In this document: piece by piece, positions 1-64,000 of the stretch
Position numbering within the stretch: position 1 is the stretch's first letter
Layout of the letters: each line of letters opens with the position of its first letter
Assembly: GCA_052327205.1 (NCBI GenBank)
Contig: CM126216.1
Coordinates: 59,706,001 to 59,770,000 of the forward strand
Length of the DNA: 64,000 bases
Source: Somniosus microcephalus
Lineage: Eukaryota
Direction: 5' to 3'
Notes under the pieces: generated by a model
What the model was told of the DNA's origin: nothing
The model's input: only the letters and a program-made list of their open reading frames with translations
The model's database searches: none
Translations under genes and position numbers: made by a program

Positions 1-842
1 TAAACTAAAAGATACTGTTGAATTATCATGTGATGTTATAAAGTAAGATCACCAGTACAGACAGAGTTTTAACTGCAAATATCTGGAACTAATCAGGTAT
101 CTGGCATCTGGTGTCAGCCTGTAGTCTGCCTTTGTAAGGATATTTATGGGTGAGCCACACTCCTCCCAGGGGTTATTGGAAGGGGCTAGGATACTCCCAC
201 TGGCAGTCTGCAGACCCAAACCTGCAAACTGAAACTATAGAGGTGTGACGCCAATTCTTTTACATAGTACGTCAGTGCCACTTCAACATAAACAAATGTG
301 CTCTTAGGTGAGTAATCCTTTGAGAACTGCAGTTGAATTTTTGCACCATGTCCAAAACTAATACAAGATGAAAATTTTCCATTTTCTTCAGATTTTCCTA
401 TGTACAGATGCACAATCCATATGTATATTCTTTGTTCGCTGGGAAAAGAAACATGTTACTCTTTAAAGAAATGAAGGGCCTATTTTTCTAAATTTGCTAA
501 TTTTAGTAAAAACATAGATGAGTAACAAGTGTAATGTCATTAGAACGTGTTAATTAAGTACTCATCTTTATTTAATGGTACTCTGAGAATTCTGACCCCC
601 TCTGAAAATTTATCAACAAACATTAGAATAAAGTGATTGAGAAGAAAGCTGATTTTTGCTTGTAAAAGGTCATTAATGATGAATACAGGCAGCATTCTGC
701 AAATGCACAGTCAAATTGAAAAGCAAGTATTTTACTCCAGGTCAGACCTGGAGTTAGTGAGTTTCTCAAATGGGACGATTTCCAAAGCATCACCACAACT
801 GTGAAAAAGGGAAATAGCGTAGAGAGGTTGTCTTCTAACAAC

Positions 843-1090
843 ATGGGTGTAGCAATCATTAGCAGTATATCACATTGTAACAGGGAAAGAGGATGGCCCA
901 GGAGTGCGGAGGGCATTAGCAGGTGTATGACTTGCAGCAGGGAGTACACCAGGCAGCAGGTGTAAGACTCCAGATTCATCTACCTGAGCATGGCAGAGCA
1001 TGAGGAGGCTCAGACTCACCAGAAAGGTTGGGCCATGAAGACAGTCAGCCATCTGCCATGCAGTACGGGTGATAGTGTGGACCACTAACT
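843..1090 (+). pseudogene. Decayed Harbinger transposase, N-terminal part, interrupted by CR1 insertions
   Basis: Degenerate translation from about 939 (EYTRQQV*..RFIYLSMAE..RRLRLTRKV...HAVRVIV.TT) parallels EYRQQVSYLTMTAAQCVKRLHFRREV...LSVEVKVT of the intact transposase at 40144-41283. It resumes as LNFY..GPF at 5802. Aligned by eye. Confidence 0.55.
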
Positions 1091-1093
1091 ACT

Positions 1094-2060
1094 ATTATAG
1101 AATCATAGAATGATACAGCATGGAAGGAGGCCATTCAGCCCATTGTGCTTGTGCTATCTCTTTGAAAGAGTTATCCAATTAGTCTCACTCCCCTGCTCTT
1201 TCCCCATATCCTTGCATTTTTTTCTCCTTCAAATATTTATCCAATTCCCTTTTGAAGGCTATTATTGAATCTGTATCCACCACACTATCAGGCAGTGCTT
1301 TCTAAATTCTAACCACTTGTTGTGTAAAAAGTTTTTCCTCATGTCACCTCTGGTTCTTTTGCCAAACACCTTAAATCTGTGCCCTCTCATTATTGACCTT
1401 TCTGCCGCTGGAAACAGTTTCTCTTTATTTACTCTATCTAAATCCTTCATGATCTTGAACGCCTCTATCAAATCTCCTCTAAGCCTTCTCTGCTCTAACG
1501 AGACCAACCGCAGCTCCTCCAGTCTATCCATGTAACTACAATCCCTCATCACTGGAACCATTCTAGTAAGTCTCCTCTGCCCCCTCTCTAAGGCTTTGAC
1601 ATCCTTCCTAAAGCGTGGTGCTCAGAATTGGCCACAATACTCCAGCTGGGGCTGAACCAGTGTCTTATAAAGGTTTAGCATAACTTCCTTGCTTTTGTAT
1701 TCTATGCCTCTATTTATAACGCCAAGGATCCCATATATCTTCTCAACTTGTCCTGCCACCTTCAAAGATTTGTGTACATACACCCACCGGTCTCTCTGTT
1801 CCCCTTTTAAAATTGAACCGTTTAGTTTATATTGCCTCTCCTCATTCTTCCTACCAAAATAAATCACTTCACACTTCTCTGCGTTAAATTTCAACTGCCA
1901 TGTGTCTGCCCGTTTCACCAATCTGTCTATGTCATCCTGAAGCCTATTACTATCCTCCTCACTGTTTACTAAATTTCTGAGTTTCATGCCATCTGCAAAC
2001 TTTGAAATTATGCCCTGTATACCCAGGTCCAGGTCATTTATATATATCAAAATATTGGTC
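1094..2060 (-). mobile_element. CR1-clade LINE, 5'-truncated 3' fragment (copy A)
   Basis: ORFs 1622..2062 and 1262..1561 encode the RT C-terminus (IYINDLD..ISKFADG, LEYC.QF, LEQRRLRGDLIE, RGHRFK). The CR1-type 3' UTR ends in a TTCTATGA-like tail near 1095-1110. Confidence 0.93.
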
Positions 2061-2140
2061 ATTGAGTCATAGAGTTATACAGCACAGAAAGCGGCCCTTC
2101 GGCCCATCGTGTCTGCACCGGCCATCAAGCCCTGTCTATT

Positions 2141-4941
2141 CTAATCCCATTTTCCAGCACTTGGTCCATAGCCTTGTAAGCTTTGACATTTCAAGTGCTC
2201 ATCTAAATGCTTCTTGAATGTTGTGAGGGTTCCTGCCACCACCATCCTTTCGGGCAGTGAGTTCCAGATTCCAACCACCCTCTGGGTGAAAAAGTTTTTC
2301 CTCAAATCCCATCTAAACCTCCTGCCCCTTACCTTGAAACTATGCCCCCTGGTTATTGACCCCTCTACTAAGGGGAAAAGTTCCTTTCTATCTACCCTAT
2401 CTATGCCCCTCATAATTTTGTACACCTCAATCAGGTTCCCCCCTCAGCCTTCTCTGCTCGAAGGAAAACAACCCCAGCCTGTCCAGTCTCTCTTCATAGC
2501 TGAAACGCTCCAGCCCAGGTAACATCCTGGTGAATCCCCTCTGCACCCTCTCCAATGCAATCACATCCTTCCTATAGTGTGGTGACCAGAACTGCACATA
2601 ATATTCCAGCTGTGGCCTAACTAACGTTTTGTATAGCTCCATCATAACCTCCCTGCTCTTATATTCTTTGCCTCGGCTAATGAAGGCAAGTATCCCATAT
2701 GCCTTCTTAACCACCTTATCTACCTGTCCTGCTGCCTTCAGGGATCTATGTACATGCACACCAAGATCCCTCTGATCCTTTGTCCTTCCTAGGGTCCTAC
2801 CATTCATTGTGTATTCCCTTGCCTTGTTAGTCCTCCCAAAATGCATCACCTCACACTTTTCAGGGTTAAATTCCATTTGCCACTGTTCTGCCCATCTGAC
2901 CAACCAGTCTATATCGTCCTGTAGCCTGAGGCTTCCCTCCTCACTATTTACCACTCCACCAATTTTCGTGTCATCTGCGAACTTATTGATCATACCTCCT
3001 ACATTCATATCTAAATCATTAATGTACACTACAAACAGCAAGGGACCCAGCACCGATCCCTGCAGTACACCACTGGACACAGGCTTCCAGTCACAAAAAC
3101 AACCTTCAACCATCACCTTCTACCTCCTGCCACTAAGCCAATTTTGGATCCAATGTGCCAAATTACCCTGGATCCCATGGGCTCTTATCTTGACCAGTCT
3201 CCCATGCGGGACTTTGTCAAAAGCCTTACTGAAGTCCATGTAGACTATCAACTGCACGACCCTCAGCCACACACCTAGTCACCCCCTCGAAAAATTCAAT
3301 CAAATTGGTTAGACATGATCTCCCCCTGACAAAGCCATGCTCACTATCCTTGATTAATCGTTGCCTCTTCAAGTGGAGATTAATTCTGTCCCTTGGAATT
3401 TTTTCCAATAATTTCCCTACCACTGATGTTATGCTCACTGGCCTGTAATTCCCTGGTTTATCCCTACTACCCTTCTTGAATAATAATACTACATTAGCTG
3501 TCCTCCAGTCCTCTGGCACCTCCCCTGTGGCCAGAGAGGTTCTGAAAATTTGTGTCAGAGCCCCTGCAATCTCCTCCCTTGCCTCACACAGCAGCCTGGG
3601 ATACATCTCTTCTGGACCTGGGGATTTATCCACTTTTAAGCCCACTAAAACCGCTAGTACCTCCTCCCTCTCAATGCTAATTTGTTCAAGTATATCACAA
3701 TCCCCCTGCCTGAGTTCTATGCCTACGTCGTCCTTCTCCATAGTGAAAACAGATGCAAAATATTCATTTAAAACCTCACCTACATCTTCCGGCTCTACAC
3801 ACAGATTGCCACTTTGGTCCCTAATGGGCCCTACTCTTTCCCTGGTTATCCCCTTGCCCTTAATATAGTTATAAAACACCTTGGGATTTTCCTTTATTTT
3901 GCCCGCCAGTGTTTTTCATGCCCCCTCTTCGCTCTCCTAATTTCTTTTTTAAGTTCCCCCCTGCACTTTCTATACTCCTCTAGGGCTTCCACTGTTTTTA
4001 GTCCTTTGTATCTGCCAAAAGCCTCCCTTTTTTTTCTAACCCATTCTTGTATATCCCTTGACATCCAGGGTTCCCTGGATTTGTTGGTCCCACCCTTGAC
4101 CTTTACAGGAATATGTTGGCACTGTACTCTCTCTATTTCCTTTCTGAATGACTCCCACTGTTCTGATGTGGATTTTCCTACAAGTAGCTGATCCCAATCC
4201 ACTTTGGCCTGATCCTGCCTTATCATATTGAAATCGGCCTTCCCCCAATTTAGAACCTTTATTTCCAGTCCATCTTTGTCCTTTTCCATGACTACCTTAA
4301 ATCTCACTGAATTATGGTCACTGGTCACTTGAAATTCTCTCCTACTGACACTTCTACCACTTGCCCGGCTACATTCCCTAGAATTAGGTCCAGTACTGCC
4401 CCCTCTCCTGTAGGACTTTCTACATGCTGGCTCAAAAAGCTCTCCTGGATGCACTTTAAGAATTCCGCACCCTCTAAGCCTTTCACACTTTAACTATCCC
4501 AGTTAATATCATTACCCTATTATTTCTACACTTCTCTGAGATTTGCCTACATATCTGTTCCTCTATCTTCCCCTGACTGTTTGGGGGCCTATAGTACACT
4601 CCCAGCAAAGTGCTTGCCCCCTTTTTGTTTTTAAGTTCTACCCATATGGCCTCATTAGAGGAACCTGCTAAGATATCATCCCTCCTTACTGCAGTAATTG
4701 ACTCCTTGATTAATATTGCGACACCCCCTCCTCTTTTACACCCACCTCTGTCTCGCCTGAAGATTCTATACCCCGGAATATTGAGCTGCCAGTCCTGCCC
4801 CTCCCTCAACCATGTCTCTGTGATAGCAACAATATCATACTCCCATGTGTTCATCAACACCTTCAATTCATCTGCCTTACTCGCAAGACTCCTTGCATTA
4901 AAATAAATGCCATCCAGCCTTGCCATACTCCCTTGTGCCAT
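2141..4941 (-). pseudogene. CR1 ORF2 (endonuclease-reverse transcriptase), frameshifted
   Basis: NARS..K, YDIVAITETWL, GGGVA and GVYYRPP (APE domain). PGNYRPVS, SCLTNLIEFF, QGSVLGPLLF and FADDTK (RT domain). Split across five frames or ORFs. Confidence 0.93.
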
Positions 4942-5110
4942 TACATATTTGCTCTGCCTTCCAGACTGACTTGTTTTTTCCTCTATATTTGGCTGTGCAT
5001 CACCCCCTACTATAGCTCCACTCCGTATCCCATCCCCCTGCCAAGTTAGTTTAACCCCCCCCCAACAGCATTAGCAAACCTCCCCGCAAGGATGTTGGTC
5101 CCGTTCCGGT

Positions 5111-5659
5111 TCAGGTGCAACCCATCCGACTTGTACAGGTCCCACCTTCCCCAGAAGCAGACCCAGTGATCCAGAAACTAAAGCCCTCCCTCCTGCACCA
5201 ACTCTTTAGCCACGCATTTATCTGCTCTATCCTCCTATTCCTATACTCACTAGCACATGGCACCGGGAGTAATCCAGAGATTACAACCTTTGAAGTCCTG
5301 CTTTTTAATCTGCTACCTAGCTCCCTAAATTCTTGTTGCAGGACCTCATCCCTCTTTCTACCTATGTCGTTGGTACCAACGTGAACCACAACCTTTGACT
5401 GTTCACCCTCCTCCTTCAGAATGCCCTGCAGCCGTTCAGTGACATCCTTGACCCTGGCACTAGGGAGGCAACATGCCATCCTGGAGTCACGCCTGTGGCC
5501 GCAGAAATGCCTGTCTGCACCTCTCACTATTGAGTCTCCTACCACTATTGCCCTTCCACTCTTACTCCTCCCCTCTTGTGCAGCTGAGCCACCCACAGTG
5601 CCGTGAACTTGGCTCTGGCTGCACTCCCCAGAGGAACCATCACTTTCACCGTTTTCCAA
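5111..5659 (-). pseudogene. CR1 ORF1 esterase (SGNH/GDSL-like) domain, partial
   Basis: IVVGDSIVRG, VVVHVGTNDIG and VVISGLLPVP motifs, typical of CR1 ORF1 esterase domains. Lies directly upstream of ORF2. Confidence 0.88.
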
Positions 5660-5800
5660 TACAGAAAAAACGGTTGTTGAGTGAGATGCACTCTGGGGCT
5701 TTCCTGTCTACCTGCCTGCCCCCCTTCTTCTGACTGGTGGTCTCCCATTCCCTCTCTGACTGCACTTTCTTAAGCTGCGGGGTGATCACATCTAAAAACG

Positions 5801-7600
5801 TCTCAACTTTTATGTCATGCGGCCCTTCTGGGAATCCTCAAAAGTTGGCTATGTTGCTTATTTGTGGCTTTTGGATATCTGGCACTTTCTGCACAATGAA
5901 AGAATGACAGACTACAACATATATTAGAAATAAATATTTTATTTAGTGTTTCTGTAATTTTCGTGATTTTCTGCTAGGTTTATCTTTTATGTGGCATGCA
6001 ATTCCCTATAATGGCTTGCGGATGTGCCCTACTATTATGTGATCCTGTAGATGAGGAAGTAGCACTAGTGGATGGCTGCATAGCCAAGTCATGAGTTGCA
6101 TGAGTTACACAAGGCCGGCTACCATCATCTTGAACTAACTATAATGGACCTGCATCAGTGCCAAGGCTATCTTGCACTAACTACAATGGAGTTGTATCAA
6201 AGCCAGGTCTCTCATTTTCTGGAGGCACTGTGGACCAAAGCCATACAAAGGTGGTGTCTACTTTCACTCGTGCAGGGCTACCTGATGACACTGAACTGCT
6301 GCTGACATATGTACTAACTGACTGCTCCTGTGTTACTTCTTGCATGCTGCTGTTGGAGGGTATCTCCTCACAATAACCATTCACCTGACCTGAAAGAATA
6401 AAGAACAGTGAACATCTATGAAGTCTCAGAATTCCTCCTTCAAGGTTGCCTTCAAGCAAGTTAAAGTCAACCATAACTGCATTTTCGAGTGTGGATCCCA
6501 TAGCTTCCATAGCAGCAGTGGGAGTATTTATGAGAGACACTCCTACTGTACATATAGCCTGAGTAACTAAGATATGTACAGCAGATGCCATTGGTGTTGC
6601 CTTACACTCAATGGCAGACAGAAGTGCAGACAACTGTTGTTACAACCTAACCGTACCACCATATATTATGGTGTGTATGGAGGCAAATAACTGTTCAACA
6701 TGGATTTTGTATTGTAACAGGTTCCATTAGAATACTGGTGTACTATTGTCTGCATTCTCTATACCACTGAGGAAGGGCAATCAACCTGCGAAATCACTGC
6801 CCTGTACCAGCTGGCCACATCATCAACACATCCTTTCACCACTCATATTTAGTGCCTTGCCCTGTGCTTCATCCTTAAAACTTTGATCTTCTTCCATTTT
6901 ATGTGTATTTGTGCTGGTGCCTGCTTAAGTTAGGGTGTTGAGAATGGTGCTCAGGTGAGTAATGCTCTTTGCATGTGTCCTTGGTCTGTGAAGAGAGCAG
7001 ATGGGACATTGAGTAGATTAGCACAGTCTACTTGCATATATTTGCCGACAGTAGTTATTTCAGTGTCTATAGATAATATGATGTAACATATACTGCAAAT
7101 CATAGAAAATATTATTAATACGGTACGTCCTAGTAGTTCTGTGCACCCCTCCAATAATTGTAGTCCCAATACCACCCAGACTCTCCCTTCTGAATAAATT
7201 AACACTTAGTTATGTGGTATCAGTATTAGTTCAGTGATAGCACTCTTTCCTCTGAGTCAGAACTTTGTAGGTTCATGCCCCGCCCCAGACACCAACAACA
7301 CTAAAGTAGAATATCTGGTTATTTATTTCATTGCTATTTCTGGGATTTTGCTGCTGCAGATTTGTTACATCATTGCTAATATTCTTTAATGCAGCATTTT
7401 TGTGGGTACTTCCAAGTACTGCTATTTTCCTTCATACCATATCTGTCCTGTGCTGCTGCTTTGCAGTAATACTCATGCCTAACTTCGGTGCCCTTCTTTA
7501 AGTTGCACAGCTTCTTCAAGATCTCCTGTCAGTTTCTCTGAGTTATTCACCACGTTCCATTGCAGAGATTACCAGTGCAAGCAACATTTGGTCAGTAATT
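5801..7600. mobile_element. Continuation of the old Harbinger relic: transposase remnant, bidirectional polyA site and possible decayed minus-strand partner gene
   Basis: CTC AAC TTT TAT (LNFY) at 5802. AATAAA (5929-5934) next to TTTATT (5938-5943), as in the intact element. Weak resemblance of ORF 6181..6633 and of about 7520-7570 to the partner gene. Right boundary uncertain. Confidence 0.35.
7225..7375 (+). mobile_element. Degenerate tRNA-derived Deu-type SINE fragment
   Basis: GTTCAGTGATAGCACTCTTTCCTCTGAGTCAGAA..GGTTCA head and ATCTGGTTATTTATTTCATTGCT..TGGGA body resemble the copy at 33441-33905. Confidence 0.6.
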
Positions 7601-10203
7601 AGCACTTTTCTCAATGATTGTTGAGCCGTTATCCACAAATGTTGTGCAAATATTATGCAATCACAGTTATATTACCAAACTTTTATATCAAGTGGCTTGT
7701 TAGTAGCTTGAGAAACCCTAGAGGATCATTATTGCAGATGCCTTTTATTGATAGCTATTTTTATCGTTACATTTTAAACCTGTGTGCTCCAATAATTTTG
7801 TTAACGGGTTGTAAATTCCGATGAAAAATAAGCCTTTCTCCTGTTCTTCAAAAAAAGAATGGGCTGCTGCATCCTTTGTTTCACCAATTGTCTCCCAGAC
7901 AAAACCATTCAACTATTACATCTAATTGTCAAGCATAGAATAACCAAGCTACAGGAACCCTTCCAAGTTTAGAAAGATTTTCCAAAGAGGTTATCCAATT
8001 CAGGTGCTTCACATTCTTTTAATTGCTCTTTTATAGTTTTGGGGTGTTTGCTATCATCTTCTCTCTCAATGTCCTTTCAGAGGTTCATGTCACAAAGCCT
8101 GTTTTCTAGGATCTGGAAGCTGTACCTTTTCCTTACTCTGTCCTCACAAACTTGCATACAGAGTGCTTAAAGTTACTGCACTTCCAGTAACCTGTTTACT
8201 GGATTGAATATCATCTCATGCCATGATATCAAATTCTCTTTGAAATAACAGATATTACCACACAAACCAGAGGTTATCAGGCTAAAGCAACTAATGTCTC
8301 TGTTTACAAATAAATAGCAATATGAAGCATAAATTTGGCAAATAGTAAAGGTGTAATACATCCAAACACACACACAATGGCTGAATGACCCTTCTAAGAC
8401 TAACCTCTGATTGAATTCAAGAGCCTTTTGCCCCAGAGTGGGTATCCCATATAATGATGATGTGATGCATGCCCTATAACATTGCAATGGAGAAAAGACA
8501 TCAGCCTGCGGGATTGCAATGAGCTGCAGCCTACAGGGAATTAACAGGACAAAGAGGGACTCAAGGCTATAGCTGGTGTGGATGAGGCATTACTGCCAGG
8601 CAGCCAGCAGCAACTTATTGACACATTCTTCAGCTGAGCTTCAACGCTGTCACTGTGGAATTGCCGTGGGGGTATTAATAACTGTCCCTTCTACTTGTCC
8701 TTTGCCACGCCAATGCTGCCTTGCAGTTTACGGGATGGTCTTTCACTTGAGTTTATGAATGCAGGATATATCCCATCAATTGAAGGTATCATTCCTGCAG
8801 GATGGCAATGATCTCATTATCTCCTGCTTGCTAGGAGGAGGCTAGTTATCTTGCTGTCTGTGAGAGTTGCCATGTGCCTATCTATGCTCAGGAAAGAAGT
8901 GTATAAAGGAAGTGCAAATAATGGTGTATTGTAAGTGCTTAAGACAAATGCTTTTAATGTGAGGAACAACCCTTTGCTCACCTTCTGTGGCAGGTACTCC
9001 TTCTTGCAGGTGTTCCTTTAATTCTCTCTGCCTTTAAAGTGCTGCCCAGTGCAAGGGGGTAACTGCAGATACTGCCATACTGGATTAAGAAGGTCTGCTG
9101 CCTCTGTGTCCAAACAACCCAGAAGGGCTGCACCAGTCCCAGGATGGAAAGGATTTGAAGCTGTGTAAGAGTCACTCAGAACTCTGGCTAGCACATTGCA
9201 AGCTGCCCTGAGCAGGTTGTTTCACCATGTTAAAGGCAGATATCTGTTGTTTACCTGATGGGGAAACTCTGAGCCTCGGGCTGACAGCTGCTTGAATGTA
9301 TTATCTGGAAGATGGTTATAAGAACATGTGCTTATGTGTCCAGGGTTTTATGCCTACCATGATTGGGTTGCAAAGAGGCAAACAGCTTCTACTGAAACTC
9401 CTGTGGCTTCAACCATTGGAATCATTATTTGATGGGGTGTGATGTGTGCCCATTCTGTGGTGAGGAGGATGGTGGCAATGCACTCACGCATCTTAAGGTT
9501 AATTGTGCTGTTCACTATGCTGCTCATGAAGGGCTCTGGCACCCGCTGTCTTGTTTTGTCTTGTGAGTGCTCAAACCAATGCTTTTCAGTTGTCTAATGA
9601 TCAACTCGTGACTTTCACCTTGTGAAGCAGAAAGCAGGGTGCCTTTGAGATTGAGGTGGCTACAAGATGACATGTCCAGCAATGCAAATTCATAACCTAG
9701 CAAACCTTCTGTGCCACACTTGGTATTCTGTTCTGCCAGGCAGGCTCATAATACTCCAGGGCTCTGTTGGTGATTCACCAGTTAATCTCACTCACTAATG
9801 GAACCTGAAGTTAGGATTCTGTAATTGGGGCTGGAATTCTTCTCCCTCAGCCTCAGTGAATCCTCCAAACTAATGACTACACAGATAGGGTGGCCTTGGC
9901 TGAACAAGTAGCAGGAAACGTACCAGTGCTCTGTGCTGGTAGGTTGTGTGGATTTAGCTGGTTAAACTCCAGCAGTAGCCCATTGCACATTAGGAATTTC
10001 CTAAGCTTTGACTCTGCCAACCTATACCTAAGCTCCCTGGGCTTGAGTAATTGGGTGTGTCCCTATGAGGAGAGATTGTACACTCCATATCAGGCCAGCA
10101 GAAACTTTATCTGTTTGGATTTATCAGCAGCTTAGTTTGGAGACCCTTAAACATGTGATGGGTTTTCATACATGTCAAAAATAAAGGCATCCTATACTGC
10201 TGT

Positions 10204-10450
10204 GTGTCAGTCATGGCTCAGTGGTAGCACTCCGAGTCAGAAGGTTGTGGGTTCAAGTCCCACTCCAGAGATTTGAGCACAAAAATCTAGGCTAACACTC
10301 CAGTGCAGGGTTAAGGGAGTGCTGCACTGTGGGAGGTGCCGTCTTTCAGATGAGACATTAAACCAAGGCCTGCTCTCTCAAGTGGATGTAAAAGATCCCA
10401 TGGCACTATTTTGAAGAAGAGCAGGGGAGTTATCCCCGGTGTCCTGGCTC
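10204..10450 (+). mobile_element. Deu-domain SINE (SacSINE1/AmnSINE1-like), 5' half
   Basis: Pol III A box TGGCTCAGTGG and B box GGTTCAAGTCC, then the Deu-like core GATGAGACATTAAACC...GTAAAAGATCCCATGGCACT...GAAGAGCAGGGGAGTT. Confidence 0.88.
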
Positions 10451-11435
10451 CGATCTCAATATCTACTTTCTCTGCCATTGGCACACTGTCACTTTGGTAT
10501 TTACTATCTACATCGCAACTATTCTCTACATTGGCAGAAACCAGTGTGAGGTGGGTGACTTTAAATAATAAGCTCAGACTTAATGATGGACTTAGCAGAT
10601 CTTTGCACAGGAGATATGTTCCTCTTGTAGTACTTCAGCGCATGTAATTTATTTTCCTAATGCTTCAGAAACCCCTGATGAAATTAAGAACAAATGTGCT
10701 TAATGTGCAAATGTGTCTTACACAGTCCTGTATAAATATCCAAATTATAGACAGAAGACTGTTTCTGGCATTAGCAGATATTCCTAGAAAACTGGAAATT
10801 GTCAAAGAGAGGAAATTCCTTCCACCACAACTCCCTCCTACCTCTTTAGTGACAGCAGTCTTTTTATATTATATGATGTGCAAATTAATATATATGAATT
10901 GCTAGGCCAGACTTATGCTTTGATCTTCTGCTGAACAAAAATCAGATAGACACTACTTAAATACATTTTACTTAGTACCCTGCATATCCTTCAGAAAGAA
11001 TAGGCCATCATCCAATTAACTTGGTCTGGATTCAACCCCAAGAACCAAAGGGGAAGAAACTGTACTACAACCCACCCATTTCTTCTGGTAGAGTCTTATC
11101 TCAGGAGACACCTCTGCGACTTCACTTAATGACAAGCCTACTCAGTTTACCCACATGACCAAGAAATATAATTCAAACTATTCTTATACAAACCTATAGG
11201 GACATTGCCTAATGGTTTGAACAATCCCATTTAATATGTTTTATTTTCTGTAGCTTAATACATTTCCATTGAACTTCCTTTACAATAAATCTGCTTTTGT
11301 TCTTCAGAGTTATGCTCCTAATATTTTCAGCGTGCACATTGATCCCAGATTAAAGTTATGTGAGCTCTATCTGCTTGACTTCCTCTTTTGAGTGTATTGA
11401 CTAATGCAGGTACAGTATGTAAGGGATATAGACCA

Positions 11436-11530
11436 ACAGTGACTACACTTTAAAATACTTCATTGGCTGTAAAGAGCTTTGGGATTTCCTGAGGTTGTGA
11501 AAGGCGCTATATAAATGCAAGTTCTTTCTT
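11436..11530 (+). mobile_element. 3' tail fragment of the same SINE family
   Basis: ACAGTGACTACACTT...TTCATTGGCTGTAAAG..CTTTGGGA..TCCTGAGGTTGTGAAAGGCGCTATATAAATGCAAG matches the tail at 33810-33905. Confidence 0.8.
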
Positions 11531-11727
11531 TATATCTGCTTTTTCATTGTACCTCTGTTAACAATCCAGAAGATTTACAATGGCATATTGAAGCAATATT
11601 GGCCTCAATGATAGTCCTGTTGTAAGCAGCCAGATTCTTTGAACTCCATTTCATCTTCATCTCTAAGTCTAGGCTGAGGAAAACTCAAGAGTGTAAAATA
11701 CAATTGTCATATATTTGGTTAGACATG

Positions 11728-12545
11728 GTACTTCTCATCTTCAGTGACTTCCATCTCAATTCATCATGCTCTCTCTCCTCTGAGTTCAGTAACCTCCTAT
11801 CCTCCCTTAATCTCTCCCTCCATATAAACTTCCCAACCCATATTCATGGCCACCCCCTTGACCTTGCCCATCTCATGTGGCCTCGCTACTCCCATCGTGT
11901 CAATCACAGATAAGGCCATCTCTGATCACTTCCTTGTATTGCTCGCCACCCACATTCCCCTTCCCCCTCCCAACCCTACTTCCTTCTGTGCCTGCCCCTG
12001 GAAAAAACTCTCTCCCGATTCACTTACAACTGCACTTTCAAAATTCTAGCCTTTGGCCCTCCTTTCACCATGACATTTCTGCAGCTACTGATCTGCTCAA
12101 CCATACCCTCACCTTTGAATCCCTAGGCCCCATTAAAACCATTACTCTCTCTCACCATGGCCATTCCCCCAGTACAGCCCTCATCTCCGCTCCCTTAAGC
12201 CCAAGGGATGCAGACTTGAATGGATATAGCAGACAACTGGTTTAACCATTCACCGCCAGATCTGGCTGGACCACATAAAGCACTATCGGATCCTGGTCTC
12301 ATCTGTCAAAACTGCTCACTATTCCAGGATCATCCTGCAAACGATCTTCTTAAACCCATGACCCTTGTCTCCTCCACCCTCATCTCAACAACAAGTGTAA
12401 GGAGCTCGTGGACTTCTTTGTCATTAAGATTGAAACCATCTGATCAGCTGCCTCTGCTGCTTCCCTCCCTTCCCCTAGCCCACTGGGCCCAACTTCCTCT
12501 AAGTTGCCTCCCTGCCCTAGCCCTGAACATGCATCTTTCTGTAGT
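11728..12545 (+). mobile_element. L2-clade LINE internal fragment (end of endonuclease domain and linker)
   Basis: LLIFSDFHL...LSSLNLSLHINFPTHIHGHPLDL and ISDHFLV motifs (ORFs 11704.., 11846..). C/T-rich composition typical of L2. Confidence 0.85.
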
Positions 12546-13339
12546 TTTAATTTTACACAACTTCCAGGCTAATGATAGAAATTATGTGGCACTTTGCAGC
12601 TATAGTGTGCCCTGGGTTACATATATCCCAGGTACTGGAGACTATTCATTGAAGTATGACTTTTTGCCAGGTTGTCATCAAAATCAAACTACAGGTTGAA
12701 AGAGAAACATAATTTAATATGACTTGAGTAAATAAACCATTTCCTTCTGCTTAATCACTAATCCACATATTGCATTCTTGTACTTTATGATAGTTATGTT
12801 ATTTTTTGGTAAGAAGTAATTCAGATGTACACTGTGTTCTTTTTCATTCAGGATTTGACTATCTTGCATGTTTGACATTAGTTATAAATACTTGTTCAGT
12901 CATTGAAGTTTCATTTTATCTCTCCTCCTCTTACAGAATGGAAAGCTAGATTTAATATTTCTATATTTGGCTAAGGAGCTAGGTAGTAACTTTGTAAAAG
13001 AGTTGTGAATGTGTGGAATAATCAAATAAAAGCATGCACTTTCCAGTTTGATGCTTAGTTTGAATAAGAGAAGAGGGTGTTCCCAATATCCTGGACAACA
13101 TTCCCCTCCCAAGATCAGCACCAAAAACAAGGGAAAAGAGAAATACTTTTCAGTTAAGTGCGGGTAAAGTGCTGCTATTGGGATTAATGTTGACTGAAGC
13201 TGTCTTGCTCATAAGCTCACCTACAGTGGATGTTACCCAACAGCAGCAATGATTATTAATGACTATTATTATTGAAATATGGGATATCTTCTGTGTCACT
13301 CTTTCTGAAGATTCATTCGCTCAGAGAGTTTATCAAAGA

Positions 13340-13580
13340 AGGAAAAGGTTGCATTTATATAATGTCTTATGTCACAAAGAAACATCTCAAAGCACTTTAT
13401 ACATAATGAAGTATTTTAAAGTACAATGACTGATATTATGTAGAAAACATGGAATCACTTTTGGGCACAGCAAGATCCCACAATAAAATGAGATGAATGA
13501 CCAGTTAATATATTTTTGATCATAGTCTTGAGGAAAGAACGTTGGTCAGGACACTAGAAGGACTGATTACTCTTCTCCAT
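13340..13580 (-). mobile_element. Degenerate Deu-type SINE 3' portion
   Basis: TTGCATTTATATAA..., CATCTCAAAGCACTTT, CACAGCAAGATCCCACA and ATGACCAG match the minus-strand copy at 61061-61529. Confidence 0.65.
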
Positions 13581-16500
13581 ACCAAGAAGTGGCAGGGGCA
13601 AGCTTTTGATAAGATCTTGCATTATCATCAAAAAATAAATGCCCCCCCCCTCCCGTTTATAATCACAATCCAAACCTTTCAGACGGCAACTATTCGCACC
13701 TCTAGTTTGTGTGCCATTATCACAAGTGCATGCTCGAACTCATGTATTCGACACTTCTACCTCGCCATTTCGAATTGTAGCGCTTTCACCAGCGATGAGA
13801 AATTTTAGGAAGAATATTACCATTCTGAATCCGAGAAAAGAAACACCTCCCTAAATCCACATGGCTTCTAGAATTAATCAACAACCTCCTCAGTTCTAGG
13901 TGTTTTAAATGGTGTGTAACTCCACTTAAAAATACAGCTTATCTATAACTTTACCGGTTCTACACTACTTCGCGTTTATGCTGATTGTCCCAACATTGAA
14001 GTAGGTTTTTATTACAGAATAAAAAGAAAAATATAAGAAGGGTAGGTAGTAAAAATGCAATAAAGTGGGTCTATAATTAGAAGTTATTTCGTAGGTGGCG
14101 TCAGTGGGGCAGTAAAGGAGGTTGAATATATAATAAAAATATATATTGGACCTTGAAAACAGCTTCAATTGCAATGGAGCCGGGGTACGACAGATGTAAC
14201 TGCAATGCAATGAGATGCAGACCTCCCCAGTAGCGTATATTCAACACTGAGCGCTCACTTTGTATGAATAGTATATATAAAAACAACCTCCTCGTTACAA
14301 GTTTTCATGTACATAGTACATGGGGGGGGGGGGGCGTTATTTCATATGAGGTCAAGACCTCCGGAAGGTGACGTTTACATATATGTTTGTGCAATGTATA
14401 ATATTTAGACAGAATTTTATGCAATGGGGGTCTCAGGGGTTGTTTACAAGACACTTAGTTTAAACAGTAAATTAATGGCAGTAAATACGTTTTCGAAGTA
14501 TAAATTGAAATCACCGAGAGTGCATTATAGGATCAAAAGAAAATGAAGCTCTAATTAGAAACTAATGCACATTATCAGAAACCTTTAAAAGATGAGAAGC
14601 CGAGATGCAAAGACAACGGATACAAGGCAGACATTCTTTCACAGGATTATTACTGAATAACAAAATAGTGCAAAATGTTCTTGTTTCTTTTCGTAAATTG
14701 GTTTCATGGGGTTTATTGTTCTTCGGAAATAAACATTTTGTGAGTGAATACAATTCATAATTAGCTATAAAGTAGGCTTTCAGCAATGAGAGTTAGAAAG
14801 ATGGGATCGAATATTAACGCCTAATATAAGCGTAAGAATTGTATCTTAAAATTGTCAGTGTTTTTTTTTTGGAGGCTATGATGCCTTTTTAAGATGGCAC
14901 AATGTCTTGTCGTTTATCGTTTTTTCTTGGCGGCAAAAAGTAAGCTCGCAAGTGAACAAAATGTTTTGTGTTCATTTTTGATTCCATAATTGCATTTTGG
15001 CTACATTTCTGGATAATTGTGATACATATTTCCAGCAGTAATTATCGTATCTATAATGTTTTGTATTTTGCAAAAGTTCACTTAGCTGTATAACAAAGCA
15101 AATATATTGTTCAAAAGAAATCCCTTTGATTTGAGTCGCTTTTATTTTGTTTTACTGCAAAAAGGACGACCGATATCAAAGAAGCTTGCACTGTTGTGGA
15201 TAGGTTGCAATACCAAATATGAACAATTGGTGGCGTGTGAGGCACATAGACCGGCTTGTAGTTCAATTCTGTTCAATGTAAGCACCAGCCTACCTGTCTC
15301 AATCTCTTATGTGTGTGGAGAATTCGACTTAAAATAAATCCTAGCAGAATCATCCTGCAAACACGTCTTCGAGTTTGAATTTGTCTAAATATCCAGTAAG
15401 TTCTCAGAATGAAAAAAAAACTTGCAAACTCACTGAAAAGTTTTTTTTAGCTTATTTTAAGTATGACAGCTCGTAAAACTGCAACGCTTTACCTTATATG
15501 CTTACTATATTGGACACAAGAAAATCAGCAATAAGCTATAGTAAGAGACTAAGCAACGTCCGTCTACAATGAACAAATCGCTGAGCTTTGGAGCTTTCAT
15601 ACTTTGGTATTCGGGGAAGTTTTCCGCAAGTCGACGAAAGTTGTTTTTAACGTGTAAACTTGTACTATATACATCGAGAGATGGAACGAACTAAGTTATA
15701 AAAGCAATTTTTCGGTACCGTGAACGTTCTATATTCCTTGAATGATATCGCTGTTGGGGAATATTAACTTCTGTTCTTAAACAGAGCTTTAAAAATGTAT
15801 ATAATTCATCTAAATTGAAATAAAGTGTTGTCTGTTAACAGACATATACTGTTAATTTCCCCAGAAAGGAGATTTGTTAACGCCCCGCTGATTTATGCGG
15901 TGTGCAATTTTTCTTTCCCAGTTTTGCCTGTAACTGTACCCATAGGCTATCCACAGTCCATGTGGGCTCAACCCTTTCCAGGGACTTACGAAGAGTTTTT
16001 GTCTTATTGTCGAAATGTTTGTCAGGATCACGACACAGACATTGCCAGGTCCTGTAGATATGCCAGCTATTTGATTTAATATAAACGTTTGCTATTCTTA
16101 GAGATATCCAAACAGCTCTGCTTTCAACGCGCGTACATTGTAATATATCCCAGCGTTTCACTGACCTGTTACGTGTTCCAGTCACAGATTGCAACGACTA
16201 CTGTTCTCGTGCAGTCAGACGATAGCGGCGCATTTAAAAGTTAATTCAAACTCGTCAGATGGGCTAATTGGCGATTTATTACGTTCTAATCATCATTTAT
16301 TACATCTGGAATTCTAGTACATAATAATATTTACAGCGAGTTTCGCAATTCCTAACACAGTCTGTAAATATTTTTACACAAATGGTAAATCACTCCTTTT
16401 AAACACTTCCTCTGAGGAGACATGAAAGGCTGCTGTTTGGTGTCCTTGTGCGCACCAATACTTCTTGGACTTTAGACACTGTTCACTTGCAAAGATCTGT

Positions 16501-18971
16501 GTGTGCTTTGCTTCATATTTTATCTGTGTGAAAATCTTCAATAACTTCCGAAACCATTGTTAGAAGTTAGAACTAATTGTTCTATTCTGCTTATCAATGG
16601 CGTAACAACCAAGCAGTGACCCCCCCCCCCCCAAAAAAAAAAACCCCCATCTGTCTGCACGATAAGCCAAGCACTGGTCTAGCTTTTTTCCCAAGATTAG
16701 CCATATTTTACAGGATGGAGTGATTTTACTGTCAGTACTCTCCCAGTTGCCTTACTTTCTTTCTCAGGATCGCCGTGTGAGATGCTGATGCATTGCTGCA
16801 TTTGTGAACTTGATGCTGTGATCCGATGTGTAGCGCCTTCCCATTCAATCCTTTCAGAGATGTATTAATAAAATTTCAGTGAAATCAACAACCTGAGTGT
16901 TCTTATAAACCAACTGATGTATCTGTACTGCCTTTATCCTGTATATTGCCACTAAGTAAACTGGATTTATTCCCCATTTCCTGCATTTAAAACTAGTTAT
17001 GAGGATACAACTTATTCCGTATGCACACTCGGGTGAAACTGACAATCAGGCTTTCTTTAAACACCGGTTTTCAAAAGTATTTTTTACCAGTAACTAAAAC
17101 GACTTCATCTGATATTTTCTGGGAGGGCTTTTCATTTAGCACTTCCCGCTTTATTTATTTCATAGACATTATATTCCAGAAATCTTTTCAAGTTAGTAAC
17201 TTTTTTTCCTTGTTATTGTTGCATATCCCGGTGTCTGGTTAATTTCACTTCTGACAGTTCTGTCTTGTCAGTAAAAGTGAACACGGCTAAGATCACTTAT
17301 TTTCCACCTTCAGAACCCATTCTGTGCAACTCCAATTCCAGTGAATTAGTTCAGTGAAAGTGACAAGCAGTCTTCCTTTTTCGCGACCCGTTTTTTGATT
17401 CCTTTTCCATCAGTTTTTCTTTTTTTACAAAAGAACCATTATTGTCCTGGAGTTTGCCGGTAAGTGGAATGGGTTGAATGCCTTGCAGCCAATACACAGT
17501 TTGATTTAATTATTCATTTTTTTGGTGCAGGATGGTGACGCGTGTGTTATAGAACAAAGAGAATGTGAAAATGAAAGGCAGAGGCTGGGGTGGTGGGGGG
17601 TGGGGGTGGAGAGGGGGAGCTGACGCTGAAGAATCAGCTGGTAAAGGTAAACCTCCAGCCTGTCAGTGCCACTCCTCTCACACCGGCCTGGATGACTCTT
17701 CCATTAGCACAAACTGCTTTTCCAACAGCATCCAGCCCTCATTCCTTGTAAGTACAGCCATCCTATTATTAGCATGCCAATGTTATTTACAGTACTGTGT
17801 AGCTGTGTGTCTGGTGCCATCGTGCTCACACCAGTACCGAAGAGGCAACGATCCAACTTTTATTTTCACTTATTGAATCTTGTACCATATTATATATATA
17901 TATAAACTAAGATTCTTCTAAGCCTGTTTTATGGATAGGTAACATCTGCATTCCAAAGGAAATATTACATGCGCGCTGCTGTTTTTAAAATCCCTTTGTG
18001 TTTCTTTTATTTTACAATGAGCTTGCGGGCAAATGTTTACATAAATAGTTGTGTTTGAACTGTTTGTATATAATTTCAGCATTTTTTGTCTTGCTGAAAA
18101 GCGTCACTTGTGCACATTGGGGTTGTTGCCAAGTTGCAAAAAGGCAGACAATGATTAATAAACGGGACCCCACTGTTTAAACTGTTAACCTGAGCACTCA
18201 CTTTACCTGGGCGCCCTGTCACTACATCAGAGGCCGAATATATTTAATGAACACGTATAGGTAAGTTTCTTCAACTTAAATATATGTTGCTTCTTAATTA
18301 TATGGATTCAATTTGCCTATTTCAGTTATTTTAAGATCGCCAACAACTCTCCTAGTAACTTTCACTTACTGTTCTGGTCACATTCCTTCACACGGCCCAT
18401 CTGCTGAGGGCACTTTGCACCTTTACGCATCCCAGTTCAGCTAAGCAAGCTATATGATCGTTCTTACCGTGGAATTAAAAAAAATGTTTTTAATAAACGT
18501 GATGAGGCGGGAGGTCAAATGTTAATGTACTAGTTGTGTGTGGAAGAGGGAGGGCGAACCGTATCGATTACACCCAGTTTATCGGTGACAACAGCGCACA
18601 CTTGCATGGTTAATAAAAGTTGGACATATTTTACAAGCCAAGCTGCGATCGAGTGTAAAAAAAAATCAGAACACGGTACCTCTCTACAGACTGGGTTGAG
18701 ATTTTTTTAACCTCTCGGTCTTGCAGATAGAATAATAATACAGTAGGTGATCTGTTCTGAGTCGGACTTACCTTTTCCGCAATTATGTGCAAAGGAGGTA
18801 TCCGCGTGCCTGTCTGAGCACCGAATTTACAACCGATTCATACTGTCAGTCTGTCTGATGGGGATCTGTTACGGCAGTCAGTTTCTAAAAGAACGTGGTT
18901 GTCATTTTGGTAAAGTTTGAACGTCAGACCGAGCAGCCGTTCATTCTCTTGCGCGCAACGGCTCGAAGCTG

Positions 18972-18993
18972 CACACACACACACACACACACA
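18972..18993. repeat. (CA)n microsatellite
   Basis: Direct dinucleotide run. Confidence 0.9.
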
Positions 18994-19365
18994 CCAATAC
19001 TCCCACTCACACCAATAATCTCACTCACATATACAAACACAGTCGCTCGTGTATACAAACAAACACTTGCACACTTCGCGTACCTGCAAACACATACTCG
19101 GAGTCAAATGCCAGAGACACATGGCTGACCCTGGAGTGAGTGAAATTGACACGAGCTGTCAGGTTCAAGAGTAACGCCGCGAACTAAAAGTTTCTTTAAA
19201 AAAACCTCCAGCCTCCTCAAACTGCCTTCAGCACGAGCTGAGCAACAGAGTGGGTCTGAGCTGCTCGGGATTGGCCGCTGCACCGAGCTCACAGCATGTA
19301 ATTCAGGAAGCTTCACTTTAACCAACGAACTCGGTACATTTGATAGGGGAGAGGGTGGAAACCAC

Positions 19366-19405
19366 TGACCTTTGACCCAATCAATAATCGATCAATAATC
19401 TGATC
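19366..19405. promoter_or_regulatory. DR1 nuclear-receptor element abutting tandem ONECUT/CUX-like sites
   Basis: TGACCT-T-TGACCC (19366-19378) immediately followed by AATCAATAATCGATCAATAATC. Confidence 0.45.
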
Positions 19406-22259
19406 GCACCGGTGTTTAGAGAACATTTTGCCGCGCTCCCTGGCTCTCTTCATTCCTCATCTATTCCTAAATGCTGCACGATAGTGTTAACACATGTCCT
19501 ACCCTGTGATCGAAAGGCGCCACAAATCACCCATCACTGCGGACTTGAGCAGATTTGATCCCCTTTCTCAGATATTGCGTGGTTGCTTTATTTAAACAAA
19601 AAAAAAGTTATGACATTAAAGTAAGACTCATTTGAAAGAGAAAGACCGAGACTGTTGCCCTCTCGAACACTCAGCCCACATCCCCATAAAATACCGCTTT
19701 ATTTCACTCCCATTCTGCCCCCAAACAGGGTTATCGTATCGACCTGACCCGAGGTGACAGACGCTTTATTGGCCCGAATGCTGGAAGTTCAATTATTTAC
19801 AAACTGCACATTTAACAAAGATCGACTGTACATGGTAAAACCTATTGTTTATATTTCCTTTCCTGGTAATAAGATGAACTAGTATGAAAGGAGTTTCCTC
19901 TAACCCACACTGGCCAACGCCAGGAAGTCCTCGCATCCCTCGTTACTAGTCTTATATATTTAAACAGATCAGTACAATCCCTCCACATGTAATCAGATGA
20001 CTCCAGAATCGTTGCGTTTGAATATAATTCTCCTTTAACATTTTAGGCCCAGGGAACTCCATTTAGTGAGATCTTTGCATCTTCATTCAAACTGTATCAG
20101 AACAAAAAATGACTAGCAGGAAAATTATATATCTCTGGAATATCCAACAGGCTCCCAGTTGCGATATAACATATAGTTATGCTTTTATATTAAGTTGGAT
20201 AAATCTTTTTCCCCCTCTGAACTTGCTTCCAGCTTGATGATCAGGACAGTGCCCTAATAAGAGCGGGTTTGGGAACAATGACTTCGATCTGATAACGTGG
20301 GGATGGGTCGCAGTATGTACGGACAGACTCTCCAGGTCCCAGTTAATTTGACTGACGAGTTTACATTGAAATTGTATAAATATATAAATCGGAGTTAAGG
20401 AGAGACCCGTGTGTATAGGCTTGTCTCCCGAACCGTGTGCGATCCCTAGTCATATTTCATTACTGGTTGGATCCATACTTAGCGCACAAGCTCAATAAAT
20501 ATTAATATAAAAATATCGGTCAGGGGAAAAATCAGAACACGCCTGGCTGTAAAAACACATGTTTAAGTACTTATTTGAGGTTTAAAATTTCAATGAACTT
20601 CCCAGAATAAGTAAAAATGTTGCTCTACAAGGATTCCTTTAAGGTCGAGACAACATTAAACTTTATTATAAAACAAAGCCCTTTCTCAGTGTGTAGTGAT
20701 AAAGCTGGTGTGTATGAGCCCGGAGCACAGCAGCCTGCACACATATATATGTATGCCTGATTAAGATTACGATCAAGATACCGATTGTTAAATGGCTATC
20801 TTTGATATAGGCAATCTGCTAAGCGATTCACGCAGAGTTACATTTTTATCAATCTGACACTAATACACGTTAATGGGTTATATACAACAATTTGGGTATA
20901 ACGAGCTAATAATGTCTTTATTGCATTGTATGTGAGTATAATATAATTATTACATTTGGAATAAGCAGATTAGTGATCCGCGCGGTAGTGTTTGTGCCCG
21001 TACCTGTCACGCATTGTCTAGCTTCGTTTCCTGTGCAATCTGCCTGATAATAAAAAGCTACATATCGACAACAGTAGATAATGAAGGTTTTGCTATTCGG
21101 CATCATTTTGACAGAGAGCTGGGAGTTTATCTGTATTAATAACAGTTGCCAGGGCAGGGGGTAGCCGGGGCCATTCTGTTGCGTTTCACAAGGACCAACA
21201 CAAATACGGTTTGCCATATCTGTCTGGAAATCAATGCATTGTTACTCGCAGTGTTATTTCAGGGGTGGCGGGACTGGATGTGCATATAACCTGTGCACCG
21301 TCATGGTTGCTGCACTGACATGTAACACAGATTTACTACATTGCTAGTTAGGTGTCAGTTTCATTGATGTGGCCGTTGTATGCAGGTACAGCGATCTTGA
21401 TACCGGCTGACATCAATAGGTTTAACTCCAGTTATATAACCAGAATAGGCACTGAAGTTTCAGATCTTTAAAGAAAGCAAGGTTTTAGATGTGTTACATG
21501 ATGTTGGTCATAAGTTCAATTGAATGTGTGTACCCGAGAGTCGTTGTGCAGCGCGAAACTGAGAGACTGGAGTATCTGGTACTATTTCCCCCCCTTAAAT
21601 GTAATTAATGTTAGTTTCAGTGAGAGAAAGGGAGAGATCATTGACTTCCATTGGGCCGATAGAAAATCCCCTAAAGGTGGCAGACATAGGGTTAATGTGT
21701 AACTCTATCAGATTTCCGAGTTGCACAGTATCAGTAAAAATGTTATGCGCCAGATGATCGGCGCGTATTTCTCAGTGTTAGCTTTCTCAGGCGTGCTCCG
21801 CGATGTGAATAGCAGCTCCGGCAAACGTCGGTTCCAGATTAGTTCAATCAATATTCTCAGTGCTCTTATCACAGCCGCGGAGATCGACCCGGTCGCTCCA
21901 TCTCCAATGGTTATCACTGTCCGTATAAACGATAGGTATCTGGAGATCAGTACGTTTCCCCCAAAGGCCGGCGTGTTTATAATGTGGTCGGTTTTTTTTA
22001 AAGAGCTTTTTTCCCCCCAAAGTTCAGGAATATCGACTCGGAAATTGACGCGGAAATTGGCAGATTTTCTAAATTGAATGCGACCGGTAGACGACAGAGA
22101 GGCAGAGATCTGTGTGCGGATCGGAGAGAGAGGAAGTTGAGTTCTCTTTCAGTTACATTAGTTCGCGTTTGCGAAGTTCAGCAATCTCTCTGGCCAGCCT
22201 GTGTATGTTAGTAGCTGGCCGTGTTGTGTGTGTATGTAGCATGAGTTGGCCCAGTGGCT

Positions 22260-22771
22260 GCCCGATCTCTTCCCCTCTCGCCTCAATCCTCTCTCTCTCT
22301 CTTCGGTGTGTGTGTGTGTCTCTCTCTCTCTTTCTTTCTCTCTCTTGCGCTGGTCCTGGGAGCAGTAGACATCAAGGCTGGTTGCGAGGGGGGAGCCGTA
22401 AGATCAATGCCCTGGCCATTCACTTTCTGATGTTGCACGACGGGAAATGCTTTGAATACTTGCGACATGGCCGCTGGAATTGATCGCCAAGATTGACAGC
22501 ACTAACCATCGCCTTCACTTGTTTCACAGAGAATAGCAATATTTTTTTTTCGGCAGCCCATCGGCAACTTCTGCCAGCGATCCGGACCCCCACCCCCACT
22601 AGCCCCCTCTCCATGGCCCGGGGAAGCTCAAGCTGACTTTAAGCTCTTCGTTTCAGCTCTTTTGTTTTTTTTTAATATAAAAAAAATTGTTTTAAAATTG
22701 TAAAAACAAATTAGACACGTATAACGACACGGGATAGCAAGGAGCTGCTTCTCGCCAGACTGGCTACTAAG
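22260..22771 (+). other. Putative non-coding first exon (5' UTR) of an unidentified gene
   Basis: CpG-dense promoter-like region from about 21700, then a CT/GT-repeat tract (22265-22345) and a uORF-rich leader. It ends at a splice donor AAG|GTAACC (22771/22772), followed by a (GT)n tract. The start position is a guess. Confidence 0.55.
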
Positions 22772-22804
22772 GTAACCGGGCAAAATCCCTTGTGTTTTTG
22801 TTTC

Positions 22805-22828
22805 TGTGTGTGTGTGTGTGTGTGTGTG
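22805..22828. repeat. (TG)n microsatellite just downstream of the putative donor
   Basis: Direct dinucleotide run. Confidence 0.9.
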
Positions 22829-25800
22829 TTGATTGTTGTGTCTAGCGTCCTTTGCTCGTGTACATTTCTACGGGTTTCTACTTAAGGGTTGTGCTGTAGC
22901 TGGAAGCTGATTTTTCCCCCTGTTGCGATCTGGTTAGGGTCAGTTTGTACGGGAAGGACAGCGCGCCTAGAGGTTGCTCTGCTCCCTCTCCCCACCCCCA
23001 TTTAATCATGTATAATGTAAAAAAGCCACGCGAGTTATTGCAGATTGGAGTCTTTCTGGTATACACACATGCACGATAGAAGTCTCCCCCTCCCCACCAC
23101 CCCCTATTCTTTCTACTCTTCATTGCCAAGCCGCACGCTTTAGAAGACGATCATCCCCGTACACTGGGAATCACAGAGTTTGCCCTGCATTCTGGGCTGG
23201 GAGGGAGAGAGGAATCCAGACTCGTTTCCAAACACAAGTGGAAAAATGCGATTTTCGGAAAACCTGTGATTCTTTTTTGTTGTTGAAAATGATAAAGCAC
23301 CGTATCACCTTGAATTAGTAACGTGAAGTTTTAGTTGATGTTGAACTGGCCATCTGTGCTGTCTTTAAACATTTAGCAACAGTTCCTTGGTATGGGCGGC
23401 AATTTCGACTCTGTCCACACAGCGGTACTAGATGTTAAGTAGCGTCTGTGCAAAGGCTCAGAGTACAGAATTATAAAGTTGCAATCTGGACTTTTAAAAC
23501 GCTGTCTGATGCTCATATTAAACCACTAAAATTATTATTTAAAAAGAAAATGTTTATAACGTCGCCACTTTTTGCGGTTTTTACGCATTCCCGCCTTCGT
23601 CTGAGATAATCTCTTTTTTAGTTACTTCTGTCGGGGAGGGTCATGCAAATTGACCTGAGAAGAATGCACAAGCACGTAAATTAAAATAAAACAGGCATCC
23701 AGTGACCGACCCATAAGGAGACAATACCCAACCTTTCCATATAGCAGGCTTCCTTGGCGCGATCACCCACTTCTGTCAACTGCAGGGGCCAAACGTGAGT
23801 CGTAAAATTTACTTTGAACCAACACTGATAAAATTGGTTTAGATCAGTAGATGCAATGCAAGACACTCCGATTTTTTTCAAACCGTGGGGACAGCGATTA
23901 GATGACAATAAACTGTATTTAGAAAGTTTTATACCGTTTTACACTTTTAAACACACTCCTTATTTTAAAAAATCAGAATATTTAATTTATTTGTATTTTG
24001 TTTAGCGTGTATCTTATCTATAATTTGTTTTTAATGTTAATATTGCATGCCTTGGCATACATTTTTTAAACTTTACGCACTTTATTAATAATAATTTGGG
24101 CTATCTCTTTCTGTGGGCCCCGTCAAATGACGTCGTTGTTTGTAATGCGATCAAAGTACCTTTATTTTCTCTGAAATATTTTTAAAGGAACTGTCCTATT
24201 GCAATGACCGTTCCCCGCATTAAGTGGAAGGAGAAGGAAAGCGTTAACTGATATCTCTAAAGGGGGCATTGCCTGTTTAACAGTCAGAAGCTCTGATGTT
24301 ATCGATCTGATAGCTGACCTTCCTTTATTCACACTTTTTTTGGTTGGAGAAAGGGAACGAAAGGGACATTTGAAAAGACAATGAGTGTTGTGCCTGTTAC
24401 TGTTTTCCCTTGGTGACGGGGGGAGGGGGGAAGAAGAGAGTGAATGTGAAAGTTGTCTGGGGAGAAGAGATTAGCCCTTTCTGACTCTTGGGTCAGGGGT
24501 GTTTCCCAAAATACTGAGTCAAAACTTTCACCAGAAATAAAAAAGAACTCGCATGTTGAGCGCAGATAAGCAGCGTGTTTAACCACACCACATCTGTTTA
24601 TTGTAAGTCATCTGCAATATTACATCTATCCCATTTATATAACAAATAATAATAACGCGCACACCGCTTTCAGAATGAAATACTTAAGAATTGTCATCTT
24701 CGCGTGATTTTAAAATGTAACAATGAAAATGGCCATTGTGACACAGCTATACCTTTCTGTACATGGTTAAATCTACCTGCTTTTCTTTGTGATGTGCATT
24801 TGTGATTCATAAATAGAGGTTGTTAAATAGTAGACCCAAAGGTAAACATCTCGCTGAGACTATATTGGTGAGTTGTTAAATATATTAAAACTATATATTA
24901 GTAATTTCAGCAGATACAACAAATGTAGATTAATATATATATTTATATATATATATATAATACTCCAGTATTTGTATCTGCTGAAATGACTAATTGAGAA
25001 TTTATTCGGTATAAGTAACCCTTGTATTATGAGAGTCTCACAGGAAAACATTTGCATGGCGCATGTACTAAACAATCCTCTCATGTTAACAACAGTCTTT
25101 AAAAACCATGTTTAGTCATGTTTGTTTTCATGTGATTTCTCTGCACAGCAAACAATTATGAAGATACATTCTATTGACCGTTTTCCTAAATTGTTTAGGC
25201 ACACTTCATTTAATAACCATTCTTCGTTATACATAATGCAAGTAAGTCTGTAAGGCTGTTTGTAAAACAATACCCTAGCTAGTCCCAGTGTTAGGGAAAA
25301 GTTGATCTGGTAATGGCATTTTGTTTTGAACAGCTGTCTGACTTGTTGCTTGCTGTTAAAGTAACTTCCCTCATAAGGTATGGTGGCACTGAAGCTGAAA
25401 GGAGGTCCAAATGGCACATTTATAATTAGATTGCAAATTCAGCAGATTGTGCCCATACTACAGGCTAAACTGCAATGTCTGGGATCTCAATAGAGGCGTC
25501 TTAAAAAGAGACTCCACTCAGTCTTGGGTAATTCTCTTTTCACATTCTTCAACCTCTACAGCCAAACGCCATGAACAGCAGGGACACTTGATTAAGACAG
25601 TATATATTTCACATAATAAACACCTACCGAGGAGCTACGAGGCGAAAGTTTGGAGTGAACAGCAAGAGTGTGATATTTAAATTGTTGACGGATATAGGCT
25701 GTGCAACTGCGATATAACATTAGTTTTGTTCATATTCTGTACAATATAATACATTGTAGTGAGCTGTGCAACTTTAAATTATAGTTTCAGATAATTTTAA

Positions 25801-27779
25801 TTTCAGCATGTTTTGACAAAAGTTTGAAATGTATCTTAATATATCATAGTTCTTTGGTGCAATTATATTCGCATTTTATAATCTGAAGTTTTGTTGTGTG
25901 ACAGGCGGGATACATGCTGGATATTAGAATAACTAATAAAAATTGCAGACAAAGTTAGACATTAATAGTAAAGGAAATCCAGGAACAGCTACAAAACTAA
26001 AATAAACAGTGAACAATTCTGAAATGATTTTACTTCTCCCAATGGACGGTTCAGTTGTATTGATTACTGTTGGCTACCATCCTGTTCAGTCAAGGCATTT
26101 TTTAAAGCAATAATCTGGTTTTGCATATCATTTTAACAGAGGGTTCTTCAGATTTGTTATTTGACGTGATCATTTGCAAATCAACCGAGATTTCAACATT
26201 TCTTGCATTTCAATCCTCAGCCAGGCTACAGTACATAAATATTGTTAAAATGAGCACAGTGCACACATTTTGAATGAGTTAAACTGCAACAACATCATTA
26301 CTGTTTGTCCAAGAAACGTGCCTAATTTAAAGCACAAATTGAACTTAATGAGACTATGAATCAAAGGCAAAATTGGAGAGGGACCATCAGCAAGATACAG
26401 TTTAACATCCTCGTCATATTTTACATGAAATGAAATGCTGAATAATTTAAAGGTGATGGGAATTAAAAGGACAGTAACCTTTTGAAGTTTTAAAGTAAAA
26501 ACAAGATTCTAAAGGCATTCATTATTAACTAGCAGGACATACACTAAAGCCCCTTTGTTTTTGATTTCTGTGAGTATATCGACTTAATCATTTGCTAAAG
26601 TCTATGGCTTATAGATCAGACCAATTGCGCAGAGATTGTGGATTAATTGGGGTTGAAAATGTGCATTTACTAAAAACTGCGGTTTAAGAACGACTTGCTC
26701 CAGCATGGCGGGGTTACACCGCTCCAACTAACAGTTTGATTCGTTATTACGATTGAAAGTGAATACTTTTACTGACAGTCACACGGCGAGAGTTGCACTT
26801 AATTAAAATGAGACACGTTTAAAATAATTCATGTCATCTGATGGGGCCCCAGTGGATGTTAAACTTTAAAATATGCAAATTACACTTCTTTTATTTTGCA
26901 GGGGGAGGGGGGAGAACTAGTTGTTCAACATTTAAGAAAGCTTCGTCCAAGTGTGACATTTGTCAGTCCTGAGCTGAACATTTCACTTCCTTGATGTACG
27001 CCAGCATTTCTAGGGTTAACTGACTTTCTGCACCGCCAGAACATAAACCGGGACGGACATAATCCAAGCTATTGTAGGTTCATTTTACTCGTTATTTCAG
27101 GTCAGACTGGTAGGTTTGCAAGTTGCTTTTGCGGTGTTTACTTTTTAAATATTTTTGTAGTTTGAAATATTTCACCTGAGGTGTACAATCGGAGCCTATA
27201 GTTCTCTTGCCCCACAGCCCCCACCTCCCAGATTCCATCCAGAGCCGGGAATGGATTCCCCCTTGGAAAATGCCCGGGGCTACAGATATCACAGTACTCC
27301 GCTTTAAGAATTGCAGGTACTGCACAACCAATTTATTTTCTTTTGACGGAAAAGTGGGCCCCACCTATGTGCATCCTGAAGCGCCCATTCAACGTCCATT
27401 CAACGAGCGCTCGCTGCTTCCCCTGACCTTTCTGACTGACAGAGATGAACCGGCACAGCGACTTAAATTAGTTCAATAAAGGAGGGAAGGGAGAAAGAAG
27501 GAAAGAGAGGAGAGGAGGGCAAAAAGAAATGGGTCGAAAAAAAAGGATAAAAGGGAAATGCTGCACCTTGCTGGACAACAGGAAGCAGGGGAGGAAAGAC
27601 AACCCGGGAACAAATGTGCAAGAAAGTAAAACAAAAGTAGAATTAAGGTTAATTTAATTAAAATAGCAGAGAGAAATGTATAAAATATCACGGAGGAAGA
27701 AAATGATCCGAGAAACACATCTACTGGAGAGAAATAGAGTTAAATTGTAACAAAATGGAAATATGATGAGATTAAAAGG

Positions 27780-28651
27780 GAATTGACAGCGAGCGGGCAG
27801 TAGAGTGGGCTGTTGGGCGGGGGTAGGGGTCGGGGCTCGCTGACAGAGGCTCACACTTCCTATCACAGCGGGCACAAGTCAGAGCAGCAGAGCGAGTGGG
27901 TCTGAAAGGACAGTGTGGTGCCGGGGCTGTTCAATCCAACCTCATGTAGTTCACTGTAATTCACCCTTGCAACATCCGAGACCTAAACACCCAACACAAA
28001 TCTTGGGCAACCCAAGTTCCCATCACATTTAAACAGTACTTGGGGAAAAATATGTGAAACACGACTGGAATACAAAGTTGCAGCCTGAGTTTTGTTCTCC
28101 CTCCTCTGGAGAAATAAATGGAAATACTCTTATTTGAGAACCGATTGTTTTTTTTAATTGGAAAGTATTCTGTTGCGTGTGGTTTTGTTCAGGGAGCAGC
28201 TCAGAGTTGGTGAATGGCGATTTTCTCCTCCTGGGCTTGCCGAACGCTCAGGAGGAGGGTGCATGTGATTTTTGTTGTTGTTGTTGTTGAAAGGTTCAGT
28301 CTTCTGCCAACGGTACAAGCCACAGATCGGTTCATTCTGCAGGCTCCGGAGACCGAGGCATCAGCAGCAGAAGCATTAGTGCACTGGGAGCAGGCAGCAG
28401 AGCCGTGGAACGTACTCTCTCCCACTGGCCCTGTGTGAGGGAAAGAGTCAAGGGGACTCCCTCTCCACTGCTGGCTTCTCCAGAGCAGGTCCGATAAAGT
28501 TTGGAAAAGTGCACTTATACCGTATTGTGGTGAATTCAAGCCAGCCCAATCGAAAGTGCAAACATTTTGGAGTTTGTAACACTTTATTTGAAAATTTGTG
28601 CCAATAGATGCAAATGAAAAAAATACAATTGTTATTTTGAAAACATACAGA
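27780..28651 (+). other. Possible alternative promoter and non-coding exon
   Basis: A purine-rich tract (27480-27780), a GC box GGGCGGGG near 27815, GC/CpG-richer leader-like sequence, a possible acceptor TTTTGTTCAG near 28192 and a possible donor GTAGGT at 28652. Confidence 0.3.
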
Positions 28652-30379
28652 GTAGGTTACTTGTCTTTAAAGATGTATCGAAGTTCACGCAGTTTTAAAT
28701 ACAATGTTAGTATATATTGCGGAAAAATAGAAAACAGGCTCAAGCTGTGAGCATTTTCTTAGATTGTCTTATGTGGCAGAAAATGCCCTGATGCCTAATG
28801 ACACGATCAAGCCTACAAGACTTATTCCTCCAATCTAATCAAAAGCAACCATCAGTTATATGTAACCCAAGTTGCTTCTATTCTATTTAATGGTTTGACT
28901 TTTTTGCTAAACAGTTGAAGTACAATTGAAGCAACCTTGACTTCATTAACATGTGGAAGTAATTAGTTGCTGACAAATCATATTTCTTATTAAACATGCA
29001 ATGCTCAAGTTTGTAACAGAAGACTAATCATAAGCAAAAACATTACGTATACAAACGGAATAATGTTTAATTATTTACCCTCCAGGGAGAAAGTGCCCAT
29101 TCCTGAAGATGATTTTATATATGTGTGTGTGTATTCTTGACATGATGCAAATATGCTTCTGTAATCCTCAGAGAGTTCAATGGTAATTAACAGACAGATC
29201 CCAAGGCTGCACCTTGTGCACACAGTCATACAGCTGCATTTTTAAAATATCTGCAGTGTTTAGGTAGCACTGAACTCTTATGCCTTATTTAACCTGTAAT
29301 CCAATAGAATATATTGAGTTCATCAAGAAGCATGACATACATTATCCAGATATTGACTGTATTGAGGGCTATAGTGGTACACCGTTGACCCAAGGGTTGC
29401 AGAGTGATTAAGAGTGTGTTATAATACCCAAAGTCAGAGGCTGAGAGTATTATTGCACACCTGAGGTCGATTCTGTGACCCACGGGCCAATGATTCAGTT
29501 TATAGACTGAAAGTTGTGGTCACTATTAACTGGACTGAATGTTTATTTTAAGCTGGGAATCCTTTTGACTGGTAAAGTAAAGGCTCCACCCTGTGTCAAT
29601 TCTGTGATTTATAGCAATGAATAGCCTCTGTTCTTTTGCCCATGGAAATCACCCACTGCTGACTGGGATTGTCTGTTGATGTTAATTAATAGGCAGTAGT
29701 GAAAAAGTTTTTTTTTTGAAAAGGAATAAGACTTCCCCCATCCTAATTAGAGCTTTAATCCAAGAGTTTAGTGGAATGAAATGTAGTGATCAGTGCTGTC
29801 ACTGGGATTTCAGTAAAGCGTAATGGTGGGTGTGGAGGATTTTCATAGTATTTCCATTTGAACCATGAAGAACTCTTGGTGGAACAATAATTATAAATTT
29901 TGCCCTTCTAAGCGGGGGTTACATTTGGAAAAACAAAGGGCGCTTTATAGCTCTAGGGTGAAGTACTGGTGGTTGCAGGTCTGTTACTGGAGGTGGTGAT
30001 GAATTAAGTGTATCACACAAAAAGCATATTGGTGCAACATTAAATTATTTTGGCTTAAGTCTGATTCTTCTTCTTGCGTATTTGTATCATATAAGCAGGT
30101 GACAGCACAGGTGATGTTATATACCAAATGCATTTCATGCCTGATAACTCTAGTCATCAAAGATGTATTTCTAGGGAAGCCTACCTTGGTATGCCATCCA
30201 AGGATTGTGATTTGTATCCCGCAAATGGCTAGACTTGATAACTCATACAGCCACAAAGTTGTCAGTGAATTATGGTCACTGTCATGAGTGAGATATAGAT
30301 TGTACCCTATGGCACATTCTCATGTGTTCTGGTTATAGCACATGTCAGTTGAGTGACTAAATATTTTTCCAATATTCTC

Positions 30380-30945
30380 CCCTCCTCTCCCACAGACCAC
30401 TCTTGCTGGAGTATAACTCCACAGGTACTGGCCACTCTCCATCATCTCACCAAATGTGTGAGTGGTGGCAGGCAGTTTGATCATGAAGAGCATCACAACT
30501 GAACCTGATCCTGTTTTCATACAGTGTCCAGATGTGCATTGTCCAGCAGGGGTCACTGGATAGGGATGAGAAGTGAGAAGCTTTCCGCCCCCTCCCTAGC
30601 CCAGGGCACAGAGTCAATTGTAGAATCCTCCTACTGCCCCAGCTAAGGTCTGATAACTCAGGACAGACCAGAGGTTAAACTTGGGATCTACCTTGTCTTA
30701 CAAAAGTAAAATACTGTGGATGCTGGAAATCTGAAATAAAAGCAGAAAATGCTGGAAATACTCAGCAGGTCAGGCAGCATCTGTGGAGAGAGAAACAGAG
30801 TTAATGTTTCAGGTCGATGACCTTTCGTCAGAATGAAAGGTCCTTGACTCTGTTTCTCTCTCCACAGATGCTACCTGACCTACCTTGTCTTGTCTGTCTC
30901 AATATGGCACTAGATAGTGCATTTACCCTGAGGCATTAGGAAGCT
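30380..30945 (-). mobile_element. Old tRNA-headed SINE-like repeat, interrupted by the Penelope-type insert
   Basis: Shares CCAGCAGGGGTCACTGGATAG, CAATTGTA, CCCAGCTAA and CAGACCA..AAAC.TGG with 54590-54960. Its reverse complement resembles 60755-61055. Confidence 0.55.
30700..30879. mobile_element. Penelope-like element terminal-repeat insert with an internal inversion and a 12-bp TSD
   Basis: Flanked by CTACCTTGTCTT at 30688-30699 and 30880-30891. The arm at 30700-30833 is the reverse complement of 38351-38490, and 30834-30879 is a short forward copy. Confidence 0.8.
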
Positions 30946-31189
30946 GAAAATTACTTCTTAATAAACTTGCAATAATGATGTCACAATCATTAATCATTCA
31001 GTGTGAACATCATCATGCAGTAATGACATGGAGAGATTGACAGCTAAAAATCTCTCAGATTGAATAAGAACACTTGTGAACATTACAGTATATGTAAGTC
31101 ATGAAAATAACAGATACACAGGAATGATTTGAAGGCAGCAGTCTTGGTTCTAAATATGATTATAAACTGCAACACCGATTACAACATTA

Positions 31190-31450
31190 TCTGAACCCCT
31201 TTGACTGCCTTGCAATTGGTCACAGGTATTAAGGCACCATGTTCCTGAACTTTGGAATTATCTTCTTAACTCTCTGAACCATCCGTCTACCTTGCTATAT
31301 CACTGCCCACTTTCAAAAGCCTCATAAAAACTTGTCTCTTCAACCATGCCTTCGGCCACCTTCCCTAACCTTTCTCTCAACTCCTGCTCACTTCCGAAAT
31401 TTCCCCCTTGTGAAACACCTTGGGATACTTCTCTCCATTAAAAGTGCTGT
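31190..31450 (+). mobile_element. Degenerate L2 3' end
   Basis: TGGAATT..CTTC.TAA, TTCAAAAGCCTC.TAAAACT..TCTCTTCAACCATGCCTT and TGTGAAACACCTTGGGA..TTAAAAGTGCT motifs. Confidence 0.55.
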
Positions 31451-32796
31451 GTTAGGGCAAATTATAGTTATGGCAGGCAACATTCCCATGGAAAATAATT
31501 GCCGCCACCTTTTTTGAGCTCAGTCTGTACAGACTGAGATTATTGGGGTCTGTCAAATTTTAATTAACCAATGGACTTGATCATCCCCACAGCATTGTAA
31601 ATTAGTAGCTTAACATACGTTGATATATTCCAAAAAATCCGCTTCTATTTCCAACAGATTGACTGGGCCTGGTAGGTAATAATCACATGGAAAATTGTTG
31701 TGACATGGCTGACAGGACTTGGTTAAGGCCTTGCCCCATCATTCACATTAGCATGTAATAAGTGCCCTGTTAATGGGCTGTTTATCATTACTTAAACGCT
31801 TGTGGTGACTCCATGACCAGTGTGATCCCTCCCATATAATGTCACATCTTGTGCATCCACAAAAATGCTTGACACCTTAACATTAGTGTGCATCGAACTA
31901 TATCATTAAAGTGCATTGTATACTGCTCTATGCTGTAAAAGAGAATGCCTGGATCAGCATTAAAAACAATACTCTGTCATTTAAAAATTCTGTTACCTGA
32001 TAGCAGTGATTTTTATGAGCAATTCCATTGTACGACACAAAATACTTCTACACACATTCAGGCTATTATGCAGTCAGGTCCACAGGTTGCATAAATATTT
32101 TGTCCCATCAACAGCTTTAGATTATTCTTTAAAAGAGAAGGAGCCTGGCTGGCTGTTGGGCCAGCGAAAATGTGCTTTCAGTGAAGTTCCTGGCTTCAGC
32201 TGTGCAAAGAGTGCAAAACAATATTGTACATAGTGAATGTTATTCATCTGCTCTTGATCTCCACTTCACCTAAAGGCTTAACACCTCTGACCAGACTCTC
32301 AGTCATTTCTATGGGAAACTATAAAGTATATTGAAATATAACTGCAAACCTAAAACTTATGCTCGGTGAGGTTAGTGTGTGAATGCTTTGCGCATTCGTA
32401 TTAAATTCCTTTGTCCTCTATTTTAATGGAGGCATTACATAAGCACTAATGTACACGAAGATCTCACTGTATAATTTCCAGGCTATTATTTTATTCACAG
32501 TGAGGTAGGGATTTGTTATGATCATCTAAAACCATCATATATAATATTTTAATATTTAGTACAATGTAATTTTTATTTACTTTAAAAAAAGATATTAATA
32601 CTTCAAACCATTTCCTTGAAGCCCTCATCAGAGTCTGGAGATGGCACTATCAGGTATTTGAACATTGTTGCACTGAACTTGTATTAATCACATCTGCAGC
32701 ACTACAATAGAAATAGTCATTTGAATGATAGAGGGTGCAGTTAGACTGTCATTTCAGTGACCGGTTCCACTCCTAAAGTTACAGTATAATTCTGGA

Positions 32797-32924
32797 ATAA
32801 CAACAGAAAATGCTGGAAAAACTCAGCAAGTCAGGCAACATCCGTGGAGAGAAATTTGAGCCGACGTTTCGGGTTTGACCCTTCTTCAAAACTGGAGAGA
32901 AAAGGAACTAGATCGAAGGCTATC
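32797..32924 (-). mobile_element. Penelope-like element terminal-repeat insert with a 13-bp TSD
   Basis: Flanked by GTATAATTCTGGA at 32784-32796 and 32925-32937. Body ACAGAAAATGCTGGAAAAACTCAGCAAGTCAGGCAACATCCGTGGAGAGA is homologous to the other two copies. Confidence 0.8.
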
Positions 32925-33440
32925 GTATAATTCTGGAGTCAGGCCATGATCTGATTCTGCATTGCAGCACTGAGACCCTTTGAGGGAGGTCACCTGGAAA
33001 CACTTGAGCTTGACATTGAATGGAGCATAACTCCAGTGCAGTGACAAGGCAGGTTTAAAAAGTGCTCAGGCAGTCTGTCAGACCTCCAGGCACTTTACAA
33101 ACTTATTGCAGAGTCTTTTTAATATGTATGTTGAGAGTGTGGATGTTCCTGTCCACAGTATGAAAACATTTAAAATTTAACCGAGCACTGTGCATGCATG
33201 TAAGCACACATAACATTATCACTTCAGTTAGAATAAAGTGACATTCAACTCATTATCTCTTTAGGCAGTAGCTGATTCTCGCTTGTTCTGCAGTCAGTTC
33301 CCGCTCAATAGCTAGCCCTTTAGCCAGCTCTCCATCACTGACTTCAACAATTTTTATAGGCCCGTTTTATTGCCCTACGTCTTTTGTGTTGATGTGAAGT
33401 CCATTGGACCACCTGAGGATGTTTTGAAAGTAATGAAGGT

Positions 33441-33905
33441 GTCTTCCTTGGCTCAGTGGTAGCACTTATGCCTCTGAGCCACAAGGTTCTGGGCTTGAGT
33501 CCCACTCCAGAGACTTGTGCACATAATCCGGGCTGACACCTCAGTGCAGTACCAAGGGAATGTTGCGCTGTTGGAAGTGCTGTCTTTCAGATGAGATGTT
33601 AAACCGAGGCTCCATATGTCCTCTTAGATGGATGTAAAAGATCCCATAGCACTATTCAATAAAGAGCAGACGAGTTCGCCCCAGTTTCCTGGCCAATATT
33701 TATCCCTCAACTAACATCACTAAAAAAAATACAGGTTATCTGGTCATTAGCACATTGCTGTTTCTGGGACCTTGCTGTGCGTAAATTGGCTGCTGCGATT
33801 CCTACAGCACAACAGTGCCTACTCTTCAAAAAAGTACTTAATTGTCTGCAAAACGCTTTAGGACGTGCTGAAGTCATGAAAGGCACTATATAAATGCAAG
33901 CTTTC
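33441..33905 (+). mobile_element. Full-length Deu-domain SINE (SacSINE1-like)
   Basis: tRNA-like head (TGGCTCAGTGGTAGCAC), Deu core and L2-like tail ending AAAGGCACTATATAAATGCAAG(C)TTTCTTT. Confidence 0.9.
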
Positions 33906-36900
33906 TTTTTCTTTTTAATTTTAACCATTTCAATGTTAGTAGAGCAGTCTTTCCCACTGGCTTTTCTCTAACATTAAAGTGTAATCAGCTTCTGGATGCA
34001 GACGAGTGGACTTCTGTGCACGCACTTACATGCAGACAGAGAGCTGTTTTTTTTTTCTGACCAGAGACCAACGTGAAACTGGCAGTGTAACTCATGGCTG
34101 TAGACCCCTCATTATTCAATGCAGATATTGGTTTCAAACTGGTACCTGCAATAAAAGAAAAATAATCTTGTATATAAAATTGAACAGAAAGTGATGTTTT
34201 CAGGTATGCAACATTGCAACAAAAAAAAAACCAATTTGTGTGCTGGGTTGACAATCTGACATGTGAACTGAATTGGAGCAGAGAATTGCGTCAACACTTG
34301 GAGAGTGTTTTCTGTTCAGATCTCAGCACGGTGTCACCTGGACAATTTGGCACTGGCAGCACCCAGGTTGTACTCTTGTCACCACCGACAATGTAAAAAA
34401 TGTAATCTGCTTGCCTCCTGTGGAGTCTGGGGACCAAATTCCCATGTGTCACCAGGGCTACCATTGGGGGCCATGTAAAACTCAGGCTTCCATCCCTATT
34501 GGACCACCAAATGAGCAGCACAGTGAGATCCCAAACAGGGAGCACTGTGCTCATTGGTCTCGGGTCTCTTGTTTGAGTACAAGTTTCATGTCAACTTTAA
34601 CCACACCATAAAAACAGTATTACTAAGCTGTCCTAGAGTGCAACCACAAGTGTAAACAGAGGGCGAAGGCTAACAGACATTGTTCTAAGTACCAATGCTG
34701 AATCTGTCAGTGATTTATTTCACAGCTACATTTTTCTGAAGCCAACACTGTTCCACAGAGGCAGACCTTGCCTCTTTGACATTAGTGGGGCTCAATTTAT
34801 CAATACACAATTCAGCTGTTAAATAAAGTTTAAATGTTTCCCTTTACTACAGTAAGGGCCCAGCTTTCGGTCTAGAATTCCACCCAGTGGAAATACTATT
34901 CACGGTTTTATTATTTTCACTCTTTCTCCTTTTACTTGTTGTGAGTTGTAATTTTGGGAATCCACTGAAGGTATTTGGCGATAGTTATTGCAGCTGAGTT
35001 TTGATAAACACACAGCCAATTTGCTAAGGCATTGTGAGTTGTATTCTTATGTTAAGAGAGCAGTGATTTGGTGCCCTGGTATTCTGTGTGCTTGCATCAG
35101 GTATGTGTTTATCTGCAGTCGACTGTGCTATGTATCAGTTTGCATAGTTTTAAAAATTTAATGTTTAGGTCTGGAATGTTAAAAACTGTGCAGACCAACA
35201 CTTCACACCTTAAAAAGGCAAAGCCTAGCTGCGGTATTTTATCCTGTCGCTGCCTATTGAAAGGAGTAGAATTCAATGTTTGGAAGTACTGGAATGCCAT
35301 TTGCTTTATTAAATTTAACATAAGAGCTAGCTCTAATGCTAAAATAATAAAAACAGACCCGTTCTCCTCATAAATCCTATCTAAAAATATAATTGTGCCT
35401 GTTGGAGTTTTGTGTCATGTGACTAAGTGATATACTGTATCTAATCTACATATCTTTGTATGTCTAGAAGCTAATAAATTCCTTCAGCAATAAGGCTTTT
35501 TTTAATAGTGTAAAATGCACTTTCCTTCTTCAAGAGCATTCCACCCAGCATAGTGTTAAATAATTCTATTAGCAGATAGTTTATATTACAATAACAGGGA
35601 TGGCTGTGCTGGGAGCCCAGTATTGATAGAGTCTTGTGTTCTAAAAGCTCAAGTGTGCTTTGTACTTTTAATCCATTCTCAGTCCTCCAACACCACCACA
35701 GGGTCTGCATATTCCCTCCGCAATCCCCCAAGTAAAGGTGCAACATCACGTCATTGAAACATTTGAATTTTATTCAATTAAATATTTGTTGCTTTTTAAA
35801 ACAACAAAATCTCCAAGCTAATTTTTTTTTAAAGAAGTGTTCAGATCTTTTAACGATTTTACTTGTGTTTTCATTTGCAGATTAAAAAAATAAAATAAAA
35901 CATTGATATATTTCTCATGTGTGTGAGCCAGACTGTATATTAACTACTATATGTACTTTTTCAAAGGAAAATAGTTTTACAAAAAAACAAGTCCAGAAGG
36001 TCAGCCCTTGTGTAAACTTTTGTGAAGAGGCAATTGTCTCTGAACATTCTAATGAGGATAATGGAAGAAATATATTGCAGCAGTTAACATCTCAGAACAT
36101 CAAATCAGGCAGAGACAGATGCAAGAGATGATATTACACAGATACAGTATTGGGGAGATTATTCATATCTCATTGGTTTAAAGCTGAGATGGATAATGTG
36201 GCTGAGAATCCTGATCTATTCAAACATGACACTTCTGAGAGAAAATTAGGCCTTTTTCATGTGCACATTTGAATGATTGAGATGGGGCTGTTACCTGGAG
36301 TTCATTTCAGTGTTACCAGGAAGAGAATCTCGAGTTTAGATGCCAGCATGTCCAGAGCTTCAAATAGTTTCTTTTAAAACTACAGTTTAAATGCTGCAAA
36401 ATAATCCAATATGCCTTCTTTTGTAACAAAAGCTAAATAAACTAAAAAAAAGTTACATATCTTCAGCTGAATGCTGGAAGCTTTTTATGTCATGATAATT
36501 TGCAATTATATTTTTTGCATCATATTTAACCTAGCACATATTTGTCTTCATAATTCCATAATGTAGATTTTTGTTTTAAGATCATCAGATAATATATATT
36601 TATATATATATATTAAGTGCCAACACATTTTATTGAGGCTTTGTAAAGCCTATTTTAAATTCAGTCTATTTAGGTTGGAACTAAAGCTAAGATAATTTTC
36701 ACCTTTAATTTAGGTTCTAATGCAAAAAAAAAGGAGCAAATAGCTTGGATCTCGCTGGGAATGAAAATTCTATTTTTGTCCTTGGTGCTAGCCACGGTTT
36801 TACAATTATTTTGTTCAGAAGGAGAGCTTTTGAAATATTTCACTTTCCATTTAAAGGTGTTCATTAATGGGTTGAGTGTTTTTTTTTCTTGTACCCCAGA

Positions 36901-37009
36901 ATTACTTATTTCTATTTTTTGTGTTTCCTTTATTTCATCCAGGGCAAGAGGTCAATGTTTGTCTTGTTTTTCTAATTTTAAATATTTTACTTTTTGTCAA
37001 CACTATATT

Positions 37010-37771
37010 AGCCTGTAATTTCCGATAAGAGGCTTCCTGCGTGCGGATGCCTCCGATCAGGAAAAAATCTACATCCTTACCTGAGGGCTCCCGAGGTCCG
37101 ACCATTTCCACTCCTGGGCTTCTCCATGACGTAATGCGCAGGGCCTACGTATCCCAGGGGCGCAGGCGGTTCGCAAGCATCCCTGGGATCACGTGGGCCA
37201 GGCGAGCCAATGAAAGAAGGGAATCCCCCTTCATACTTTTGACAGGTAGACCTGTCAAATGTATGAATGGGGATCACTGAAAAAGGACATTAAAACATTA
37301 AATACATTTAAAGAAATACCATCACGTTTTTAAAATGAGTTAAAATTACATTAATTAAATATTTTAAACAAAAATTAAATTTTTTGAAAAAAATAATTGA
37401 AGTTTTTACACAACTAAAAATAAACTTACCTTTTTTAAAAGTATTTTAAAATTATAAATGAGCGAAATTTTTTTTGTTTTTTTAACTTTTTTAAACTCTT
37501 ATGCTGGTAAAAGCAGGCCTTACACCTGCTTTTGCCAAGCGTAAGATTTTTAAGTGATTTCAGCGGGCGGAGGGTCTGCAGAAAGCGGAACTCTCCGCCC
37601 GCAGAGGCCCTTCTCCAGGGCAGGCGTGCGATCTGTCAAAAGCATTCTTGACAGATCGGAAATGCCGGTTTTCAGTGCATGTGCTTTGCCTGCCTGAAAC
37701 CGGCATTTCCGATGTCCCTACGGGTGTGTACACAGCTCGTACGCACCCGTTGGCATCGGAAAATACGGGCC
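37010..37771 (+). mobile_element. Non-autonomous TIR element (Harbinger-type MITE), copy 1
   Basis: Termini AGCCTGTAATTTCCGA and TCGGAAAATACGGGCC, flanked by ATT and AAT. A near-colinear inverted copy lies at 62093-62862. No credible ORF. Confidence 0.85.
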
Positions 37772-38350
37772 AATGTCTGCTGTCTCCACCTGACACATAG
37801 CTTGAAAAATAAGAGACGGGTAAAAAAAAAAATCAGGTGACCGAAAGAGAAGCCAAGCATCCCACCCCAGCCTGACATTCCCCCGCCCACACATACCTGC
37901 AGTACTAACTTCCTAGTGTCTGGACAGGAAGGGTTGAAAATGCCTCCGCCACAGCTGCTGGTGCATAATCTGCACTTGTGTCAGCAATCGGGTCAAGCTG
38001 CGTTGGCGCAAACAGTGTTAGTGTTGTTGTGCCAAGCCAAATATTTTGCCCACTGGGTCTTCAAGTGAAATGAGAAGTTTTAATCAAAAAGAAGAATTTC
38101 TCTTTCCTAGCCAAATTTTGTGTGGTGGTTTAGTGACTAGTAGATAATTAAGAGCATATATTCTTGGTTAACCCCTCCAAGACTAGTGCAGCTGACATCC
38201 CTGAGAACCTAATAAAACCAAAGGCTTTTTATTTAACCACAAATGAATGGAAATCAGAACAGCTTCACCCACCTCTCCATTTTCTTCTATCCTTTGTTGA
38301 TGGTGGCAACTCACATATGCGTACAAATTCAAGTACAAGCAGTCTTATGG

Positions 38351-38490
38351 CAGTTCTGACGAAAGGCCATTGACCTGAAATGTTAACTCTGTTTCTCTCT
38401 CCACAGATGCGGCCTGACCTGCTGAGTATTTCCAGCATTTTCTGATTTTATTTCAGATTTCCAGCATCCGCAGTATTTTGCTTTTGTCTT
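38351..38490 (+). mobile_element. Penelope-like element terminal-repeat fragment with a hammerhead core
   Basis: CAGTT-CTGACGA-A-AGGCCATTGACCT-GAAATGTT-AACTCTG followed by the same conserved body as 30700-30879 and 32797-32924. Confidence 0.78.
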
Positions 38491-38514
38491 ATTTGATGTG
38501 TGATCGCAGACAGT

Positions 38515-38706
38515 GGGGCCTATTTTAATTTTAAGCGGAGGTGGGAAACAGGTAGTTGTGGATTGGTTGCTCATTATACACCTTACTTGGTTTGACTTCA
38601 ATGGAAAGCAACATTGGGCGGGGTGTGTAACAGGCAGCTGATCCACAACTGTCCATTCCTTTCCCCTCACCCCCCTCCGCCACCCCCCAAGTTAAAATGG
38701 CCTCCC
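38515..38706. mobile_element. Short MITE candidate
   Basis: Imperfect TIRs GGGGCCTATTTTAA and TTAAAATGGCCTCCC, with AGT on both sides (38512-38514, 38707-38709). Confidence 0.5.
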
Positions 38707-38859
38707 AGTGAGTGTTAGCAGGTTATTTGACAATAATTGTTTCATAGCTGAACTCAATGGTGTCATTATCTGAAATCCATAGAGCTCACTTTCCAGCAGG
38801 AGTCACTAAATAGCAATCAAGAGTGCGAATCCTTGAATGTTTATCTTTAACTTGGAGAT

Positions 38860-39165
38860 GGATATGGCAGCCTCCGGCTTATGGTACTGGACTAGCAACC
38901 TAAATGTTATTAGTTCATATCCCACCATGGCAATTTATGAAACTTATTTCAGTAAATCTGGTAATGTGTGGGTTAGCGCCAGAACAAATGCCATGAAAGC
39001 TGCTCAAGCCGCTAATGTCTTCAGGGAAGGGAACCTACTACCCCTATTGGATTTGGCCTACACATGACTCAAGTCCCACACTACATGGTTGACTTTTACT
39101 CCCCTCAGGGCAACTTAGGGATGGGCAATAAATGTTGCCCACATCCCAACAACAAATTAAAAATA
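38860..39165 (+). mobile_element. Degenerate tRNA-derived SINE with a LINE-type tail
   Basis: TGGTACTGGACTAG..AGTTCATATCCCACCATGGCA head and AGGGCAACTTAGGGATGGGCAATAAATG..GCCCACATCCCA..AAAAA tail. Confidence 0.6.
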
Positions 39166-40143
39166 GATACAGAGGCCAATTGTGAAGACCAAGGATCTAA
39201 GCTAGGATTTTTCTGTTTTGTACCACGTCAAGAAGTGCACTAACATACTGAGCTATCAGGACAGCCTCAGATCAAAATATCTAAGCTTTTGCATTTTTCC
39301 CACTACCTAAGGTGAGATCCAGAACATGGCCTCCTTCAGTGGCCTTGGTCAAGATCGCTGTGTTTTGAAGGAGGGTCCAATGACTTGATTGCCGACATGA
39401 TGACATAATTATTTTGCTACTTCCAGCTGTTGCAAATTAGTTGTTTTTAATCACAGCTTTAAGTTGCATATATTACTGCAGGTGAGGCAGAGTGGAAGAA
39501 GTTTCCCTCTGCATTTGGCTGTGTTATACCTGGCCTGGGAGCTTTTGATGCTGACACTGGGTGCCTGAAACGTTTAAAGTGCAAAAATGTTCCATTCCCC
39601 AGCATTGACATAATCTGAGAGATGCATTGTAAATGTTGGTGCTGCAGCTGATATAATGGCCTAGAAATTCAGTTGCGTGCGCCAGCCGTTAGTGCCTTAA
39701 GAGGAGTAGACTTCGAGCGCTAGGCACTTAGCGGCCGGGCGCAGCGCGATCTGCGCCTATGCCCAACTTCAGTAGACATTTAGCGCCGGCGCAAAGTGTT
39801 TGCGCGCGCAGCTTATGACGTCATTTCGTCGTGCAACGCCCTTTGTGCGCCCCAAACCGGAACTTCAGTCGCGCCCACCCAATGTGGGCGTGGCGGTGCT
39901 AAGAACTGTGAAGTGGAACGCAGCAGTGGCCCTGCAGGCCTCGGGGAGCGCTAATTAAAGGGCACTTACACTGAACTATAAAGGCCAGCCATTTTGCTGC
40001 AATGACTTTTGTGCAACGGATTTCTGGACAGAGACCAAGAAAGAGACCTTACTGATTTGGCCCAACATAGGAGAGGTATTTTTGGCTTCTGGCCAGAGCT
40101 TGGAAATTTGCCTCATTGTGATTTCATTGTTTGCCAGTATATT

Positions 40144-41283
40144 ATGGGGGCTGCATGGGGTGCCAACCCTCAGTTCCAGCATTATGTGCGAAGGGCTCGC
40201 AGACGCTGTGTGAGAGGGGCAGCCATGCCTAGACGCAGAGGGGGCATCAGGCGTCGGCAACGTAGGCCTTACCCACTCAGGGAATACCGCCAGCAGGTGT
40301 CCTATCTCACCATGACTGCCGCGCAGTGTGTTAAGAGGCTGCACTTCAGAAGGGAGGTGGTTGCAGAGATCTGCCAGCTGCTTCACAGAGATCTGCGTCC
40401 ACAGCTGATGTGCAGGACGTCTCTGTCGGTGGAAGTGAAGGTCACGGTGGCTCTGAACCTTTATGCAAGCGGCTCCTTCCAAGCTGCTGCTGGGGACATA
40501 GCTAACATATCCCAGTTCGCCGTGCATCGCTGCATCCGGCAGGTCACCGATGCCCTTTTCACAAGGAGACACCAATTCATCTCCTTCCCCATGACCCTGG
40601 AGAGGCAGGAGCAGCGTGCAGTCGGATTTGCGAGGATCGCGGACTTCCCCATGGTGCAGGGCGCCATTGACTGCACGCATGTGGCTTTGCGGGCACCTAT
40701 CGACAATGCCGAGGATTACCGCAACCGGAAGGGCTACCATTCCCTCAATGTACAGCTGGTGTGTGACAACAGGCAGCGCATCCTAGCTGTCAATGCCCGC
40801 TTTCCAGGCAGCAGCCACGATGCATTTATCCTGCGCCAGACTACTGTGGCTGACATGTTCCAGGCACAGCCTCCCCCAAGAGGATGGCTTATCGGGGACA
40901 AAGGCTATCCTTTGTGTACATAGCTCATGACCCCGCTCCGCGCGCCCAGGACCCCTGCTGAGGAGGCATACAACGAAAGCCATCAAGCCACAAGGAACAT
41001 CATAGAGCAAACGATTAGCATCCTCAAGCAACGGTTCCGCTGCCTGGATCGCTCCGGCGGATCTCTGCAGTATTCGCCGGATAGAGTCTCCCAGTTCGTC
41101 GTCGTTTGCTGCATGCTGCACAACCTGGCTATCCGCAGGACTCAGGCACTGCCACCTCACGTTGGACCACCACCTCAGGAGGACGAGCAGGAGGACCATG
41201 AGGAGGAGGAGGAGTACCAGCCCAGGAGGGAGCCACAAGGTCCAAGGGCCGTCCGTCGGCGGCTTATTGAACGACACTTCTAG
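40144..41283 (+). pseudogene. Harbinger DDE transposase (HARBI1-like) with a single in-frame nonsense codon
   Basis: VALNLYASGSFQ, GAIDCTH, NRKGYHSLNVQ, FPGSSHDA, GDKGYP, YNESH..TRNIIEQ, LKQRFRCL and CCMLHN motifs. TAG at 40921-40923 replaces the conserved Trp of the W-L-M-T-P motif, and the frame continues to 41283. ATG at 40144 assumed as start. TATAAA at 39977-39982. Confidence 0.93.
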
Positions 41284-41396
41284 GCCCCCTGTTAGGGAAT
41301 GGCTTGTGGCAATGAAGGGACATGAATGCAGCCGCTCCGCAAGCCCTCAGCCGGTTAACGCAACAACCACTTCAAACATCAAACATGGACAAGCTG

Positions 41397-41416
41397 AATA
41401 AAGAAAAAGCTTTATT
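41397..41416. terminator. Back-to-back polyadenylation signals of the two convergent transposon genes
   Basis: AATAAA on + (41397-41402) and TTTATT, i.e. AATAAA on - (41411-41416), between the two stop codons. Confidence 0.7.
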
Positions 41417-41621
41417 GAACAAACTCAGGGCCCTTCCCACATGAAACCCAAAAACAGACAACACCCCCAAAAAACAGTCAAACACATGACTCACTCCCAC
41501 AACCTGGGGAGGAATAACAAAACTTTTCCATCCAAATGGTCTTCATCCTCGGCCTTACTAAAACAATCCCCCCATAGACAATACAACCACCCCCATATAA
41601 AAAAACATTTGGCAACACCCT

Positions 41622-43676
41622 CTACTTTGTGTGCCGAGAGGGCGAGTCCTGGTCCAGCCTTTTCCGGCCCCTGGCCGACCTGCTGCTCCGCCTCAACCTG
41701 GGCCCTGTGGGTGCTGCAAGGCTGGGGGAAGGCTCCTGAGGGGCACATGGCGTGACGGCAGATGCCCTTGGGGGTCGGCCTAGACGAGCTCTGGCCCTCG
41801 AGGGGCCGGCTGCTGACTGCTGCAGCTGTGGCTGGGCAGCATCAGTCTCTCCAGCAGCTCGTGGCAGCTTCACTGGGGGAGTGGCAGTGGCGGCTGCAGC
41901 AATGGGGGCAAGCTGGCTGATGCCAGGCGCTCGCTGCTCGCCTGAGACACTGGCTCTCGGCCGGGCTGGCACTGCAGCAAGCGCAGCAATCTGCTGAAGG
42001 CCAGACCGCTGTGCTGCTGCAGCGCGGCGGGTGCCCTGGCGATGCCTGGCTGACACAGCGAGTGTGGCAGCAGTGAGTGCCCGTACTGCCCTGGTCTGTG
42101 CCCGCATCAGACCAGCCAGTGACTGCACGGCACCACTGATCAACTGGCCACTCGCTGCCTGTGCTGCCCTGAAGTCGTCCCGACTCGCGTCCTGTGCTGC
42201 CCTGAATTCGGCCCGACTCGCGTCCTGTGCTGCCCCGAATTCAGCCCGACTCGCGTCCTGTGCTGCCCCGAATTGTTCGAAACCCCTGGCCTGTGCTGCC
42301 CCGAGTTGCTCGAAACCCCTGGCCTGTGAGGCCCCGAAATCGGACATACTATGAGCCAGGGACTCGATGGCCTCAGGCAACCGTGCCACAACCCCCATGA
42401 ACTCGGTGTGCCGGCGATCCGAGTCCGCGGACATTTGATCGAGGAGGCGCACCTCCTGGGCGAGGACCGTCTCCGGACTGGAGGCCAGACTCTCTCTCTG
42501 GGGAGAAGGCTGCCGAGCTGCCCGACCCTTCCCGCGTGGCTGGACGCCACTGGGCCCAGCAACTACACTCCCCTGCAACACTTCCCCCCTCTGGGGAGAA
42601 GGCCGCCGAGCTGCCCGACCCTTCCCGCGTGGCTGGATGCCACTGGGCACAGGAGCTACACCCCCCTGCAACACTTCCCCCTGGCTCTCCTCCAGGGAAG
42701 ACGTGTCCCCTCCATTGCCATCCCCTGGCGCGGATGTGGGTTCCCCCGATGGGCCGCCTTCCTCTTGCTCCTCCTCGTCCTCCTCTTCCGAGGGACTGTC
42801 ACTGGCAGCTTCAGGGACCTCCTCCTCACCAGCTGAAAGCAGGAAGGCACAAGAGTAGCTTTAGAGTGAGGACGGGGCGTCAGCGAGGGAGGCATGAGTG
42901 GTGGCATTCAGCGCATTGGTTGGACAGTGGCAAAGGATGTAGATCTGAAGCGCAAGGGGAACGAGAGAGGTCCAAAAGGTGATGTCCTTACCATTGGGGC
43001 CCAGCACAGGGTCGGCATCTCCACATGCAACGGGGCCAATCAGCCGGCCACCCATGAGTCGACCCACGTGCTCCTCCAGGTCACTGAGCTGCTGGAACTG
43101 GGGACGGCCTCCCCCGGTGTCAGTCCGGCTCCTCATATTCTGGGCCAGCTTGGCCTGCAAGAGAAAGGACGGCCTCTAAGTACAGTGTGGTGCCCTGTTG
43201 TTGTGTGCACTGCCTCCCATGGTCGAATAGCTTGGCCAGTGTGGTGCCCTGTTGTTGTATGCACTGCCTCCCATGGTGGAATAGCTTGGCCAGTGTGTAA
43301 AGTGCAGAAAGTGCAATTGATGTTCATGCCAGTGCCATAGCTGCTGGATGAGGGCTGGCCATTAGGGCTTTGAGGTCCCTTTGCCCATAATGTGAGGTGC
43401 ACATGCAAGGATGAGGAGGACACTGGAAAGGGTACTCACCCTGACAATCCGAGTGAGGTCGTTAAACTTTTTCCGGCATTGGACACCAGTCCTGGGGACA
43501 TCGCAGGTGGCTGTGACCCTCTGGGCGATATCCCTCCAGGCTCTCCTGTACACCCTGGTGGCAGGCTTCTTGCCACTGTCCGGGAACAAGATATGGCGTC
43601 TCCTCTCCAAAGCCCTAACCAGCACCTTTAAATCATGGGCAGAGAAGCGCTGCGCTTGCTCACGGGCCCTCTGCAT
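41622..43676 (-). CDS. Harbinger Myb/SANT-like (trihelix) DNA-binding partner protein; 3 exons: 43676-43440, 43154-42992, 42832-41622; 536 aa
   Basis: Exon 1 encodes RFSAHDLKVLV...AWRDIAQRV...RTGVQCRKKFNDL. Splice sites AGG|GTGAGT, TTGCAG|GCC, ATG|GTAAGG and TTTCAG|CT have compatible phases. The exons total 1611 nt in one open frame that joins ORF 41622..42674. Confidence 0.88.
43183..43297. repeat. 54-bp tandem duplication in intron 1 of the Myb-like gene
   Basis: CAGTGTG recurs at 43183, 43237 and 43291, with two near-identical units. Confidence 0.9.
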
Positions 43677-44118
43677 CCTTCCTGGCGCTATTTCTCTCCA
43701 GCAGCAGTGTTTAGGCCTAGCTGGAGGGCTGCAGTATCCAGGGCGTGGCAGCAGACCAAGTCGACCCTTCCCCCTTTAAGAGCTGGCCGGCGCCAGGGTG
43801 TCTGCTGTCAATCAAGAAATGACCGCACCTGCGCTGCGCCCGGCCTCGGCGGTATCACTCTGCACCGCCGGCTTAGCGCCTAAAGATAGCCGTGCATCGC
43901 CAGTTTTAGCGCTCGAGCAAACTCCTTGGTCAAAGCTACTGAATATCGGCGAAGTGGCCTCCACTTTGCGCCGGGCGCAAACTTTAGCGGCCGCCCGACT
44001 TTACCACCCCAAAAGTGGCTATACTGAATTTCTAGGCCAATGTCTGCTACAGCTCAGACTTTCCCTGCTGACCAAGAGGATTCAGACCGGTCTCCAAGTG
44101 TACATGTTGCAAGACCTG

Positions 44119-44493
44119 AGCCCGGTGGCATAGTGGTTAGCACTGTTGCCTCACAGCACCAGGGACCCGGGTTCAAATCCGGCCTTGGGTGACTGTCTGT
44201 GTGGAGTTTGCACATTCTCCCTGTGTTTGCGTGGGTTTTCTCCGGGTGCTCCGGTTTCCTCCCACAGCCCAAAGATGTGCGGGTTAGGTTGATTGACCAT
44301 GATAAAAATTGACCCTTAGTGTTAGGGGGGATTAAATACGTGGGGTTACGGGGATAGGGCTTGGGTGGGATGGCTGTCAGTGTAGGGACCAGGTGCTAGG
44401 GTTTGGATGATCAGCCATGATCTCGTTGAATGGCGGAGCAGGCTCGAAGGGCCAAATGGCCTACTCCTGCTCCTATCTTCTATGTTTCTATGA
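44119..44493 (+). mobile_element. V-SINE (HE1-like) with a CR1-type tail
   Basis: tRNA head GGTGGCATAGTGGTTAGCAC..GGGTTCAAATCC. V-domain GTGTGGAGTTTGCACATTCTCC..GTGGGTTT.CTCCGGGTGCTCCGGTTTCCTCCCACA. Tail GGCCTACTCCTGCTCCTAT..TTCTATG. Confidence 0.92.
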
Positions 44494-46439
44494 GCCGCCT
44501 TGAGTCCCTAAATCAACAATATTGCTCCTCCACCTTTCAAAAGTGCCAAGGCTGATATGCATTTGTATGATGGAACCACGACCCAGGCACCTTGTTTCCA
44601 AATCAGCCCGTTTCGATTGCAAGTTGGATTTGGATACTAGATACCTGTGCGCACATGGCATTTATAAGTGGACAGTTGGTGCAAAAATGCATTTGCACCT
44701 TGGGCATTCCAGCTGGTGCATTGCTTGCTGTTAGTAAGCATAAGCCAGTAATTGCTGTTCTGTATGGGCTCACTGCATGTCAGCCAGGCTCAAGACGGTG
44801 AGCCTCTCATGTGATATGGCTGCTGCCATGGAATGGGATGCACCTTTTGAGGTACCTATGACAGCACTTGGGGTTGCTTTATTTCTTGCCAAGGTAAAGG
44901 GGTTGCCAAACAGATTTTAGGTATGTAGCTCCCAAAGCCATTTAAAACTGATCTTTTTCAGTACCACCAGTTGCACGCACACAGATGCAGATATTGACCT
45001 CCGAGCCAGCACAGAAACTGAACAAAGAGCTCAACTCCTCTGTAGAAACATGTCAAAATAAGAAAAAAAATCCATCAAAGACCACCAAAGCAAAAGTAAT
45101 TGTCAGGGGAAAGAGAGAAAAAAGTAAAACCACCTGGTTTATTGAAAGAAAATACAGATACAGTACTTGTGTATTCCTGTTCAAGTCATGGACATCAGTC
45201 AACAGGCTTGGCTATTAGTTGGCAAACTTAATGAGTAAGGACACTTTCCACACTCCAGTAAAGTTCCATGCTTGGTGACCAAGTGTTGAGGCATAATTCT
45301 GGTTTACCTTTTAAGAAGCAGATAAGGATTCCTGTCCCTAAATCTGTATGAGCGGACTGTTCGGGATGGAGAGTATTTCCATATCAAAGGGCTGCATGTG
45401 CACGGCAGTACTGTAATTAAAATGCAGTGGTTTGGGCTCTCTGTACTGGCATTGAGGCAGAGTGTTGTTGAAAGTGAGTGCAGTGTGCAGGCGGTTACCC
45501 TGCTGCATTTTTCTCCAAATACACTTATAATTTTCTACAAACATTAATGCCAGTCCACGCTCTTCTGTGGCTGGCTTGCTTACAATCCAAAACCATTCAG
45601 AGTTGAAAGTATTTTTCTCTATCAACCCTCTCATTGTGGGTTTGTGCATTGACTATTTTTATTCTGCTTGTTTGTATTTCCTTTAGCTAAAATGAAAATG
45701 AGACCGTTTTCTGTTTGTGTTGAAAGAGTTGTTTCTTTTTCACTTGATTTATTCCCCTCTAATTCCCCTCTCCATTTAGAAAGTACCTGGCGTGTTATCC
45801 AATTACTGTTACTGGTGTACGGTCTGATATCATTGCTATTATAAACAGTCTGTGTCAGACTCACTGGATGAAGGAAATCAGTTCTTCGTTACTTCTTGAA
45901 GAGAGGATTCAAATGTTGTGTTTAGTGCCATGAAGTACGTCTGTTTGAAGGGCACTAACTGTGTAAGATTTAAAAATAAATAAATAACAAACACTACATA
46001 CATATTAATATATAAATACAGTTTTCTGCTTTTATCCAGATACTGTATTTATTTTCATTAAGTTTTTTTAAATTAAGGCAATTAATGTCTCTTAATACTA
46101 ATTAATATTGAAAAATGAATTCATTGTGATGAACTCATCAAATTGTATTTAAAACTTACAAAGTGATTTTTTTTCTAAGCATCATTGTTACAAACTACTA
46201 CCCTATGTCTCTTGTTATAACAAAGTGATTCCCAGCTGAATTTCTGTTATAATCAGCAGAGGCTTTTAGTTCGTGACAAGAACTGCTATGTGTAGTTTCC
46301 ACAGTGCGTGATCATGAGGGCTGGCTGCATTTTCCATGTGGGGGATGTGTTGGTAAATTAGTTTCAAGATTCTTGTCTTCATCTTCAAATCTTTCCATGG
46401 ACTTGATCCACCCTATGTCAATGTTTTCTCCATCCATAG

Positions 46440-46720
46440 GTTGAGTTTACTCCTTGTTCCTCACTCCCTCTGCTCCACCATTGGTGGCCATTCTTTCAGC
46501 CACTATGCCCTTTGGCACTCCTTCCCTTAATCCCACCACATTGCCACCAAGCTCCCTGCTTTTAAAACCTCCTAGAACCTCTTTTGGTTCGTGTTGTTAG
46601 CCCACTCCCCCAGTTCCATGTTCCCTCTTTTCTTTCCTCTTGCTCATGTCCATTATTTTTTCTCTGCCCGGTAAAGCTATCTGAAACATTTTAACATGAG
46701 AAGTGCTAAGAAATGTGAGC
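46440..46720 (+). mobile_element. Degenerate L2 3' end
   Basis: GCTCCACCATTGGTGGCCATTCTTTCAGC...CACTCCTTCCC..., then GTAAAGC...AAGTGCTA.GAAATG motifs. Confidence 0.5.
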
Positions 46721-46987
46721 TGTTGTTAGTCAGTGTGATTTGCATTAACTCTAATAATAACTAAAATTGTAAATAAATAATAAATATTTTTTGTTAACTA
46801 AAATTATTTCTTAACTAAACCTAAATAAATAAAATTACATATAATAATGATTAATAAGTACAACTAAAATTATTTTGAGGAGCTAAGACCACGTCAATGA
46901 CTTCCTCTAAAATGAACAATATGAAAAATCCAAAAAGAGGTTTAGCATAAACTGTGGAACAAATATAAGTTACTCAACCTAGAAATG

Positions 46988-47664
46988 GAATGATGTATGC
47001 AGAGGGGTATAACTATAATGATGTATGCAGAGGGGTATAACTAGAATGATGTATGCAGAGGGGTATAACTAGAATGATGTATGTAGAGGGGTATAACTAG
47101 AATGATGTATGCAGAGGGGTATAACTAGAATGATGTATGTAGAGGGGTATAACTAGAATGATGTATGTAGAGGGGTATAACTAGAATGATGTATGCAGAG
47201 GGGTATAACTAGAATGATGTATGTAGAGGGGTATAACTAGAATGATGTATGCAGAGGGGTATAACTAGAATGATGTATGCAGAGGGGTATAACTAGAATG
47301 ATGTATGTAGAGGGGTATAACTATAATGATGTATGCAGAGGGGTATAACTAGAATGATGTATGTAGAGGGGTATAACTAGAATGATGTATGCAGAGGGGT
47401 ATAACTAGAATGATGTATGCAGAGGGGTATAACTAGAATGATGTATGCAGAGGGGTATAACTATAATGATGTATGTAGAGGGGTATAACTATAATGATGT
47501 ATGCAGAGGGGTATAACTAGAATGATGTATGCAGAGGGGTATAACTAGAATGATGTATGCAGAGGGGTATAACTAGAATGATGTATGCAGAGGGGTATAA
47601 CTAGAATGATGTATGCAGAGGGGTATAACTAGAATGATGTATGCAGAGGGGTATAACTATAATG
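46988..47664. repeat. 28-bp minisatellite, about 24 copies
   Basis: Unit (G/T)AATGATGTATG(C/T)AGAGGGGTATAACTA repeated head to tail without spacers. Confidence 0.98.
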
Positions 47665-48379
47665 CAATGGTTTACTCCTCATCTATACCTGAACTAGGAG
47701 TGCTTGATGCTGACAGTGGTGCCTCAAATCGAAGAGTGTCCTACTTCTCAGCATTAGCATTCATGTGAGTGCAAAATTCAGGAAAAAAAATCCAATGAAC
47801 TCTTTTGTGTAGACCTTCCCACTGAAAGTGGGAACACTTCGACTCTGGCCATGGTTGGAGTGTGTAGTGATAATTGTAACATAATGCTCCATGCAAGAGA
47901 TAACTCTTTTTCAGAATGTTTTATAAATGTTATTTTTGAACTAATTCCAACTCCTTGACAGAGAATGATTCAATAAAAAGTAACATTTTTATAATACTGT
48001 GTCACTGTAACTTGCAATAGTAAATACTGTCAGATCCTCAGTACTATCATGTGTCTGCAGCTGAGGTGCTTAATTGCCTGACCAATGTGGCCTGTTGAAA
48101 GAGGCACATGGATTTCCTTACCTGTGTTTAATGAGTTTGTTGATTCTCTTTAGGGGCATTGCTCTATTTGTCCCTGCCATCTACGTGTATGACTGTCCCC
48201 AGTCAATTCTTTGAGCAGTGGTGGTGTCAGAGATGGGGGAGGGAAGGAATTTGTTTACCTGATCTCGCATTTTCTTGTCTGTGAAGAAGGGGCAGAGTTA
48301 TTTCCCGCACAACAACAATACCTTACCTTTAAATATAATTTTTAACATAGTAAACACACACCTTACGGAGAAGAAATGG

Positions 48380-49400
48380 ATGCCAAGTAGTAAAAGGAGA
48401 ATTAGGAAAGATAACTGAAAGCATGGTTGAAGAGCTAGGATTTGATCGTGGAAAGAGTGGTGGAGGGGTTTTGAGGGGTGGGTCCAGAACATAGGACAAA
48501 TATACTTGAAGGTACTGCTATCAAAGGTGGAACAGAGGGAGAGGGCATGCACAGGAGGTCGGAGCCAGAGGAATAGCAGGGCACAAACTGGGGTCAGAAA
48601 TAGAGGAGGCTGCAAGATAAAGTACCCTGAGACCATGGAGAAAGTTCTAAATGACAATGAGGTTTTGAATTCCATGCCTTGGAATTCCATACCTTGGGAG
48701 TTGTGGGCTGTCAGTGGTGATGGGGCAGGACTTATGCAGAATGCAAATGGCAGAGTTCTTGATGAGTTGGAATTTATGTAAGGTGGAACTCAGGAACCCA
48801 GTGGACAGTGCATTGGAGAAGTGGAGCCTGAAGGTAATGAAATGTGGATAAGGATTTCATTGGTAGTGAAGGTGAGGTAACAGTGGAGGGAGTTAATCTG
48901 TGGAGGTGGAAGTAAATGGTCTTGACGTAGAGGATATAGAGTTTGAAACTCAGTTCAGGGTTGAGCACTGTGATTGTGAACATTTGGGTTCAGCCTGAGT
49001 AAGCATTGAGGAGGAGGATGGGGTCGGGGACAAGGTTACAGAGTTTTTGGAAGAAGCCGAGCAGGATGTCTTTGGGTTTGCCAATGTTAATTTGGAGAAA
49101 ACTCTGGCTCATCCATGGCTTGATGTCAGACAAGCATCTGACAGCACAGTAATGGTTGATGTTGGTGGGAGAGAGAAAGAGCTGAGTGTTGTCAGCATAT
49201 AATTCAAAGTTGACCACAAATCTACAGATAATGTCACCGAGGGGCAACATGTAAATGGGAAAAGGAGGAGCAAAGGTTTAAACCTGAGGAGTACTCCCAA
49301 GCTGAATGTCTGGGAGCAGGAGAGCCCATTGCTAGAGATATGATGGCTAAATCAAGACAGGTAGGAGTGGACTAAAGCATGGATGGTCTGTGGAGATCGA
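48380..49400 (-). mobile_element. L2-clade LINE 3' fragment (RT C-terminus and 3' region), decayed
   Basis: ORF 48990..49250 reads MLPLGDII..F.VNF.LYADNTQLFLS...CLSDIKPWMSQSFLQ.NIGK, the L2 YADDTQLY region. Confidence 0.85.
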
Positions 49401-52400
49401 GGCAAAGTGGTGGATGTCAAAACATCTAACCTTGGCTGCTTTTTGAAGTGAGTGGTGTCACGAAGACATAATATTGTGATAATCAAAGAGTTAACTATTA
49501 GAGGAGCTTATCTAATGAAAATGTCCTTGTACATGCATCAATGGCTCAGTTGCTAATACTTTGCCCAGATAAAACCGAGCTGAGCAGACCAGCAAGACCC
49601 CAGATTCAATTCTTTCTGTGGAATTGTACCCAGCATAAGTCAGCACCTTCAAGAGAGGAAGCGAGAAAACTGGCAGAACAAAAAAGTGGCCTAAGCATCT
49701 GACCCAACCCAGGGCTTGAACAGGCTGAATGCTGAAAGGATCTTATCACCATCCATTCTGATGATGGGTAGCACCTCACTGCTAAAACTATAAACTTATA
49801 CACAGACTGAAGCAAGTATTAAGCCACTAAAACTACATTTCGTTCAAGCCCTTTCACTTTGCATTGAAGTTCAGCAGCAACTACTGGTTTAAATAACTTT
49901 GATTTTATCAACATCTTTTGCAATGATAGCAATGTTTTCCCTCGAGTAATATGGGGCAGGCATTGTCAGTATCTGTAGGATAGCTTCTAAATGGAAAAAG
50001 TTTGAAAATACTGGGTTTAAAGCCAGAATTGCCTAAGCTTAACAGTATTGTACTTACATTATGTGGCATAATCCTTCCCACAAATATCCATACTCTGAGG
50101 GGCCATTTAACAGTTACTGTGCAGCTGTTACACAACGTTTTAATTAACTCTTGCCCCTTTCCCGTAATATTGTGGTAAAACTGCCTGAAACGATCTGCAC
50201 GTTACTTATTGCAGACACATCTGAATGACATGGAGCTGCCCTTCACTAACAGCCTTGCAAATACATGGGGGAAACATTATTAATGGCACACTCTATAACT
50301 GGGACTAGGAATAATAATAATAAAAAAAAGAATCATTTAAACACTTGTGTTCATGCCTCCTGAGAGTGTTTAAAATAATTAGCTTTTTTCCCCTCTTAAA
50401 TAAGCAATTTTTTTTCCTAACGTGTTCTGTTAGCACTCTCTCTCAGCCCAGCTGCACCCGCCTCCAGGTCAGATGCAACAGTGCAGCTATCATATTTGCC
50501 ATTGCAAGTTGTTCTGTCCTGCAAATGGGATTAGACATGAGGTGGGTGACAATTCACAGCTCTTGTTAACATTGAAAATGGCAGCCTTAGGAGTCGGATT
50601 CCAGATAAGTCAAATGCCCACTCCGTCTTTAAATGATGCATTAACCCTTTGAATGCTGGTGCCACAAAATTCCGCTATGCAAATTTTTGGTGTACAAAAG
50701 CTTCCTTTGTCTGCTATTTTAACCAAAGTGCTAACTTGTTTAATATAAACAGTATGGGTTTCTGCGCATGTCTGCAAGCACACACGCATAGAGCTCTGCT
50801 TTGCCTGACAAGAGAAGGATGTGGAGCTGTCAGTATAACTCCACACTACAGGCTTGCTATGGCATGAAGCAGGTAGAGGCCTCAGTCAGGTACCTGCAGT
50901 ATAACAGTACTGCAAGACTTTACTGGGCGAGATCCCAATCTGTAGTTTACTGTTAAGCTTAACTGTATTTTTCTGTGATTTAAAAAAACTACCATATATC
51001 TTGAGTAATCCATTTATTGTTTAAACAATATTGATTATTTGATTGTCTGGACAACACTCAGGAAAGAATTGCTCTGGTTGGTCTGTGTGGCAACACCCTA
51101 AGTGTGTTCATGAACTTGTCCTTGGGTCAGTACTTCCAGTGAAATTGGAAACATGCCCTTTTTACTAGAAATACTGCCCAGAGGAAATGTTCATGAATGC
51201 ATTTAAGCTGTCACTACACAAAGTGAGCAGAGCAATTCTTCCCTTGTGTGTGCCAGTACTGGATGGCATTATAACATTAAAATGTATTATCTTTTACTTA
51301 TTTAGTCTAGGGAGACATCTGACAGACCCAGTGTGGAGTTGTGCTGGGCCACTTTAAATAAGCACCACATTCTGTTTGGTCAAATAGATGAAACCCTCTC
51401 CCTTTCGTGCAATCTCCTGGAATCCTGGTAACTCATGGAAAAAGTTTGAATAAGCAAAGAATATTGCTACTAAATTAGGATATTAAAAACAGCAAGATTT
51501 ATGTCCAGAATCTGCTCAAAGCCAGAATAGCCCAGCTTTCTACTATTGGATTTATACTATGTGGCAGCTTTGTTGAATTTCTTTCTTTTTTTGGCTTTAC
51601 TTTAAATATTGCTTTTTCAGTTTGTACAGGTCCAATGGGCAAAAGCCCAGGTCTTTCCTTAACATCCCCCCCCCCGCCACCACCTCCCCACCAACCACCC
51701 AGAAAAAAATAGTGTTCATTAGAACAGCAGCTTGGCCCTGTACAGAGCTGTGCAAAGCCCTGGCCTATTGCTCACACTGGAGGTACACAATGAATAGATC
51801 ACCCTTTCTGGAGATATTGCATTTGCTGTGTCATCTTAATCTTTTGCTATTTCAGTGTTTAAAAACATTGGCCATGAAATTATGCATGGGACACTACTGT
51901 AGGAACGCTTAACTCGATCATATGAAAGTTTCTCTCCGCTGCCTTAAAAGAGGGGCTCACTCATTAAAATAAATGAATTACCGTTTCCGCTAAAATAGTG
52001 GGGGATGGAATTTTGCACAAATAGGTGAAGCACTCATACACGACTATCCCATGTGGCATTTCAAGGCCCATAGCTGTGTTAATTAAGTCTTCACATTTAG
52101 CAACAAGCACCATTTTAATAGTAATTGCTGTTTTTGAAAGTTATTAGGAAAGTTTGGTTGACATCATGACATCACTCAAACTGGAAATAGGTCAGTAGGA
52201 AAGTATTGTCCTGTTGCCTATGTTGTAACATGGTGTTCTGTCGGTCTCTTTTTCCAATCTGCTGCAGGGACAGAATCCTCTTTCACAACAGTTGGCACAT
52301 TGTGGAGTTTAGTCCCGCACCCATGAAAACAAATCACCCAAATACATGACTGATTGGATCAATCCAAGATTGGATTGCATTTCTTTTGGGTGTGTCTAAA

Positions 52401-53069
52401 ATTAGGGTTCATTGCCTTTTGCCAAATCTGAAGCTGGACCTGAGACAGAATAAGGCATAGAGGGTGTGATTGTAAGTTCTGCTTGTTTTGTCTCTGCTGA
52501 AAATGAATTCAAAATCAAAGAAGCCTTAATAACTTGCACCTTCACAGCATAATAGTAAGACAAAAGTGGGGGGTGGGGGGAGAGAGGGGGAAACGGTTTC
52601 TATTTTTAAAATCAGGGTCTTGGTGCCTGGTTTCGAAATTTCTGGGCACACCACTTGGAACTGGACTGTCCGGGTGGAAACACAGATGGGGGCACACTCG
52701 TCAGACACAGGAGAGTAACTGTGCTTAGATCATTTAGTGTCATTTGTAATTCAGTGATCTGCAGTTTGTTGTTCTGTGAATTTGAATTTTCATTGATGTT
52801 TTCAATTACAGACAGAGCGGGATATATTCCAGTAATCAACAAGGCGCCACATTGTCATTGTGGTGAACAATTACAAGTGAAAGCAATTACATGCACAGTG
52901 GAATCCTCTTATGTGCAATAGGTCAGGACCGACAAGGGGGAAAAAGTTGCATGAAAACAGACTTGAATGTTATGGGTCTGCCTAGATCAATGCTGACTGT
53001 GTGACAAACAAAACTGGGACTTGGTACCATTTATATCAATCAGGTTACTGCCAGAAATTTCCTTTGGTC

Positions 53070-53075
<6 letters not shown>

Positions 53076-53107
<32 letters not shown>
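53076..53107. repeat. (TG)n microsatellite
   Basis: Direct dinucleotide run. Confidence 0.95.
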
Positions 53108-53111
<4 letters not shown>

Positions 53112-54589
53112 ATGTGTGTACGTGTGAATCCGCACTTTAAGAAGGTTGAACTGTAGTTGGCTTGCTGTAATTTCTCAATATCTATATGTGGAAACAAACC
53201 AGGATGAGGGGCTTTATTTTCTTATTAAAAGGGGGTGTTGCCTTATTCTGGAGGTTTTTGGTGGCCCCAGGTCCGAGAACTACCCACTCTTACACCTCCA
53301 CTCAAGGTATATTGAGTACTCGCTAAAGCGTGCGCTGTAAGGAGTTTGTATTCTCAGCTTAAATTTTGATCCAAGTTATAATAAGTAAATTGTACTATGA
53401 TTATTAGTGATGGTACTGCCCACTTCTCAAAGCTGATAGCATTTACTGTGCGACTGTTACCTTCAAATCTTTTTATTTGTTGTTTTAAAGTAAAAAAGAG
53501 TAAAGCAAACCAGCAAGCCCAAAATACAGTGCACTGGAATTTGCCCATCCTTGAGCAACACTGATTGGGTGTGGGGGATTTAATCAGTGTATACACACAG
53601 TGAATAGAAATGAATAGCACTGGGACTATCTTGTAACCTAGAGTTTCCATCTCTGGATATTCCACAGTTGTCTGAAGGAATTTCAAAAATGGAAATTAAA
53701 TTCACTCAAAGAGGTTAAAGGTAAGCTCCTTTCGGTGAGAATCTTTTAAAAAGGACAGTGCAATTCTTTCTTAAAGAAGCTTCCTGACCCTGCAGACCCC
53801 TCTTTAAAAGTGATTTTAAGAGCCCTGATGATGTGACTCCCTGTTTTCGAAGGCCATGATGTTGCAAATCCCTCTTTAAAAAGCATGAGGAATTTATAAA
53901 AGCAGTAAAATAATTCTAGGCCACTCAATTTCATTAAGAGTTCCATAGAAAGTGACAGGAAGGGATGTGAAGAGTTTCACTGTTGTACATATAACCTGGT
54001 TGTGATCCAGACATCCTGATGGAAGCCAATTCATTGTTTGAGTACTCGATGTTGATAAAAATGACGCAGACAGATTCTACTGAAGGATAAAACACAAGGA
54101 TGCCACACCAGAAACCAACCTCATCAATATAAAAATTAGGATTTCTATCCAAAATTATGGTTTGGTATAGGATGCCTCTTAAACAGCAAGCAAAATATTG
54201 CCCTTTTCCAATTGTTCCTTTTCACAAATTGTATTAAAATAATATTCTAATTCTGATTGCCGTTAAGGTGCCCTATAAGTTCCCAGGCCCATCAAAATCA
54301 CAACTGAGGAGAAGCTTTGTTACCTGAGATGTTCTAGTACATTAAAAGGTGCATGGTCCATCTTAATTATAACAGGATCCATGGAGCTAAGTATTTTACA
54401 TATTGGAACAAGGTATGCACTATAGTGTATGTCCCATTAGACAGCAGTATATGCAACACATAAACGTCGGGAACCAAGTCTCAGAACAGAAAGAGCCTTA
54501 CAACTAAAAATACCTTCTGATGAAAATCTGGTTTGTTACTAACAAGTATGAAAATCCTCAAAATGAACTGGTACAGCCCCATTTATCTC

Positions 54590-54960
54590 TCCAATTTTCT
54601 CCTCACCTCTGCTTTCCTAAAGGGGCTGACTCATGAGAAGGTGCAATACCTCACCATTCTTCATGTTGCATTCCTGTAGTGACTGTCAGCAGGCTATCTG
54701 GCAGCGCAGGGCACCAGTCCTAGGCCCGATCCTGCTCTCTCCTGATGTCCACACCTACACACTTTCCAGCGGGAGTCACTGGATAGCAATCAGCAGCAGG
54801 AACCCTGGCTCATCTTTTCTCTTCTTAACCTTGCTGTGCTGAGGCCAATTGTAACACCCTTACTGTCAGCCCAGCTAACTCAACACAAATCAGTGATCAA
54901 ACCTGGCAACTTCCTGATCTGTACGGCTCAGTAGCACACTGGGCAGTACATTACCAACTG
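54590..54960 (-). mobile_element. Old tRNA-headed SINE-like repeat (same family as 30380-30945 and 60755-61055)
   Basis: Shared blocks CACTTTCCAGCGGGAGTCACTGGATAGCAATCAG, GAGGCCAATTGT, CCCAGCTAA and GATCAAACCTGG. Partial copies also occur near 38780-38830, 39170-39260 and 49540-49800. Confidence 0.6.
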
Positions 54961-55089
54961 GTCTACAACTACTTCGCTGAGTTGAAGACTCTCTGTAATG
55001 CAGAATTATTGCACCAATGCTCTATTTATTCAGTGGGTGAGAGCTCCTGTTGATTGCTGAATATGGTCTGGAATTGGAATTTTGAATGA

Positions 55090-55430
55090 TCACACAGAAA
55101 CCCCACAGTGCAGATAGAGGCCATTTCGGCCCATCGAGCCTGCACTGACACATATCCCACCCGATCCCTGTAACCCCTACACCAACACATATCCCACCCT
55201 ATCCCCACGTATTTAATCCCCCTAACACTAAGGGTCAATTTATCATAGCCAATCAACCTAACCTGCACATCTTTGGACTGTGGGAGGAAACCGGAGCACC
55301 CGGAGGAAACCCACGCAAACACGGGGAGAATGTGCAAACTCCACACAGACAGTCGCCCGAGGCCGGATTCGAACCCGGGTCCCTGGCGCTGTGAGGCAAC
55401 AGTGCTAACCACTATGCCACCGTGCTGCCC
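55090..55430 (-). mobile_element. V-SINE (HE1-like)
   Basis: Reverse complement of the head and V-domain of 44119-44340, with a different CR1-type tail. Confidence 0.92.
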
Positions 55431-55959
55431 GGTGATCATTTACCACAGTGGATTAGCATTTTAAAACTTGCTGCAGCGAATTATCACCCTTGCAGATGGC
55501 AAAATGATCCTTTACACCCATGGAATAAATTACAGAGACACTTGTAGAGGCTGCAGTTATGAAGCCACTTTATTAGTCAAAATAAAATACAAATGGTGCA
55601 ATGGTGCTGTCTACTGACACAAGCACTAGCAGCAACATCTAAAGAGAGGAATACTTAGGGGTGAATCTTGGGCTGGTTTGAATCTAATAAGCAATGTCCC
55701 CTTGATCTGTATTGTAGTTTGTATCTACTTTGTACTTAAGTTGCTTAGATCCAGTCATTTAAAGTGGAATACAAAATGTGAAAATATAACTGTCTGGAAC
55801 ATAGTTATTAAGCAATGTCATTTTTAGTTAATAAAAAATATCCATTTGTTTTATTCATTTGAGTTCCTAGGTATCAGTTGAATGGATTGTGGTAATATAA
55901 AGACAGATGTCTTTTTATCCAGGAAGAAACACTTCTTATTTTTTTCCATTCTAGATTTG

Positions 55960-56220
55960 GGAGTAAGTGACAGAGAGCACAACAAAGAGCCTGGCAGTGA
56001 GTGGCAGAGAGAATAACAGCGAATTATGAGCACCTGAGAAGTGAGTGATAGAATGAATAACAGAGAGTAAAGCATACCTGGAGTTAGTGATGGAGAGAAA
56101 TACTGATGTTGAGGACCAAGTGACAAATAATAATGGATACATGGAAGTGAGAGAATAATAGAGTAGTAGGTGAGTGACAGAATGAATAACAGATACCTGA
56201 AGTGAGTGACAGGATTGTGA
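55960..56220. repeat. Degenerate purine-rich tandem repeat
   Basis: Recurrent GTGAGTGA(C/T)AGA..GAATAACAG..(A/C)ACCTG blocks at irregular spacing. Confidence 0.6.
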
Positions 56221-56538
56221 TTCAGTTGAGGGTTCCTGATGACATAATAACACACAAACACAAAGATTAATCTATTAATTGATGACAGCAGAATCACCCC
56301 CTTTATTTTAACCCCAAGTAGTTTTATAAGTCAGGCCCTTTTCAATATAGTTAAAGGGTAGGTGACGTAGGAGATATTAGACTTGAATGTTTACAATATA
56401 ACTGACAGCTTACATAGTATAATTAATTCTTGCACAATGCAGTGGTTTATACATTGTTTTACCTCTATTTTACAAGATGGTTAGAATATGCTAAAACGTA
56501 AGGCAATAATTTTTACTTTAACAGTCCTTTAGTGTCAT

Positions 56539-57243
56539 GGGGGAAAAATTTGGTTTGTTTTTGCTCCAAGGGGGCGCTAACGGGGCGCAAAGCACCTAGC
56601 ACCCTGGCGTGGTGCCACTAATGTCTCCTACGAAATTCAGCGGGAGGTTAGCGGCAGCGGTAACCGGTAGTTCTCCACGGCGCGGTGCCTCCAGCGATGA
56701 CGTCGTTGTTGTGCGCAGCGCCCTGCTCGCGCCCCGGCTGCAAACTTGGCTTGCGTCCCCATACCTACCGACAGATGCTATGTCCGACAGGGTCAGGGTG
56801 TTGTTTTTGTGGCCGGGGTGGTGTAAATTAAAGGGCAGGTGCCAGGCGGCCAATTTTTTTTGGGCCTCCTGCCAGCACCTGCCTCCTTTCGCCTCCTCCT
56901 GCGGGGTGCCAGCCGCGATCGGTCAGCCCGGCATTCCTGAGTGCCGGTCTCTTTTGCTGGCACCCTGCTCCACGGTGGTCCAGCAGGGCCCCGGTGCGCG
57001 CTGTGCTAGTCCCCTCCCCTTTAATCAGGGGAGGGAGGCCTGCAGTACCACAGCGCTACTGCACGTAGCGCCGCGATATTCAATGGGAGCAGACCCAAGA
57101 GGGAGGGGAGCGCTTCCGGTAGCGCCCCGCCTCCTGCTTGGGGTGCTACCATTCAATTTCGGGAGTGGGGGCACTAACTTTTTCGGGACACTAAAAGTAG
57201 CGAAGTTAGTGCCCCAAAGGGGGCACGAGCCAATTTTTCCCCC
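56539..57243. mobile_element. Non-autonomous Harbinger-type element (705 bp)
   Basis: TIRs GGGGGAAAAATT(T)GG and CCAATTTTTCCCCC, with a 3-bp TSD CAT on both sides. GC/CpG-rich interior shares motifs with the ends of the autonomous element. Confidence 0.82.
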
Positions 57244-57819
57244 CATACCTTTTACTTTCAATAATAAACACTGGTCTAGCATCACAGTGCTGATGTTTTT
57301 TGATTTCTTTATATAGCGTAAAACTGTGTGGACAAATTAAGCAGCCATAACAAAAGTTAGATGCAAGAACAGAAAATATAATGAAACTCAAACAATAAAA
57401 ATGTAGAACTTGTAAATGTACTTCTACATATTAAATTTTAAAAAATCAGTAAGGTGTATCTCAGAGAGTTCAAGGTACACTCAAGGGGTTCAGATAATGG
57501 GATAAACAGCACAAGCTTCCCAATCACACTTTTGCCACCTAGCACCATGATTGTGTTGACAGCTGTGTAACACACTCCCGGCCATCTGTTATTCTCTATG
57601 GCCTGGAAATGACACAGTGTGATATTAGCATGTGTGTTTGTATGAAATTACTTTGTCTGCTATTCTATTGGAGCCATTAACCTGGTTATCGTAAATGGTT
57701 TAAGACCTCCATTAATATAATGGACAAAGTCATTCAATTTAAATGCATTATGCATTCGTCAGCTATTATCACACAGTGTAGTTTTTAAGCTTGTGTGTTA
57801 TACAGTGGAAAAGTGATGT

Positions 57820-58240
57820 GATAACGAACGTATGAGACTTGTGTCTGCTTGATACTTCTGTACAGTGCTGAGAGCTGGACCCTGATGTAGGCCCACGAGT
57901 CGAGGCTGGATACTTTTGGAGCATGCTGTGTGAAGAGGATGCTGGGTATCAGCTGAGAGGATTGCGCAATCAACATAGAAGTAATGAGAAGGAGTGACCT
58001 GTGTGCACTAACACAACATATAGTGAGGTGGTTGTGACAAGCAAGACACGTGTGTTGTATGGCTGAGAATCACCCTTAGCAGGTGATGGAATGGGTCCCA
58101 GTGGGGAAGAAACTTGTCTGGAAGTCCAGTACTAAGTTGAGATGGTAGGGGTGGCCTATGAGAAGACCTGTTTGGGTATGATAATGGACAGATGACCGCA
58201 GGAGCTGAGGGAGGAGTGAGCACAGTAGCATGGTCTTGTA
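57820..58240 (+). pseudogene. RTE-clade LINE relic (RT C-terminal region)
   Basis: Single-frame translation with stops: YETCVCLILLYSAESWTLM*AHESRLDTFGACCVKRMLGIS*EDCAINIEV...HVCCMAENHP*QVMEWVPVGKK...LRW. This matches the RTE pattern LLYGxESWTL...RRILGISW.D.V.N.EV...GHV.RM...W.P.GKR...RW. Confidence 0.8.
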
Positions 58241-58342
58241 GCATCTGTGGCCAACCTAGTTATTAGCGACTAATATATTGTCAAAACAATATTCATTATC
58301 ATTTGTCCCATATTCTAGTGCGAATTTTCTGATAATACCGCA

Positions 58343-58430
58343 CATGGAATCATATAAGTGCCGGCACTTTGAAAGAGCTATCCAATTAGGCGCCATCCCC
58401 TGCTCCCTCCTCAAAACCCTGCAAATTGGC
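58343..58430 (-). mobile_element. Short CR1 3' UTR fragment
   Basis: CTTTGAAAGAGCTATCCAATTAG..CCCCTGCTC..CCCTGCAAATT matches 1160-1220. Confidence 0.65.
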
Positions 58431-59912
58431 CTTTGCAAGGACAATGGCCACATGTCCTAGTGGTAGGGTTACTTTGAGATGGATGGATATTATTTCCTAA
58501 GATGGATAACATTTGATTACACACCTAAGAGGAGCTGACTGTCCCAGCACTAAATGCAGACCAGTGCTATCAGTCAGTGAGGTTGAAGGTTTCTGCACTT
58601 TTACGACACTGATGGAAAAAAAAAGAACCATTTGCACTCATCACGGTGCTGGCTGCTGGATTAGTGACAGCACCGCTGCCCTGCCAGCCCTTGCTCTTGT
58701 CAGCTCCAGAGAGCAGGAGAGAAGCAGTTTGTTCTTGACAGCAGACAGCCCCTCTGCTGGGCCCTGGTTTCATGTTACATTAAGTATTAGTGCTGTTCTT
58801 TCAGGAGCCATTATGCTTCGACATCAAAGATTGACTTGCAGGGCAGTCCTAGGTTAGTCCTGATTTCTGCTAGAACTTTTCAGGCATGAAATGAAATATA
58901 CATGATTAACCTAAGGCTGGGAGTGAGACAAAGTTTTGATCCTGATTCTTTTTTCCAGAGAGAGTGGGTAATTTCCATTTAATTAAACATATTTTAGAGA
59001 AACCCTAAGGAATATTTAGCACATAAATTGAGGTATTGGGGATTGTGGTGCTTTGTTTCTGGCGCAGGCGGTGATGTCCTTAGAATGGAGTAAATTAAAG
59101 CTGCATTTACATTACGAGTTGGTTGCTGATGACAGGTGCTGCAAAGCACAAAATAAAGGCCGTTTCTGGAAGTGTGTCCAATGGCTGCCCCACCTCTCAA
59201 CAACAATATAAGCGGACAGTGGACTTGCTGTTGGAGGTGGAAGTGGACATGGTTTCTGCCCTGCTGGGCTGATCAACAGAAGCACTCATGCCTACCCTGT
59301 ATAGGCCTGTAATTTTATGATCACAGGTCCGTACAGACTTTCTGAAGCCATTGGGGAAGGCACTGCACCAGCAAAGCAGTGACCTTAAAACAACTGTACA
59401 CGTGTACAATCTTTCTAAAGGGTATGTGGTAGCTGTAGAAGCTACACGACAATATAAACAAGCCAGCTTCTCTTGGGGAGTCAGTGCTGCAAGACCATTT
59501 CCTAGAACTGCGCTCCAGTTAGCTTATAGCAGTTTAGCCCTCCACCTTCCCAGGCCATTTAAGTTTTTCTTCTACCTTTGCTGCAATTTGCAGGCAGCTG
59601 TAGACTATTCGGTCTTTGGCATTAACGTAAGAAAACTACTAGGCACTTGGCCTAAGCGTTAAACAAAGCTTTAATCAACTGTTTTACAACAAGGAGGTCT
59701 AGTTGAGTCCTTCACTAGTTCCTGTTAAGAATATCCTGCACAAGCTGGGCCCGTGCCCGAGTATTTATACTCTCCCTGGACAGCGCCACCCGTAGGCCGC
59801 TCAGTTGATTCATGTCAGACATTATAAACCGGATCTTGGGAGAGCAACCTAAGTTGTTCTGCTGGCCTCCCTGTGAGTTGATCACAAAGGGCATGCACCT
59901 GCACAGGCTGGC

Positions 59913-59969
59913 TGTGACATTTTGCCCAGCATGTAATGCACAGAGTGTAATGCTGGGCAAAATGTCACA
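59913..59969. repeat. Perfect 20-bp inverted repeat with a 17-nt loop
   Basis: TGTGACATTTTGCCCAGCAT (59913-59932) and ATGCTGGGCAAAATGTCACA (59950-59969). Confidence 0.95.
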
Positions 59970-60754
59970 AGAGTGTTGATGCTGCCTTAAGATAATAAAT
60001 ATGTCATGGTGTCACCAAAAGGCAATGCCGTACCACAACAGTGCACTTACGATCATCATTAAGTCCGTCAGCGGCCAGCTCAACCCAGTGAAATATGGGT
60101 CTTCCTTGCTGCCAGTGTGAAACATTTAGGCAGGTTTACTTTTAATATGGTCGGTGGCTGTGGGGGACCCAGGCTACAGGAGCTGGCACCCTGAGTGGAA
60201 TGTAAAAGTTGATGATATTGCAAAATCAAATATAGTATTTCACCACACTGTCTGTTCAAGACTTGTTGCACACATGTTTTTATTAATATTATTTTTAATG
60301 TCTCTATATTACAGTGATAAAAACGACGATTATAGGATGGGTGTTAGTCACAAGAACAATTGTTTTGATTACACGGCTGCAGTGAATGAATGGCAAATTG
60401 GAGACGCCAGTCAAGGCTTTTATTTGTGAAATGTATAGTGTAGCTTCTGCAAATATGTTGGATATGTGACATTGTTTCATATCAGTAAAGGTGCAAGCAC
60501 CTATTTCCTAATCAATACCTAGGAAGGTGCCAAAAATACCAAATGTGTTATTTTTAAAAGACAAGTTTGGAGCCAGCATTTTGATTTGATTCTTCATCAG
60601 ACTGTGAGTACTCACTGTTCTTCAAGCTGGTCTGACACGCCCCCCCCCTTCCTCCAATTTTAGACCCAGTTGCCTCAGAACCAACTTGGGGAGTACAGTT
60701 TAAACAGAGAGTCTATGGGTTTTGTTTGTCTTGGGATCATATCTTTAGGAACTT

Positions 60755-61055
60755 GCCTAATGGCTCAGTGAGTAAATGCATTGGATGGTGTGATACCAGA
60801 CCAGGCAAAGCAGGAAGGCACCAGGTTCAATGTCTGAACTCTACTGATTTAGCTGATCTCAGCTGGAGGAATGGAAGAGGCACTATAATTGGTCTCAATC
60901 ACCCTAATCTAGGTAGGAGGAAGAGTCAGCCTGGGTTTCATGTCCCTAGCTGAAAAAAGGCTTGTGTTGGGTGAGGATAGGATTGCGTTTGGCGAGGGTA
61001 GGATTGGGTTTGGCTCTGGTGCTATATTTGGTTGAACACTCTTCTAACTGTCACT
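60755..61055 (+). mobile_element. Old tRNA-headed SINE-like repeat
   Basis: A-box-like TGGCTCAGTGAG and B-box-like GGTTCAAT. Body TTAGCTGATCTCAGCTGG...ATAATTGGTCTCA is the reverse complement of blocks in 54590-54960. Confidence 0.55.
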
Positions 61056-61060
61056 GTCTA

Positions 61061-61529
61061 AAAAGAAAGACTTTTATTTATATAGCACCTTTCACGACCA
61101 CCGGACGTCTCAAAGCACTTTACAGCCAATGAAGTACTATTTGGAGTGTAGTCACTGTTGTAATGTAAGAAACACGACAGCCAATTTGCACACAGCAAGC
61201 TCCCACAAACAGCAATGTGATAATGACCAGATAATTTTTTTTGTTATGTTGATTGAAGGATAAATATTGGCCAGGACATCGGGGATAACTCCCCCTGCTC
61301 TTCTTCGAAATAGTGCCATGGGATCTTTTACGTCCATTTGAGAGAGCAGACGGGGCTTCGGTTTAACATCTCATCCGAAAAACTGCACCTCCGACAGTGC
61401 AGCACTCCCTCAGTACTGCACTGGAGTGTCAGCCTAGCTTTATGTGCTCAAGTCCCTGGAGTGGGACTTGAACCCACAAACTTCTGACTCAGAGGCGAGA
61501 GTGCTACCCACTGAGTCACAGCTGACACT
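61061..61529 (-). mobile_element. Full-length Deu-domain SINE (SacSINE1-like)
   Basis: Reverse complement of 33441-33905 over its whole length. Confidence 0.92.
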
Positions 61530-62092
61530 TTCTAGGAGAGAAGGGGAGAACATTAAAATAATATATATTGTACTGAGTTACTCTACAATCCAATTTCATT
61601 GGTTTGGTCCTCAATTGAAAAGGTGCTTGATTTCTAACCAGAGAGGCATAAGCTTTGGCAACAATATTTCCCATCATCATGATTCACCTGTTCTGTAGGG
61701 GGATTATTCTGGTCACTCTTAGCTGGACTGTCTCTGGAACACAAGGATCAAAGCAAGGTGGTATGGGGGAGAAAGGAACAGGGGATTGATATCAACCAGC
61801 TTGCCCCGACAGAATGACAGTTGGTGGTTTTTGAGAAATCCATCGATTGTGCCTTCCTGACCCAAAAAATGGCAAGCAGCCTTTGAAAGAAAGGTAGAAA
61901 TTATAAAAATAAATTCCACTGGCATTGAACCTGCTAACCCATGTACCTGCCTAATGAATGACAGCTCTAACCTAATCAATATGGCCATAAAAGAAAAGGC
62001 TGTTCTGCAGGAGAGCCTCATGGTCTCTGGTGCTGGGTGGGTTGGGGTCGGAGTGGGTTGTTGCTAGAGAGAGAAGTTGACTCACAAATGCT

Positions 62093-62862
62093 GGCCCGTA
62101 TTTTCCGATCCCTACAGGTGCGTACACGCTGTGTACACACCCGTAGGGGCATCGGAAATGCCGGTATCAGGTATGCGAAGTGCATGCGCTGAAAACCGGC
62201 ATTTCCAATCTGTCAAGAATCCTCTTGACAGATCGGACGCCTGCCCTGGAGAAGGGCTTCTGCGGCGGGGGGGGGGGGAGTTCCACTTTCTGTAGAACCT
62301 CTGCCCGCTGAAAACACTTAAAAATCTTACGCCTGGTAAAAGCAGGTGTAAGGCCTGCTTTTACCAGCATAAGAGTTTAAAAAAGTTAAAAAAATAATTT
62401 TTTTCATTCATTTATAATTTAAAAATACTTTTAAAAAAGGTAAGTTTATTTTTAACTCTGTAAAAAATTTTAATTATTTTTTTCAAAAAATTAAATTTTT
62501 TTAAAAAATATTTAATTTAATGTAATTTTTAACTCATTTTAAAAACATGATGGTTTTTTAAAATTTATTTCATGGTTTCGTGTGTTTTTGGGGGTGAATT
62601 TCATTCATATATTTGACAGGTCTATCTGTCAAAAGTATGAAGGGGGATTCCCTTCTCCTATTGGCTGAACTGGCCCATGTGATCCCAGGAACGTTTGCGA
62701 ACCACCTGCGCCCCTGGGATACGTGGGCCCCGCGCATTTCGACTTTGGAGAGGCCCAGGAGCGGAAGTGTCCGGACCTCGGGAGCTCTCAGGTAAGAGCG
62801 TAGATTTTTTTCCAATTGGAGGCATCCGATCGCAGGAAGCCTCCTGTCGGAAATTACGGGCC
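62093..62862 (-). mobile_element. Non-autonomous TIR element (Harbinger-type MITE), copy 2
   Basis: TIRs GGCCCGTATTTTCCGA and TCGGAAATTACGGGCC (15/16 match). Inverted homologue of 37010-37771. Confidence 0.88.
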
Positions 62863-64000
62863 ATTGTATTACAAAGCAGCACAAAAACAGGCACTAAAGA
62901 TAATACAGTAAAGTTAGAGGAAGTTAGGCACAGGACTCCATGCCTTCCCCCCCCCCCCACCCACCCCGCCCCCACAGAGTGCGCCTGCTGTCCTGTTAAT
63001 GAGTAGAAATATATTAAAGTACTCGTTGTGCTAATCGTACGGAGCCCTGCTTCATTTTGCAGGGATAGGGTCAAGCACTGCTGTGATATGTGTTAATGAG
63101 ATTTGATTGGATCTCTATGTTGGCCTATAAATTCAGTTTTAAAAATTAGTAAAAGTCAACCACGTCAAATACTTTTTCTGTTAGTCCTCCCCACCGACAA
63201 AGTGCTCGTCATTTTTTCCAATTGCAGGTAACAGGAATCTTTCTCACATTGTTCCGTCCACCCCACCGGCCCCCGCCGCAACCCTGCCCCCCACCCGAGC
63301 TTGAGAGAATTAAATCCCAATGGCAAATTTGTAGTGAAAATTTGAACATTTGCAAGTTTTTTTCAAAAACAGCTGGCGCAGGCTGGGGAATAGAAGAGAA
63401 ACAAGAGTGAAGTTTGTTTAATTCCTTGATGTTGGGAATGTGTTGTATCCCGGAGCTACATTGTATTTATTAGTTGCTGGGATGAATGGGGTGAAATTCC
63501 CCCCCTTCTAAACTTTGCCACAAATACTTTCTCAGTGAAATCAGCCCCATTACAATAAAATGCTTTATTGTGCTTTTGGAAAGCGTCATGCACAGGAAAT
63601 CACAAATATAAATTCAGAATGCACAATTCAAGGTCTGTGGAGTATATATCACTTAGACAGTCGTGAGTCAGGCCAAAAATGGAATTTGCTGTCGGGAATA
63701 ACTCTTTTTTTTGGAGCTTGTAACTCTTGGAATAATTGGTAACTGAAATTGTGTATTGGAACATGAATTATATCAGACTGGTGTACAGTAGCTGTGATAC
63801 AGGCTTCTTTTTGTTGAAATCTCCAAAAAAGAAAGGCTCTGGTAAGCTTGTATTCAAGGCGTCAGCTTTTTAAACAAAATTAATATTTTACTAGTGGAGC
63901 TTTAAAATCATTAGTAAAACTTACTGACCTGTTAGCGAACTCCCACATTTAGTGTGACGACGCATAGTCCATTTGTGAGGCCATAAAATAATAAGACATT

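Follow-up and report, generated by a model that had tools for sequence, protein, structure and literature searches.

The stretch of DNA analysed here (the window; 64,000 nucleotides of Somniosus microcephalus, contig CM126216.1, positions 59,706,001 to 59,770,000) very probably holds a full-length two-gene Harbinger copy with a stop codon that disrupts its transposase gene. The genome contains thousands of related copies, which, like this one, likely spread millions of years ago and have been decaying without selection since.

Structure of the element and lesions of its transposase

The features of the element are listed in Table 1. A sequence-only reading had described perfect 16-bp TIRs, an exact AAT duplication, abundant CpG and an open spliced partner gene, and all four were recovered, the splicing as a prediction from sequence. 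The CpG observed/expected ratio was 0.60 over the whole element and reached 1.12 and 0.89 at its two ends; the flanks had 0.41 and 0.33. The ends and the duplication are more than chance, since other copies are bounded by the same ends and exact 3-bp duplications were found in 98 of 122 distinct insertions. In a comparison with other organisms for an empty site, run X4 had no depth on the left flank, and no joint spanning the element was among those listed. No host gene was detected among the 40 window ORFs of at least 105 aa, a screen that short exons escape; LINE remains only were seen.

Table 1. Coordinates of the Harbinger copy in the window.
Feature	Positions	Strand	Remarks
Left target-site duplication, AAT	39655-39657		exact match to right AAT
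Left TIR, 16 bp	39658-39673	+	perfect versus right TIR
Left subterminal region	39674-39960	+	CpG-rich; repeated GCGC(A/T)AA-type words
Transposase CDS	40144-41283	+	379 codons and end stop; DDE_Tnp_4
Convergent AATAAA pair	41397-41402; 41411-41416	+; -	predicted poly(A) signals of both genes, read from sequence
Partner exon 3 and stop	41622-42832	-	low-complexity tail
Partner intron 2, 159 nt	42833-42991	-	GT-AG (predicted)
Partner exon 2, 163 nt	42992-43154	-	
Partner intron 1, 285 nt	43155-43439	-	GT-AG (predicted); 54-bp tandem unit inside
Partner exon 1	43440-43676	-	Myb/SANT domain; Myb_DNA-bind_5
Right subterminal region	43800-44022	-	CpG-rich; repeated words as in left end
Right TIR, 16 bp	44023-44038	-	perfect versus left TIR
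Right target-site duplication, AAT	44039-44041		

The partner gene reads open over 536 aa in three exons with predicted GT-AG junctions, and its product matched Pfam Myb_DNA-bind_5 (E 3.4e-12). The putative splice sites were identical across six subfamily majorities; none of the 15 RNA joints listed, out of 18, fell at the predicted introns. Exon 3 contains tandem units of 33 bp and 93 bp, the number of which differs among copies.

The transposase matched Pfam DDE_Tnp_4 (E 2.8e-38). A search by sequence gave no solved structure. Residues D176, D252 and E288, which from knowledge of the family we take to be the catalytic triad, are all kept in the window copy. As claimed earlier, the assembly has TAG at positions 40921-40923 (codon 260), where 106 of 115 aligned homologs have Trp. 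However, this is not the only visible lesion, as had been supposed. F106L (40459) replaces a Phe present in 92/110 homologs, with a base common to none of the 52 siblings, and G292S (41017), four residues past Glu288, replaces a Gly present in 86/116 homologs, with a base common to one of the 52. Moreover, a 14-bp deletion between 39800 and 39801 has removed one arm of a left-end palindrome that is present in the other subfamilies shown. From conservation, these three changes are predicted to be harmful.

The sequence-only reading held that the copy is otherwise functional and that the stop alone blocks autonomy, so that a single A>G reversion could restore a working element. The perfect TIRs and duplication, the open partner with its intact splice sites and the three catalytic residues agree with it, but F106L and G292S at well-kept positions, the loss in the conserved end palindrome and the 20 near-private substitutions over 3,762 sites make it unlikely. 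Judged by open frames and conserved residues, the window copy is not autonomous, owing to the codon-260 stop, F106L and G292S. Taken together with the end deletion, these changes leave the claim of a copy one base from working unsupported. Nor is the copy a rare near-autonomous element: both frames are open in many of its thousands of relatives, while this one ranks among the more damaged and is an ordinary member with little interest of its own.

The words of the GCGC(A/T)AA type occur about twice each per element end and not in the interior, and are candidate binding sites of the Myb protein. In Harbinger3_DR and Ping/Pong, both proteins are described as needed, with the Myb protein binding the ends and the transposase (PMC2836001). 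By analogy with these systems (PMC2836001, PMC9179366), the repeated subterminal words here would serve as binding sites of the Myb protein, which would carry the DDE transposase into the nucleus and onto the element ends. The element would then be excised and inserted at the palindrome A R R N A Y - NNN - R T N Y Y T, the central three bases being duplicated. Short copies of 0.7-1.4 kb, which bear the same ends as the full-length elements, would have been mobilized by the same route. The window copy's transposase would end before Glu288, so that mobilization in trans or production of the partner protein is the most that could be expected of the copy.

Family size, age and activity

Genome-wide counts of exact 24-mers were 888 for the left end and 9,530 for the right end; control sequences gave 0. 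When left-end loci were taken in position order, 54 of 60 spanned 4-5 kb, and the remaining six were excluded from the frame counts; among 60 right-end loci, 30 were 4-5.5 kb and 19 were shorter than 2 kb. By extrapolation, with about half of the 9,530 right ends full-length, the clan makes up at least about 0.4% of the 6.45-Gb genome. The earlier reading was right in that the element is a two-gene PIF/Harbinger transposon and that its family is multi-copy and of low divergence.

Both frames were open in 14 of the 54 full-length copies with motif filters and in 17 by frame alone, and the transposase frame was open in 25 of the 54. Some 200-250 doubly open copies with the exact left 24-mer are therefore expected by extrapolation (888 x 54/60 x 14-17/54). 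Working copies may exist, since 3/54 and 2/13 sampled copies had both frames open and were unchanged at 122 conserved transposase positions. The search for copies with TGG at codon 260 that had been proposed gave 18/18 and 53/54 siblings in two samples, and 1,567 TGG versus 5 TAG genome-wide, which marks the stop as a private change. Because of these TGG copies and the doubly open ones, no repair is needed for study of the family, and a two-component transposition assay could use natural open copies without consensus building.

Private pN/pS was 0.75 for the transposase and 0.84-0.85 for the partner over 52 sibling copies, which also carried 12 private stops; between subfamilies, the transposase dN/dS was 0.32-0.37. 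The copy-private changes are near neutral, and the copies have decayed without selection since insertion. Dated by the pedigree rate of another shark, the clan's spread likely took place millions of years ago. No recent burst is visible in the sampled copies: across the 7,021 pairs that 119 copies form, the identity of independent pairs never exceeded 99.2%, and the sole pair at 99.8% shares its flanks, which marks a segmental duplication.

Family RNA reads at 93% identity or more numbered 6,751 and 9,016 in two runs. Read depth in introns equalled that in exons, in both directions, and no listed joint lay at the predicted introns, a pattern that fits passive read-through from host transcripts. 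In part of the transposase one strand was in excess, as expected of sense transcription provided that the library is stranded in the usual way.

Continued transposition of the clan, driven by a few master copies outside our samples, seems improbable. The doubly open copies could supply such masters, RNA reads cover both genes, and the strand excess on the transposase, on the same assumption about the library, points the same way. Furthermore, the samples came mostly from one chromosome and took in less than 2% of the clan, and they may have overlooked a small subfamily that is active now. However, even the 20 nearest copies taken from a genome-wide search held no independent pair above 99.2%, the best pairs elsewhere were 98.3% (31 other full-length copies) and 98.1% (18 short copies), and the RNA was as deep in introns as in exons, on both strands, with no listed joint at them. 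The earlier suggestion that the family may still be active gained no support from these comparisons.

An open transposase in which the TAG arose through faulty sequencing or assembly is very improbable. G was present at 40922 in 621/621 covering reads of run X7 and in 449/460 of run X8, reads that are family-wide and not locus-specific, but 11 of the 460 X8 reads were non-G and the same change is found in four other copies. Of the 27 further rare changes in the window copy, these four share only 0-2 each, which indicates that TAG recurred independently. In addition, one more private stop is expected, given the 12 already seen among the siblings.

Although database labels of the homologs read "putative nuclease HARBI1", a host gene pair domesticated in the manner of HARBI1/NAIF1 can be dismissed, because domesticated genes are described as orthologous and single-locus (PMC9392472), whereas the present pair has TIRs, a duplication, thousands of copies, a stop and neutral decay, and is neither single-copy nor TIR-less nor under purifying selection.

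Target sites and known relatives

The six target bases per side matched the published Harbinger3_DR target at a mean of 7.3/12, against 3.5 for random sites, and 47 of 98 insertions scored at least 8, against 0.7% of random sites. The three duplicated bases follow a loose, AT-rich pattern (21 strand-folded triplets; WWW in 51/98). Ectopic crossover was rejected as a general source of mismatched duplications, as only 1 of 11 (L084) was detectably mosaic, with no enrichment (p 0.76).

In the broad sense the family belongs to PIF/Harbinger, with a DDE_Tnp_4 transposase, a separate Myb/SANT gene, short TIRs and a 3-bp duplication. Han et al. 2015 (PMC4482050) define narrower groups. Their NuwaI group, which includes Harbinger3_DR, has a CWG duplication, a length of about 4.4 kb, a TIR opening GG(G), and DDE_Tnp_4 with Myb_DNA-bind_5. 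Here the domains and length match their Table S5 and the TIR begins GGC, but CWG was found in 0/98. The narrow PIF/Harbinger group duplicates TWA, which was found in 7/98. For NuwaII, with the target C|TNA|G, TNA was found in 11/98, and the flanking C/G preference (64%) is common to both. Pangu duplicates ANT, and its second ORF has no known domain; ANT was found in 21/98, and the second gene here has a Myb domain. The target is Harbinger3_DR-like with a non-specific core, and none of these duplication-defined groups fits.

Harbinger3_DR of zebrafish is NuwaI-2_DRer in Table S5 of PMC4482050, and its features (Sinzelle et al. 2008) are taken here as summarized in PMC2836001 and PMC3016246. As there summarized, it resembles the present family in length (~4.2-4.4 kb), short TIRs, DDE_Tnp_4 with a Myb_DNA-bind_5 partner, 3-bp duplication and target flanks. 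However, its partner has 221 aa instead of 536, and it has 293 copies against thousands here, where frames are naturally open; the loose triplet also sets the present family apart.

The best named transposase homologs were shark and ray proteins with 45-67% identity (top, Pristiophorus japonicus, 67%). These chondrichthyan "putative nuclease HARBI1" proteins have the same transposase family and motifs. No near-identical protein occurred among the 120 listed matches, which are automatic annotations and not curated transposon families. In the grey reef shark, Tourist/Harbinger elements are given as the commonest DNA transposons, with DNA transposons at 1.58% of the genome; they are alike in being Harbinger-type, and the passages of PMC12498223 consulted give no family-level description. 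The coelacanth and the newt Pleurodeles waltl are reported to have high-copy, two-gene, transcribed Harbingers as well, with ~1-4% of the genome cited for coelacanth (PMC5741667). The extrapolated share of the clan exceeds the 0.002-0.14% given for teleosts (PMC9179366) and falls short of coelacanth and newt as given in PMC5741667. According to PMC9179366, Harbingers are absent from elephant shark, and other cartilaginous fish were left to test; the family answers this question for the present genome, and Harbingers had been reported before in a reef shark (PMC12498223).

Slow-evolving introns of the partner gene

Besides the loose-core target, a second feature may concern specialists. Between subfamilies, partner introns 1 and 2 diverge 2-5 times less than exons and UTRs, a pattern that recurs across many lineages, while post-insertion mutation is uniform. 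We found no published account of the family or of this pattern, the latter searched more narrowly, at listing level.

Several causes were rejected. No frame is open in all lineages; the introns have no stable fold (z -0.2 and +1.6) and no Rfam match above threshold; and a CpG effect was excluded. A single recent intron swap does not fit, because exon 2, which lies between the introns, equals exon 1 in divergence, and the introns themselves differ more with greater lineage depth, from 3% to 14%.

One speculative account, which we hold to be rather improbable, is that the subfamily succession reflects an arms race between the family and small-RNA silencing by the host. In it, the partner sequences retained in mature mRNA (leader and exons 1-2, synonymous sites too) and the 3' UTRs would have been pressed to change and so to escape piRNA-type guides, while the introns, unseen by the guides, lagged. 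If so, hundreds of naturally open copies in this shark family would allow a direct test of escape. With its relaxed target triplet, the family would also be the first vertebrate Harbinger system that is native and needed no reconstruction.

The window copy among its siblings

The sequence-only reading described a near-intact Harbinger transposon, and its anatomy (terminal inverted repeats (TIRs), AAT duplication, two genes, open partner gene, abundant CpG) was borne out when the element was read. Pfam analysis matched the window transposase, with the stop translated as X, to DDE_Tnp_4 (E 2.8e-38) and found a Myb_DNA-bind_5 domain in the partner protein. The CpG observed/expected ratio was 0.60 in the element, compared with 0.41 and 0.33 in the flanks. 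Among 120 matches listed (7,983 candidates scored), the closest named proteins to a sibling transposase with an open frame came from sharks and rays, with a top identity of 67%, which makes an elasmobranch host likely. Outside the element, a decayed LINE was the sole Pfam match of 40 window ORFs. A candidate intron was also seen in the transposase 5' leader.

Features of the window and loci of the clan
Feature	Window positions or loci	Strand	Remarks
Whole element	39658-44038		4,381 bp; AAT duplication on both sides; perfect 16-bp TIRs
Transposase CDS	40144-41283	+	single internal TAG, codon 260
Candidate leader intron	40077-40137		donor kept in six subfamily majority sequences, acceptor altered in two
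Partner gene, three exons	43676-43440, 43154-42992, 42832-41622	-	open 536-aa product, splicing predicted
Partner introns	42833-43439		compared across sibling loci L031-L190
Part of partner exon 3	41640-42110		
Decayed LINE	2430-5707	-	esterase-type ORF1 (Lipase_GDSL_2); endonuclease and reverse transcriptase pieces
Short copies of about 1.37 kb	L032, L034, L038, L044, L050, L158, L175, L182		
Short copies of 0.72-0.91 kb	L045, L047, L159, L160, L176, L184, L189, L190		
Mismatched duplications	L084, L064, L077, L087, L088, L097, L108, L112, L113, L125, L128		
Target in CATAGA-type array	L011, L039, L051, L069, L127, L130		

The window copy had been called one base from autonomous. At codon 260, siblings carried TGG in 18/18 and 53/54 copies, and the search for TGG copies was amply rewarded: genome-wide, the 30-mer around this codon was present in 1,567 TGG and 5 TAG instances. 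Of the 27 further rare changes in the window copy, each of the other four TAG copies had 0-2, and they resembled it no more than ordinary siblings do. Thus, the stop arose repeatedly and the window copy has no detected descendants. A truncated enzyme from this copy would lack Glu288. Beyond the TAG, two substitutions lie at conserved transposase positions, F106L (Phe in 92/110 homologs) and G292S (Gly in 86/116), and the left-end palindrome has a 14-bp deletion. These lesions leave the one-base claim unsupported, and mending the stop matters little since siblings are naturally open. Of 54 sampled copies, 14-17 had both frames open, according to the filter applied, and a second sample gave 5 of 13; open-frame copies that also kept all 122 conserved transposase positions numbered 3/54 and 2/13. 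The window copy is a real but ordinary member of its clan, and the main value lies more in the family-level target preference and intron pattern.

Copy number, age and activity of the clan

We searched 6.45 Gb of genome (2,112 contigs) and found the exact left-end 24-mer 888 times and the right-end one 9,530 times. On C1, the contig supplying most samples, 54 of 60 position-ordered left-end loci were 4-5 kb elements. The 60 right-end loci comprised 30 of 4-5.5 kb, 19 below 2 kb, one of 3.5 kb and 10 with no left TIR in range; this sample skipped loci recognised from other lists and is therefore biased against the window's subfamily. Extrapolation puts the clan at some 4,800 full-length copies and some 3,000 short ones, which together occupy at least about 0.4% of the genome. 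It divides into many subfamilies with 81-98% identity to the window copy. The short copies include non-autonomous subfamilies of about 1.37 kb and of 0.72-0.91 kb, with the same TIRs as the clan (best pair, 98.1%).

The best independent pair among 119 copies (7,021 pairs), which include 20 of the highest-ranking matches to an open transposase searched against the whole genome, was 99.2% identical. A lone 99.8% pair (L144 and L145; C1, 67.6 and 68.8 Mb) has identical flanks and therefore reflects segmental duplication rather than a fresh transposition. Private changes, those particular to one copy and taken as post-insertion mutation, gave pN/pS of 0.75-0.85 and included 12 stops across 52 copies. 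Between subfamilies, transposase dN/dS was only 0.32-0.37; this contrast argues that selection worked while the lineages transposed and not on the copies afterwards. Private divergence was about 0.5%. At the pedigree rate of the epaulette shark, another species (7e-10 per generation, CI 1.4-14.1e-10; PMC10587355), the age would be very roughly 7 million generations (3.5-36 million). The family proposed as young is thus probably young only in the sense of millions of years. The clan sequence occurs in data under three organism labels, which, if these are distinct species, fits a spread before the species splits.

In two RNA runs, 6,751 and 9,016 reads matched the family at ≥93%, on both strands and with introns covered too, and none of the 15 RNA-read joints listed (of 18) matched the predicted partner introns. 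Family DNA is transcribed, and the reads do not amount to mature mRNA. The suggestion that active copies may persist fits the open frames; against it stand the absence of independent pairs above 99.2% and the near-neutral private decay. Current transposition is unproven; the sampled copies are below 2% of the clan, and such sampling is compatible with a small active lineage.

Harbingers are reported from a reef shark (PMC12498223), and the expansions described for coelacanth and newt in PMC5741667 exceed that of this clan. Han et al. 2015 (PMC4482050) list dozens of families as "potentially active", each with both ORFs intact. The present clan may already be catalogued in Repbase, Dfam or supplements of shark genome papers.

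Target sites and mismatched duplications

The 3-bp duplication was exact in 98 of 122 distinct insertions, and the insertion site is a palindrome, A R R N A Y - NNN - R T N Y Y T. Core triplets of the exact duplications were CWG in 0, TWA in 7, TNA in 11, ANT in 21 and WWW in 51. The flanks agree with the Harbinger3_DR target given in PMC3016246 (mean 7.3/12, against 3.5 at random). Because the duplications differ from those defining every group in Han et al. 2015, we keep the clan out of NuwaI, NuwaII, Pangu and narrow PIF/Harbinger, an assignment based on the duplications. Each end carries about two copies apiece of short repeated words, among them GCGCAAA and GCGCTAA, which are absent from the interior. 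By analogy with systems described in PMC2836001 and PMC9179366, the Myb protein would bind these repeated words and recruit and import the transposase, which, once at the ends, would cut and paste the element.

Short tandem arrays of CATAGA type, which resemble the target palindrome, host 6 of the 98 target sites, compared with 0.09% of random sites. These arrays may be LINE tails.

In 11 of 122 insertions the duplications differ at two or three bases, whereas mutation would account for fewer than one such case. The target flanks of these insertions are nonetheless good on both sides. L084 (C1, ~207.47 Mb), whose duplications are wholly mismatched (AAT and GTA), belongs to subfamily B on the left and an A-type lineage on the right, with a clean switch within the transposase; it is likely the product of a crossover between two copies. 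No mosaic structure was detected in the other ten, for which crossover of near-identical copies or adjacent deletions made by the transposase are possible.

Slow introns of the partner gene

Between subfamilies, the partner introns diverge 2-5 times less than the exons and UTRs, and both are the slowest parts of the element apart from the TIRs and catalytic core. Parsimony steps per site on the subfamily majority sequences were 0.17 and 0.24 for the introns (intron 1 minus a tandem unit, itself 0.32), 0.79 for exon 1, 0.72 for exon 2 and 0.79 for the 3' UTRs; transposase third positions gave 0.40 and subterminal regions 0.41-0.48. With the last two taken as the yardstick, the introns appear to be held back by a factor of about two, and exons 1-2 and the UTRs to have sped up by about as much. 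At non-CpG fourfold sites, the slowness held in six of the seven comparisons made against subfamily A, which are not independent (Fisher p 0.007 to 5e-10); the exception was the closest, A2. Across 41 copies, mostly of other subfamilies, every one of the 726 pairs whose exons differed by more than 5% showed lower divergence in the introns (the pairs share ancestry). Private mutation rates were even over regions (0.46-0.62%). Boundaries of the slow regions lie near predicted splice sites, which independently supports the partner gene model.

The pattern is unexplained. One swap event on its own is at odds with the data. Our leading candidate, held at somewhat under even chances, combines functional constraint on the introns, through a role in partner splicing or expression, with Myb exons that have relaxed or are co-adapting. 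Repeated gene conversion running through the introns seems unlikely, and escape of the mRNA parts from small RNAs is more doubtful still.

Over the whole element, transversions made up about 70-75% of the differences between subfamily majorities outside CpG, with C-G swaps at 23-29%, whereas private mutations comprised 44% transversions and 13% C-G swaps. In part of partner exon 3, dN/dS was 1.6-2.0 in three of four majority comparisons and 0.93 in the fourth, on small, non-independent counts.
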